A model generated the notes under the pieces. It worked only from the letters and a program-made list of their open reading frames with translations. It was not told the DNA's origin and made no database searches. A DNA stretch of 49,171 nucleotides from contig JBHLPH010000015.1 in NCBI GenBank assembly GCA_048939625.1, forward strand, positions 1-49,171, given 5' to 3'. Origin of the DNA: Promethearchaeota archaeon (GTDB lineage: Archaea > Asgardarchaeota > Hermodarchaeia > Hermodarchaeales > Hermodarchaeaceae). The position numbers and the translations under genes are program-made. Numbering within the stretch: position 1 is the stretch's first letter; each line of letters begins with the position of its first letter. Below, piece by piece: positions 1-49,171 of this stretch.

Positions 1-3000
1 GGCAACGTCACAGTCAACATTGTATCAAATTTTGCTAACACTTCCAAGCTTAAAATCAGGGTTTGGTTTTCATAGAGCGGTCGTTGCGCATAGATTGTCA
101 AGGAATAGGTTGCCGGAGTTACTTGGGTTAAATTCAAACTAAGCCGGTATACTCCGCTACCAATGGAGACCATGCTATAGGGATTGCTCTGAAAGATTGC
201 CCAAACCGTCGCACCATTGATAGCTAGGTTATTACTCGTGTCCCAAAACAGCACATCAAGGACCAATGTTTCGTTTTCAAATTCGCTGGGAGAATAATCT
301 CCATTTTGGGGGGTTAGCGATGTTGCCCATACCAGGTCAAAGCTTTCACTGAAGTATTCAATCTCATAGTTGAGGGCACTAATATTGAAGCTAATGGTCC
401 ATGAACCTGCAATGGCACCTGTTGTAATACAGTTGACCGTATAGGTCCCATCCAGGTTATCAACAAAGTTAATTGTTGACCAGTTTCCTTGGATGATCGC
501 TCCAATTATGCCCTGTGCGGTCATGTCTTGGTAGGTGACACGAATCTGAAACAGTGAATCATACACAATGGGAGAAGCTGAGAGGACTTGGACAGATAGA
601 TTGGTTGGACGAATTAGCACATCAATGAGGGTATCATAAACGGCGTTATTGTATCCACTCAGAGCTGCTGTTAGTGTAATATTAACGGTCGCTGGGCTCC
701 CACTCACATTTAGAATAAATCCGACGTGGTACGTGCCGTTTAGCAAGTCATATACAGTAAATCCAGCGAATGGTGAATCATCAAGTAAACAAGTTATGTT
801 GGCTCCTAAAATCCCTGTTCCGTCTGATTGCTTCCGATAGGTGATAGAGACGTTAAACGGTTCACCACCATCGATACTCAGCGGGGCACTGCCTGTTATG
901 TTTGTGGGCTCACCTTCAACAGTTAGGGTAATTAAAAGAGAATTTTCTTGAATAAACATACCAGGTTTCGAAGCGTTAATCACAAGATTATGAGTACCCA
1001 CACCAAGTTCAGGGCCATCGACGACAATGGAATAGTTACCACCCACCTCTTCGGAGAGCCAATAGAAATACCCTGGACCCGAAATGTTTACCAAGGCTCC
1101 AGTGATCCCCCCCTCACCGAGTGGTGTAAAAATCGAGTAATTAACCTCAATTGCCACACTTTCAGTGTAATTGATTGTAAGGGTCGTCCAATTCGCAACC
1201 AGCTGGGTCTTCGACCACAAAGTAAGAGTTACCGGAATCGTGGAAGGCGAATATCCTGGTCTATCCGCCATTGCTAGACCGACATGAATACCCCGACTTA
1301 ATCCCATTGTTCCAGTATCGATGGTGCTTTCATAATATCCTCCTCCAACATCCCCGAGTAAATATGTCGACCCGCTGAAGGTCACATTCACCATAGCATT
1401 TGGAATGCCCACAGAGTTTTCGGTGTCATAATAATAAACGCTGATATTGACGTTATCCTCGATAAGGCTAAAGTAGGAATCGGGATTACCAGTTAATGTC
1501 GTGGGATACACGAGGTCAACGGTGCTTACTCTAACACCCGCATGAAGACTATTATTCCAAACCACTTCACATCGCATTGTGACATTTGTTATGGCATAAG
1601 AGGTTGGTGTGAAAGCTGGGAAGGCTAGCAATCCACCCCCATCAGGAGCCAGAAGCCATTGATTCAGGGATACTCCCAACTCGTCATAGGGGTTTAATCG
1701 CCCAATTCCATTAGCAAAGGTTGACAGCTGAGCTGAAACTGTGAGGGAGTCATTGATGTTTACTTCTTGCCCGGTCACATCGAGCCCACCCCGACGGATG
1801 AACGGTGTTTGAACATAATTTGTATCAAAGGATATAACGCGCCACGTGGTTCCATTTCCGGCTCCACTGGGTTCGTCAAGGAAGAGCCAACCAGGCTGAC
1901 CAGGGCTAGTACTGTTATCTTCGAATCGCGAGAATGGAACCGGAAGTGACCCGTTTAAGAGGGTTTGTATCTCCCAGTAACTGGGTATCGAAAAGTTTAG
2001 TGTGCGGCTATTTGCATCTGCATTAATACTAGGAAATGAAAGGGATGTAGTGATATTCCAGTTTGTTGTATCAAACTGCGAAGAGGCAAGGAACTCAGTT
2101 GTTCCGCTAAAGGTCCTTGAAAACCTACTTATGTACGTGTAACTTAGGCTAACAGGCCAAGTAGTGCTGATATCAAATAGCATCGATTTGGTGCTTGGAG
2201 TTAAACTCCGTTCCCACCAACCATCGTTTGCCACTCCATCTTGAACACTGGTCGCGTTGACTTGCATGTTAATTTGAGAAGGAGCAGGAGTGAATGTCAT
2301 AGGAACAACGGATACATTAAGGAAGTAATCTATTCCCATGTGTTCAGCCCAAGGAGCACTTCGCCAGGCATATCCGTTATCACCTGTTTCTGAATCAAGA
2401 CGCCATTTCCATTCCGGAAATGCCCCTGACCACGGTGTGGCAACGGCAAAGAAGTAGTTATTATACGTCTCAGACGTATTTAGAAAAACGCCTCCACCCC
2501 AAGACACGTTTTGCCAACCGTCAAAAGAAGAATCAGCATCACCTAAATCAAGAAAAACCACAGAAGAAATCCCAACAGCTTCAGGTTTCGGTCGACCTGC
2601 GTCATTGGAAGCGTTGTAAATTTCAATCCACAGATCAAAACCATCTCTCAGATTTCCCATACTCGCATAGAGCTTAACCATGATACTATACAAGTAGCAG
2701 GAATTTGTGACCCGGAAACTCATAGCACAGGGTAAGTCATCCCGGGATTCGCTGGCACTCTCATTTGTCTCGATATCCAAGAGAAGGGGGCTCGCTATGA
2801 TATTAGTGAAATTAACAATAATATACGAACTCCAGTCAACTGCCATGTCTACTGTAAGGTCGTTCGTATCATTTGTGAGAGTACTCACTGAGAGTGTTTT
2901 GTTGTAATTGGCAACAATATTAGTTGAACTCCCTGTTCCTCCATAGGTTCCTACAGAATAAACACCATAAGGTGGAGGAGGTGAAGCCTCTGGAGATTCA

Positions 3001-3104
3001 ATCTTGTCTGCTGCTAACGGAATTTGGTGAGATGGAAGACCTACTAGAATAGGTAGGATGAGGACGACGATGAGGGTGACTATTGTCCATGTACGTCGTG
3101 CCAC
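1..3104 (-). CDS. Large secreted/cell-surface glycoprotein with tandem Ig-like repeats (3' end runs off window; >1030 aa)
   Basis: Not in ORF track. Manual translation from GTG at 3104 (GGTGA SD upstream): MARRTWTIVTLIVVLILPILVGLP (signal peptide/anchor), open to position 1. T/S/N-rich with many N-x-S/T sequons and a recurring G-I-x-(G/N)-A-x-(V/I)...G-x-Y unit. Confidence 0.85.
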   Translation of the reverse strand, partial: MARRTWTIVTLIVVLILPILVGLPSHQIPLAADKIESPEASPPPPYGVYSVGTYGGTGSSTNIVANYNKTLSVSTLTNDTNDLTVDMAVDWSSYIIVNFTNIIASPLLLDIETNESASESRDDLPCAMSFRVTNSCYLYSIMVKLYASMGNLRDGFDLWIEIYNASNDAGRPKPEAVGISSVVFLDLGDADSSFDGWQNVSWGGGVFLNTSETYNNYFFAVATPWSGAFPEWKWRLDSETGDNGYAWRSAPWAEHMGIDYFLNVSVVPMTFTPAPSQINMQVNATSVQDGVANDGWWERSLTPSTKSMLFDISTTWPVSLSYTYISRFSRTFSGTTEFLASSQFDTTNWNITTSLSFPSINADANSRTLNFSIPSYWEIQTLLNGSLPVPFSRFEDNSTSPGQPGWLFLDEPSGAGNGTTWRVISFDTNYVQTPFIRRGGLDVTGQEVNINDSLTVSAQLSTFANGIGRLNPYDELGVSLNQWLLAPDGGGLLAFPAFTPTSYAITNVTMRCEVVWNNSLHAGVRVSTVDLVYPTTLTGNPDSYFSLIEDNVNISVYYYDTENSVGIPNAMVNVTFSGSTYLLGDVGGGYYESTIDTGTMGLSRGIHVGLAMADRPGYSPSTIPVTLTLWSKTQLVANWTTLTINYTESVAIEVNYSIFTPLGEGGITGALVNISGPGYFYWLSEEVGGNYSIVVDGPELGVGTHNLVINASKPGMFIQENSLLITLTVEGEPTNITGSAPLSIDGGEPFNVSITYRKQSDGTGILGANITCLLDDSPFAGFTVYDLLNGTYHVGFILNVSGSPATVNITLTAALSGYNNAVYDTLIDVLIRPTNLSVQVLSASPIVYDSLFQIRVTYQDMTAQGIIGAIIQGNWSTINFVDNLDGTYTVNCITTGAIAGSWTISFNISALNYEIEYFSESFDLVWATSLTPQNGDYSPSEFENETLVLDVLFWDTSNNLAINGATVWAIFQSNPYSMVSIGSGVYRLSLNLTQVTPATYSLTIYAQRPLYENQTLILSLEVLAKFDTMLTVTL

Positions 3105-3315
3105 CGTAATTTCACCAAATAGCGTCTTTTCTCAACTTGCTGCTTCAATTACGACCGTTGTCAGCGAACTTTTAGTTCTTTCTTTAGAAACCCGCTTTGC
3201 CAAAAGCCTCTGCGGTTTTCTCATAGCAAATAACGGGAGTTTTGTCGGTGTTATTCGAGAGTCACAGCTAAATAGTATTTGTAGGGTACAAACTCGCAGT
3301 TAGAAGGGATGCTTT

Positions 3316-3657
3316 GTGATCACATTTGAGGATTTTAAGAAACTCGACTTTCGTGTCGCGACCGTAACCAAATCTGAAAAAGTTCCTGGCACCAAGAATT
3401 TGCTTAAACTTCAAATCGACTTGGGTGAGCTGGGAACACGTCAAATCGTGACAGGATTAGCTCAATATTATTCCGCAGAATCTCTGGTCAACCGACAGCT
3501 CATTGTCTTAGTGAATCTCAAGTCAGCGGTTTTCCGTGGTGAGAAATCTGAGGGGATGCTTTTAGCTGCTGAAGTCGGGAAACAAGGGGATCCCGAATAC
3601 CAGGTTATACTGGTGATACCCGAGAAGGAATTACCGCCAGGAACACCTGTTCACTAA
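3316..3657 (+). CDS. Stand-alone tRNA-binding OB-fold protein (Trbp111/CsaA/MetRS C-terminal-like)
   Basis: ITFEDFKKLDFRVA, RQIVTGL, NLK..FRGEKSEGMLLAA, PPGTPV motifs. Confidence 0.9.
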   Translation: MITFEDFKKLDFRVATVTKSEKVPGTKNLLKLQIDLGELGTRQIVTGLAQYYSAESLVNRQLIVLVNLKSAVFRGEKSEGMLLAAEVGKQGDPEYQVILVIPEKELPPGTPVH

Positions 3658-3671
3658 CGCTTAGCTGGAGT

Positions 3672-4430
3672 TTAAACGAACATTCCGCCAGCGCCGCGAT
3701 CATTTTCACGTTCTTGCTGCCGTTCAATGAGTTGTTTGATTTCTTTCTCAATGGCTTCAGCATCAGCCATGAGTTCTTCGGTGTCAATATCCATCTCGTA
3801 GAGCTGATTAAATACATTAATGGCAACACTTGCAGCTCGTGGATCTGGACGTCCACGCTCAGCGTATGGTAGAATTGCTACGGCTGGAAAGTCGCGAATC
3901 TGGAAATTCGCTAGCATCAGGGCTAGCGGTCCATAAATTCCACGACCTTCTTCTAAGACAGGTAATTCATGCTTTTTCGCGGTGCTGTGATACGTAGAAG
4001 TATAAGCACTCCGATACTGCTCTTCGCCTTCCGCGAATTGCAAATCCAATCCCCCAAGTAGGATCGCTTCTTTGAGCTCATTCTCCACACACCAATTAGC
4101 CACGGCCTCGGTGAAAGGTGACCATTCGGCGCGATGGGGTTGAAGACGAGTGAAGAGAAGAATGAACTTGTCAGCATACTCGTATAATTCGATGGGCATC
4201 AAAAGGCGGGTACCGCCAATGAAGACGTGAGGCGGAACCAATGGGCTCATAATTGATCCAATTGGACGAGCATTCTTCTGGCCTGCTAAGTGGCGAAGTA
4301 CAATATATCCAGTTTCTCCCAAGGCACTGTGAAATCCGGAAACTAAGATTTTGCCCTTTAATTTCACATCGGGGTCATGTAAGATAATTTGAATTTCTTC
4401 AGAATATTCCATCCTCAGCACCATATTCAC
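3672..4430 (-). CDS. PAC2-family proteasome assembly chaperone
   Basis: SGFHSALGETGYI, ILLGGLD, IYGPLALML, PDPRAA, IDTEELMADAEAIE. Start may be ATG 4424 or 4412. Confidence 0.88.
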   Translation of the reverse strand: MNMVLRMEYSEEIQIILHDPDVKLKGKILVSGFHSALGETGYIVLRHLAGQKNARPIGSIMSPLVPPHVFIGGTRLLMPIELYEYADKFILLFTRLQPHRAEWSPFTEAVANWCVENELKEAILLGGLDLQFAEGEEQYRSAYTSTYHSTAKKHELPVLEEGRGIYGPLALMLANFQIRDFPAVAILPYAERGRPDPRAASVAINVFNQLYEMDIDTEELMADAEAIEKEIKQLIERQQERENDRGAGGMFV

Positions 4431-4506
4431 TTAATGGCTGTAGCAGCAAGATTTCAGGTTTTAAATTTTCTTCCCTGATTAGAACCGCTATTTAAACTCG
4501 AAGTCT

Positions 4507-5871
4507 TTGGTTCGAAATACATTTATGTTCATGGTCAAATGGCGTGAATATAACTCCCGCCAAGAAACCCACGTCTCGGCGCAGGGGCTTCGTAACAGTT
4601 TGACCGAACTCCATTTTCTGGGTGGCTGTAAAACCATAGGTAGTTCCGCATACTTGGTAAAGGAGGATGACACATCAGTTCTCTGTGACTTCGGGGCTTC
4701 CTTTAATGGTAATCCCTCCTTTCCTCAGCTCAGTCGTCCTAAGAACTTGTTTGTCGCCCTTAGCCATGCTCACTTGGATCACAGTGGTGGTCTTCCCCTG
4801 CTTTTTGCCAGCGGGTCCGCACCTGTGTACATGACAGCCATAACTCGTGATTTAATCCGAATTCTGCTCAAGGACATGATCCGGCTTAGCAACTATTTCC
4901 TGCCCTTCGAAAAAGAAGAACTGGATCGGTTACTCCGACGAATTCGGCTTATCAAGTATAGAGAACCAATCGAACTCAAAGATAATATCACCATCACCTT
5001 TCATGATGCGGGGCACATCCCTGGTAGCGCCGCAATCCAAGTTGAAACACCCTCTCATGATATCCTCTATACAGGTGACATTAACACCATTGACACGCAG
5101 CTACTCAAGGGAGCACGGATTCCCAAAAAGACAGCTGACACGCTCATTATGGAGAGTACCTACGCCCTGACGGCACATGAAGACCGACAAAAAATCGAAG
5201 AGAACTTCATTAGTGCCGCGGAAGAGACGATTGAAAGTGGCGGGACTGTACTCGTTCCTGCCTTTGCTGTTGCCCGAGCACAAGAAATTTTGTGCATCCT
5301 TACCAAACATCGTGTGGACTTTCCCGTCTACATGGATGGAATGGCACGAGATGCTTCTCGGATATTCCTCCGGCATCCCCACTTCTTCAAGAACTATTCA
5401 CTCCTGAAACGGGCCCTTGGAAACACTCAATGGATTCGCAGTCGTCGACAACGTGAAGGTCTTACGAGGAATCCAGGGTTGATTGTAGCCCCTGCTGGAA
5501 TGCTTCGTGGAGGGACAGCTGCCATGTATTTGGGAGAAATTATGAATAATCCGAAAAACGCGGTTCTTCTCGTAGGATACCAGATTCCAGGAACTCCTGG
5601 TCGTGAATTGCTTGACAATGGGCACTATGATAATGGAGCTGGAGTCAAGCGGGTCAAAGCGAAATACCAGCTTTTTGACTTTTCGTCTCATGCAGGTCAA
5701 GACCAGTTACTCGAATTGGGCCGCTCTTTTCCAAATCTCGAAGAACTGTACACTGTTCATGGCGAAGCTGAAGCCTGTGAATATCTAGCAAAGACTTTGC
5801 ACAAAACAAATGGCATAAATGCTCATGTTGCCGAGACAGGGCAGCAAATTAAACTTCCCCAAACAAGGTGA
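4507..5871 (+). CDS. Beta-CASP metallo-beta-lactamase ribonuclease (aCPSF-like, no KH domains)
   Basis: SHAHLDH, AGHIPG, YTGD, MESTY, PAFAVARAQE, FSSHA, VHGE. True start is probably downstream (4525, 4531 or TTG 4600). Confidence 0.9.
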   Translation: MVRNTFMFMVKWREYNSRQETHVSAQGLRNSLTELHFLGGCKTIGSSAYLVKEDDTSVLCDFGASFNGNPSFPQLSRPKNLFVALSHAHLDHSGGLPLLFASGSAPVYMTAITRDLIRILLKDMIRLSNYFLPFEKEELDRLLRRIRLIKYREPIELKDNITITFHDAGHIPGSAAIQVETPSHDILYTGDINTIDTQLLKGARIPKKTADTLIMESTYALTAHEDRQKIEENFISAAEETIESGGTVLVPAFAVARAQEILCILTKHRVDFPVYMDGMARDASRIFLRHPHFFKNYSLLKRALGNTQWIRSRRQREGLTRNPGLIVAPAGMLRGGTAAMYLGEIMNNPKNAVLLVGYQIPGTPGRELLDNGHYDNGAGVKRVKAKYQLFDFSSHAGQDQLLELGRSFPNLEELYTVHGEAEACEYLAKTLHKTNGINAHVAETGQQIKLPQTR

Positions 5872-5877
5872 ACTCTC

Positions 5878-6753
5878 ATGGCTGATGAAATGCCTGTAAT
5901 CTCTGGAGATCGCGGTACCATTCTTGGAAACCTCCTCACTTCAATAATAACTGCTGCATTGCTTGGAATCATTGTTTTCTTGTCTGGGTTTCGCTTATAC
6001 GCTGAACCCATTCCGGAATCTGAATTTGGTATTTTAGCTGCTGTCGGTAACGCCATACTCTTTGTTGTATTAGCCACGGTTGGCGCTACCTTGGTTGTGT
6101 TACTTCTCAAATACGGGCGCGAAAGATTTCTGCGCTACCTTCTGATAGGGGCCTTTGTTTTCATCGGTATCATCGTCGCATTATATTTTGGCTATATGTA
6201 TGTGATTGTCTTCCAACTCGTTGACCCAATTCTAGCCTCTCTAATTCTATTAGCGCTAGTTTTGACCGTTTTTATAGCGTTCATTACCGTGGATGAGGAC
6301 AATCGGATGAAGAATGGGGGGCTCCTTATTTTTGGTGCCGCAATTGGGGCGTTTCTAGGCGTTGTACTTCCCGTGTGGACCAGTGTTCTACTACTAATTG
6401 GGTTAGCTATCTACGATTATATCTCAGTGAAAAAAGGACCAATTCGGCAAATCGTTGAACTCACCGAAGATGATCCCGACAAGTTGGGGGCATTAGCCGT
6501 ATCAACTGCTGAATGGGATATTGGACTGGGAGATGTCGCATTTTATGGAATGATGACTGTTCTCGCGTTAGTAAACTTTGGTTTCCTTCCGGCAATCCTT
6601 GCCGTAATTGGAATTATCATCGGGTTTCTTACTACTCTTAAACTCCTAGAAAAACGGGGAATCATGGCAGGGCTCCCTATTCCGGTGGCTTTGGGTCTTC
6701 TTGGAATAACAATTGGGTTTCTAATTCGGTGGGTGCTACCTGTAATTCCCTAA
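5878..6753 (+). CDS. Presenilin/signal peptide peptidase family GxGD intramembrane aspartyl protease
   Basis: About 9 TM segments; catalytic YD (AIYDYISV), GLGD, and PAL-like AGLP motif. Confidence 0.88.
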   Translation: MADEMPVISGDRGTILGNLLTSIITAALLGIIVFLSGFRLYAEPIPESEFGILAAVGNAILFVVLATVGATLVVLLLKYGRERFLRYLLIGAFVFIGIIVALYFGYMYVIVFQLVDPILASLILLALVLTVFIAFITVDEDNRMKNGGLLIFGAAIGAFLGVVLPVWTSVLLLIGLAIYDYISVKKGPIRQIVELTEDDPDKLGALAVSTAEWDIGLGDVAFYGMMTVLALVNFGFLPAILAVIGIIIGFLTTLKLLEKRGIMAGLPIPVALGLLGITIGFLIRWVLPVIP

Positions 6754-6771
6754 CGAAGGGTTTTAGAAAAA

Positions 6772-6966
6772 TTAAACATCCACGACAGGAAGTTTCAAGC
6801 CAGCAAGTAACCTTTCTGCTGTCCCCGGATCACAAACGTAGGTATAGAGATAACTCGGGGTTCGAAGCTTCAGCTTAACTGCATCTCGAAGCCGTTTCAC
6901 TCGCACCTCACTAGCGCGCTCAACGATTTCGAGGAATTCTTCTTCAGTCTGAATTTCACGGGGCAT
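6772..6966 (-). CDS. rpl38e: 50S ribosomal protein eL38
   Basis: MPREI..EEFL, VKLKLRTPSYLYT signature. Confidence 0.92.
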   Translation of the reverse strand: MPREIQTEEEFLEIVERASEVRVKRLRDAVKLKLRTPSYLYTYVCDPGTAERLLAGLKLPVVDV

Positions 6967-7066
6967 CTCAGTTCACCATGAGGATTGGCTACGAGGCAGA
7001 ATCACAACTTAAAAGCATTGTGATGCTCCCGACCGCCTAGAGGCTTATCCAGTTCAATAAGAGGAT

Positions 7067-7174
7067 TGGTGGGCCGGGCGTGAATTGAACACGCGACCTC
7101 CGCCGTTTCCTCGCATCCAGCCTGTTTGGGCTAAATCCTGTGAGAGCGGCGTCATACCACTAGACTACCGGCCC
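7067..7174 (-). tRNA. tRNA-Val(CAC) with one 33-nt intron, CCA encoded
   Basis: Reverse complement folds: acceptor GGGCCGG/CCGGCCC, A73, CCA; anticodon stem CCGCT/GGCGG with loop CT-CAC-AC after intron removal; T arm GCGTG-TTCAATT-CACGC. Mature length 75 nt. Intron is 7107-7139 (36/37) or 7106-7138 (37/38). Confidence 0.92.
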
Positions 7175-7188
7175 TACGAGGTGTACGA

Positions 7189-7350
7189 CTACCTGACGAG
7201 TTCACGTCGTTTAGGTCGTAGATTCTTACGGCGGCACCGACGACACTTAGTGGCCTTGAAAGGATTCTTGGCTCCACAATCACGACAAATGGTAACATAA
7301 AGTAGATGTCGAAGCGCAATGCGGCGTTTTTCTGGATCAGCGACTGGCAT
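7189..7350 (-). CDS. rpl40e: 50S ribosomal protein eL40 (not ubiquitin-fused)
   Basis: Manual translation MPVADPEKRRIALRHLLYVTICRDCGAKNPFKATKCRRCRRKNLRPKRRELVR; GGTGA SD; below ORF-track cutoff. Confidence 0.93.
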   Translation of the reverse strand: MPVADPEKRRIALRHLLYVTICRDCGAKNPFKATKCRRCRRKNLRPKRRELVR

Positions 7351-7410
7351 CGTATTCACCTATAATGGGGGTGCGGATTCCTTTGGTTCCTTAAAAGGAT
7401 ATCGAGCCCC

Positions 7411-8280
7411 TTAGAGGATTTTCTGAAGCGTCTCATCCACATCAATGGGACGGTCAATGACTGTTACTCCCGCTTTTCTCAGGGCTTTAATCTTACCAAC
7501 TGCGGTTCCCGTCTTCCCACTCACAATGGCACCCGCGTGTCCCATACGTTTACCCTTCGGGGCGGTACGTCCTGCGATGTAGGCAATAACCGGCTTTGTT
7601 ACATGCTCTTTGATATAGATCGCCGCCTCTTCTTCTGCGCTTCCCCCGATTTCACCAATAAGTACAGTTGCTTTAGTTTCTTTGTCCTTTTCGAACAGTT
7701 CAAGGGCATCGACAAAGGACATGCCTACAATAGGATCTCCACCAAGTCCAATCGCTGTAGATTGCCCAAATCCAGCATCCGTTAGACTGGCCGCGACTTC
7801 ATAGGTGAGCGTACCGCTGCGGGAGATGAGTCCAATGTTACCTGGCTTAAAGACGTGAGCTGGCATAATCCCGAGTTTACATTCACCAGGTGAGATAATG
7901 CCTGGCGTATTAGGGCCGATGACATAACTGCCCTGGCGTCGCGCAAGCTCGATGAAGCGCATCTCATCATGAACTGGGATATGTTCGGTTATAACAGTGA
8001 TCACCGAAATTCCTGCATCTAGCGCCTCGGATGCAGCGTCTGCAGCAAACCGGGCGGGTACAAAAATAATTGAGGCATTCAGCTCTGGGAACTGCTGTTT
8101 GGCTTCAATAACACTATCGAAGACAGGAAGTCCCTCAATCTCCTGCCCGCCCTTTCCAGGGGTGGTCCCAGCAAGGACGGATGAGCCATACTCAAGCATC
8201 GACTGGGTGTGAAAATGTCCTTCACGACCGGTAATTCCTTGGACCAGAATTTTTGTTGATTTATCGATTAGAATGGTCAT
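7411..8280 (-). CDS. sucD: Succinyl-CoA synthetase alpha subunit
   Basis: [33 protein letters not shown] phospho-His motif. Confidence 0.96.
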
Positions 8281-8282
8281 GG

Positions 8283-9428
8283 TTACTCCTCCGTGGGTGC
8301 CAGTTTCACGACTTGTTTTGCCGCTGTATCCATAGAGTTCAAGAACGGAATCTTCGCAGCTTCTAAAATCTTGGCTCCTTCTTTTTCTCGCGTCCCAATC
8401 ATTCGAATTACTATTGGAACCTGCCTGGGCAATTTCCCTTGTGATTCCACAATACCTCGGGCGATTTCATCACAACGGGTTATCCCCCCAAGGATATTGA
8501 TGAAAACAGCTTTCACATCAGGATGCGCTAAAACGATATCTAACGCCTGACTCATGCGTTCCGCGGTTGCGCCACCACCAACATCGAGGAAATTCGCAGG
8601 GGCTCCTCCATAATATTTGACAGCATCCATTGTCGCCATAACTAATCCGGCACCGTTACCGATGATACCAATATTTCCTTCCAGTTCCACGTAGGTCATT
8701 CCCTGTTTCTGAGCCCGTTGCTCAAGATCCGTTTGCTCCGAAATCCCGGAACTCACTCTCTCAGCTAATGATTTGTGACGGAATATGGAATTATCATCAA
8801 CATTGAGTCGGGCATCAGCTGCAATATACTCACCTTCTTTTGTGACAATAAGGGGATTGATTTCTGTAAGCTCAGCATCGTTAATGATGAACACTTGCCA
8901 CAGCTTAAGCAAAAGGCTAGCAACTTTGACCATTGCTTTTCCCTCAAAGCCTGCGTTCTTGGCGAGATTCCGTGCTTCAAAATCCCTAAGTCCTAAGATG
9001 GGGTCAATCCAATATCGCGTGATTTTTTCTGGGTGCTCTTCCGCTACCTGTTCAATATCCACACCGCCCATGGAACTACAAATTATCACAGGTTGACGTC
9101 GGAGGCGGTCAATCGTGATACCCAGATAGATTTCTTGTTCAATGTTAAGGCGCTGTTCCACAAGAACGCGATGTACGGGATAATCGTGAATAGTCATCTG
9201 CAACAGTTCTGCCGCAACAATCTTCGCTTCTTCGGGGGTTTCTGCAAATTTTATTCCCCCTGCTTTTCCACGTCCTCCTGCAAGCACTTGGACTTTAATG
9301 ACGACTGGCTGTCCTAGGGTCTTGGTGATTTTAGCTGCTTCCTCGGCTGAGGCTGCGAGCCCCGAGGATGGAAGTGGTAAGCCTGCTTGGCGAAAAGCCT
9401 CCTTTGCTTCATATTCAAACAGTCGCAA
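8283..9428 (-). CDS. sucC: Succinyl-CoA synthetase beta subunit
   Basis: [45 protein letters not shown]. Start set at TTG 9428 after GAGGTG SD; the ORF track's longer start overlaps the upstream gene. Confidence 0.95.
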
Positions 9429-9438
9429 AATAACACCT

Positions 9439-9927
9439 CTATATTGCTTCGGGAGTCCATGTCGTAAGAACAGTATGAGTGGAGGTTTCAACCACGCCAT
9501 CAATATCGGCAGCTTTAGAAAGAAACTCTGCTAGCTCAGCACCACTCACCGAAACCACGATATCTACTGATCCGGTTACACGATGAAGGCGAATCGGGTT
9601 CAACTGTTTTATCTTCTCATAAACCTCGAAGCGAGATTTGGGCTCAACTCGTAAGAAGACAAAAGCTTGGTCTGTGGATTTCCCTAAAAGGCGTAAGGAA
9701 TCGGGTGACAAATCAATGAATCCGCGTCCCGTTCGAATTAGTTTCAAGCCCCGAAGCTTGCGTAAATGATTGCTGAGGGCTTGACGAGTTATTTTGAGCT
9801 CTTTGGCCAGCTCTGACTGCGTTCGTGTTACTGTTTGTACCGACATCGGAATGCTAGCTTGATACAGTTTGCGCAGAATCTCAAGCTGCCTTTCTGTTAA
9901 TCGGACAACTCGGTCAACAAGTTCCAA
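9439..9927 (-). CDS. Lrp/AsnC-family transcriptional regulator (HTH + RAM-like domain)
   Basis: QSELAKELKITRQALSNHLRKL HTH; RVTGSVDIVV and GVVETSTH in C-terminal domain. Directly upstream of sucCD. Confidence 0.82.
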   Translation of the reverse strand: MELVDRVVRLTERQLEILRKLYQASIPMSVQTVTRTQSELAKELKITRQALSNHLRKLRGLKLIRTGRGFIDLSPDSLRLLGKSTDQAFVFLRVEPKSRFEVYEKIKQLNPIRLHRVTGSVDIVVSVSGAELAEFLSKAADIDGVVETSTHTVLTTWTPEAI

Positions 9928-10130
9928 TTTTGTCTACACCTGCTGAAATAATGTACTGGACGAGTAGGAACATTGCTTTTTGAGCGTTGTTCTTGTGTAA
10001 AGTAAATCGTACCAATATGACAAGGGATGGTTTCGCCTGACGGATGGGAACGTTTTTTAACTTTCCAGCGGTAGCCGTTCTAACAATTCGATCCTATATG
10101 TTACAAAGATTTGAAGTAGAAGGCTTAACT

Positions 10131-10640
10131 GTGAAATCTCCGCTTTGTGAAATTTGTCTAAAAAATTACCCACTCATTTGTGGAAACTGCCAATCCAAAA
10201 TCGACGAAGGAGAAATTACTGAACTTGATGTAAAGGTTGCGCGTGCACTCATCAATTTAGAGGATCTTTTCCCCTCAATTAAGAAAGTTACATTCAAGCG
10301 GGTATTTCAAATCGATGGTGTTATCATCGTTTTAGTGGGGAAAGGAGATGTGCGACGAATTATCGGCTCGAGTCGTCGAGTTCTCCGTCAATTGGAAGAC
10401 GAAGTAAAGTTGCAGGTTCGAATTGTCGAAGAAAGCCGGAATCCCCAAGATATTCTACGTGATCTCATTCGCCCAGTGAAAATCCTCGGAGTCAACACTA
10501 TCTGGTTACCAGACAATAGTTTCGAACGAATTGTGCGAATTAGCGAACGGGAACGGGAGAATATTCCTCTTACTCTCAAGCAGCTCGAAAGTGCAATTTA
10601 TGAGATGACCAATGAGCGTATTCGAATCGTGTTCGATTAG
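10131..10640 (+). CDS. NusA paralog (NusA2-like; N-terminal Cys cluster + KH domains)
   Basis: KSPLCEICLK...LICGNC, ITELDVKVAR, IIG..RRVLRQLE, GVNTIWLPD. Start set at GTG 10131. Confidence 0.8.
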   Translation: MKSPLCEICLKNYPLICGNCQSKIDEGEITELDVKVARALINLEDLFPSIKKVTFKRVFQIDGVIIVLVGKGDVRRIIGSSRRVLRQLEDEVKLQVRIVEESRNPQDILRDLIRPVKILGVNTIWLPDNSFERIVRISERERENIPLTLKQLESAIYEMTNERIRIVFD

Positions 10641-10653
10641 AGTGTATCAGTTC

Positions 10654-11961
10654 TCAGAGTTGTGTTGATAACTCCGGCTTGATTATTTCTCGTAAAATCA
10701 CGGACGCATAACTTCCCTTAGATAGATCGAATTGGATACGAAAGGGCGTGTCTGATTCATCCTCGAGAACAGTTATTTGCAGATTATCAGGATTAACTAG
10801 CAGTGGACGGAATGTGCCCCGAGAGCTGAAAGCAGGCAGATCTTTAAGCCGGAAGTGACTCGCGGTAATCTGCTCCGATTCCAGAACTGCGTGATATATT
10901 ACGCCCATCTCACCTTCCAACGGTACATGTTCGAAATCCATACCGATAATTGGAACAACTAATTGTCTAGTTCCATTCTTGACCTCTTGTCGTACTCTAT
11001 TCAAGTTCTCCTTTGTCACCGGGCGTACGGCATGAATCTCACCCGAGATGGGTATCGTGTAATCTCCGACGATTGGTTCCCGCAAAATGATGTTTTGGCG
11101 AGCGCGCTCACTTATGGTCAGATTGAAGAGAAAGGATTGGTAAGCATGGATGTAAAGTCGAACCAAATCTTTGGGTAATACTTTCAGACTTTCTTTGAAT
11201 TTACCCGGATGTCTGTTCAAGAAATGAGTGATGGCTCTCTCATAGGTTCCTTGAGGTGAATGCTCTCTGATGAGTGCTTTTTCATCGTCATTTTCCACGT
11301 CATCGTTGGTGTCAAGGAGAATATGAATTGCCTGCTCAAAGTTCCCCAAGACAAGCTCTTTTCCGATACGATGGGTATTGGGCTGCATTATGCCGAAACG
11401 TTGAGGTCCAAAGAAGTTGAGAACACCACCAATCTTAGCAATCTCATTCTGAATTTGACTTAAACGCTGCTTTACATCTTCAGCTGGAAGGGAGACATCT
11501 CGAACAAGTATGGTAAACCGATTACCCTTCAACGCACCGGGCACAATAGGTTTCGTCACGCGATGAGGATACAAAATCATATACTGTGGGTTATCTCGAC
11601 CAACCAAATCCTGGGGTGGTCCCCGATATGAAACGCGCTGAGATGTCACTGCACGCCGGTCCTTCATTCCAGCGTATGAAAACCGTTTGTAACTGGCACC
11701 AACCGATCTACTAAGGTGGCGAATCGCCTGAATCGAATCAATATTCCGTTTTACTAAAAAGAATGCCGTCAGTTTTCCCGATTGATCGGGAAAAGGTTGA
11801 TCTGAAACTTCTAATGGTGCAATTGAGCCATCGAGCCCAATTTCTTGAACTACAAAATCTTCAGGAGTTTTTCTCAGGCAACCTCCAGTGCCTGATGACT
11901 GTGTGGTGAACACCCGCATTCCTATTAGATTATCGTAATCTCGGGCTTGCACATAATCCAC
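10654..11961 (-). CDS. truD: tRNA pseudouridine(13) synthase TruD/Pus7
   Basis: PEDFVVQE, AGMKDRRAVTSQ, GNRFTI, NFFGPQRFG, HAYQSFLFN, GSYASVILRE. Confidence 0.95.
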   Translation of the reverse strand: MDYVQARDYDNLIGMRVFTTQSSGTGGCLRKTPEDFVVQEIGLDGSIAPLEVSDQPFPDQSGKLTAFFLVKRNIDSIQAIRHLSRSVGASYKRFSYAGMKDRRAVTSQRVSYRGPPQDLVGRDNPQYMILYPHRVTKPIVPGALKGNRFTILVRDVSLPAEDVKQRLSQIQNEIAKIGGVLNFFGPQRFGIMQPNTHRIGKELVLGNFEQAIHILLDTNDDVENDDEKALIREHSPQGTYERAITHFLNRHPGKFKESLKVLPKDLVRLYIHAYQSFLFNLTISERARQNIILREPIVGDYTIPISGEIHAVRPVTKENLNRVRQEVKNGTRQLVVPIIGMDFEHVPLEGEMGVIYHAVLESEQITASHFRLKDLPAFSSRGTFRPLLVNPDNLQITVLEDESDTPFRIQFDLSKGSYASVILREIIKPELSTQL

Positions 11962-11969
11962 TCGTCACA

Positions 11970-12362
11970 TCACAATAATTGTAACTCACCTGTAATGGCA
12001 TCGACGGATTTCGTTGCAGCTGGACCAATCCCTAAAGCGGTGATAGTTCCGGGCGGCAACTCTGTCAGTCCCCGGTCACGCACCAAATACACGGGAAGAC
12101 CTGCCCGGTTTGCCTTTTCCCGAAGGGCAAGTAATTCAGCTTCAGTAGTAACCTTTACCGCGACCTTCTTCTGTCCTTCCCACAACCATTTTCGCCAAGA
12201 AGTTGGTGCATGTTTTCGAGCCTCCTCTGCTGATGACACCGCTGCATGAGCTGTTTGAACAGCAATCTTTCCTCGACTCATCTTCAGGTCTGTTCGAACG
12301 ACCAGGACCTGTTTGTACTCGAAATCATCGGCGACTTTTTTCACTGGATTCATATCTTCCAT
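11970..12362 (-). CDS. pth2: Peptidyl-tRNA hydrolase Pth2
   Basis: KQVLVVRTDLKMSRGKIAVQTAHA, GQKKVAV, DRGLTELPPGT, GIGP. Start trimmed to ATG 12362 (12353 also possible). Confidence 0.95.
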   Translation of the reverse strand: MEDMNPVKKVADDFEYKQVLVVRTDLKMSRGKIAVQTAHAAVSSAEEARKHAPTSWRKWLWEGQKKVAVKVTTEAELLALREKANRAGLPVYLVRDRGLTELPPGTITALGIGPAATKSVDAITGELQLL

Positions 12363-12499
12363 CTCAGCGCATCCCACCGTAAAATCCCTTAAGTACTTAG
12401 TCATCATGTTATGGCATATCTGCGTTTTCGTTTCCCCTAGTCTTAAAATCAACGTATTGTCTGATATTCTTCAATATCTGAAATAAGGACTTGAGAGCG

Positions 12500-13711
12500 A
12501 TGGATGCTGAAGTTGTCGTAATTGGTGCAGGCCCCGCAGGAAGTCTAGCTGCACGACAACTTGCCCGAAAAGGCCACTCTGTGCTGCTCCTCGAAGAACA
12601 TAGCCAAATAGGCAGGCCCGTGCATTGTGCCGGCCTAATAGGTATTGAGGGGCTAAGAAATAACGGGATACTTCCCTCCTCTGATGTGATTGCCCAGCGG
12701 GTTCATCAATCGATTTTTCATGCACCTTCAGGAACCCAAATAGTTCTTGCGAAAAAGAAACCGCATGCCTTTGTGCTTCATCGGGATCGGCTTGATCAAC
12801 AACTAGCCAAAGAAGCTGAGATCGCTGGTACAGCGATACAACTGGAGACTCGCGTTATACGTGTTACACGGGAACAGCATCAAATGCGGGTTCAAGTTAC
12901 TGAAAAGGGGAAACGAAAACAACTACGGACACAGTTCGTGGTCAATGCTGAAGGAATCAATGCCCAATTAATGAAACCCTTCAATCTCCCTCGACCAAAA
13001 CCAAAGTATATGCTCCCTGCATTGCAATACGAAGTGACGAACGTCTCCCTTTCAACTGACACGGTTCACCTGTTTTTCAACAATCAACTTGCCACGCACT
13101 TCTTTGCTTGGGTAATCCCAGTAGATGCCCACCACGCTCGCGTAGGGCTTGCAGCTTCCCACAAACAAACACCTCGAGCACTCGATAAATTTCTCAGCCG
13201 CTGCCACTTGACATTGGATGCTAAAATCGAGAAACGATATGGTGGAATCGTCTACACTGGAGGGCCTTCTTCTAAAACAGTTGCTCAACGATTTGTCAAT
13301 ATCGGAGACGCAGCAGGTCAAACCAAGGCAACAACAGGAGGTGGCGTTGTTGCTGGAGGGGCCTGTGCGGTCATGGTAGCATCCAGTATTCATCGCGCAT
13401 TACAAGCAAAGACGTATAATCATGGTGAACTTCGTCAGTATGAACATGCATGGAAACGTAATTGGGGTCGGCAACTCTATCTAATGGCGATTCTACGCCG
13501 GCTTGTGAACACCCTAAGCAACCACGAATTAGATCAGCTCTTTTCAAATCTTCAAACTAGTAAGGCTCGTCGGCTAATTGAAAGCGAGGGTGATATAGAT
13601 CGCCAAGGTCGTGTCATCAGAGCTGCATTCACATCTCCTGTACTACTCCGTAATATCTTTTGGTTGTTATTTAGGAAAATTCGGTTTCTCCCCCAACTCC
13701 TATGGGGTTAA
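12500..13711 (+). CDS. Geranylgeranyl reductase family FAD oxidoreductase
   Basis: GAGPAG Rossmann motif, PVHCAG, RDRLD, FAWVIP, GDAAGQTKATTGGG. Confidence 0.85.
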   Translation: MDAEVVVIGAGPAGSLAARQLARKGHSVLLLEEHSQIGRPVHCAGLIGIEGLRNNGILPSSDVIAQRVHQSIFHAPSGTQIVLAKKKPHAFVLHRDRLDQQLAKEAEIAGTAIQLETRVIRVTREQHQMRVQVTEKGKRKQLRTQFVVNAEGINAQLMKPFNLPRPKPKYMLPALQYEVTNVSLSTDTVHLFFNNQLATHFFAWVIPVDAHHARVGLAASHKQTPRALDKFLSRCHLTLDAKIEKRYGGIVYTGGPSSKTVAQRFVNIGDAAGQTKATTGGGVVAGGACAVMVASSIHRALQAKTYNHGELRQYEHAWKRNWGRQLYLMAILRRLVNTLSNHELDQLFSNLQTSKARRLIESEGDIDRQGRVIRAAFTSPVLLRNIFWLLFRKIRFLPQLLWG

Positions 13712-13719
13712 GAATTGTT

Positions 13720-14064
13720 TCAGTATTCTCGCCAAGTTTGATTGCATTTAGTACATCGATAAAAGGTTGTCATTGCCTCATCCCCCGAGCGAGTTTGCAC
13801 TTGCCAATAGTAGGCTTCTTTATGGCCGCATTTTGGGCAAATAGCGCGAACAGTAGGCATTGTCTGCTGGTTCTGTAATTCCTCGTCAATAACGACGACT
13901 TCTTCTTTTTCGGGAATGTGCTCGATTTTCTCACCATACCGGTATTCTTCTTCGGTTTTCGACGTTAGCCGTTTTGAATAGCCACAATTCTGACAGATGA
14001 GTATTTTCTTGTTTCCATCTTTTTGGGGGGTGAGGATACTTGAACATTCGGGACAAAATTCCAT
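13720..14064 (-). CDS. tfs: Transcription factor S (transcript cleavage factor)
   Basis: Two Zn ribbons; QTRSGDE with catalytic DE. Confidence 0.95.
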   Translation of the reverse strand: MEFCPECSSILTPQKDGNKKILICQNCGYSKRLTSKTEEEYRYGEKIEHIPEKEEVVVIDEELQNQQTMPTVRAICPKCGHKEAYYWQVQTRSGDEAMTTFYRCTKCNQTWREY

Positions 14065-14130
14065 CTAGGCAAATCTCCGGTTCTTTAGGGTCTGAGTGCA
14101 TACGAGAAAATGCATAAGAATGTATTGGCT

Positions 14131-14598
14131 TTACACGGTATTCAAAGCCTGGCTTTGCTCCCAAATATATTGCAGGAGCACGGCAAATCCCATTGCCATC
14201 GCTTCGAAGCGTTCCGCCTTCGATTGTTTGGAACCTAATCCCGCTTTGAGGAACTGCTCTTGCAGAATTGATGCCGCTTGTTGGATGGTAAAATATCTTC
14301 GAAGCCACCCATATGCAATCATTGCTTCCACACAATCACCTAACCCATGTGCGTCGAGTCGGGAGGGTGCAAGATGACGCAACTCGGCTAATCGAATTGC
14401 CGAAGCAAGGATTTTTCCAGAAACCTTTTCCCCTTCGAATCGTTTCAATTGGCTGGAAAGAGCAAGTGAGAAGAGTAAATTTGAGAGTGGGTCACCTAAT
14501 TTTGCTAACTCTTTATGCCGCATTGCGGACTCAATCGAATGGACGTTTTCCGTTTCGAGAAGTGCTTGTAATTCCTCGAAGGTTGACACGCGGGTCAC
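14131..14598 (-). CDS. Archaeal ribonuclease III-like family protein
   Basis: LAKLGDPLSNLLFSLALS, GDCVEAMIAYGW; conserved position between rpo11 and tfs. Confidence 0.78.
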   Translation of the reverse strand: MTRVSTFEELQALLETENVHSIESAMRHKELAKLGDPLSNLLFSLALSSQLKRFEGEKVSGKILASAIRLAELRHLAPSRLDAHGLGDCVEAMIAYGWLRRYFTIQQAASILQEQFLKAGLGSKQSKAERFEAMAMGFAVLLQYIWEQSQALNTV

Positions 14599-14879
14599 AC
14601 AGCTTTGAGAGCTTTGTGAAACTCCGATCGAAGTTCCTCTGTTCGTTCGATGAGCTTCTGGGCGGCTTGTTTGAAAACGTTGATAGCCTTGACTTTTCCA
14701 TCTGTTCGAACAATGAATCTGGCAGTTCTTTCGAGGGGGTGGGGCACTGAATATCCTGCGAAGGTAAGGTGTTTGTCTTCGAAGAGGATTTCCCGTAAAG
14801 GATTACATAGAGTGTGACCTTCTCCTTCAATGTCAATCTCTAGTTCCTTTTGCGTGTTTTTGATGATGTTGATGTTCAT
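14595..14879 (-). CDS. rpoL: RNA polymerase subunit Rpo11 (L)
   Basis: EGEGHTLCNPLR, FAGYSVPHPL; start at ATG 14879. Confidence 0.95.
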   Translation of the reverse strand: MNINIIKNTQKELEIDIEGEGHTLCNPLREILFEDKHLTFAGYSVPHPLERTARFIVRTDGKVKAINVFKQAAQKLIERTEELRSEFHKALKAV

Positions 14880-14950
14880 GGCTATCGTCTCCTTGTTCAA
14901 ATTTTCATGGAGCAGGCAGACCGTACACAACTTCGCTTTTAAAGTGTTGC

Positions 14951-15172
14951 TTAACTGTGAATCTCCTTGAAATCTCGGTATATTGTCTGTGCTTGGCTAA
15001 CGGCTTTTCGCACTTGTTCGGGATCTCCGCGTAAGGTTAGGGTTACGCCATTTTGGTCTGCTTTGATATGAAAATCGAGTTTGAGTTTTCTTTTCAACTG
15101 ATTAATAAAATCAACTTGGGCAGATGCACCGGTTACTGAGAAGTTGAGGCTCTTTTTGGTCCACCGAGCCAC
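14951..15172 (-). CDS. Small protein, possibly N-terminal domain of DUF2067 family
   Basis: 73 aa alpha/beta pattern; syntenic position between csl4 and rpoL. Confidence 0.5.
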   Translation of the reverse strand: MARWTKKSLNFSVTGASAQVDFINQLKRKLKLDFHIKADQNGVTLTLRGDPEQVRKAVSQAQTIYRDFKEIHS

Positions 15173-15187
15173 TCTACTTCGACTCTC

Positions 15188-15802
15188 CTACTCCTCTGGA
15201 GTTATCTTCTCTACTGACAGTTCCGCAACTGGGACTTGACCATAGGTTTGAGAGAGTTTCCGTTTTTCGTAATTTCCACACTCGGCACATTCCAGTTGTC
15301 GACCCTGTAAGTGAAGGGGTTCGCCACACCGGCTGCAAGATGCCTGAATCACGCCATACCTTGAACCCACGGTTGAAAGCCGTGCTAGACCATCTGCCTG
15401 TTGTTGGACACGGGCTAGGATAATATCTCCAGGAGCGAATAAATCACGCATTTGGTCAATATATCCCCCTGCGGCGTTTTTAATGAATAAATATCCTGAA
15501 AATGTTACGGGGCATTCTTTATCCTCAATTTGGAATATGTTCACAATTGCAGATTTTTTGGTAACGCTTTGAATGACACCTAAGACTACGTCATTCCGTG
15601 TGGGGTAGACTGGTTGACGAGTTGCTGTTTCAACACTAATTTTTCGTTCCTTCATGTCAATGTGAACGGTGCCTGTTAGACTCGAGTAGATGACATCATC
15701 TTCATCCTGAAATGTTCCCTCACCGGGGAGGAACTCTTCAATTACACCCAATCTTTCTCCGGGAAGAACTGAATCTCCTTCTTTGATTCGTTGACCGGTC
15801 AT
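15188..15802 (-). CDS. csl4: Exosome RNA-binding subunit Csl4
   Basis: VLPGERLGVIEEFLPGEGT, S1 domain (GDIILARV), C-terminal CSRC..CAEC..EKRKLS Zn ribbon. Confidence 0.95.
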   Translation of the reverse strand: MTGQRIKEGDSVLPGERLGVIEEFLPGEGTFQDEDDVIYSSLTGTVHIDMKERKISVETATRQPVYPTRNDVVLGVIQSVTKKSAIVNIFQIEDKECPVTFSGYLFIKNAAGGYIDQMRDLFAPGDIILARVQQQADGLARLSTVGSRYGVIQASCSRCGEPLHLQGRQLECAECGNYEKRKLSQTYGQVPVAELSVEKITPEE

Positions 15803-16434
15803 TTGGTTTCCTCCGATTGTTCTATACGGTAAAAATCAACCTGAATTTTATGTCGTTTTTTTTCATGGAAGTGCATTGTTGGGGGAAGCGTCATGGACAT
15901 TTCCTGAACAAATGAAATTCGTCCTCCACGATCCGAGACAAATCCAGTGATGAATTTTCGACCGCCTGCCGACGCTTTATGCAAGGAATAAATTACCTTC
16001 CCAATTTCTAAGGCTTTTTGGAGAAAGGGTTGATCAGCGTGAACCCGTTGAACTCCAAACGGCGTGTTCATTATTACTGTATCAGCTTGGGCGGTGATTG
16101 TCTCAATGTCTTGTGCGACGAATTTTATTCGCTCTTGCACACCAACTTGAATTGCGTTTTGTTCTGCCACATTTAATACTTTCGAATCAATGTCGACACC
16201 CACTACCTCGCGTGCACCGAGTAACGCAGCGCCAATTGCCAAGCGTCCAGGACCACAACCCAAATCATAGACACGTCGATTCTCGATGTCTCCATAGGTA
16301 GCTGCGGTAAATACCATCGTTGCTGCAACAGTATCTGTTACTTCATACTGTTCCTTCCCCGGGCTGGGAGAAGGAAACCCTTTGAGTTGACTTAGCAAAA
16401 TCTCTATCTGTTTTCTGGGCAGCCGAGTGGACAT
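15799..16434 (-). CDS. METTL5-family N6-adenine RNA methyltransferase
   Basis: EQY, DLGCGPG, NTPFG (NPPF variant), YSLHK, FHEK. Confidence 0.88.
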   Translation of the reverse strand: MSTRLPRKQIEILLSQLKGFPSPSPGKEQYEVTDTVAATMVFTAATYGDIENRRVYDLGCGPGRLAIGAALLGAREVVGVDIDSKVLNVAEQNAIQVGVQERIKFVAQDIETITAQADTVIMNTPFGVQRVHADQPFLQKALEIGKVIYSLHKASAGGRKFITGFVSDRGGRISFVQEMSMTLPPTMHFHEKKRHKIQVDFYRIEQSEETK

Positions 16435-16533
16435 TACGATTTCCTGCCCTCTATCTTTTTTAGAATCGTTGTATCTTTAACACTTAACTGCTTCGAGGTC
16501 CTTACTTTCTTAACAATTGGAGACAACCTCACT

Positions 16534-17829
16534 ATGTCAAACCCGTATATAATCAAAGAAGTTCGTGCTATGGAGATTCTGGATAGCCGTGGCAATCCCA
16601 CCGTTCAAGCTGAAGTCTTAACACAGAACGCATATGGTCGGGCCATGGTTCCCTCAGGCGCCTCAAAAGGAAAATATGAAGCTGTTGAATTACGCGATAA
16701 TGATCCCAAACGCTTTCATGGACGCGGCGTGCGAAAAGCCGTTGATAATATCCTCACCATTCTTGCTCCTGCAATAATTGGCTTAGACGCTCGCGAGCAA
16801 CAAACAATTGATGACATATTAATCAAATTAGATGGAACTCCAAATAAAGCACATTTGGGCGCAAATGCAATTTTAGGAGTTTCATTGGCCGTCGCCAAAG
16901 CCGCCGCTGATACTGGAATTCAACACCTCTACGAATACCTCGTTCCACGAGATAAATACATCTTACCTGTTCCCATGATGAACATCATCAATGGTGGGGT
17001 ACATGCAGGTAATCAACTTGCCATTCAAGAGTTTTTGATAATGCCTGTAGGATTTGATAACTTCCATCGCGCTTTACGTGCAGGCATTGAAATCTATCAC
17101 ACACTGGGCAAGGTTCTCAAGAAAAAGTATGGTCCGATGGGCGTGAATCTGGGTGATGAGGGAGGCTTTGCACCTCCCATTCGAGAAACCCGAGATGCTC
17201 TTAACGCTGTGATTAGAGCAATTGAACAAGAAGGCTACAAGCCTGGTAAAGAGATTGGCTTGGCCATCGACGCCGCCGCCAACGAGTTCTATTCAAAAGG
17301 AAAATACTTTATCGATGATGAAGAACTTACCGCAGAAGCCCTATTCGACGACTACCGTGCATTAACCAAAGAATACCCGTTACTTTCAATTGAAGATCCT
17401 TTTGAAGAACACGATTTCGACTCATTTTCACAGCTAACAAAATCAATTGGGCAGACTGTACAAATTGTTGGGGACGATATCTTTGTCTCAAATAGTGAAC
17501 GATTACAACGAGGCATCACTATGGGTGCCTCAAATTCATTGCTATTGAAAGTTAATCAAATCGGTACGCTCACTGAAGCCATCCAAGCAGCTCAACTTGC
17601 TGGAGCCAATAATTATACCGTTGTTGTCAGCCATCGAAGTGGAGAAACGGAAAATACATTTATTGCTGATCTTGCCGTTGCCCTCTCATGCGGACAAATT
17701 AAAACCGGTGCTCCTGCTCGGGGTGAAAGAACAGCCAAATACAACCGTCTCATCAAAATCAACAACGACTTAGGATCTCGCGGTCGCTATGCAGGAACTC
17801 AATTCCGAAAGTACAAGGTCTCTCTTTAA
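16534..17829 (+). CDS. eno: Enolase
   Basis: DSRGNPT, VPSGASKG, GDEGGFAP, LKVNQIGT, SHRSGET, GERTAKYN. Confidence 0.98.
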   Translation: MSNPYIIKEVRAMEILDSRGNPTVQAEVLTQNAYGRAMVPSGASKGKYEAVELRDNDPKRFHGRGVRKAVDNILTILAPAIIGLDAREQQTIDDILIKLDGTPNKAHLGANAILGVSLAVAKAAADTGIQHLYEYLVPRDKYILPVPMMNIINGGVHAGNQLAIQEFLIMPVGFDNFHRALRAGIEIYHTLGKVLKKKYGPMGVNLGDEGGFAPPIRETRDALNAVIRAIEQEGYKPGKEIGLAIDAAANEFYSKGKYFIDDEELTAEALFDDYRALTKEYPLLSIEDPFEEHDFDSFSQLTKSIGQTVQIVGDDIFVSNSERLQRGITMGASNSLLLKVNQIGTLTEAIQAAQLAGANNYTVVVSHRSGETENTFIADLAVALSCGQIKTGAPARGERTAKYNRLIKINNDLGSRGRYAGTQFRKYKVSL

Positions 17830-17888
17830 GCTACAAAGCTATCTTTAAAGACGACTTCAGGTTAATAAGCTAAACGTGGTGGGTTGCA

Positions 17889-18425
17889 CTAGAATCCAAT
17901 TTTCTTACGAAGCTCATCGGGAGCTTTATCAAGCCGAATCGAACAGGGAGTAGGTAATTTCATCGATGCTCGACGCAGGGCGGCCTTACCAATTTCTAAA
18001 TCCCTATAATTGATTTCGAGTGTCAACACTGGTTGACCAGGTTTAACTCGTGCAGCTAACGCAAAGGGCTTCCCGAACGAGCGCCGCATTCCTTCTTGAA
18101 TACGATCTGCCCCAGCAAAGGCCATCATCTTCTTCTCTCGAAGGATTTGATGGGGATAGGTGCGAATCCACAAGAAATACCCCTCAGGCCCAAGTAGCTG
18201 TGTAAGGTGGCGATTAGCGGCAACACGCATGGCTTCGAGTGCGCTGTGACGAATTTGTACAGCTTCATCAGCTGTTAAACTTAAGGTCAATTCGAAGTTA
18301 CGATTTCGTTTCTTGCCCATACGATACAGAACCACTTTATTACCTGGCATCCGCTTAACGTATTCTTTACGGGTATAGGGAGGACGTTTGATTTGACGAT
18401 AGCATTTTCCGGGTCTTACAGGCAT
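17889..18425 (-). CDS. rpl10e: 50S ribosomal protein uL16 (L10e)
   Basis: RPGKCYR, QIRHSALEA, AGADRIQEGMRRSFGKP; start at ATG 18425. Confidence 0.96.
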   Translation of the reverse strand: MPVRPGKCYRQIKRPPYTRKEYVKRMPGNKVVLYRMGKKRNRNFELTLSLTADEAVQIRHSALEAMRVAANRHLTQLLGPEGYFLWIRTYPHQILREKKMMAFAGADRIQEGMRRSFGKPFALAARVKPGQPVLTLEINYRDLEIGKAALRRASMKLPTPCSIRLDKAPDELRKKIGF

Positions 18426-18513
18426 CGTTTTTCGCCTCAGCCTGAGGATTGGAAGTAAGGCAAATCTCGCCATCTTATTAATCTTACGTGATGACGAACC
18501 ACTGAAGCACTTT

Positions 18514-19677
18514 TTAGGTAAAGATTTGAATTACATCCTGGTCTTCTAAGACGAAAGTAAAACCAACTTTCTTGCGGATTTGCCCAGTACTTAGACGATA
18601 CACGATTGCATATCGGAAGTTTTTGTGAAAATCACTGTGAAGGCGCTTGGCAAGATCTTCGACGTTGGCTCCTTTGGGTAAAATTAAGGGTTTATCCCCA
18701 ATTTCTCCTGAGCTTTTCCGTGTGAAAATGCGAATAACTTGTAGCCCATCAAATATACCTTTAGCCAGATTTCTGATTCCCATGTTCTTTTCAACTGATA
18801 CAGGAAAAATTGGAAACGCTTCACTGAATTCCTTTTGTAAGTGCTCATAATTCTTTGAGCTTGCTGCTAAATCTCCCTTTGATGCAACAATAATCGCAGG
18901 TACATAGGTTGTGCGACTATCAATCACTTCAACCAAGTCATCTAAAGTGGCAGGTCCTCGAAATTGAAGTGAAAAGTTGTGAATTCGTCGACGACGGAAA
19001 AGCTGGCGAATAAGATTGGGGTCTCCTTGAAAATAAGTGACTCCGATTATATTTGTACCTCCACTGCCAGTTTTTACAAATCGAATTGGAGGAGGATCTT
19101 TATTGAGTTTTATCCGTGCTTGTTCCAACGTCGAGATGAGAAATTCAACCTGTGGGGCTGGAGATTGGGAGAGGTCAATCATCAATATGATTAGGTCGGC
19201 GTTTCGGATTCCACCGAATATCTGACGTCCAATACTACTATCCAAAGCTCCTTCGAAGAGAGCAGGCATCTCAATAATCTGGATGTCTGCTCCTCCATAT
19301 TTCAAGATGCCAGGCTCAGGAAGCTGAGTAGTAAACTCATATGCTCCTACCTTGGCTTTTGCACCAGTGAGTCGGTTTAGTAAAGCGCTTTTCCCTGAAC
19401 TTGTGGTTCCAACTAAGACAACTTGACCTGCACCTTCTTTCGCTAGTGAGTAACTGGGGCCTCCAGTCGCCACCTTCCGTCGGGCACGCCGGTCTTCTTG
19501 TTCTTGTCGTAGCACGGTCAAGCGATGCCTGTAAAGAGCGACCATCTTCTCTGAAGATTTGTGTTTGGGGATAAGTGAGATGAACTTTTCGAGTTTCTCA
19601 ATACGTTCTTCAAGACCAGTAGCTTCCTCATAAGCAAGTTTTGCAGCTTGTGCTTCAGCGGTCAGGTTAACAGGCAT
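18514..19677 (-). CDS. DRG/Obg-family GTP-binding protein with TGS domain
   Basis: MPVNL, IPKHK, G1 GTTSSGKS, YEFTT, SKGD, TGS ending LEDQDVIQI. Confidence 0.9.
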   Translation of the reverse strand: MPVNLTAEAQAAKLAYEEATGLEERIEKLEKFISLIPKHKSSEKMVALYRHRLTVLRQEQEDRRARRKVATGGPSYSLAKEGAGQVVLVGTTSSGKSALLNRLTGAKAKVGAYEFTTQLPEPGILKYGGADIQIIEMPALFEGALDSSIGRQIFGGIRNADLIILMIDLSQSPAPQVEFLISTLEQARIKLNKDPPPIRFVKTGSGGTNIIGVTYFQGDPNLIRQLFRRRRIHNFSLQFRGPATLDDLVEVIDSRTTYVPAIIVASKGDLAASSKNYEHLQKEFSEAFPIFPVSVEKNMGIRNLAKGIFDGLQVIRIFTRKSSGEIGDKPLILPKGANVEDLAKRLHSDFHKNFRYAIVYRLSTGQIRKKVGFTFVLEDQDVIQIFT

Positions 19678-19735
19678 GGAACTCCACACAATTCAATCAG
19701 CAGAGACTACTTCTAAAATTTTATCACTAACGTGA

Positions 19736-20341
19736 CTAGCGAGGAATTTTTGCTTCAAATAATATCAAACGCTCGAAAAAAAAGTTCTTCGTCTCTTTAA
19801 CAACAACTGAATGAAAGAGTTCTTCGAGACGATTCTGGATATATCCGGGCTTAGAAAGCGAAGACTGAACTAACAGTAATCGGCTATTCGCTTGAAGGTG
19901 ACTGCTGCACTGTGAGAGAAACTGGTCTGTTACTTCATACCCCTTGGTTCCACCTGACCAGGCGGGATCAAATCCAGGGTCCTCCTTTGTACTTGGTAAA
20001 TACGGTGGATTAAACACAAGTAGAGAGAATTTTTCATCCGGACGAATTGGTGCGAACAAATTGCCTTGCCGGATTTCTACTACTGACTCATATTTGTGAA
20101 GCACCACGTTCTTCCTTGCGTTTTGCACAGCACGCTCTGACAAATCCGTTGCTACAACCTGAGCTCCTGCCTTAGCCGCAAGAATAGCCACTAAGCCACA
20201 TCCGGTTCCAATCTCAAGCATTCTTTCCCCAGACGTGATCTCTAAGTTCGCACACAACAAGAAGGTGTCATCAGCAGGTTCATACACTCCATCGTCCACT
20301 ACGACCCATACATCTTCAAAAAAGGCAGCTGAAGGGCTCAT
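19736..20341 (-). CDS. HemK2/PrmC-family release-factor glutamine methyltransferase
   Basis: VYEPADDTFLL, EIGTGCG, FNPPY, WSGG, FFERL. Confidence 0.9.
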   Translation of the reverse strand: MSPSAAFFEDVWVVVDDGVYEPADDTFLLCANLEITSGERMLEIGTGCGLVAILAAKAGAQVVATDLSERAVQNARKNVVLHKYESVVEIRQGNLFAPIRPDEKFSLLVFNPPYLPSTKEDPGFDPAWSGGTKGYEVTDQFLSQCSSHLQANSRLLLVQSSLSKPGYIQNRLEELFHSVVVKETKNFFFERLILFEAKIPR

Positions 20342-21162
20342 ACAACCTGTTCCTCGTATAGTAAATTCGCAATCTCAGCGATCTGAATCGGTGTCAGTGC
20401 TTCAACTCGTTGATCAATCCATGGAATTTTATGCTCTATTTGTTGGAACCTGGTTTTACCCAAGAATGCTTTCAGAGGGGTTCGTATCTTTTTTCTTCGT
20501 TGGTTGAAGAGCGCAGTTACTACTTGTTGAAATAGGGCTAGCTCCTTCACTTCAAAGGCTGGTTCCACATTTCGTGTTATGCGAACCAATGCCGAAGAGA
20601 CTGTTGGAGGCGGATAGAAGGCATCTGGTGGGATTACCTCTAGGAGCTCTATCTTTGAATAATACGCCGCCATTACTGTTAGGCGTCCATACTGCTTCAA
20701 TCCAGGCTTGGCAGATAATCGGTCTCCAAATTCCTTTTGAAGCATTACAACAGCCAAAGGAATGTTAGTAGTAAATAGTTTGAACAGAATGGGTGATGAA
20801 ATCGCGTATGGAAGGTTCGCAATGAGTTTGTCACAAGGAGGCCACTCGATATTTGTTGCATCGCCAAGAATGAGTTGAATTCGTGTGTTTGCTTCGAATT
20901 CGTCAGCCAATATTTGGTAGAACTTTATGTCTTTCTCTATGGTATTTACAAGTTGGACATGTTCTGCTAACTCGCGGGTCAAAATGCCATTTCCAGTTCC
21001 AATTTCGAGGACCTGTTCATCCTTTCTAAGATGCGAGTATTCAATGATATGCATTAGTACAGTATCATCTACGAGAAAATGCTGCCCCAATTGTTTAGAT
21101 AAACGGATGTTATTTAGTTTGAGCCAATGCTTGGTCCGGGTGAGAAGAGTCCCCGGGGTCAT
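20338..21162 (-). CDS. rsmA: 16S rRNA dimethyladenosine transferase KsgA/Dim1
   Basis: LGQHFL, EIGTGNG, ANLPYAIS, YGRLTV, FNQRRK. Confidence 0.96.
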   Translation of the reverse strand: MTPGTLLTRTKHWLKLNNIRLSKQLGQHFLVDDTVLMHIIEYSHLRKDEQVLEIGTGNGILTRELAEHVQLVNTIEKDIKFYQILADEFEANTRIQLILGDATNIEWPPCDKLIANLPYAISSPILFKLFTTNIPLAVVMLQKEFGDRLSAKPGLKQYGRLTVMAAYYSKIELLEVIPPDAFYPPPTVSSALVRITRNVEPAFEVKELALFQQVVTALFNQRRKKIRTPLKAFLGKTRFQQIEHKIPWIDQRVEALTPIQIAEIANLLYEEQVV

Positions 21163-21176
21163 TTTAGTAGCTCCCT

Positions 21177-21776
21177 TTAATCGCGGTTTTGTTCTTTCTC
21201 AGCAACAGGCTTGCGAGTGAAAAGATTGTATTTATCTTCTCCACCTAATTCCATAAGAATTCGTTTCATAATAATCTCTTTTGGAGCTCGAATTTGTGTG
21301 CGCTCCGCTATGTCCTGAAAACTAGTAAAGGGGGCTTTCCGACGTTCTTCAAGGATGTCCCACATAAGTTTCTTTCCAATTCCTGGAAGTAATTCAAGGC
21401 TATGCATCCTTGTTGTGAGTGGTCGAGCATTATTGAAAAAGTCTACAAAGCGCTGCTCTGATTTTTCTACTAATTTTTCAATCACAAAGGGTAATTCACT
21501 TCGAGCTGTAGCCGTAAGAACATCAAAGGTTATCCGGCGTTTGACATGATCAATTTTTTCTCTACGGTCACGTCCAATGAAGATGGATTCTTGCGGATTA
21601 AATCGTGCTCCCTTTCTTGGGACCAATTCTAGAAGCGTGAAGTAAGTGTCCCCAACGGCTTGAACGATGGGATCTTTTTTGAAAATTGGTCGGGTGTCCT
21701 CAGGGTACCCACGTGGCAAATGGTCTAGAACATATGCATATTCTTCAAACTTCTTCGTGGGTGGACGTGCTGTCAT
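21177..21776 (-). CDS. DUF655 family nucleic-acid-binding protein
   Basis: EEYAYVLD, FTLLEL, RMHSLELLPGIGKK HhH; conserved rpoF-DUF655-ksgA order. Confidence 0.92.
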   Translation of the reverse strand: MTARPPTKKFEEYAYVLDHLPRGYPEDTRPIFKKDPIVQAVGDTYFTLLELVPRKGARFNPQESIFIGRDRREKIDHVKRRITFDVLTATARSELPFVIEKLVEKSEQRFVDFFNNARPLTTRMHSLELLPGIGKKLMWDILEERRKAPFTSFQDIAERTQIRAPKEIIMKRILMELGGEDKYNLFTRKPVAEKEQNRD

Positions 21777-21847
21777 TTTCTGCCCTCATAAAAGTAATGT
21801 AAAGAAGGTGCCGCAGGTTTATCTCTTTTCCCGTTTGCCGCACGGTA

Positions 21848-22207
21848 TTATTTCTTTTTCTTTGCTGCCTCCTTCTTCACCGACGATACAATCAGCTCCA
21901 GAATATCGGATACTTCATCAGGAGTATATGTCCGAGGCGCTCTCGCAAGAAAAGATGCAAGCTCGTCGGCAGTTGTGGGGTTGATGTCAACAAGTTGGAT
22001 GGCAAGGGTTTCTTCCATTTCGTATTTTTTCACCAGGGTTTTCACTAGCGATTTTGCAGTACGAGCTGATAAGGATGAAAATTTGACAGTATGATCTAAG
22101 GTTACACGTTGAATGTAACTAAGCTCGGCTTTCTTGCCACGTTTCGCAAGGATCGTTTTTACCTCGGCTAGAGTAAGTGGCTGTGATTCGATGATTTCCT
22201 TTGACAT
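21848..22207 (-). CDS. rpoF: RNA polymerase subunit Rpo4 (F)
   Basis: LTLAEVK, ELSYIQRVTLDH, QLVDINPTTADEL HRDC-like. Confidence 0.92.
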   Translation of the reverse strand: MSKEIIESQPLTLAEVKTILAKRGKKAELSYIQRVTLDHTVKFSSLSARTAKSLVKTLVKKYEMEETLAIQLVDINPTTADELASFLARAPRTYTPDEVSDILELIVSSVKKEAAKKKK

Positions 22208-22220
22208 GAAACTTCCTCAC

Positions 22221-22526
22221 CTATTTTGATTGACTCCCACTTGGTCGGAGATGTTCGGGGCGAACAACGAGAAGAATGGTCTTCTTCCCCAAGGTAGTTT
22301 CTACCTCATAGGCTTTACCACGCCGACCTTGTATTTTTCCAACACGACCATGATATCGTTTATGGGGTTGACCACCATGGATTGCAGGGTCAATAATAAT
22401 GTCGACGAGATCTCCTTCATTGTAAGTGTGTAACAACTTACCTAGACTAGGCATGCCACGTTGGCGAACTTTCTTGGTCATCATTTTACGGCTACCCACA
22501 CGGTATCCGTGAGATCGTTTTACCAT
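22221..22526 (-). CDS. rpl21e: 50S ribosomal protein eL21
   Basis: SHGYR, GQPHKRYHGRVG, VRPEHL. Confidence 0.97.
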   Translation of the reverse strand: MVKRSHGYRVGSRKMMTKKVRQRGMPSLGKLLHTYNEGDLVDIIIDPAIHGGQPHKRYHGRVGKIQGRRGKAYEVETTLGKKTILLVVRPEHLRPSGSQSK

Positions 22527-23875
22527 GGTAGTTTATCCTCCTGGATTATGACATCAATCACATCCAGCTGTGTACACTCGGCTGGTGTGCCCAAGATTTC
22601 GGCGATACTTGGTACAGTGCGTCCCTCATCGCCCGATATAAATTCTTTGACATAGAGACCGCCTTGACAGTGGATGGTTAATTCAAAGGTTTTTGGGCTA
22701 ATGGGGCTGATTTCTAGTGTATCGACGCGTTTTTTCCTTACCCTATCAGATCGACGATGACTAACGCGCTGAGGGGTTCGTTGATCCACCTCTAGCGGGA
22801 AGGGGAGCTCCTGAAGGGTTTTCAGCGTATCTTGGGGGATAGGGGCTTCAACATTAACAAGCGCCTTATAAACCTTTTTGGATGAAGTGGCTGAACTTTT
22901 CAGCCGCTGAACAACTTCTTTATTGGCAAAGCGGAGCTTATCCACCTTCACTTTACCTTCAGCTGATTGGTTTATGTGCGGCTCAACCTGTTTTAAGGGT
23001 ATAGATCGGTTTTTGGGATTAAGCACTTCAATTACAAAGGGTCGACCGGGACCCAACATCAAAGCGTCGATATCTTCTCGACCTGCTCCATGAAACTTCA
23101 CATCTGTTCCTTGCGTGAATTGGAGTAGACTAGGAGCAATGAGCTCTTCCACTGATTCTGCGTACATTTTTCCTGTCTCATTACATCGGGGACAACCTTT
23201 TCCTCGACATTCACGGCAGGGCCAACGAGTCTGTGGAATACCCCGTACCAGTTTCTGATAACGACCGTAGACAAATAAAGAGTGAACCTCGAGCTCAACA
23301 TCAAATTCGGGAATACGGGTTAAGGCCACAATATCTGGGGCGTCGAAGCTTACATCAAGGTTGAGTTTTGCTGTGACTAGTTTTCCGATTTCTCGATTCA
23401 GTTCAGCCTTAATTGGTTCACCGGTATCAATTTCTAGTTCACTCCGCAATTGCTCTTCGGCTTCGATTATGGTTGGACTCACCTTAGTACCGATTAGTAT
23501 CGAGCTCAATTCCCACCCACGAAGGGCACGAAGGACGGCTCTAGCCGCCTTGGGGATTTGATCCATCACCCCACCGCAAATATCACAGGGTTGAATTGCT
23601 TGTAGATCAGTAATTCCTTCTTTTGCAAGGAATTCTCTAGCTGGGAGAAATTGTCCATTTTCTGCTAGACGCCTGAGAAGCATAATACCGCGTTTAGGTT
23701 TTCGTTGATAGGTTTCTGTTGCGACCATCAAAAGGACAGTTTTCAAAGCGATTCCGCGGTCTTTATTTGTAAGGCCATATCCTTGCATGGCAAATTGTCT
23801 ACCCAAACACCAATCATCGATGGTGTAACTACGAAGAATCTTTTGCGCCTTTTTTGCCATGTTTCCCAGAGTCAT
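22520..23875 (-). CDS. pus10: tRNA pseudouridine(54/55) synthase Pus10
   Basis: GRYQKLVRGIPQTRWPC, FHGAGREDIDA, QRTPQRV, GGLYVKEFISGD. Confidence 0.96.
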   Translation of the reverse strand: MTLGNMAKKAQKILRSYTIDDWCLGRQFAMQGYGLTNKDRGIALKTVLLMVATETYQRKPKRGIMLLRRLAENGQFLPAREFLAKEGITDLQAIQPCDICGGVMDQIPKAARAVLRALRGWELSSILIGTKVSPTIIEAEEQLRSELEIDTGEPIKAELNREIGKLVTAKLNLDVSFDAPDIVALTRIPEFDVELEVHSLFVYGRYQKLVRGIPQTRWPCRECRGKGCPRCNETGKMYAESVEELIAPSLLQFTQGTDVKFHGAGREDIDALMLGPGRPFVIEVLNPKNRSIPLKQVEPHINQSAEGKVKVDKLRFANKEVVQRLKSSATSSKKVYKALVNVEAPIPQDTLKTLQELPFPLEVDQRTPQRVSHRRSDRVRKKRVDTLEISPISPKTFELTIHCQGGLYVKEFISGDEGRTVPSIAEILGTPAECTQLDVIDVIIQEDKLPW

Positions 23876-23923
23876 TAATCCAACGTCACTGATGCCACTT
23901 TTTCAGTCTTTCTGCATCACGAT

Positions 23924-24487
23924 TTACAAAGCATCTAAGGCATGAACAACCTCGAGGATGGCAACATCACGCGGTATCTGACCAGAATATGACAACAATG
24001 ATTCAGCCTGAAAACTCGAAGAGTCCCAGTCATCAAAGAGAGGACAATACATGGCTATCTTCGATAACTTGGCTTGCTCCTCTTTCCAAGTTTCAATCTG
24101 ATTAGGAATCAAGAGGCTTGTTTTTGATTCAAGGAACGTTGTAATCATATCTTCTATTGGTTCTTCAGAAATGGACACACCATATGGGACCTTTGCTTTT
24201 CTTTGTCGTTGGGATATCTGTGCGCGGAGGATGATATGTAAAATGGATCGTTCATCAGTGCCCATGTAGCGAATCGTGGTAGGATCCAATGTTAGGGAAT
24301 ACGGTCCAAGGGCGTCAAATCCGATGGTTAAGCAAACCCATTCACGGAGAGCATGCGACACGCAGAAACCAGCACGAATACAATGTGCAATTATAACATA
24401 GGGTTGACTAACAATTCCAATATCTAACTCGGTTTTTGTCAGTTCATTTGTGGCAGGCGAATCGAGTAAAATATGTAGGCGGGGCAA
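23924..24487 (-). CDS. Divergent TrmY-like SPOUT-fold protein
   Basis: CIRAGFCVSHALREWV and IRYMGTDERSI resemble TrmY motifs; directly upstream of pus10; C-terminal SAM-knot motifs poorly conserved. Confidence 0.6.
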   Translation of the reverse strand: MPRLHILLDSPATNELTKTELDIGIVSQPYVIIAHCIRAGFCVSHALREWVCLTIGFDALGPYSLTLDPTTIRYMGTDERSILHIILRAQISQRQRKAKVPYGVSISEEPIEDMITTFLESKTSLLIPNQIETWKEEQAKLSKIAMYCPLFDDWDSSSFQAESLLSYSGQIPRDVAILEVVHALDAL

Positions 24488-25849
24488 CTAGCGACCGCCT
24501 CGAGGGAGTTTTTGACCACCCATCATACCTTCCATTCCTGGAATCCGAAGACCACCTCGCCGTTTTCTGATGCTTTTGATGAATTTCCGTGATTGCTGGT
24601 ACTGCTTTAATAAATCTTTAACATCCTTGGGTTGGGTTCCTGAACCTCGGGCGATTCGAGCTGTGCGTGAGCTCTTAATTAGCTTGGGATTTTCCAGCTC
24701 TTCTTCGGTCATAGATTTCATGATTACCTTCCATTTCTCTAAATTCTCTGTCGCAACCTCTTTCATCTCGTCTGGCACTTTGTACCCTAGACCGAGCATA
24801 CTTAGGATTTTCCCAATCGATCCCACATTACCCATTGCTTCCATCTGGGCCATCATATCTTTGAGGGTAAATTTCCCTGAGAGAAGCGCTTTCGCTAAGT
24901 CCTTGTCAGGCATGGCTTCGGCATCTTGTACTCGCTTCAGAAGGGCTTCAAAATCAGCCATGCCCAAAAGTTGACCCACAAACTTCTTAGGCTCAAACTT
25001 CTCGATGTCGTTGATTTTTTCACCAGTTCCGATGTATTTGATGGGTGCCCCCGTGGCTGCGACAGCCGAGAGTGCACCACCTCCTCGAGCAGAACCATCA
25101 AGTTTTGTTACAATAATCGATCCAATCGGTGTTGCAGCGTTGAAGGCTTCAGCTTGAGTGGACGCTTGCTGACCCAAGGTTCCATCTACAACGAGGATGA
25201 TTTCAGTAGGCTTGAGAGTCTTGGCAATCTCTTTCATTTCCTTGATGAGGCCCTTTTCTTCTTTATGGCGTCCGGCGGTATCGACTAGGATGATTTGTGT
25301 CTTTTGTGATTGGTAATGTTTTACGCCTTTTTTCGCAATTTTGATTGAATCCTTTTCTTTCGGATCTCCAAAACATGGAACATCTGCACGTTCGGCAAGT
25401 TGCATTAATTGATCATATGCCCCGGGACGGTAGGTGTCTGCTGCAACCACTCCGACACTATTTCCTTCCTTTTTGAGCAGCTTTGCTAATTTGACAATGT
25501 TGGTGGTTTTCCCGCTTCCTTGAATTCCTACAACTAGATAGATATTGGATTGATTGGACTGCAGGGTAAGGGGAACTGCTTTTTGTCCAAGAATGTCAGT
25601 CAGTTCCTCATAGACAACTTTGACGACGTATTCGCGACGGGAAATTCCGGGAGCGACTTCGTCCTTTAAGGCGCGTTGTTCAATCCGTTTGGTTAAATCC
25701 ATCACAAGGTGAACATTCACATCAGCCTGGAGAAGTGCTCGTTGCAGATCCTTCACTAGCTCTTTCACGGACTTTTCATCGATAGTAGATGAGCGGAGTA
25801 ACTTCTGAACTGCTTGGTGAAGTGATGAACCTAACTTTCCAAGGACCAT
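24488..25849 (-). CDS. srp54: Signal recognition particle protein SRP54
   Basis: [27 protein letters not shown] domain RIARGSG. Confidence 0.98.
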
Positions 25850-25910
25850 TTTACTTGCCTACTGTAAACGAATACTGGACGGATAACTCAAAACGCTATC
25901 TTAATTCTTT

Positions 25911-26852
25911 CTAATTAGATTCCATAGTCTCTAAAACGGCACCAATTATGAGTGGGAAGAGGATGGTTGCATCACCTATCACATTTTCAAAATTGGCATC
26001 AGCTTTCACCTTCCCCCATGATATTCCCTCTTGGAGCTTTGCGCCACTTAGACTTCCGTCTTCGTCACGTGCCATGGTTATTTGGATAGCACTATCAAGT
26101 CCACCGCGTAGAATATTAGCGCCCAAGGTGAAATGTTTGGGAAGGCCTCCACCAAGGATTATAGCCCCTATGCGTTTCGCGTCATGGACTACTTCATAAA
26201 GAATTTCCATATCCTTAAGCCCGTTTAATTTCATGGGGTGGAGCTGACTAAAAAGCGCGATATGTAAGCCCAACATTGAATCCAACACACCAGGACAAAA
26301 AATTGGTACTTTTTGAAGATATGCCTGGTGAACAATGGAATCCTTATCTTTCACATGTTGCCCAATAATGCTAATCAGCTCCGATGGAGATAAGCCTTCG
26401 GTGCGTCGAGCTTCGGGAACCTGACTTAAAATCGAGCGAATTGTGTCTTCAAATTTCATGAAACCATCAGTTTCAACATACACGTCACCAGCTCGACCCA
26501 ATTGCTGTTCAGCGAGTTCGCGATCATCAGCCTGTAAGGACCCTCGAACATGGTGACCGCCAATCGCCTCAAGCACATCGTGAACTACATTCGCTCCACT
26601 GGTTACGATAGCATGAATCCGCTTCGTCTTCACTAAGGATGAAATAATGTCCCGCAAACCTCCAGGAACCATGGGTCCAGCTAGAGCTAGGAAGACACGA
26701 TAGTCAGGATTTTCGAAGATATTCCTAACAATTTGCGTCGCCCGAGCGACACGTCCTGCACCCAAGACACCTGCCCGCTGATACTGGGCAACCAATTCAC
26801 TAAGGGACATACCTTTAGTGATTTTCATTTGCTTTACGTATCGACGAGACAT
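25911..26852 (-). CDS. dys: Deoxyhypusine synthase
   Basis: TSGANVVHD, GGGLPKH, DGSLSGA, EGISWGK, GDAT; start at ATG 26852; adjacent to eIF5A. Confidence 0.94.
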   Translation of the reverse strand: MSRRYVKQMKITKGMSLSELVAQYQRAGVLGAGRVARATQIVRNIFENPDYRVFLALAGPMVPGGLRDIISSLVKTKRIHAIVTSGANVVHDVLEAIGGHHVRGSLQADDRELAEQQLGRAGDVYVETDGFMKFEDTIRSILSQVPEARRTEGLSPSELISIIGQHVKDKDSIVHQAYLQKVPIFCPGVLDSMLGLHIALFSQLHPMKLNGLKDMEILYEVVHDAKRIGAIILGGGLPKHFTLGANILRGGLDSAIQITMARDEDGSLSGAKLQEGISWGKVKADANFENVIGDATILFPLIIGAVLETMESN

Positions 26853-26884
26853 TGTGGAAGAACCGAGTTGTTCGATATGTATGG

Positions 26885-27289
26885 CTAGCGTCGGCGAATG
26901 AGTTTTTTCCGGCCCATAACAATCCAATATTCAACTTGGATGCCTTGTTCAATTTTGCCCTCAAAGTCGTCGTCACTCGGCATGGGTTCCTCGAAGCTCT
27001 CATAGCTTTCCATATCCATTAACCCTAAAACTGGTGGAGTGGCATCAGAGATGTAGTTGACTTGCGCAACCCGCTTATCAATGACAGGGGAATCGACTTT
27101 GGTGTCGGTGGGTAAAACGATACTTTTCTTAGAACCATCGAAGATGCTAACAGCCGTTATGCGGGCCTTAGCGTGACCATGTTTTCCTGATTTGCTCTTC
27201 TCAATACTCACTACTTTGTAGGCCACGTCCTCAATAATGAGGTAACGGCCAATTTTCAAGCTACCAGCTTCGATTACTTTGTGGGACAA
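26885..27289 (-). CDS. eif5a: Translation factor aIF5A/eIF5A
   Basis: SKSGKHGHAK hypusination motif; start likely TTG 27289. Confidence 0.96.
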   Translation of the reverse strand: MSHKVIEAGSLKIGRYLIIEDVAYKVVSIEKSKSGKHGHAKARITAVSIFDGSKKSIVLPTDTKVDSPVIDKRVAQVNYISDATPPVLGLMDMESYESFEEPMPSDDDFEGKIEQGIQVEYWIVMGRKKLIRRR

Positions 27290-27412
27290 CTTCAGCCACC
27301 GCCTCGATAAATTCAAGAGCTCTCTTAAACCTTTTTACTCCCTTGGAAAAAGTCCAAATACCGGAAAACAATGACCAATTTCAGTTTCAACTGTATCACT
27401 GAGGTGCAAAAG

Positions 27413-27940
27413 ATGTCAGACCAACGACCATTAATCTTTGTAATAGACACCTCAGCAATCTTTCATCAGGACCAATTTACGGCAGAAAATATCCAACTAG
27501 CGACCACATCTCTAATAGAGAAGGAAATGGATCAAAAGGGACTGAAGGATACGGTTGAGCTTCTCAAAGCCACGGACAAACTTCGCATCATTGATCCCAC
27601 TCCCAACGCGCTAAAACGGGTGAAAGAGACCGCCGCCAAATTAGGAGATCTCCAGTATCTTTCTACTCCTGATCTTCACCTTCTTGCCTTGGCTTTAGAC
27701 CTTAATGCCCAAAACCTCCACGCGGTCATCCTCTCAGACGATTATTCCATTCAAAATGTAGCACATAGCCTATCGGTAGACTTCAAATCTGCAACGACCT
27801 CTGGTATTCGTGAAGTCATTAACTGGGAAACGTATTGCAGTGCATGCGGGCACAAAGAACCTAAAGGAACACAGGAAACCATCTGCCCTGTCTGTGGAAC
27901 AGCACTCAAACGACGAGCAGTACACAAAGAACAGATATAG
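27413..27940 (+). CDS. nob1: Nob1 PIN-domain rRNA maturation endonuclease
   Basis: VIDTSA, LSTPD, SDDYSIQNVA, CSAC..CPVCG Zn ribbon. Confidence 0.92.
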   Translation: MSDQRPLIFVIDTSAIFHQDQFTAENIQLATTSLIEKEMDQKGLKDTVELLKATDKLRIIDPTPNALKRVKETAAKLGDLQYLSTPDLHLLALALDLNAQNLHAVILSDDYSIQNVAHSLSVDFKSATTSGIREVINWETYCSACGHKEPKGTQETICPVCGTALKRRAVHKEQI

Positions 27941-28024
27941 CAGAAATTGGTGTGACACTTAACAAAATTTAAGAAGCCTTTATACATCCATCTGATTCAC
28001 GTTCTTACAACGAAGGCGAAACTC

Positions 28025-28201
28025 ATGAGTGAAAGCAAATCATCATTCTGCACATGCTGTGGGGGGCTAGTAACCCCGCGAGAAAACTCAGTCCAATTTA
28101 CATGTCCCGCATGTGGTAACTATACCATTCGCCGGTGCCAAAAGTGTCGAGAATTTGCTAATACCTACACCTGCCCCGCTTGTAATTTTCAGGGTCCATA
28201 G
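28025..28201 (+). CDS. DUF1610/HVO_2753-like small zinc-finger protein
   Basis: Manual translation MSESKSSFCTCCGGLVTPRENSVQFTCPACGNYTIRRCQKCREFANTYTCPACNFQGP; four CxxC motifs; usual position before EF-1beta. Confidence 0.9.
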   Translation: MSESKSSFCTCCGGLVTPRENSVQFTCPACGNYTIRRCQKCREFANTYTCPACNFQGP

Positions 28202-28239
28202 CATGTTACCAATCAGAAATTTTTACGAGGGATGCTACT

Positions 28240-28506
28240 ATGGGAAAAGTTCTTGCAATTATGAAAATCATGCCTGAAGACGCCAATAAACCCATTGGCG
28301 AACTGCGCCAGCGAATCGATCACGAACTCCAAGATAAAGTGCATATTGAAGCTTGGGAAGAAATCCCGATTTTTGGCCCTCTCTATGCCCTACGCCTCCG
28401 ATTCATTGTTGGTGATGAGGCCGGTGGCACGGCATTCGTTGAAGAGCTAATCAATAAGGTTGATGGTGTTGGCGAAATCGAAATCGAAGCCGTCAGTCTA
28501 ATCTAA
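28240..28506 (+). CDS. ef1b: Elongation factor 1-beta
   Basis: MGKVLAIMKIMPE, EEIPIFGPLYAL, DEAGGT, DGVGEIE. Confidence 0.88.
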   Translation: MGKVLAIMKIMPEDANKPIGELRQRIDHELQDKVHIEAWEEIPIFGPLYALRLRFIVGDEAGGTAFVEELINKVDGVGEIEIEAVSLI

Positions 28507-28595
28507 CACATAAAATTTCACAAGAAAAGATGAACAGATGGCACGTATGACATTTTTTTATGTCTTTGTGTATCTGCATTAAGTGGAGAACAACA

Positions 28596-30788
28596 GTGGA
28601 AGAAGATCAGCCCCCGAAAGGAAAGACGGTTAGCCTTCGTACGAAGAAAGCCCATGAGCGAGACGCCGGTCGCTTTATAGTCCGGATTGATTCTAACACA
28701 ATGGAAAAACTTGGCGTCCAAACCGGTGATATTATCGGCATCAAAGGACGAAAGCAAACCGCTGGAATTGTCTGGCCAGCATATCCACAGGATGAAAGAC
28801 AGAGTATTATCCGAATGGACGGACGAATGCGTCGCAACGCTGGAGTAAGCCTCGAAGAACCGATTGATGTCTATCAAGTTCAAGAACGCCCCGCCTTATC
28901 CGTAGTGCTAGCTCCACTCGAAATGCGGTTCCCTGTCAAAGATTTTGATGATTTTGTAAAGCAAAAACTACTCAACTGTCCTGTTGTCAAAGATGACACT
29001 GTCCACGTATCAATACTAGGACGACCTGTTCGTTTCCTTGTTCGTCGGACACGCCCCATCGGGGTTGTGCTTATTGCCTTAAACTCGCAACTGGCAATCC
29101 AAAGTGAACCACCAAAGGAACTCGAAGTCGGTGTGCCCCTCATCACTTATGAGGAAATCGGGGGGCTATCCCATGAAATCCAACGCATCCGAGAAATGGT
29201 CGAACTTCCACTGAAACATCCAGAGCTCTTCGCGCGATTGGGAATTACTCCACCAAAAGGAGTCTTGTTATTTGGCCCACCTGGATGTGGAAAGACCTTG
29301 CTTGCGCAAGCCGTTGCTAACGAGTCTGAAGCTCATTTCATATCAATTAACGGACCCGAAATAATGAGTAAATTCTATGGTGAGTCTGAAAAACGGCTTC
29401 GGCAAATCTTCGATGAAGCGGAAAAAAATGCTCCAAGCATCATTTTCATTGACGAACTCGACGCCATTGCCCCAAAACGGGAAGAAGTCATTGGCGAAGT
29501 TGAACGACGCGTCGTCGCTCAACTCCTCGCAGTTATGGACGGATTACAAAAACGCGGACAAGTAATTGTCATCGGGGCTTCAAATCGTCCAAACGCTATC
29601 GATCCCGCCCTTCGTCGTCCAGGTCGATTTGATCGGGAAATCGAAATTCGTGTTCCAGATAAAGAAGGTCGATTACAAATTATCCATATTCATTCTCGAG
29701 GAATGCCTCTTGAATCGGTTAAACCTGAGAGTATTGCAGATATTACCCATGGCTTTGTAGGTGCGGACCTGGCTGCACTGTGCCGAGAAGCTGCCATGAA
29801 TGCTCTCCGTCGCTACCTTCCACGCATTAATCTCGAAGAAAACGAGATTCCCCCTGAAGTATTAGCAGATCTTCGCGTCACCAACGAAGATTTCGTTGAA
29901 GCCCTTCGCGAGATCCAACCCACCGCAATGCGGGAAGTGACTATTGAAGTTCCTAATGTCCATTGGTCAGATATTGGAGGTCTTGAATTAATCAAACATA
30001 AACTCCAACAAGCTGTCCAATGGCCTTTACAACACCCTGAATCCTTTTCGCGACTTGGAGTTGAGCCACCTCGTGGCGTGCTCCTTTATGGACCACCTGG
30101 GTGTGGAAAAACCATGCTTGCTCGAGCCGTCGCAACTGAAAGTGAAGCCAATTTCATCAGTATCAAAGGCCCTGAGGTCCTTAGCAAATGGGTTGGTGAA
30201 TCTGAAAAGGCGATTCGTGAAGTTTTTCGTCGTGCTCGCCATGCTGCTCCTGCTATTATCTTCTTCGACGAGATAGATGCTATTGCACCCTCTCGAGGAA
30301 CAGGCGGTGGTGATTCCCATGTCACCGAGCGGGTTATCAGTCAATTTCTTACTGAAATTGATGGGATACAATCCTTGAAAGACATCGTTGTACTCGCTGC
30401 CACTAATCGCCCCGATCTACTCGATCCTGCTATGCTCCGACCTGGACGCTTTGATCGTCACATCCTTGTATCCGCTCCTGATGCAGCTGCAAGAAAACAA
30501 ATCTTTGAAATTTACACTAAGGACATGCCCATTGCCAAAGATGTTGAGCTGGACGAATTAGTAAAAGCGGCTCAGAATTTTGCGGGTAGTGATATTGCTG
30601 CATGTTGTCGTGAAGCAGCCTTGGCTGCTCTTGAAGAAAATATGAAAACGACAAAAATCACGCGGAAGCACTTCTTGAAGGCCATTGATGAGGTAACACC
30701 AACCATTACTCCTGAAATGGAGAAAGCCTATCTTGCCTGGGGTAAACGAGCAAAACAAACCCGTCCGAGTACATCTCCGTTCACATAG
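28596..30788 (+). CDS. cdc48: Cdc48/VCP AAA+ ATPase
   Basis: N domain [12 protein letters not shown]; two GPPGCGKT Walker A motifs; FIDELD/FFDEID Walker B; RPGRFDR twice. Confidence 0.97.
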
Positions 30789-30816
30789 ACGCTAGCAAGA
30801 TCAGACTTCTTGGCTC

Positions 30817-31083
30817 TTAATCCTCAGCAATGGCAAGATATCGCCGTTCACCAAGTAATTCGATTTTGCGTTTAGTCTTTGTAATTTGTTGAACGTGGAT
30901 TTTCCCGCTGATTTCTAATTCCATAAGTGCACGGTCTATCTCTTCTGTTGTGGCGTTCACTCGGTTCGTTTTCAATAAACGAGTAAGTTCTTTATCGATT
31001 ATGACACCTTGACGTTTCTCAAGAATAGAAAGAAGGACATTGCGCAGAGGAATTGTTCTCCAATTCACAGCATTCAACCTCAT
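30817..31083 (-). CDS. Small conserved winged-helix protein
   Basis: PLRNVLLSILE...EIDRALMELEISGKIHV wHTH pattern. Confidence 0.7.
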   Translation of the reverse strand: MRLNAVNWRTIPLRNVLLSILEKRQGVIIDKELTRLLKTNRVNATTEEIDRALMELEISGKIHVQQITKTKRKIELLGERRYLAIAED

Positions 31084-31259
31084 CTAATACAACAGAAAAT
31101 ACCCTGTTCAGGATAAAGACTCCATCTCCAAGGAAACGGTAGGTGAAGACTGACAACAGGGCGTTTTAAAGTTTCTCCTTTCTAATGAAGCGTTGAATCA
31201 ATACAACTTTAAGATACTTAATGTGAAAACCTACCCAAGAGCAAAGGCGGAGTCCTTCA

Positions 31260-31604
31260 ATGTCAACCGACCCCTTCATCAGAACCCCCGCGGTGTATAC
31301 CAATATCGGGAAAATAACCTCGGAATCAGCTGGACAGCGTGTCCGTGTACTGGGTTTTGTAGTTGATGTCCATGACGAATCTGGTTTCACTATCAGTGAT
31401 GATACTGGACGGATTACGGTTGCAACTGACCAGGTTCCACAGCTCCAATCCTTTATTCGGGTTTTTGGAACCGTCACCGTCTCTCAGGAGGGTCACCCCA
31501 TGCTCCGCGCTGAAATAATTCAGGATCTTGCTGCACTTGATAAACAGTTATTTAAGCGTGTATTGAAAATAGTCCAAGCCGCCCCCAGCGGGAGGAGTTC
31601 TTAG
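31260..31604 (+). CDS. Single OB-fold protein, RPA3/Rpa14-like
   Basis: RVRVLGFV, ISDDTG, IRVFG, AEIIQDL..LDKQLF C-terminal helix resembles Thermococcales Rpa14 and eukaryotic RPA3. Confidence 0.72.
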   Translation: MSTDPFIRTPAVYTNIGKITSESAGQRVRVLGFVVDVHDESGFTISDDTGRITVATDQVPQLQSFIRVFGTVTVSQEGHPMLRAEIIQDLAALDKQLFKRVLKIVQAAPSGRSS

Positions 31605-32360
31605 TTGCTTGTAGCAAAATTTGATGATGCAAAAACCTGGCAGGCACTAATCGGCGCCATCTCAGCACTTGTTGATGAGGCCAACTTCGAGATTTCACCA
31701 AAGGGAATGACTCTAAGAGCCATGGATCCGTCCCGAATTGCGATGGTCGATTTCGAATTACCCAAAAGTGCCTTTAGTACCTATGAATGCGACGAAGAAG
31801 GACGTATCGGGATAAATCTCGACGAGATGGACAAAATAGTCAAACGGGCTGGAGCTGGAAATAGCCTTGAACTGGGTCTCGATCGAGAGAAAAACCAGTT
31901 ACAGATTACACTTCAAGGTCGGACAAAACGCAGTTTCAAAATCTCGCTTATAGATCTTGGGTCAGAACGACCTCCTACTCTTAATGTGGATTTTGGCATC
32001 AACATCAAAATCACGGCTGATACTCTCAAAGAAATTATTCAAGATGCAAATATTATCAGTGATTTCATTGCCATTGATGCACAACCAGATAACCTAACCA
32101 TCTCCGCTCGTGGTGATACAGGGAATTTAGAAGTGTCCATTGGAAAATCTGAAGAGGCCCTTCTTGAGTACACTGTCAAGGAACCGGCGAAGTCTTTGTA
32201 TGCCCTCGAATATCTCAACGACATGATGAAAGCTGTTGCAGCCTCCGACACTGTTCAATTAGAGTTTGGAAAGGGTACTCCGATCAAATTACTCTTCGCT
32301 GTTAGTAGTGGTGGGCATATCACCTATTTCCTCGCTCCGCGTGTAGAAGACGACTTCTAA
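31605..32360 (+). CDS. pcn: DNA polymerase sliding clamp PCNA
   Basis: LRAMDPSRIAMVD, YALEYL, YFLAPR. Confidence 0.97.
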   Translation: MLVAKFDDAKTWQALIGAISALVDEANFEISPKGMTLRAMDPSRIAMVDFELPKSAFSTYECDEEGRIGINLDEMDKIVKRAGAGNSLELGLDREKNQLQITLQGRTKRSFKISLIDLGSERPPTLNVDFGINIKITADTLKEIIQDANIISDFIAIDAQPDNLTISARGDTGNLEVSIGKSEEALLEYTVKEPAKSLYALEYLNDMMKAVAASDTVQLEFGKGTPIKLLFAVSSGGHITYFLAPRVEDDF

Positions 32361-32398
32361 TCACCTACGAATAAATTCCCGAATACTTGGAAAGGAAA

Positions 32399-33433
32399 AT
32401 GCAAGAGGATATATCGATATATGAAGCAGCCAAATACCCATGGTCAGTGATGGCTCGGTTATTGCTCAAAAAACTCGATATCTCCTTGGCGGAAGTTGAC
32501 AAGAATCCCCGCATCGTTCAACGAGCGAAAAAACGGTTAACTGGCGCGATAGACGGTAGACTTTCTCGGACAAAAACAGGATTAAACGATGATGCGTATG
32601 TAGAGCTGACCAGTTTTTTCGTTGCCAAAGCCTTGGTTGATGCGATAGGCAGTATGTATCTCAGAAGACGATGGGCTACGGCTGAAGCAAAGATCGCTGA
32701 AAATTCTCTTATAAAAGAAACTGACACCAAGCTAGCTCAGCTCGCTAAACAAGAATTTAGCTGGCAAATTACTGCCAATGGCTCTAAGGTGGCAGGGCGG
32801 ACTTATACTCATAGTGTTCATTTTACTAATTATTTGGCTGCAGCTGCAGGCTTTCATGAAAGAGAATGGAAATTAGTGAATAAACGTCTGACTGCTGGGT
32901 TTGTGCTTCTACGAAAAACTGAAACAACACGTGTTATCCGTGCAGCAATCGAAAAACTCCTTATCAGTGATGTCAAAAAGGTGCCAGCAGATTTTCCACC
33001 GAACATCCAACAAATATTCGAAGAAATCGAGGTTATAGTGCGCAAACGCGCAGATCGTCTAAAGCAGGAAATCGAAGGAGAAATCGTTCCCGAAGCTTTT
33101 CCTCCCTGTATGCAAGCTCTTCTTTCTGATATGAAGCAGGGTAAACCCCTATCTCATATTGCCCGGTTCGCTATTACGGCGTTTCTCCTTAATGTTGGAA
33201 TGGAAGTTGACTCCATCGTCGAACTTTTCATGCAAGCTCCTGATTTTCGGGAAGATTTAGCTCGTTATCAAATCGAACATATCGCGGGAAAGCGTGGAAG
33301 CACAGCCTATACTCCGCCAAGTTGTGCCTACATGATATCAGTACGTCTTTGTGTTGACCCTGATAAAGCTGGAACACGAAAGCACCCATTAAACTACTAC
33401 CGCTTCAGGAGGAAACGCTTATCCAAACCCTAG
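32399..33433 (+). CDS. priL: DNA primase large subunit
   Basis: AKYPW, WKLVN, FPPCM, HIARF, PDFREDLARYQIEHI, YTPPSC. Confidence 0.95.
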   Translation: MQEDISIYEAAKYPWSVMARLLLKKLDISLAEVDKNPRIVQRAKKRLTGAIDGRLSRTKTGLNDDAYVELTSFFVAKALVDAIGSMYLRRRWATAEAKIAENSLIKETDTKLAQLAKQEFSWQITANGSKVAGRTYTHSVHFTNYLAAAAGFHEREWKLVNKRLTAGFVLLRKTETTRVIRAAIEKLLISDVKKVPADFPPNIQQIFEEIEVIVRKRADRLKQEIEGEIVPEAFPPCMQALLSDMKQGKPLSHIARFAITAFLLNVGMEVDSIVELFMQAPDFREDLARYQIEHIAGKRGSTAYTPPSCAYMISVRLCVDPDKAGTRKHPLNYYRFRRKRLSKP

Positions 33434-34644
33434 AATTTCTTATTAAGCAATTCTCAGACTACTATCGAAATATACCGACACCAATTACACCTCCTCGTGA
33501 ATTCGAGGCTCGTGAATTTGCCTTTTTTTGGTTTGATCGCGAAGGTGCTCTCCGGCATACCAGTTTTGTGAATCAAAAAGAGCTCATTGACTTCATGGGT
33601 AAGGAGGCTCCTGCCCATGTCTTTCATTCTGCAGCATACTATGATACTCCGGATGCCCCGCAGATGCCTCTCAAGGGATGGCGTGGCGCTGATTTGATTT
33701 TCGATATTGATGCCGATCACTTTGACCTACCTTGTCAAAAACACCACGATGCATGGTGGTGCCAAGACTGTGATACGCGCGGTAAAGGTCATCGTCCAGA
33801 TCAGTGTCCCAAATGTGACAGCACACGAATCCAGACCTTGAAGTGGATGTGCGAGGAATGCTTATCGAAATCAAAAGAAGAAGCAATCAAAATTATCGAG
33901 AACTTCTTAGTTCCAGATATGGGCATTTCAAAAAAAGAACTCATTGTAGTATTTTCAGGCCATCGCGGTTATCACATTCATAGTTATTCTTCCGAGCTCC
34001 ATAATCTTGGTTCCCAAGAAAGACGAGAAATCGTTGATTACCTTTCAGGAACAGGAATAGACTTTCGTTATCAAGGATTTGTTGAAAATACATACGGCGT
34101 CCCCAAAGGACCCGACGGCAAATCACCGGGGTGGGAACGAAAAATCGCTACTGGTATCCGTCATCTCTTTGAGCATTCTTCTGAACTCGGTCATATACCA
34201 GGTCTTCGTGCAAAGCAAATACAATTACTGCAAAAAGATGCTAAATTAATTTCTAAACAACTCTCCGAACATCCTGCTCGGTATATCACCCCAAAAGGGG
34301 TCGGGCAAAAGACATGGTTCACTATCGCCCAGTATGTAGTCGAATCTTCTGCAGCAATAGTCGATGAACCAGTCACCACTGATATTCACCGCCTGATTCG
34401 CCTTCCGGGGTCCTTGCACGGAAAAACTGGGTTTCTCGTAAAACACCTCAATGTTTCTAGCCTCGACAAATTCGATCCATTTACAGATGCCCAAGTGTTC
34501 TCTGGTTCTATAACTATCCATGTTATTGATGCGCCTGGTTTCACCTTAAACGGAGAGCAATATCCTCCAATGCGCGATATTAAAAAGGAGCTTCCTCTCT
34601 CCGCTGCTATGCTACTCCTCTGTAAAGGGATAGCTGAACTCTAA
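33421..34644 (+). CDS. priS: DNA primase small (catalytic) subunit; start codon non-canonical/uncertain
   Basis: REFAF, DLIFDIDAD, FSGHRGYH, DIHRLIRLPGSLH. The frame stays open and PriS-like upstream of the track's GTG 33568, back to about 33421. Confidence 0.93.
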   Translation: MQTLEFLIKQFSDYYRNIPTPITPPREFEAREFAFFWFDREGALRHTSFVNQKELIDFMGKEAPAHVFHSAAYYDTPDAPQMPLKGWRGADLIFDIDADHFDLPCQKHHDAWWCQDCDTRGKGHRPDQCPKCDSTRIQTLKWMCEECLSKSKEEAIKIIENFLVPDMGISKKELIVVFSGHRGYHIHSYSSELHNLGSQERREIVDYLSGTGIDFRYQGFVENTYGVPKGPDGKSPGWERKIATGIRHLFEHSSELGHIPGLRAKQIQLLQKDAKLISKQLSEHPARYITPKGVGQKTWFTIAQYVVESSAAIVDEPVTTDIHRLIRLPGSLHGKTGFLVKHLNVSSLDKFDPFTDAQVFSGSITIHVIDAPGFTLNGEQYPPMRDIKKELPLSAAMLLLCKGIAEL

Positions 34645-34657
34645 TGGAGGGTTTCCT

Positions 34658-35203
34658 TTGTATAGAGCACTTCTTGAACGATGGCAAGCAGAACGAGAAG
34701 CTCCAGACTTACTACCTCTCCGTGATTCCTTCCTTCAGAGTATTAGAGATTATGTGGAGCAAGTTCTTGAACAAAGTAAGGACAAAAACACTTCTGAACT
34801 TCAGCATCAAATATTCGAAACTGAACTTACGAATCTTCGATTCATGATGAAGAACTTACTGAGAATGCGTGTCGACAAAATTCTGGACAACCTTGTTGCG
34901 CAAACTCTCGATTACGATCTTCTAACCAGAACCGAACGGCGATTTGCAGATCAAATTTCTAGGAATCTTCGCTCCGTTTTGATGGCGGCAGATGATTTAT
35001 TTGCCCCATTAGATATCAATGCGACCTCAAAACTGGTACTCATCCGTTTTATCGAGGAACACCCTCAGCTCGTTGGAGTAGATTTAAAAACCTATGGACC
35101 TTTCAAAGCGGATGACCTCGCGGCGCTTCCCGCAGAAAACGCCCGGCTCATAATCAGAAAGAATCAAGCGGAACCTATTGACATAGGTGACCAGCAACCA
35201 TGA
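34658..35203 (+). CDS. GINS complex subunit (Gins51-type, A domain + B domain)
   Basis: MRVDKI helical A domain; VGVDLKTYGPF..DLAALPAENA B domain; follows priS. Confidence 0.88.
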   Translation: MYRALLERWQAEREAPDLLPLRDSFLQSIRDYVEQVLEQSKDKNTSELQHQIFETELTNLRFMMKNLLRMRVDKILDNLVAQTLDYDLLTRTERRFADQISRNLRSVLMAADDLFAPLDINATSKLVLIRFIEEHPQLVGVDLKTYGPFKADDLAALPAENARLIIRKNQAEPIDIGDQQP

Positions 35204-35475
35204 AAGCTCCTAAAACCATGAAAACATATTGCGCCCGCTGCAAAAAACACACCGAGCACACCGCTAGTCTATACAAGAAAGGTCGTGAACGCACTCTATC
35301 TGCTGGACGTCGCCGTTATGATAGAAAAGCATCAGGTTACGGCTCGCAACCCAAACAAATTCAAAAACGCTTCTCCAAAGTTACAAAGAAACAATCCTTA
35401 CGCTTGAAATGCAAAGAATGTGATCATGTGACTATTCGAGAAGGAATTCGACTGAAGAAACTTGAACTCGTCTAA
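35200..35475 (+). CDS. rpl44e: 50S ribosomal protein eL42 (L44e)
   Basis: TYCARCKKHT, GYGSQPK, KVTKKQSLRLKCKEC. Confidence 0.97.
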   Translation: MKAPKTMKTYCARCKKHTEHTASLYKKGRERTLSAGRRRYDRKASGYGSQPKQIQKRFSKVTKKQSLRLKCKECDHVTIREGIRLKKLELV

Positions 35476-35492
35476 TTCTGGAGTGGAAAATC

Positions 35493-35690
35493 GTGACTAA
35501 GAAGAAAAAGACCATTGACGAACCCCGTTCACGCTTCCTTCTCGTTAAATGCAAAGAATGTGATCACGAACAAACAGTCTTTGGATGGGCTACACAAAAG
35601 GTCGTTTGCGATGTATGTGGCAACCCCCTCACCAAGCCCACTGGAGGCAAAGCGCAAATTATTGGCGAGGTCATCCAAGAACTAAGCTAA
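35493..35690 (+). CDS. rps27e: 30S ribosomal protein eS27
   Basis: PRSRFLLVKCKEC, CDVCG..PTGGKA. Confidence 0.97.
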   Translation: MTKKKKTIDEPRSRFLLVKCKECDHEQTVFGWATQKVVCDVCGNPLTKPTGGKAQIIGEVIQELS

Positions 35691-35728
35691 TTCTTATTTC
35701 TGCAGCTTATCTTGCATTGGTGGTTCCC

Positions 35729-36538
35729 ATGGTAAAAGACGTAAGAAACCCCTCATTCGCTTCTTCGAAACTTCCTGAAGTAGGAGATCTAGTGATAGCT
35801 ACAATTCATCGAATTACGTCACATGGCGCTTATGGCAAAATGGATGAATACGACAACAATGAATGCTTTATTCACATTTCAGAAATTGCATCCACATGGG
35901 TGCGAAATATCCGGAATTTCGTACGCGAAAACCAAAAGGTAGTCATTAAAGTTCTTCGAGTGGATGCGGAACGCAAACAAGTTGATACCTCATTACGTCG
36001 GGTGACAAAGGAACAAGGGCGAATGAAAATACAAGAATGGAAACGCGCGCAACGTGGTAGCAAATTACTCGCCTTAGCTGCGGAACGCATGAAGAAATCA
36101 CCCGAAGCAGCCTACGATATTGCTGGCAAATCGATGGAAACCAATTATTCAGATATGCTGGAAGCCCTAGAAGTCACAAAAGAAGAAGGTCCCAAGATTC
36201 TTACTGACATCGGTATCCCCAAGAAATGGGCTGAAGTTTTATACGAATTAGCCAAGGCGCACGTGATTCTCCGTGATGTCAGCGTTGAAACAACGATTGA
36301 ACTCACCTGTCGAGGACCGGAAGGCGTTGAGGGCATACGAAAAGCCCTGATCGCTGCCGAAGAAATTGTTGAGCCCTCGGGAGGGCTCGTTTACCTTGAA
36401 GGAGCTCCTCGCTATCGCATTCAAGTAAGTGCAAAAGACTACAAACAAGCCGAGCAATTACTCGAAAAGGCTGTGAAAAAGAGCCTCGAAATTATTGAAC
36501 AATGCGGTGGAGAAGGCCAAATCGCCGTTCGATCTTAA
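35729..36538 (+). CDS. eif2a: Translation initiation factor aIF2 alpha
   Basis: LPEVGDLV, HISEIASTWVRNIR S1 domain, GAPRYRI; start at ATG 35729. Confidence 0.96.
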   Translation: MVKDVRNPSFASSKLPEVGDLVIATIHRITSHGAYGKMDEYDNNECFIHISEIASTWVRNIRNFVRENQKVVIKVLRVDAERKQVDTSLRRVTKEQGRMKIQEWKRAQRGSKLLALAAERMKKSPEAAYDIAGKSMETNYSDMLEALEVTKEEGPKILTDIGIPKKWAEVLYELAKAHVILRDVSVETTIELTCRGPEGVEGIRKALIAAEEIVEPSGGLVYLEGAPRYRIQVSAKDYKQAEQLLEKAVKKSLEIIEQCGGEGQIAVRS

Positions 36539-36562
36539 TGGAATTATATTGAGGGAAGATCA

Positions 36563-36754
36563 CTGACTAAACTTTTGAAAAAATGCCGTCAGTGCAACAC
36601 TTACACGCTCAATTCTACTCAGTGTCCAACATGCAATGGTCCCGTAGAAAATGCTCATCCCGCCCGATTTTCCATTGAGGATCGCTATGGCTCATATCGG
36701 CGGAAAATGAAGAAGGCGCTACTTTCGACGCAAAGTACCGAAACCGATACATAA
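36563..36754 (+). CDS. nop10: H/ACA RNP protein Nop10
   Basis: Manual translation (L)TKLLKKCRQCNTYTLNSTQCPTCNGPVENAHPARFSIEDRYGSYRRKMKK; usual position after aIF2a; start is CTG 36563 or TTG 36575. Confidence 0.93.
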   Translation: MTKLLKKCRQCNTYTLNSTQCPTCNGPVENAHPARFSIEDRYGSYRRKMKKALLSTQSTETDT

Positions 36755-39732
36755 AGTCCTTGTTCCAATTGGATAGATCGATTTTCTTCAACAGAGCCAG
36801 AATCCGATGAAGGGGAAGAGGATCTTATGGGGGCAGACGGACTAGGTGGTGAAGGTTCAGCTTGGATTGTAATCGGTATACTCACGTTTAATCCTCCATA
36901 CGTTGGCATGAAACTCATGTAGTGTAAGAGCACGGTAACCTCCTCTCCTGCAATGAGATTGACATCCCAATACTCAGCATCAATAGTGATTCCAAGTATA
37001 TCGCCAGTAAAGAGGAGTCGCCCACCAGTAAGAATGGCATTTTCTATCGAAAATTCTTCATCATTGATCTGTCCTTCTTCATCGATTTCTAGATAACCTT
37101 CTCCAGTATTTTGAACTTCAATGTAGATGGTCCCGTTATCATAAGCCCAGGAATTCATGGACAAGCCTGACAGATTATAGGCTGGTGGTGGTCGAACTGG
37201 TATTGTGACAGATGCACTCAGGGTTGGCGTGAAACCGGCTGCGTTAATAGTGACGTTCACATCGGTTCCAACTTTGAAATATGGCTGAGCTCGAACATTT
37301 AACATGACAGTCTCGCCTGGGACCACAGTCAAGTTACCCGTATCAGTTGCTAACCAAACACTAGAAATGGTGTCGACGTCATATACCTGCCGTCGCTCAT
37401 CCCAGTACCCGATATCAGCAGAATCGAGTGTAAAGGGATGTAAACCTGTATTCTTTACTCCCACTACAATCTGGGAAAGATCCTGAACTGCGTCTACGCC
37501 TTCGTGAACCGAAAAGGCACTAGCCCCTGTGAGTTCCATCATACTATCCAAATAGGTGTAGTTGCATTTGTAGATCTTCATCAGGTGAATTTCACTGAAG
37601 TAGATGGGTTCGAAGAGACTGAAGATCGTTCTCCCTGGATCAGAATCCAAACTTGGTACAGGTCCAGCTTCACCGGTGGAATTGAGCACCGGCGGTTGGG
37701 CAAGACCGCTAGCATTAAGCCAGAGCATATTATAGATTACACTGTCAAAGAAAGGTTCTAAATAGCTACCAGTATTGGGATCCCAGAAATAGGTTTCATC
37801 TGGGACTTCATCTCCAAAGACTTCTCCCGCAATCCGTATCATCCATTGCCACTTGCCTTCATCACCACTGAACCCAGATTGACCTAACCCAAAGTGAACA
37901 AAGACATAGTCCACACCAAGCCTGCGGCAATTTTCGAGCGCGGCGACTGGATTAGTCTCCATAAAGGTCCGACCGACTACCGCAATCTGTGTCTTGTTTA
38001 TGGTCGCATTGTCCACGACGGTGTATCGGTCGCCAGTTTCACGGGTCCAGTAGCCGTAGTCCCACCAAGACATGAAGACCGTGCCTGGAGGCGTATGATG
38101 TTGCATCCACGAGAAAGCTTCAAGATAGTCACGGTAATACGTCACTTCACCAGTGTTCGTATTACGATATCCAGGTGTTATCTCGGGACCACCCATTTGG
38201 TTTATCGCGAGTGTCGCAGTTATGGTTGACGCTAAAAGTAACACTATAAGGAAAAGATATGCTGCAGTAGCAAATCCTCGCCCCACTGGTGGAGTAATTC
38301 GCCGTCGTCGTCGCGTTAGAATGGGACGTTGCCAGAAAATAGGGCGGAAGGGTCGAGTGGCCATTAAGAGGCCATATGCACCCAGTATTGCTGCTGCAGG
38401 TGCTAAGATAAGCGCTAATCGAATCATGGAACCAGTGAAATAAAGAGCCGTAAGTGCAAAGATGATGAGGAGAATATCTGTTTCGCGCTCTCGCTGAAAG
38501 GCAATATAGAACCCAAAAGGCATCAAGAGCACAAGGAAGCTCAGATTAAACCAGAACGTGGCCCACGGTGATGGTAAGTGTTCACCTACTGACGCTAAGA
38601 GAAACGCTTCTTTTCGGATGAGGGGATCAATTACTGTGTAGAATTTTCCTGCAAGATTTCCAAGGAAACCTTGATCGGTTCCAGTTGATAATGTGAGAAA
38701 CAAACCGGATTGAAACAGGTAACCCAAACCAACCACGATGAGAGCACACATTGCACCAAAGATGTAAGCAAAATAGGGTCGAATTCGCGTAGACACTCCA
38801 GACAACCGATCTGGAATGCTCAGCTCAGTCAAGCGATAAGCACGGTTAAATTCGATAAGTAATAGGAGTCCCCAAATCGCCAAAGGTATTAATCCTGTAG
38901 TACTAGTAGGCCAACTAGGACCAATACGGGGAACACAAATCGCTAATATCATGCCAGTTATAACGGTTCCTGTGTAAGCGAGTAAGAGCCTACGGGAATA
39001 ACGGCGAAGTAGCACCATGACGAGTGCAAAAATTGCTAGAATCTGAAACATGTACAGATAGACACTCCAGCTCGCAGAAAGATACCCTAAGGAGAGTCCA
39101 CCCAATATTGCAGATGCAATGGAGCCTTTTCGTAACGCGCGAATAAAGAAGAAGAGGGTAAGAAGAATGGCGAAAATGCCAATGGCTTCGTTATCAAAAA
39201 AGCCTGCAATGGTTCGTTGAGTATAAGCCGGAAGAATGGCCATGAAGAAGGCTGCAAAGAGACCAACTTCTTTGGAGCTCACTTCAACGCCCAACGCATA
39301 GATGGCAATTACACCAAACACGCCCATAATCGCGGGAAAAATAACTGCAAGGGTCATGACATCAATGGTGATTCCTAGAGTCTGTAATCCGAAGTACATC
39401 AGTGAGGCAGTGAAGGGAATACCTGGGTAAGCAGACCGAGCCATGTTCCGACCCCATGGAAACCAAGTGGTTGTATCGTACCAACCAAACCAAGCCCCAA
39501 AGCCATTCTCAATGATGAACTGGACTTCTCGGATATTAAACCAGGGGTCAAAAGCGCGAATTAATACTTCATATCCGATCATAGGGAGAAGTCGCAACAT
39601 CAAAGAAATAAGACAGATTATTATGAGACCAATAGCGGCTATTACATTTGATCGGGAAATTTCCATTCTTGGTCCATGTATGTATCGATGAAGGAAAGAC
39701 CAAGTGGACCGTAATACGCCGCGTACTGACAT
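36685..39732 (-). CDS. aglB: Oligosaccharyltransferase AglB/STT3 with C-terminal extension
   Basis: FDPWFN, AGFFDNE, SVGEH, WWDYG, DNAT, DEGKWQWMIRIAG; multi-TM N-terminal region. Confidence 0.95.
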   Translation of the reverse strand: MSVRGVLRSTWSFLHRYIHGPRMEISRSNVIAAIGLIIICLISLMLRLLPMIGYEVLIRAFDPWFNIREVQFIIENGFGAWFGWYDTTTWFPWGRNMARSAYPGIPFTASLMYFGLQTLGITIDVMTLAVIFPAIMGVFGVIAIYALGVEVSSKEVGLFAAFFMAILPAYTQRTIAGFFDNEAIGIFAILLTLFFFIRALRKGSIASAILGGLSLGYLSASWSVYLYMFQILAIFALVMVLLRRYSRRLLLAYTGTVITGMILAICVPRIGPSWPTSTTGLIPLAIWGLLLLIEFNRAYRLTELSIPDRLSGVSTRIRPYFAYIFGAMCALIVVGLGYLFQSGLFLTLSTGTDQGFLGNLAGKFYTVIDPLIRKEAFLLASVGEHLPSPWATFWFNLSFLVLLMPFGFYIAFQRERETDILLIIFALTALYFTGSMIRLALILAPAAAILGAYGLLMATRPFRPIFWQRPILTRRRRRITPPVGRGFATAAYLFLIVLLLASTITATLAINQMGGPEITPGYRNTNTGEVTYYRDYLEAFSWMQHHTPPGTVFMSWWDYGYWTRETGDRYTVVDNATINKTQIAVVGRTFMETNPVAALENCRRLGVDYVFVHFGLGQSGFSGDEGKWQWMIRIAGEVFGDEVPDETYFWDPNTGSYLEPFFDSVIYNMLWLNASGLAQPPVLNSTGEAGPVPSLDSDPGRTIFSLFEPIYFSEIHLMKIYKCNYTYLDSMMELTGASAFSVHEGVDAVQDLSQIVVGVKNTGLHPFTLDSADIGYWDERRQVYDVDTISSVWLATDTGNLTVVPGETVMLNVRAQPYFKVGTDVNVTINAAGFTPTLSASVTIPVRPPPAYNLSGLSMNSWAYDNGTIYIEVQNTGEGYLEIDEEGQINDEEFSIENAILTGGRLLFTGDILGITIDAEYWDVNLIAGEEVTVLLHYMSFMPTYGGLNVSIPITIQAEPSPPSPSAPIRSSSPSSDSGSVEENRSIQLEQGLYVSVSVLCVESSAFFIFRRYEP

Positions 39733-39819
39733 TCAGTCACCAATTGGTGTAGGGAGTGGTGCCACGATAACTACGTGTGCTTAAAAAATTTCTCGTACCG
39801 ACCACACAACGATAATTGC

Positions 39820-40212
39820 CTATTTTGTCAAGCCTTCAATGAAGTTCTTATACGCCTCAGGATTCAATAGGGCCTTCATTTCGTTGGATTCTGCTGGCTT
39901 GAGGGTTATCATCCACCCATCACCGTAGGGATCGTTATTCACTAACTCTGGTGCTTCCTCAAGTTTTTCGTTTATTTCGACAATTTCGCCTGAAATTGGT
40001 GAGAAGAGTTCAGAGGTTGCCTTCACTGAGTCAACGGTACCAAAAACCTCATGGGCTTTTATCATTGCTCCAGCGGAAGGTAACTCAACCATGACGATTT
40101 CGTGCAACTCATCCTGAGCATAATCAGTAATGCCTACACGTACAATATCGCCTTCTTGGCGAACCCATTCATGCTCTTTCGTATACAATAAATCAGGAGG
40201 AATCTTGCTCAT
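39820..40212 (-). CDS. gcvH: Glycine cleavage system H (lipoyl carrier) protein
   Basis: YTKEHEW, GITDYAQ, DSVKA lipoyl-Lys, NNDPYGDGW. Confidence 0.95.
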   Translation of the reverse strand: MSKIPPDLLYTKEHEWVRQEGDIVRVGITDYAQDELHEIVMVELPSAGAMIKAHEVFGTVDSVKATSELFSPISGEIVEINEKLEEAPELVNNDPYGDGWMITLKPAESNEMKALLNPEAYKNFIEGLTK

Positions 40213-40313
40213 TTTTCACAGAAACCCCAGTAAATTGGTTGTTTCCGCGTTTAACCCTTCCCGCTATTTAGCTCTTTAGTTGACACCTTGGTAAAAGGAA
40301 TGCCAAATGGATT

Positions 40314-40332
40314 TGAAAACAAACGTTTAAAA
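40314..40332 (+). promoter_or_regulatory. Putative BRE/TATA promoter of the tRNA-Leu transcript
   Basis: A-rich segment followed by TTTAAAA (40326-40332); implies a TSS near 40352-40358. Confidence 0.55.
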
Positions 40333-40407
40333 CACACAGCAGTTATTCATTGCATCAAGCCCTGTGCGGGGGACCCTTCCGAAGGGGTCTTTGCCGCCAT
40401 ACCGGTG

Positions 40408-40594
40408 GCGGGGGTATCTACGCTTGTAGACCCCACAGCCAAGCCTGGTTAACGGCGCAGGAGTCACCTGCTGCGGTAGGCTGATGGCGTTACTCAAGAT
40501 CTAACCAGGTTCATGAGACATCCTGTCCGGCAGCGGTTCGAGGGTTCGAAGGAGCACCGCACTGCGAGCTCCGAAATTCCCTCCCCCCGCACCA
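40408..40594 (+). tRNA. tRNA-Leu(CAA) with four BHB introns (8/9, 30/31, 37/38, 59/60), CCA encoded
   Basis: Exons 40408-40415, 40437-40461, 40492-40498, 40520-40550, 40578-40594 join to GCGGGGGTAGCCAAGCCTGGTTAACGGCGCAGGACTCAAGATCCTGTCCGGCAGCGGTTCGAGGGTTCGAATCCCTCCCCCCGCACCA (88 nt). Acceptor, anticodon and T stems pair perfectly, with a long variable arm and A73. Each junction sits in a BHB motif. Confidence 0.93.
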
Positions 40595-40670
40595 CCTTTC
40601 CATCGCTACCTTTTTGACTGCGATTTCCCTAGCTTCTATAACGGATTTCCATCTCCACGGGGCTATATGC

Positions 40671-41264
40671 ATGCTACACGTGGTATATCTAATGCATCCC
40701 AGCGGGGTCTGTCTCCTAGACCAAAAATTCGGTGAATTAGAACTCGACGCTACGCTAGTTGCTGGTTTTTTCTCAGCAATTCGAGAATTCGCGCGAATGA
40801 TTTCAAAGGGCAAGGGAGAAGCTCGGATTGTGGAGATGGGCGAATTTTACATCACTTATGCAGCTGGCGATTACATCGTTGTAGCTGCCGTCGTTGACAA
40901 AGAAGACAACCGACTCGAAGTCCTTAAAGCCCTTGATAAGGTCATTGAACGGTTTTCCAATCGATTTCAGGACACGCTAAAATCATGGGATGGAAAACTC
41001 GTATTCTTCTCCTTCACACCAGAACTCAATCAAATGCTCAACCATGGCTTCATCGGAAAAAACGATGTTCCTCAACCCAAACTAAAACGCGGGCTTCCCA
41101 AATTGATGGTCAAACTCGGACAAATCAGTGAAATGGAGTACAATGTCGCCAACCAATGCGACGGATCAAAGACTCCGCAAGAAATCGCCACTAACGTAGG
41201 ACTCTCACAAGATGACGTGGAGGTCCTCTTGTACCGACTCAATAAACTCGATTTAATCGAGTAA
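40671..41264 (+). CDS. Longin-like domain + winged-helix protein (Asgard eukaryotic-signature type)
   Basis: VYLMHPSGVCLL, LVAGFFSAIREFA, ERFSNRF..WDG longin pattern; C-terminal CDGSKTPQEIA..LYRLNKLDLI wHTH; start at ATG 40671. Confidence 0.8.
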   Translation: MLHVVYLMHPSGVCLLDQKFGELELDATLVAGFFSAIREFARMISKGKGEARIVEMGEFYITYAAGDYIVVAAVVDKEDNRLEVLKALDKVIERFSNRFQDTLKSWDGKLVFFSFTPELNQMLNHGFIGKNDVPQPKLKRGLPKLMVKLGQISEMEYNVANQCDGSKTPQEIATNVGLSQDDVEVLLYRLNKLDLIE

Positions 41265-41281
41265 AGCCGACCTCAGCTCTT

Positions 41282-41941
41282 TCATTCACTGGCTTCCAGT
41301 AAGACACCCATTGCAATAATCCCAATGGCTAATAGGACCATAACAGGCGCGACAATAACACCAAGCGCAGGCTGCACTGCTTGAAGGACGCGTCCACCAT
41401 AATAGAAAAGAAATCCTGAACCTAACAGGAAATTGCTTGTGCGAAGTTGTCCAGTCAGTTGGATTCCAATATAGAAGAAGAGTGCCGGCAACACAATCAC
41501 ATACAATGGTAGGATTGCGAAATTCGAAGCAACATACCCGGGGACTAATACTCCAGCCGTGAGTGAGGGGGGCCAAAACAGCCACGGCATCACCAAGATT
41601 AGTATTGCTATTATCAGAGGTGGAGAGGATATTATGACAATTTGCCATAATTTCCTTTCAATGATCTGATAGGCTAAGGCCAAAAATACAGTGAAAATCG
41701 CTAACCATGAAGTAACTGTTGCTAGGCGCCACCAAATCTCGATATGTACGTAAAAATCCCAGACGAGGTAGAAGATACGCCCAACACCTAGAAGCAAAAA
41801 GAATAGACCGAAACCGAGGTGAAAGGGATTTCGTTTATCACGATAGCGAAACGCTAGAAAGTAGATGAAGAGGAGAAAGAAGTACCCAATAATTACGAAC
41901 CATAAACCAATAATTAGCGTGTCAAACTCAGTATACAGCAT
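41282..41941 (-). CDS. Seven-transmembrane protein of unknown function
   Basis: Seven hydrophobic segments by inspection, no soluble output domain. Confidence 0.75.
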   Translation of the reverse strand: MLYTEFDTLIIGLWFVIIGYFFLLFIYFLAFRYRDKRNPFHLGFGLFFLLLGVGRIFYLVWDFYVHIEIWWRLATVTSWLAIFTVFLALAYQIIERKLWQIVIISSPPLIIAILILVMPWLFWPPSLTAGVLVPGYVASNFAILPLYVIVLPALFFYIGIQLTGQLRTSNFLLGSGFLFYYGGRVLQAVQPALGVIVAPVMVLLAIGIIAMGVLLEASE

Positions 41942-42097
41942 GATGACAACCCGCCATCCACACGAAATGTTACTAACAACTCTTCTCTTCTCTCTGCATT
42001 TAAGCGTGCTGTTCGTAAATTGGGTTCCAATGAACTCGGTAAGAGGAAAATGTTTTTACCTTTACAAATGTAAAGGTGCTCGCCTTACATCCTTGGG

Positions 42098-42658
42098 GTG
42101 ACCTTCGTGATCGATCGTCGAGTAATTAATGGGTCCAAAATTGATAGTGAGCTTGCCGAGGAAATGACCAAAGCCGGTCTTGATCGCATACGTTCATGTA
42201 TTCAATGTGGAACCTGTACAGGTTCCTGTCCCTCCGGTCGCCGCACGGCTCTTAGAACACGACAACTTATTCGAAAAGCTCTTCTGGGGTTTAGAGAAGA
42301 GGTGTTATCTGACCCAGACCTTTGGTTATGTACTACGTGCGGTACTTGTACTGAACGCTGTCCTCGCAAGATCGATGTTACCGAAGCCATTCTATATTTA
42401 CGAAACCTTTCTTGCCAAGCTGGGTATATGAAGCCCGAACACCAAGGCGTTTCTCACAAACTCATTGAAACCGGACACGCAGTCCCTATTGATGATGAGA
42501 AATGGAGTAAAATGCGTGAAGAACTTGGCCTTCCTCCATTACCACCCACTACTCACTCCTACCCCAAGGCGGTAAAAGAAATCCAGCATATCATTAAGAA
42601 AACTGGCTTTGACAAACTGGTCAATTACAAGGAGGACAAAAAGGATGGAAAAACATAG
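42098..42658 (+). CDS. hdrC: Heterodisulfide reductase subunit C
   Basis: CIQCGTCTGSCPS and WLCTTCGTCTERCPR; GHAVPI, LGLPPLPPT. Confidence 0.94.
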   Translation: MTFVIDRRVINGSKIDSELAEEMTKAGLDRIRSCIQCGTCTGSCPSGRRTALRTRQLIRKALLGFREEVLSDPDLWLCTTCGTCTERCPRKIDVTEAILYLRNLSCQAGYMKPEHQGVSHKLIETGHAVPIDDEKWSKMREELGLPPLPPTTHSYPKAVKEIQHIIKKTGFDKLVNYKEDKKDGKT

Positions 42659-43538
42659 GTATAGTTTTTTCCTCGGCTGTGTTATTCCAAATCGTCTCCC
42701 CCAAATTGAAGCTGCAACACGCCTCGTCGCACCCAATCTCGGTATCGAACTCGTGGAAATGAAAGGGGCCTCTTGCTGTCCTGCACCTGGTGTAATCAAA
42801 TCCTTTGATAAAGACACATGGCTTTCAATCACAGCACGCAACATAGCTCTAGCAGAAGAAAATGGTTTAGACATCCTTGTTCTGTGCAATGGATGCTATG
42901 GTACCCTGATTGCCGGAGTACACGACTTAAAGGACCCTGACACCCGAAAACGTATTAACAAAATTCTCAAGGGCACTGGGCATCAAATCAAGGGCACGAT
43001 AACAGCAAAGCATCTCGTTGAAGTCCTCTGGAACGATGTTGGAAAGGATGCTATCGAAGAAACCGTGATTAATCCGATTGACGCCCGGTTCGCTATACAT
43101 GTTGGCTGTCATCTTCTGAAACCCAAAGACATCCGGCCATGGGGTGTCGTCGAAGATTTTACATTAGTTGATGAACTGGTCGAACTGGTTGGTGGAACAA
43201 CGGTTGATTACAAACTCAAAGACATGTGCTGTGGAGCAGGTGGTGGGTTACGCTCGGCTGAGCTGGAAGTCTCTCTGGATATGGCTCGAGAAAAATTCGA
43301 AGCGATGAAGCAAGCAAAGGTTGACGCATTAATCAACGTCTGTAATTTCTGTCACCTCCAATTCGATCTTGGTCAAGTGCAGGTGAACAAACAATTCGGG
43401 ACCGACTATCACATTCCGGTTCTCTATTACACCCAATTGCTAGGTCTTGCACAAGGGTTCACACCGAAACAGATGGGACTCGATAGGCACTTCATTTCCG
43501 TTGACCCTTTCCTTGAAAAAATTGGGATGAGCGTGTGA
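42645..43538 (+). CDS. hdrB: Heterodisulfide reductase subunit B
   Basis: FLGC, SCCPAPG, CNGCYG, HVGCH, CCGAGGG, CNFCHLQFD CCG domains; start at ATG 42645. Confidence 0.95.
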   Translation: MEKHRYSFFLGCVIPNRLPQIEAATRLVAPNLGIELVEMKGASCCPAPGVIKSFDKDTWLSITARNIALAEENGLDILVLCNGCYGTLIAGVHDLKDPDTRKRINKILKGTGHQIKGTITAKHLVEVLWNDVGKDAIEETVINPIDARFAIHVGCHLLKPKDIRPWGVVEDFTLVDELVELVGGTTVDYKLKDMCCGAGGGLRSAELEVSLDMAREKFEAMKQAKVDALINVCNFCHLQFDLGQVQVNKQFGTDYHIPVLYYTQLLGLAQGFTPKQMGLDRHFISVDPFLEKIGMSV

Positions 43539-43831
43539 TGTTGACAAGGCAAGAACGAAGCCCCATTGTGCCAGAGGAGGAATCCAACATAAAATACCAA
43601 ATTATAGTGAACGAGGATTGGTGCAAGGGCTGTGGCTTCTGTTACACGTTCTGTCCCCGAGAAGTGCTAGAAAAATCAACAAAATTCAATGCGAAAGGGT
43701 ACTACCCTCCGGTTGCGACAAATATCGACCGATGTGTGGGATGTGGACTTTGTGAAGCCCTTTGCCCCGATTTTGCCATTCACGTTGAAGAAAAAGAAAC
43801 TAAAACTGAACGCAGGAGGGGCGAGAAATGA
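43535..43831 (+). CDS. korD: 2-oxoacid:ferredoxin oxidoreductase delta subunit (2x[4Fe-4S])
   Basis: CKGCGFCYTFCP, NAKGYYP, CVGCGLCEALCPDFAI. Confidence 0.9.
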   Translation: MMLTRQERSPIVPEEESNIKYQIIVNEDWCKGCGFCYTFCPREVLEKSTKFNAKGYYPPVATNIDRCVGCGLCEALCPDFAIHVEEKETKTERRRGEK

Positions 43832-44979
43832 CGCAGAAAGCCGTGCTAACGGGGGAAATGTTCACACAAGGCGACATCGCTGCTGCAGAAGGGGCGCTTG
43901 CTGCTGGCTGCCGCTTTTTTGGCGGGTATCCAATCACACCTGCCACCGAAATCGCTGAACGGATGGCTTATCGACTTCCACGCATCGGTGGTCGATATAT
44001 CCAGATGGAAGACGAAATTGCATCCTGCACAGCGGTCTTAGGAGCATCCTATGCTGGCGTTAAAGCCATGACTGCTACTTCGGGACCGGGTGTCAGCTTG
44101 ATGAACGAGACCATTGGTTTGGCAGTAATGACCGAAACACCCATGGTCTTAGTCAATGTTATGCGGGGAGGGCCTTCAACCGGTCAACCCACCGAAGCCA
44201 GTCAAAGCGACATCATGCAAGCCAAATGGGGAAGCCACGGCGATTACGAAATCATCGCCCTAATCCCCTCGTCCGTTCAAGAAATGTTTGACCTCACTAT
44301 CAAAGCTTTCAACTTATCCGAACAATTTCGTGTTCCAACTTTCGTTCTTGCAGATGAAATCATTGGACATATGCGTGAACGCTTAGTAATTCCACCCGAG
44401 GACGAAATCGAAATTGTGAATCGCAAAAAACCCACTGTGCCCCCGGAAGAATATCTGCCTTTCAAACCTGATGAAGATCTAGTACCCCCTATGGCAACAT
44501 TCGGTGATGGCTATCATTTCTACGCCACAGGGCTCACTCACGACGAACGCGGATATCCCGTAATGAATGATGAAGCCCAGCTCGCTCTGGTTCCACGACT
44601 ATGTGACAAGATTAGGAAAAACACCGATAAAATCACCCAAGCCGAGAGCACCGAAACTGAAGATGCTGAAACACTCGTCATTGCATATGGAGGCGAAGCT
44701 CGCACAGCAATGCGCGCCATCAAAGATGCACGCGCCAACGGCATGAAAATCGGTCTTTTCCGGCCCATCACGGTCTGGCCTTTTCCCAAGGAACAATTGA
44801 AAGAAGCCGCAGCCAATGCCCAAAATGTGATCGTTGCAGAACTCAATTACGGTCAATTAGTGGGCGAAGTAGAACGGGTCATCAGGAATGAAGTTCCGGT
44901 TCATTTGATTCCACGCGTATGTGGCAGCCCCCATACCCCCCAAGAACTTATGAAAGAAATTAGGAGGCGTATCAACTGA
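43828..44979 (+). CDS. korA: 2-oxoacid (2-oxoglutarate-type):ferredoxin oxidoreductase alpha subunit
   Basis: GYPITPATE, QMEDEIAS, TATSGPG, RGGPSTGQPT, WGSHGD. Confidence 0.94.
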   Translation: MTQKAVLTGEMFTQGDIAAAEGALAAGCRFFGGYPITPATEIAERMAYRLPRIGGRYIQMEDEIASCTAVLGASYAGVKAMTATSGPGVSLMNETIGLAVMTETPMVLVNVMRGGPSTGQPTEASQSDIMQAKWGSHGDYEIIALIPSSVQEMFDLTIKAFNLSEQFRVPTFVLADEIIGHMRERLVIPPEDEIEIVNRKKPTVPPEEYLPFKPDEDLVPPMATFGDGYHFYATGLTHDERGYPVMNDEAQLALVPRLCDKIRKNTDKITQAESTETEDAETLVIAYGGEARTAMRAIKDARANGMKIGLFRPITVWPFPKEQLKEAAANAQNVIVAELNYGQLVGEVERVIRNEVPVHLIPRVCGSPHTPQELMKEIRRRIN

Positions 44980-45824
44980 CAACGACTACTCGCACAACGA
45001 CTGAAGGAGAACATCCTCTCCTCAATTACATTCGGCGTGATCGATTCCCTCATATCTTCTGCAGTGCCTGCGGCATTGGAACCGTTCTTCAAGCCTTTGC
45101 GAATGCACTGCGTAGTCTCAATTTTGATATGGATCGTCTGGTAGTCATCAGTGGAATAGGTTGCACCGGACGCGCCAGTGGATACTTTGCTGCGGATAGT
45201 TATCATACCACACATGGTCGGGCCATTGCCTTCGCATCCGGCGTGAAGGTGGCAAACCCTGAACTTAATCCCGTAGTGATAAGTGGTGATGGTGATCTCT
45301 TTGCCATTGGTGGAAACCATTTCATCCATGCTGCACGACGCAACGTCGACATGCTTGTATTATGCATCAATAATTTCAACTACGGAATGACCGGCGGTCA
45401 AATGGGACCCACCACTCCCGACTCAGCCATAACTGTCACATCACCTGATGGCAACATCGAACATCCTTTCAACTTAGTTAGTGTCGCAGCAGCCTCTGGA
45501 GCCGTATTTGTAGCCCGATGGACCGCTCTGCACGCTCGGCGGCTAACTAAATCGATTGAGAAAGCTCTCCAAAAGAAAGGCTTCAAATTTATCGAAGTCA
45601 TCTCCCCCTGCCCCACACTCTATGATCGATACAACCGATACGGATCTGGACTCGATGTCATGAAACGATACCGAGAGATTTCGGTCATCCGTAACTTCAC
45701 CGATCCCATGCAGGCTGAAATTGATTATCGCACGCGGATTGTCTGCGGTGAATTCATCGATACCGAAACACCTGAATTCACTGATCTGCTTGCCAAACAA
45801 GCTGAGGAACTCCAGAAGAGGTGA
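44976..45824 (+). CDS. korB: 2-oxoacid:ferredoxin oxidoreductase beta subunit (probable CTG start)
   Basis: PHIFCSACGIG lies upstream of the track's ATG; SGIGC, THGR, GDGD, NYGMTGGQ, SPCP. Confidence 0.93.
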   Translation: MTTTTRTTTEGEHPLLNYIRRDRFPHIFCSACGIGTVLQAFANALRSLNFDMDRLVVISGIGCTGRASGYFAADSYHTTHGRAIAFASGVKVANPELNPVVISGDGDLFAIGGNHFIHAARRNVDMLVLCINNFNYGMTGGQMGPTTPDSAITVTSPDGNIEHPFNLVSVAAASGAVFVARWTALHARRLTKSIEKALQKKGFKFIEVISPCPTLYDRYNRYGSGLDVMKRYREISVIRNFTDPMQAEIDYRTRIVCGEFIDTETPEFTDLLAKQAEELQKR

Positions 45825-45834
45825 ATCGAAACCA

Positions 45835-46398
45835 ATGAAACGAATCGAAATTCGACTCGGCGGTCTCGGCGGACAGGGTATCATCAAATCCGCCGTTATA
45901 ATCGGTGAAGCTGCCACCCTCCATGATGGGAAGGAAGCCGTCCAAACCGCCTCCTATGGTCCAGAATCACGTGGAAGTGCTTGCAAAGCTGAAGTCATCA
46001 TCTCAGATACGCCTGTGGATTATCCCCTCGTTCTCACCCCACAGATAATGGTTGCCCTATCAAATGACGCCTTCCACAAATACAAAGGAGACCTGAGTGA
46101 AGGCGGCATCGTAATCATCGATTCAGATTTGGTGAAAGCGGGAAAAATTAAGGCAGGTGTGCAGGTGTTTCAAGTGCCCGCTGCTTCCACAGCTCATCAA
46201 GTTCTGAAAAATCCCTTGGTGACCAATGTCGTGATGCTCGGTGCGTTCACGGCTATAACAAAAGCGGTAAGCCCCGACGGAATGCGTAAAGCCATTGCCA
46301 ACGCCTTTCCGAAATATAAGGAACTCAACCTCCGTGCCTTCGACAAGGGTATGCAACTCGGACAAGAAGCCATGGAACAAGCAATCCAAAAGAAGTGA
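45835..46398 (+). CDS. korC: 2-oxoacid:ferredoxin oxidoreductase gamma subunit
   Basis: GLGGQG, SYGPESRG, NVVMLGA, LNLRAFDKG; start at ATG 45835. Confidence 0.93.
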   Translation: MKRIEIRLGGLGGQGIIKSAVIIGEAATLHDGKEAVQTASYGPESRGSACKAEVIISDTPVDYPLVLTPQIMVALSNDAFHKYKGDLSEGGIVIIDSDLVKAGKIKAGVQVFQVPAASTAHQVLKNPLVTNVVMLGAFTAITKAVSPDGMRKAIANAFPKYKELNLRAFDKGMQLGQEAMEQAIQKK

Positions 46399-46406
46399 GA
46401 TACTCA

Positions 46407-48377
46407 ATGTCAACAGAACAACCCAAAATCGGTGTCTTCATCTGCCACTGCGGCTCCAACATCGCCGGCGTAATCGATATCCCCAAGCTCGTTGAATATG
46501 CCGCCACACTCCCCCACGTCGTAGTAGCTGAAGATTATCGGTACATGTGTTCCGACCCCGGACAAGATCTCATTAAGGAACGGTCCCGAGAAAAAGGCTT
46601 AAACCGCGTAGTTGTCGCCGCCTGCAGCCCCACCCTCCACGAACCCACCTTTCGACGTGTTCTAGAAAGTGTCGGGCTGAATCCTTTCTTTTTTGATATG
46701 TCTAACATCCGAGAACACTGCTCTTGGGTCCATACCCACGAAGAAGAAGCTGCCCTCGAAAAAGCCAAAGATCTCGTCAAAATGGCCGTTGCGCGCGCTG
46801 CGGAACTCGAACCTCTCGAACAGAAACAAGTCGATGTCAAAGCCAATGTCTTAGTTGTTGGAGCCGGAATTGCAGGCATCCAAGCAGCTCTTGACATTGC
46901 TGATGCCGGCTACAAAGTCTACCTCGTAGAAAAAGAACCCAGCATTGGCGGGCACATGGCCCAACTGGACAAAACGTTTCCCACGCTTGATTGTTCCAGC
47001 TGTATCCTTACTCCCAAAATGAGTCTTGTCGGGCAGCATCCCAACATCGAACTCCTCACCTACAGCGAGGTCCGAGAAGTCGACGGTTTTGTGGGTAACT
47101 TCAAGGTGAAAGTAGAGAGGAAGCCCCGCTATGTCATCGAAGACAAATGTACCGCATGCGCGGACTGCCTGGAAGTCTGTCCGGTAAACGTACCGGATGA
47201 GTTCAATGCTGGGCTAGGTTGGCGAAAAGCCATTTACATTCCTTTCGCACAAGCGGTACCCAATGCCTATGTTCTCGACACCGAACACTGCTTAGGCATG
47301 ACGCCGATAGCCTGTGGCAAATGTAAAGACGCCTGTGAAGCGGAAGCCATTGACTATGAAATGAAACCAGAAATTCTCGAATTAGACGTTGGAGCTATTA
47401 TCGTCGCAACAGGCTTCGAGCTCTTTGATGCCATGAGACAACTTGAATACGGGTATGGCAAGTACCCCGATGTCATGACGAATCTCGAAATGGAACGCAT
47501 GCTTAGTGCCGCTGGACCCACGGACGGTAAAATTCTCCGCCCATCAACCATGAAGAAGCCCAAACACATCGCCTACATTCAATGTGTGGGATCACGGAAT
47601 GAACGCTACAACTCCTACTGCTCACGAGTCTGTTGTATGGCTGCCCTCAAACAAGCCCGGCAAATCCGTGAAAAATACCCCGATATCCAAGTCACGATTT
47701 TCTATATCGATATGCGCGCCTTTGGTAAAGGCTATGAAGAATTCTATGAAACCACCGCACGCGAACATGGCGTGAACTTCGTGCGCGGTCGGGTTTCAGA
47801 GATTCGCGGATCCTTCGAGTCCGATAAAATCGTTGTCCGTGCAGAGGACACATTCCTCGCCCAGCCCGTTGAAGCGGAGGTGGACATCGTCGTTCTCTCC
47901 TGTGGAATCGAAGCACCCAAAGATCTTGCTGATTTTGCTCGCGTCCTTGGGCTTCAACGAAGTGCTGACGGTTTTCTTCTCGAAGCTCACCCCAAGCTCC
48001 GTCCCGTTGAAACCAACACCGATGGCATTTTCATCGCCGGAGCTGTTCAAGGACCCAAAGATATCCCCGATACAGTCGCGCAAGCGAAAGGTGCTGCTGC
48101 TAGCGCCCTCGCTATGGTCGCTGCTGGCCAAGTCAAAGTTCAACCCTATACCGCAGTTGTCAATGAAGAACTTTGTGCGGGATGTGGAATCTGCGAAGCC
48201 TCATGTCCCTATGGCGCAGTAAAAGTGGTAGATAATCGGGCCCAGGTCACCGAGGCCCAATGCAAGGGTTGTGGCACCTGCGCTGCCGCTTGTCCAAACC
48301 AAGCCATTGCTCCGCAACACTTCACCATGGAACAAATCATCGCTCAACTTGACGCCCTCTTCCAGGAAGCGAAATAA
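46407..48377 (+). CDS. hdrA: Heterodisulfide reductase subunit A (electron-bifurcating flavoprotein)
   Basis: CHCGSNI, ACSP, NIREHCSWVH, GAGIAG, DKTFPTLDCSSCILTP, QCVGSR, CSRVCC, E-x-HPKL, terminal ferredoxin motifs. Confidence 0.97.
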   Translation: MSTEQPKIGVFICHCGSNIAGVIDIPKLVEYAATLPHVVVAEDYRYMCSDPGQDLIKERSREKGLNRVVVAACSPTLHEPTFRRVLESVGLNPFFFDMSNIREHCSWVHTHEEEAALEKAKDLVKMAVARAAELEPLEQKQVDVKANVLVVGAGIAGIQAALDIADAGYKVYLVEKEPSIGGHMAQLDKTFPTLDCSSCILTPKMSLVGQHPNIELLTYSEVREVDGFVGNFKVKVERKPRYVIEDKCTACADCLEVCPVNVPDEFNAGLGWRKAIYIPFAQAVPNAYVLDTEHCLGMTPIACGKCKDACEAEAIDYEMKPEILELDVGAIIVATGFELFDAMRQLEYGYGKYPDVMTNLEMERMLSAAGPTDGKILRPSTMKKPKHIAYIQCVGSRNERYNSYCSRVCCMAALKQARQIREKYPDIQVTIFYIDMRAFGKGYEEFYETTAREHGVNFVRGRVSEIRGSFESDKIVVRAEDTFLAQPVEAEVDIVVLSCGIEAPKDLADFARVLGLQRSADGFLLEAHPKLRPVETNTDGIFIAGAVQGPKDIPDTVAQAKGAAASALAMVAAGQVKVQPYTAVVNEELCAGCGICEASCPYGAVKVVDNRAQVTEAQCKGCGTCAAACPNQAIAPQHFTMEQIIAQLDALFQEAK

Positions 48378-48379
48378 CC

Positions 48380-48808
48380 ATGACCAAAAAGAATTGGGAA
48401 CCCAAAATTGTCTGCTTCGCCTGTCGCTGGTGCAGCTACGCCGGAGCTGACATGGCAGGAACCTCCCGAATCCAATACCCACCCAACGCCCGAGTCATCC
48501 GCGTCAACTGCAGCGGACGTGTAGACCCCCAATTCATCCTACGCGCCCTCAAACTAACCGCTGATGGTGTCCTTATTGCAGGCTGCCACTTTGGCGACTG
48601 TCACTATGTCTCAGGCAACTACCAAACCTCGCGCCGCATTGCCCTACTCAAAGAGTACCTCAAAGAAATTGGCCTCGAACCTGAAAGACTTCGCCTCGAA
48701 TGGATCTCCGCCGCAGAAGGGAACAAATTCGCGGAGACCATGAAGTCATTCATAAATCAAATTAAGCTTTTAGGACCCAATCCGCTAGCTAACGGAGGAA
48801 CCGAATAA
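48380..48808 (+). CDS. mvhD: F420-non-reducing hydrogenase [2Fe-2S] subunit MvhD
   Basis: CRWCSYAGAD, CSGRVD, GCHFGDCHY, WISAAEG. Confidence 0.96.
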   Translation: MTKKNWEPKIVCFACRWCSYAGADMAGTSRIQYPPNARVIRVNCSGRVDPQFILRALKLTADGVLIAGCHFGDCHYVSGNYQTSRRIALLKEYLKEIGLEPERLRLEWISAAEGNKFAETMKSFINQIKLLGPNPLANGGTE

Positions 48809-48809
48809 C

Positions 48810-49171
48810 ATGACCAAACCAAGTCTCGCAGTAGAAACGCTCAGCATCTGTTCTGGCTGTGAAATCGCCATTCTCGACTTACACGCGGCACTCGTTGATG
48901 TCCTCGATGCCATTGACATCAAATACATCCAAGTCCTCATGGACCACCGCGAACCACCTAAAGAAGGCGTCACTGTCGGATTTGTCTCTGGTGGTGTTCG
49001 CAACGAAGAACATCTTGAACGCCTCAAGATGCTCCGCGAACGCAGTCAAATCCTTGTCGCATTCGGGGCATGTAGCGCTTTCGGCGGCATTCCTGGTCTT
49101 GCCAATCTCTCCACTAAAGACGAACTCATGGAAGAAGTTTACATCAATACCAAGTCCACCGTCAACCCCAA
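48810..49171 (+). CDS. mvhG: [NiFe] group 3c hydrogenase small subunit MvhG (partial, runs off window)
   Basis: Manual translation MTKPSLAVETLSICSGCEIAILD...GGVRNEEH...VAFGACSAFGGIPGLAN; GGAGG SD. Confidence 0.92.
   Translation, partial: MTKPSLAVETLSICSGCEIAILDLHAALVDVLDAIDIKYIQVLMDHREPPKEGVTVGFVSGGVRNEEHLERLKMLRERSQILVAFGACSAFGGIPGLANLSTKDELMEEVYINTKSTVNP

Follow-up and report, generated by a model that had tools for sequence, protein, structure and literature searches.

Archaeal tRNA genes are known to carry BHB introns, and the non-canonical positions listed for them are 3/4, 20/21, 22/23, 25/26, 29/30, 30/31, 45/46, 53/54, 56/57, and 59/60 (Yoshihisa 2014, PMC4090602). Asgard tRNA genes contain up to five introns per gene, many missed by standard callers, and Atabeyarchaeia tRNA-Leu(CAA) genes of 175 nt have three observed introns (PMC11291895; 10.64898/2026.10.13.758758). 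A preprint on Asgard tRNA introns also notes a few insertions in “acceptor stem and junctions” but gives no particulars (Goswami et al. 2026, 10.64898/2026.10.13.758758). The tRNA-Leu(CAA) gene described here shares with the genes of these studies its Asgard lineage and its multiple introns. The studies, however, deal mainly with Atabeyarchaeia, Freyarchaeia, and Jordiarchaeia and with D-arm insertions, group acceptor and junction cases as “other,” and report no leader element (PMC11291895; 10.64898/2026.10.13.758758).

Known systems elsewhere resemble the locus in other respects. The 3/4 intron of some Thermoproteales tRNAs (Sugahara et al. 2008, cited in PMC4090602) is likewise a short BHB intron near the 5′ end with acceptor and leader bases in its motif; our intron lies instead at 8/9, and it comes with a spare acceptor strand that is conserved, as well as with a leader:D-loop helix. 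In split and permuted tRNA genes (Nanoarchaeum equitans, Caldivirga, and Thermofilum pendens; Chan et al. 2011, PMC3218864), the leader is integral to the BHB and an unusually distant promoter betrays the gene structure, which is also the case here, whereas our gene is contiguous and co-linear and its upstream piece duplicates, rather than replaces, a part of the tRNA. Pre-tRNAs of Cyanidioschyzon merolae also contain multiple ectopic introns, and the order of their removal follows structure and energy (Soma et al. 2013, PMC3728597), but this is a eukaryotic nuclear system and no acceptor-strand intron or spare strand is reported in it (PMC3728597).

We analyzed a 49,171-nucleotide stretch of a Hermodarchaeota genome (contig JBHLPH010000015.1), hereafter the window, which contains at 40408-40594 (+) a tRNA-Leu(CAA) gene interrupted by four short introns. 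All features of this gene given below are on the (+) strand. Splicing the four introns in silico yields an 88-nt type II tRNA with an encoded CCA, which ARAGORN identifies as Leu(caa). Exon 1 (GCGGGGGU, 40408-40415) comprises tRNA positions 1-8 and is followed by intron 1 (40416-40436, 21 nt, at 8/9), whose first base is A. Exon 2 (40437-40461) extends from A9 to G30. The 3′ end of the gene (40584-40594) consists of the acceptor 3′ strand CCCCCGC, A73, and the encoded CCA.

Intron 1 forms a strict hBHBh′ motif, in which two 3-nt bulges surround a 4-bp helix that is flanked by h and h′. The outer helix pairs G(-1)G1C2 (40407-40409) with G10C11C12 of exon 2 (40438-40440), which supplies its 3′ strand, and the central helix pairs G3-G6 (40410-40413) with an intronic CCCC (40431-40434). 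The bulges are G7, U8, and the intronic A (40414-40416) on one side and the intronic AC (40435-40436) plus A9 (40435-40437 in all) on the other, and the inner hairpin is TCTAC-GCTT-GTAGA (40417-40430). A preliminary description of this DNA had proposed an hBHBh′ fold at 40407-40440, and every element of it is present there. It had also placed the intron at 8/9 behind an 8-nt first exon, which is confirmed both by the BHB rule for boundaries, since a cut after the second bulge base gives 40416-40436, and by the canonical tRNA obtained after splicing. Excision of intron 1 exactly restores the contiguity of U8 and A9. As that description also recognized, the fold uses the 5′ acceptor strand, with bases 1-6 and the leader engaged, and excludes the mature acceptor stem. 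On the strength of sequence comparison, we conclude that 40416-40436 is a genuine BHB intron, of the type cut by the splicing endonuclease, at position 8/9 of a Hermodarchaeota (Asgard) tRNA-Leu(CAA).

Intron 2 (about 40462-40491, 30 nt) is at 30/31 or 31/32, with a relaxed motif and approximate boundaries; a strict-motif scan of the window found no strict BHB for it. Within 40454-40525, it interlocks with the canonical intron 3 (40499-40519, 21 nt, at 37/38, with central helix CTCA/TGAG) around the 7-nt anticodon exon. The outer helix of intron 3 is the anticodon stem and is therefore continuous only once intron 2 has been removed. Intron 3 also contains AACCAGG (40503-40509), which is complementary to CCTGGTT of the D-loop. 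Intron 4 (40551-40577, 27 nt, at 59/60) has a strict hBHBh′ motif.

To place intron 1 against chance, we compared the window, on both strands, with block shuffles: 141 strict motifs (GU allowed) were found against 105.6 ± 10.6. The motif by itself is common by chance and proves little. The local fold is also unremarkable, with a z-score of only -1.55, and the strict BHB is not the minimum-free-energy fold, in which the G-run slips by one; the exact register has a probability of 0.0-0.1. Intron 1 owes its significance to its position, with the exact restoration of U8-A9, and to its conservation, rather than to the motif alone.

The unspliced locus received no call from ARAGORN or Rfam. Across the whole genome, only 17 tRNA matches reached the Rfam threshold, and further tRNA genes of 108-169 nt with D-loop or T-loop insertions fell below it or were missed, namely those at C36 54251 (-), C28 24203 (-), C62 11386 (+), C63 11381 (+), and C65 5280 (-) of the same genome. 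The tRNA set of this genome is largely hidden from standard callers. A second tRNA gene in the window, at 7067-7174 (-), has one intron and an Rfam score of 56.1 bits; ARAGORN mislabeled it Leu(caa), and the preliminary description read it as Val(CAC). Apart from that mislabeled gene, no other candidate for Leu(CAA) was found in the genome.

Orthologues of the window gene were identified in 14 genomes of the same genus and four of the sister genus. The 8/9 intron is kept in all of them but one; its length ranges from 14 to 34 nt, and its inner stem varies in sequence and stays paired. The paralogous tRNA-Leu(TAA) of both Hermodarchaeota genera also has an 8/9 intron. In tRNA-Leu(TAA) of the sister genus (L039-L042), this intron is only 14-16 nt long, with an inner helix of 2 bp and a loop of 3-5 nt, and is close to the minimum size of a BHB intron. 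Pairing statistics were calculated from 33 distinct homologous sequences after alignment. Paired cells make up 100% of the central helix, in which only the intron side varies, from G:C to G:U; 97.7% of the inner helix, in which each of the four pairs shows compensatory changes on both sides; and 94.9% of the outer helix. When the partners are shifted by +/-1, overall pairing falls to 47-48%. A 9/10 register was ruled out by orthologues whose intron begins with T, which fit the 8/9 register only. The exception among the orthologues is a congeneric species (L014, on G002:C12), in which a precise allele lacks both intron 1 and the leader segment and retains introns 2-4. This state fits conversion by cDNA of a partly processed RNA, or by a paralogue, with one crossover in a 7-nt repeat.

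The same position is interrupted in other tRNA genes. A pattern scan for the exon context across 185,579 species genomes identified an unrelated and wholly different 8/9 intron in tRNA-Leu(GAG) of two Bathyarchaeia MAGs; the remaining matches were bacterial, non-BHB, and attributable to chance. From a T-arm-filtered candidate list we also recovered a hidden tRNA-His(GTG) in the same genome as the window gene (contig C38, 75063-75217, in the region 75050-75217), with three introns at 8/9, in the D-loop, and at 37/38. Its 8/9 intron is conserved in ten congeners with a covarying stem, and its outer helix is weak. This tRNA-His has A73 and a T at -1, so that G-1 is not encoded, and a search of the 87.6%-complete genome found no Thg1 (PF04446). 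Genome-wide scans for any acceptor pairing combined with any early BHB were swamped by chance matches and were abandoned. By these comparisons, the 8/9 position is not unique to the window gene, and the conservation of the intron in relatives and in the paralogue, together with the presence of 8/9 introns in the tRNA-His of the same genome and in Bathyarchaeia, shows that the intron is real and that its position recurs.

The preliminary description had suggested comparison with catalogued non-canonical positions. Position 8/9 is in none of the published review lists compared (Yoshihisa 2014, PMC4090602, and other open reviews), a comparison that covers reviews and does not prove absence from the literature. 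A literature search on these two positions yielded nothing but papers on modification. BHB introns themselves are known; what appears to be new, in that we found no published mention of 8/9, is a BHB intron at this position with participation of the leader and a stand-in acceptor strand.

The leader of the window gene contains a second copy of the acceptor 5′ strand. A TATA-like promoter element (TTTAAAAC, 40327-40334), the motif of which is conserved upstream of orthologues, contains a hexamer whose end lies 34 nt from this distal copy (GCGGGGG, 40366-40372), downstream of it, and 76 nt from the proximal G1. For the majority of the other tRNA genes with a recognizable hexamer in this genome, the distance from hexamer to mature 5′ end is 27-37 nt, and it is the distal copy that sits at the normal promoter-to-5′-end distance. 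The distal copy precedes the true strand by 42 nt and is followed by leader hairpin 1 (GACCC...GGGTC, 40372-40389), which belongs to the minimum-free-energy fold and is present, with differing sequences, in each genus and each paralogue. Farther downstream, GCCGCC (40393-40398) is complementary to -4..+2, with which it can form hairpin 2 (with 40404-40409), or to GCGG of either acceptor copy. In the window gene, the GCCGCC/GGTGGC hairpin has an energy of -23.0 kcal/mol, compared with -20.2 kcal/mol for a bulged extension of the BHB outer helix; this competing hairpin leaves the central helix intact.

The extension of the outer helix involves leader bases -7..-1 (40401-40407), which can pair with C12 and D-loop 15-20. 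Complementarity between leader -9..-2 and D-loop 15-20a is seen in most homologues (82.6% paired among the 33 homologues), with GC<->AU double changes at two pairs that represent few independent events. In Leu(TAA), for instance, GACTAAGC pairs with GCTTGGTC, and in other genes GACAAGGC or GACTAGGC pairs with GCCTGGTY; the pairing is weakest in the subgroup of the window gene. G-1 pairs with C12 in 28 of the 33 sequences; Leu(TAA) of genus g1 shows no conservation of base -1. The preliminary description counted one leader base in the fold, which is correct for G-1 in the outer helix and too few overall, as the D-loop pairing of -9..-2 in most homologues indicates.

The distal GCGGGGG is nearly invariant in the 31 Leu(CAA) and Leu(TAA) genes with an 8/9 intron, while the flank upstream of it varies freely. 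All three independent families with an 8/9 intron have an upstream copy of the gene’s own acceptor 5′ strand. In tRNA-His, GCCGGGG lies 13 nt before GCCGGGA, and the variants of the copy in other species (GCTGGGA, GCCGGGA) still pair with the 3′ strand; in the Bathyarchaeia tRNA-Leu(GAG), the copy is GCGGAGGG, 3 nt upstream. The intron-less allele of L014 has no distal copy, and its tRNA begins where the others have one. Three other Leu genes in the same genome as the window gene, with the same or nearly the same acceptor and without an 8/9 intron, also have no copy. In a curated set of 36 tRNA genes, there is a single further upstream match, which is weaker and includes two wobbles.

Partition-function folds of 26 full Leu precursors predict that the distal copy pairs with the acceptor 3′ strand (P 0.80-1.00) and that the proximal strand does not (P about 0). 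For the window gene, 40366-40372 is predicted to pair with 40584-40590 with P 0.95. The copy of tRNA-His is predicted to pair with its 3′ strand in 9 of 10 precursors (P 0.65-1.00), and the same pairing is present in the Bathyarchaeia fold. From these models, the spare GCGGGGG may meanwhile pair with CCCCCGC as a stand-in acceptor stem at which RNase P and 3′ trimming may act, a proposal for and against which we see the balance as even. Scrambling the spare copy in silico left the predicted probability of the BHB helix unchanged, and mutating it still did not free the proximal strand for the 3′ strand in most Leu(CAA) precursors; the thermodynamic model therefore gives no support for the necessity of the copy. 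In two-dimensional folds, the spare strand still wins the 3′ strand after splicing, so a swap of strands, as proposed below, would rest on tertiary stabilization outside the model. We also considered a BHB that excises the 42 nt between the acceptor copies; it is impossible in any register, the flanking tetramers being identical and not complementary. Since no BHB can remove this segment, the mature end can plausibly be reached only through RNase P.

RNA from a close relative bears on the same leader. A single 225-nt contig in one wetland metatranscriptome run matches 40367-40591 (+) end to end and has all four introns; it is the unspliced precursor. It differs from the window at 10 positions, all inside introns 1, 2, and 4, and we assign it to a close relative because its differences lie only inside introns. 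At its 5′ end the contig lacks just the first base of the distal copy, and its last base is A73. The run gave no spliced joints, and nothing in it covered the locus beyond 40367-40591; contigs cannot show absence of the spliced form. The contig shows that the leader from the distal copy on is co-transcribed with the tRNA and that unspliced precursor accumulates. Its ends fit end-trimming at the stand-in stem, but contig ends are not equivalent to mapped RNA ends, and the 5′ end of the contig might result from sparse coverage close to a start some 10 nt upstream. As for the machinery, the genome encodes an archaeal RNase P RNA and two EndA paralogues (PF01974; at C38:8695-8949 and C46:2767-3027; open frames of 188 and 202 aa), which presumably form an (alpha-beta)2 heterotetramer of broad specificity.

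The reading that we favor, and consider probable as a whole, combines the 8/9 BHB intron with a spare strand, a cut by EndA while the leader is attached, a swap of strands, and RNase P at 40408. Transcription would start about 10 nt upstream of the distal copy, which, as predicted, would pair with the 3′ strand and keep it from competing with the BHB; the ends may be trimmed at this stem. The proximal strand, the leader, and intron 1 would form the BHB, and EndA and a ligase would remove intron 1 with the 5′ leader still attached. Ligation would make the proximal strand contiguous with U8-A9 and the D-arm; this strand would then displace the stand-in, and RNase P would make the mature 5′ end at 40408. 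A more elaborate version has two steps of 5′ maturation, with RNase P acting at the distal copy, then splicing and the strand swap, and then a second RNase P cut. We put this version forward tentatively, leaning slightly against it; if true, it would mean 5′ maturation in two steps, for which no precedent has been described among tRNAs.

The order of events is where our reading departs most from the preliminary description, according to which neither formation of the acceptor stem nor RNase P action is possible until intron 1 has been removed. For the final cut at the proximal G1, which must wait, this stands. As a blanket rule it is too strong: a stand-in stem is predicted with P 0.80-1.00 in 26 precursors and the RNA contig starts at the distal copy, so that end-trimming at the distal copy may precede splicing. 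Taken literally, the rule would mean that there is no acceptor-type stem and no RNase P action before intron 1 is removed and that the GCGGGGG of the leader is irrelevant. Such a model accommodates the mutual exclusion of the BHB and the mature acceptor stem and the pairing of G-1 with C12 in 28 of 33 sequences. Against it are the distal copy, with its conservation, its presence beside 8/9 introns in three gene families, and its predicted pairing with the 3′ strand, and the RNA contig that starts at this copy; we consider the model unlikely.

A relic-type origin has been proposed for disrupted tRNA genes with upstream duplicates. Applied here, the distal copy would be the original 5′ end, orphaned by the insertion of a new 5′ strand and intron and since then tolerated and unused. 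The position of the copy, exactly at the ancestral promoter distance, speaks for such an origin. Against disuse are the invariance of the copy in two genera and two paralogues, next to bases saturated with change; the changes in the tRNA-His copy that keep the 3′-strand pairing (for example, GCTGGGA); and the loss of the copy together with the intron in L014. We judge an unused relic to be just as doubtful as the literal model.

Marginally less likely again is that RNase P acts first, at the proximal G1, and that EndA then cuts a relaxed HBh′ motif with a 2-bp outer helix, the leader serving transcription or stability. Heterotetrameric EndA enzymes do cleave relaxed motifs (PMC4090602; PMC5829648), and both the lack of conservation of base -1 in Leu(TAA) of genus g1 and the weak outer helix of tRNA-His would be compatible with this order. 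Against it are the conserved leader:D-loop pairing with its double changes, the prediction that the proximal strand never pairs with the 3′ strand in unspliced RNA, and the sole RNA seen, which keeps the whole leader from the distal copy on. Finally, that 40416-40436 is not an intron, the gene being a pseudogene or the insertion being retained in mature RNA, would agree with the observation of no spliced RNA and with the failure of standard tools to find the gene, but it is very improbable given a BHB geometry conserved with compensatory changes over 33 sequences, the existence of an intron-less allele, transcription of the locus, and a genome in which another Leu(CAA) gene was not found.

The finding adds the acceptor/D junction to the sites where archaeal tRNA introns can persist, and the comparative evidence shows the leader to be a part of the splice signal at 8/9. 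It also accounts for the failure of standard annotation to find such genes. The spare strand suggests a solution to the conflict between engaging the acceptor strand in a splice motif and keeping the rest of the tRNA folded. The order of RNase P, 3′ trimming, and splicing can thereby be tested directly in Asgard archaea, which are the prokaryotes most closely related to eukaryotes.

Follow-up and report, generated by a model that had tools for sequence, protein, structure and literature searches.

A conserved leader copy of the acceptor strand precedes a four-intron tRNA-Leu(CAA) gene in a Hermodarchaeia-type Asgard archaeon

Introduction

Heavily interrupted tRNA genes have been described in Asgard archaea. 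In Atabeyarchaeia and Freyarchaeia, Valentin-Alvarado et al. 2024 (PMC11291895) reported that 92-95% of tRNA genes are interrupted by introns and that more than half hold several of them, and their supplementary table has four intron columns. In its focal families, a preprint of October 2026 (10.64898/2026.10.13.758758) counted 2.2 intervening sequences for each tRNA gene, with up to five in one gene, and gave 30% as the share missed by tRNAscan-SE. How Asgard tRNA introns are gained and maintained is a question that this census does not answer. Multi-intron tRNA genes are also known from Thermoproteales, where up to three introns are found according to Sugahara 2008, as cited in PMC11291895 and PMC4090602. 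Finally, split and permuted tRNA genes, such as those of Nanoarchaeum equitans and Cyanidioschyzon merolae (PMC4090602), have conserved sequence outside the tRNA that shapes the precursor for the splicing endonuclease.

Here we describe a tRNA-Leu(CAA) gene that resembles the published Asgard genes in having several short BHB-type introns, some at non-canonical positions (D arm, T loop), in a type of gene that annotators miss and that may hold up to four or five introns. The genome as a whole fits this heavily interrupted type, with many tRNA genes carrying two or more introns at non-canonical positions. It differs from the published cases in its lineage, a Hermodarchaeia-type family that is not named in the main text of the preprint, and in an intron load of about 1.2 per gene, compared with 2.2 in the preprint's focal families. 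A sequence-only reading of this DNA had raised the possibility that a four-intron archaeal or Asgard tRNA was undescribed, but PMC11291895 and 10.64898/2026.10.13.758758 already report such genes, and having four introns does not by itself make an Asgard tRNA gene novel. With the Thermoproteales genes, as these are presented in the cited work, the locus shares BHB introns at non-canonical positions and a likely dependence on a broad-specificity alpha/beta EndA, although it belongs to another phylum and the cited work describes at most three introns per gene.

The least ordinary feature of the locus is a second copy of the 5' acceptor strand in the leader, which we call copy A and which the sequence-only reading had not mentioned. 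The parallel with split and permuted genes lies in the conserved outside sequence. In those genes, however, leader and trailer build the BHB themselves and are cut by EndA, whereas the role that we propose for copy A is to hold the 3' acceptor strand, without being cleaved by EndA. The review PMC4090602 discusses leaders only for split and permuted tRNA genes, none of them copying the acceptor strand, and the searchable text of PMC11291895 and of the preprint contains no mention of leaders, RNase P or a duplicated acceptor strand. A leader copy tied to introns at position 8/9 is conserved and was not found described in the literature searched; its function is something we infer.

Structure of the locus

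The window, that is, the whole 49,171-nt stretch of DNA that was analyzed, contains at 40408-40594 (+) what is very probably a functional tRNA-Leu(CAA) gene with four BHB introns, the only such gene detectable in this Hermodarchaeia-type Asgard archaeon. Its parts and flanking elements are listed below, with intron positions in Sprinzl numbering.

40321-40332 (+): BRE/TATA-like putative promoter, AAACGTTTAAAA; motif kept upstream in orthologues
40366-40372 (+): copy A, GCGGGGG; second copy of the acceptor 5' strand, in the leader
40373-40407 (+): structured leader spacer, 35 nt; hairpins at about 40373-40388 and about 40393-40409 (RNAalifold)
40408-40415 (+): exon 1 (copy B), tRNA positions 1-8, GCGGGGGT; from the ARAGORN product and the cloverleaf finder
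40416-40436 (+): intron 1, 21 nt, position 8/9, full hBHBh' motif
40437-40461 (+): exon 2, positions 9-30; D arm and 5' part of the anticodon stem
40462-40491 (+): intron 2, 30 nt, position 30/31, relaxed BHB
40492-40498 (+): exon 3, micro-exon ACTCAAG, 7 nt, positions 31-37; anticodon CAA
40499-40519 (+): intron 3, 21 nt, canonical position 37/38
40520-40550 (+): exon 4, positions 38-59; 3' strand of the anticodon stem, variable arm, T stem and most of the T loop
40551-40577 (+): intron 4, 27 nt, position 59/60, full hBHBh' motif
40578-40594 (+): exon 5, positions 60-76, with A73 and CCA encoded at its end
40611-40615 (+): T5 run, likely terminator, inside the conserved trailer; CCTTTTTGACT kept in orthologues

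Removing the four introns joins exons of 8, 25, 7, 31 and 17 nt into an 88-nt product that ARAGORN calls as a class II tRNA-Leu(caa), in agreement with the sequence-only reading, which had proposed the same four cuts. Across exons 1 and 2 the predicted spliced 5' end reads GCGGGGGU-AGCC. The acceptor stem (GCGGGGG/CCCCCGC) is a perfect 7 bp and is followed by A73 and an encoded CCA; CCA is encoded in all inspected tRNA genes of the genome. The product folds into a cloverleaf with acceptor, D, anticodon and T arms, retains the conserved U8, A14, G18G19, U33 and T-loop UUCRA, and has the leucine anticodon CAA together with a 14-nt variable arm that contains a 3-bp stem. It was also accepted as a tRNA by a cloverleaf finder written for this analysis, which permits BHB jumps and takes a T-arm/CCA anchor as its only input. 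The top-scoring solution of this finder at the locus was the identical four-intron structure.

Without splicing, ARAGORN detected no tRNA at the locus, either in the window or in the raw stretch and with its intron option included. Rfam at gathering score did not recover the locus in the window, where its sole match was another tRNA at 7070-7174 (-), and the locus was not among the whole-genome matches of the Rfam tRNA model at E<=10. The earlier expectation that standard scanners would miss the gene was therefore borne out with both tools. From what is known of archaeal promoters, the element at 40321-40332 is a putative promoter; other tRNA genes of the genome have a TTTAAA-type box 33-35 nt upstream of tRNA position 1. 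The T5 run at 40611-40615 presumably acts as terminator. Conservation of the 3' trailer in orthologues (40595-40625, CATCG(C/T)TACCTTTTTGACT) reaches well past this T-run.

Geometry of the four introns

All four introns have the geometry recognized by the archaeal splicing endonuclease. Their central helix joins four exon bases, which end two before the 5' cut, to four intron bases, which end two before the 3' cut, and it is flanked by two 3-nt bulges on opposite strands. All four central pairs form in introns 1, 3 and 4, and three of the four in intron 2. In intron 1 the central helix (GGGG/CCCC) joins acceptor bases G3-G6 to CCCC and is paired in 100% of alignment cells, and two pairs of the inner helix (TCTAC/GTAGA) show compensating changes. 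The central helix of intron 2 (CGCA/GGCG) has three pairs and an A.G mismatch. This mismatch is unpaired in 16/16 sequences and so, on the evidence of the alignment, is part of a conserved relaxed motif and not an error. The inner helix of intron 2 spans 9 bp, four of which show compensating changes. Intron 3 has the central helix CTCA/TGAG with the anticodon stem as its outer helix, and intron 4 has TTCG/CGAA, paired in 100% of cells, with the T stem as its outer helix. Compensating changes also occur in the inner helix of intron 4.

We shuffled each intron with its boundaries fixed (20000 trials) and scored the central plus inner helix. The observed helices were reached in fractions of 0.0004, 0.005, 0.001 and 0.00035 of the shuffles for introns 1-4, respectively. 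On an alignment of 13 sequences, the BHB helices were 94.8% paired, as compared with 30-47% when the 3' partners were slid, and eight pairs had changed on both sides. The corresponding values on an alignment of 16 sequences were 91.8% and 38-50%, with 10 compensating pairs. Geometry, shuffling and orthologue comparison together confirm the four BHB introns, with the helices and bulges that had been proposed for them from the letters alone.

A further helix may link intron 3 to the D loop. The intron 3 loop TAACCAGG (40502-40509) is complementary to the D-loop exon segment CCTGGTTA (40444-40451). This pairing is 98% intact in genus 1, where two pairs have compensating changes (C-G to A-U and U-A to C-G), and is weaker in genus 2, where the region is poorly aligned or paired. 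It is a predicted long-range contact that would exist only in the precursor. Separately, the intron 4 motif CTGCGAG (40562-40568) is near-invariant in genus 1 and is not accounted for by the inner helix; its CTGCG is complementary to CGCAG of exon 2 at the 5' splice site of intron 2.

Conservation and transcripts

The adjoining ORF of 1015 aa has relatives in MAGs labelled Hermodarchaeota or Promethearchaeota, consistent with the Asgard origin that had been suspected. The loci of 12 of these relatives have a syntenic tRNA with exons that are 92-100% identical and introns that are clearly divergent. Three of the four exon blocks are 100% identical in every one of the 12 loci, and exon 2 ranges from 92 to 100% identity across orthologues. 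The gene occurs in 19/19 species-level genomes of the family, which makes up the whole class in the genome collection, and all four introns are kept in four genomes of a second genus. A BLAST search of the gene against 301 Asgard genomes outside the family returned only short exon matches. The micro-exon ACTCAAG is invariant in 16/16 sequences even though it is flanked by two variable introns, and in one species of genus 2 a compensating change (CCG/CGG to CAG/CTG) keeps the stem of the variable arm paired. One species (L010/L065) is missing 63 nt, corresponding to the spacer, copy B and intron 1. Judged by these comparisons, the gene is real and conserved.

RNA runs were examined as assembled contigs only. 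A wetland metatranscriptome contains a 225-nt contig that covers 40367-40591 with all four introns retained, and a sediment metatranscriptome from a second study contains another contig starting at 40367. These starts fit a processed end at copy A but could equally be assembly breaks where variable sequence gives way to conserved sequence. The same sediment run also yielded a contig that opens with the last 11 letters of exon 4, GAGGGTTCGAA, and passes straight on to 40578 and beyond. This is the exact predicted junction of exons 4 and 5, with only 11 nt on one side, and the contig runs about 100 nt beyond the tRNA 3' end. It is either a spliced, 3'-unprocessed transcript or DNA of an intron-less relative, the latter being less likely because intron 4 is kept in all 19 species. 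Among the RNA-library contigs there was no mature tRNA read and no junction for introns 1-3.

The lack of mature RNA among these contigs would also fit a decaying tRNA pseudogene riddled with insertions, with UUG read by another tRNA; the tRNA-Leu(UAA) of relatives could do so by wobble. We consider such decay extremely unlikely. Exons are near-identical across 19 species, with a compensating change in the variable arm, and BHB geometry is kept at all eight splice sites. Promoter and terminator are conserved as well, and RNA libraries show the locus to be transcribed or, at the least, contain it.

tRNA genes and processing enzymes of the genome

The assembly comprises 2.31 Mb in 83 contigs and is 87.6% complete. 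The Rfam tRNA model gave 18 tRNA matches. Using the cloverleaf finder, followed by ARAGORN on the spliced products, we reconstructed 33 tRNAs, with the low-scoring tail (scores <=25, long "introns") serving as the only guide to false positives. The reconstructed genes are distributed as follows.

0 introns: 9 of 33 genes
1 intron: 14 of 33 genes
2 introns: 6 of 33 genes
3 introns: 2 of 33 genes
4 introns: 2 of 33 genes

This amounts to 40 introns, or 1.2 per gene, with 24 genes interrupted and 10 carrying at least two introns. Four more tRNA loci were seen by eye, and the real number of tRNA genes is at least 33 and probably 37. About half of the genome's tRNA genes are thus missed by the Rfam model, which implies that tRNA counts of such Asgard MAGs are badly underestimated. 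Two loci were left unsolved by the finder (C62, about 11386-11554, and C12, about 44747-44892), the first of which is probably a tRNA-Lys(UUU) gene with at least two introns. No other CAA anticodon occurs among the 33 reconstructed tRNAs, and BLAST of the genome found no second copy of the gene. The search for another Leu(CAA) gene, which had been suggested as a check on the original reading, therefore came out in its favor.

The second gene with four introns is tRNA-Pro(CGG) (G000 C36:31766-31966; L083/L134), whose D loop is interrupted twice and whose anticodon loop and T loop are each interrupted once. Its structure was confirmed by 14 orthologues, three of which are missing the first D-loop intron. 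Comparison with these intron-less orthologues places the finder's boundaries for that intron about 2 nt off.

Two ORFs of the EndA family, of 186 and 198 aa, both have PF01974 and PF02778. By eye, the 186-aa ORF (G000 C38:8416-8976) keeps the Tyr/His/Lys catalytic residues and the 198-aa ORF is without the catalytic His. The presence of two paralogues, one of them without this residue, suggests an alpha/beta-type enzyme. Alpha/beta-type EndA is known for broad specificity and, as (alpha-beta)2, is a heterotetramer built from a catalytic and a structural subunit. The genome also has an RtcB gene and an RNase P RNA.

Several other tRNA genes of the genome have features of their own. At least five tRNA genes lie on the short contig C46 (about 4.5 kb), namely those for Met (three introns), Thr, Arg(CCU), Tyr and Asp, and the non-catalytic EndA-like gene lies on the same contig (2473-3069). 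The tRNA-Val(CAC) gene at 7070-7174 (-) of the window is interrupted once, by an intron of 33 nt in the anticodon loop. Placing the cut one base 5' of 37/38, which leaves the product unchanged, gives this intron a canonical BHB (TCTC/GAGG). An intron-less tRNA-Arg(UCU) on the minus strand of C9 (Rfam match 114637-114710) has an apparent C33 in place of the near-universal U (loop CCTCTAA).

A second copy of the acceptor strand

Copy A starts 42 nt 5' of exon 1 and matches the acceptor strand perfectly (7/7). None of its bases differs among the aligned Leu(CAA) orthologues (16/16), in contrast to the freely varying 12 nt on its 5' side. It lies 33 nt past the TATA-like box, where tRNA position 1 falls in the one species without intron 1, and its start is at the usual distance from the box to the tRNA start in other genes of the genome. 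In that same species, copy A was lost along with intron 1. The spacer hairpins between copy A and exon 1 differ by species or genus yet stay self-complementary (e.g., CCCTTCCGAAGGG, CCTGTACATAGG and CCCGTTTACGGG), with 80-87% of cells paired on alignment A3, a value limited by alignment quality.

The same module precedes a second leucine tRNA. In ten relatives (L072-L081), tRNA-Leu(UAA) has the copy, a structured spacer of about 35 nt, exon 1 and an 8/9 intron that is homologous to intron 1, with no other intron. No tRNA-Leu(UAA) gene was found in this assembly.

An analogous arrangement occurs in tRNA-His(GUG) of the same genome (G000 C38:75063-75217; L082/L084), which is the only other gene of the genome with an 8/9 intron. 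As in Leu(CAA), the central helix of this intron uses acceptor bases 3-6, and a near-copy of the acceptor strand lies upstream. The His gene differs in having three introns and a copy that matches in 6/7 bases and lies only 13 nt upstream. The arrangement is kept in 13 species, and the copy variants GCTGGGA and GCCGGGG still pair with the His 3' strand. Overall, an upstream acceptor copy is present in 2/2 genes with an 8/9 intron versus 1/31 others in the genome (Fisher p = 0.0057, by hand, from small numbers). In other Asgard families, six tRNAs were solved in 11 loci, and none of the six has an 8/9 intron.

The position of copy A raises the question of which copy is the true exon 1. If it were copy A (40366-40372/40373), the first intron would be a single piece of about 63 nt that holds copy B, the mature tRNA would have A8, and RNase P would act at its usual site. 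Copy A is at the canonical promoter distance, RNA contigs start there, and its G3-G6 could pair with the same intron CCCC. However, copy A is followed by A or C and in no case by the near-universal U8, and an invariant T (U8) stands after copy B. We reject copy A as the true exon 1 because of this base at position 8. Moreover, copy A is damaged (GCGGGGC) in one orthologue of Leu(UAA), and the inner helix beside copy B covaries while a BHB built on copy A has no inner helix. In view of these observations, an exon at copy A is highly unlikely. A fifth intron between copies A and B was also considered and rejected, as none of the eight same-product registers (0/8; 42 nt, by hand) gave a complementary central helix.

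Possible role of the leader copy

With copy B as exon 1, processing could proceed as follows. Transcription from the TATA box at 40321-40332 would put about 50 nt of leader before the tRNA, an EndA of two subunits (alpha/beta-type) would cut the eight bulges, RtcB would ligate the five exons, and RNase P would generate the 5' end at 40408. The central helix of intron 1, which uses acceptor bases 3-6, would be expected to lose out to the 7-bp acceptor stem. Copy A (40366-40372) would pair with the 3' acceptor strand in the precursor and leave exon 1 free for the splicing motif. After intron removal, exon 1 would replace copy A on the 3' strand, and RNase P would take off the leader. The odds that copy A holds the 3' acceptor strand so that exon 1 can form the intron-1 motif seem to us about even. 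The broader proposal is that 8/9 introns are spliceable only thanks to a stand-in copy in the leader, a precursor-only decoy that co-evolves with the intron and is lost with it. We put this forward tentatively, with chances that we judge to fall slightly short of even.

Predicted folds are partly in line with such a role. For both Leu families, RNAalifold pairs copy A with the 3' acceptor strand and exon 1 bases 3-6 with the intron. In single-sequence folds, copy A was paired to the 3' strand with a probability of 0.94 when the leader was included, and exon 1 was paired to it with a probability of 0.90 without the leader. Forcing the intron-1 BHB cost 2.0 kcal/mol with the leader versus 4.6 kcal/mol without, a modest gain of 2.6 kcal/mol, and the cost of the motif was smaller with the leader in 11/12 species. 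When copy A was replaced in silico, its place on the 3' strand was taken by other G-runs of the leader and not by exon 1, and the probability of the splicing motif was almost unchanged. Copy A is therefore not singled out by folding alone. Within the Leu genes, neither copy A nor the 3' strand varies, and these genes consequently offer no covariation for the pairing of the two.

These last results would suit an alternative in which copy A is a neutral relic of the origin of intron 1, left, for instance, by a duplication or by an insertion that carried a copy of the exon. It would then have no role in processing, and RNase P would remove the leader. A historical origin fits the placement of copy A exactly at the ancestral tRNA start, its pairing is without covariation support, and changing it in silico had little effect on the splicing motif. 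Nevertheless, all 7/7 bases are invariant over two genera and two paralogues while flanking leader bases vary. A similar copy precedes the unrelated tRNA-His, where variants still pair with the 3' strand. A neutral relic also sits poorly with the loss of copy A together with intron 1 and with the occurrence of copies in 2/2 genes with an 8/9 intron versus 1/31 others. We regard neutrality as a real possibility, albeit a rather doubtful one.

If copy A is instead a decoy for the 3' acceptor strand, 5' maturation would take two steps, with an initial end at the decoy and, after splicing, a second one at the true exon. How an intron that competes with the acceptor stem gets spliced, and in which order RNase P and EndA act, are questions on which the leader copy bears. 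Lost with intron 1 in one species, and matched by a homologous module in Leu(UAA) and an analogous one in His, it offers a testable case of sequence outside the tRNA body changing along with an intron.

The paralogous genes have some further features. In Leu(UAA), the leader segment GACTAAGC is complementary to the D-loop exon segment GCTTGGTC, with one compensating pair, and in genus 2 the full CCA of this tRNA is not encoded. The tRNA-His gene has A73, and T rather than G at position -1, in all 13 species. This arrangement is eukaryote-like, and G-1 would need post-transcriptional addition.
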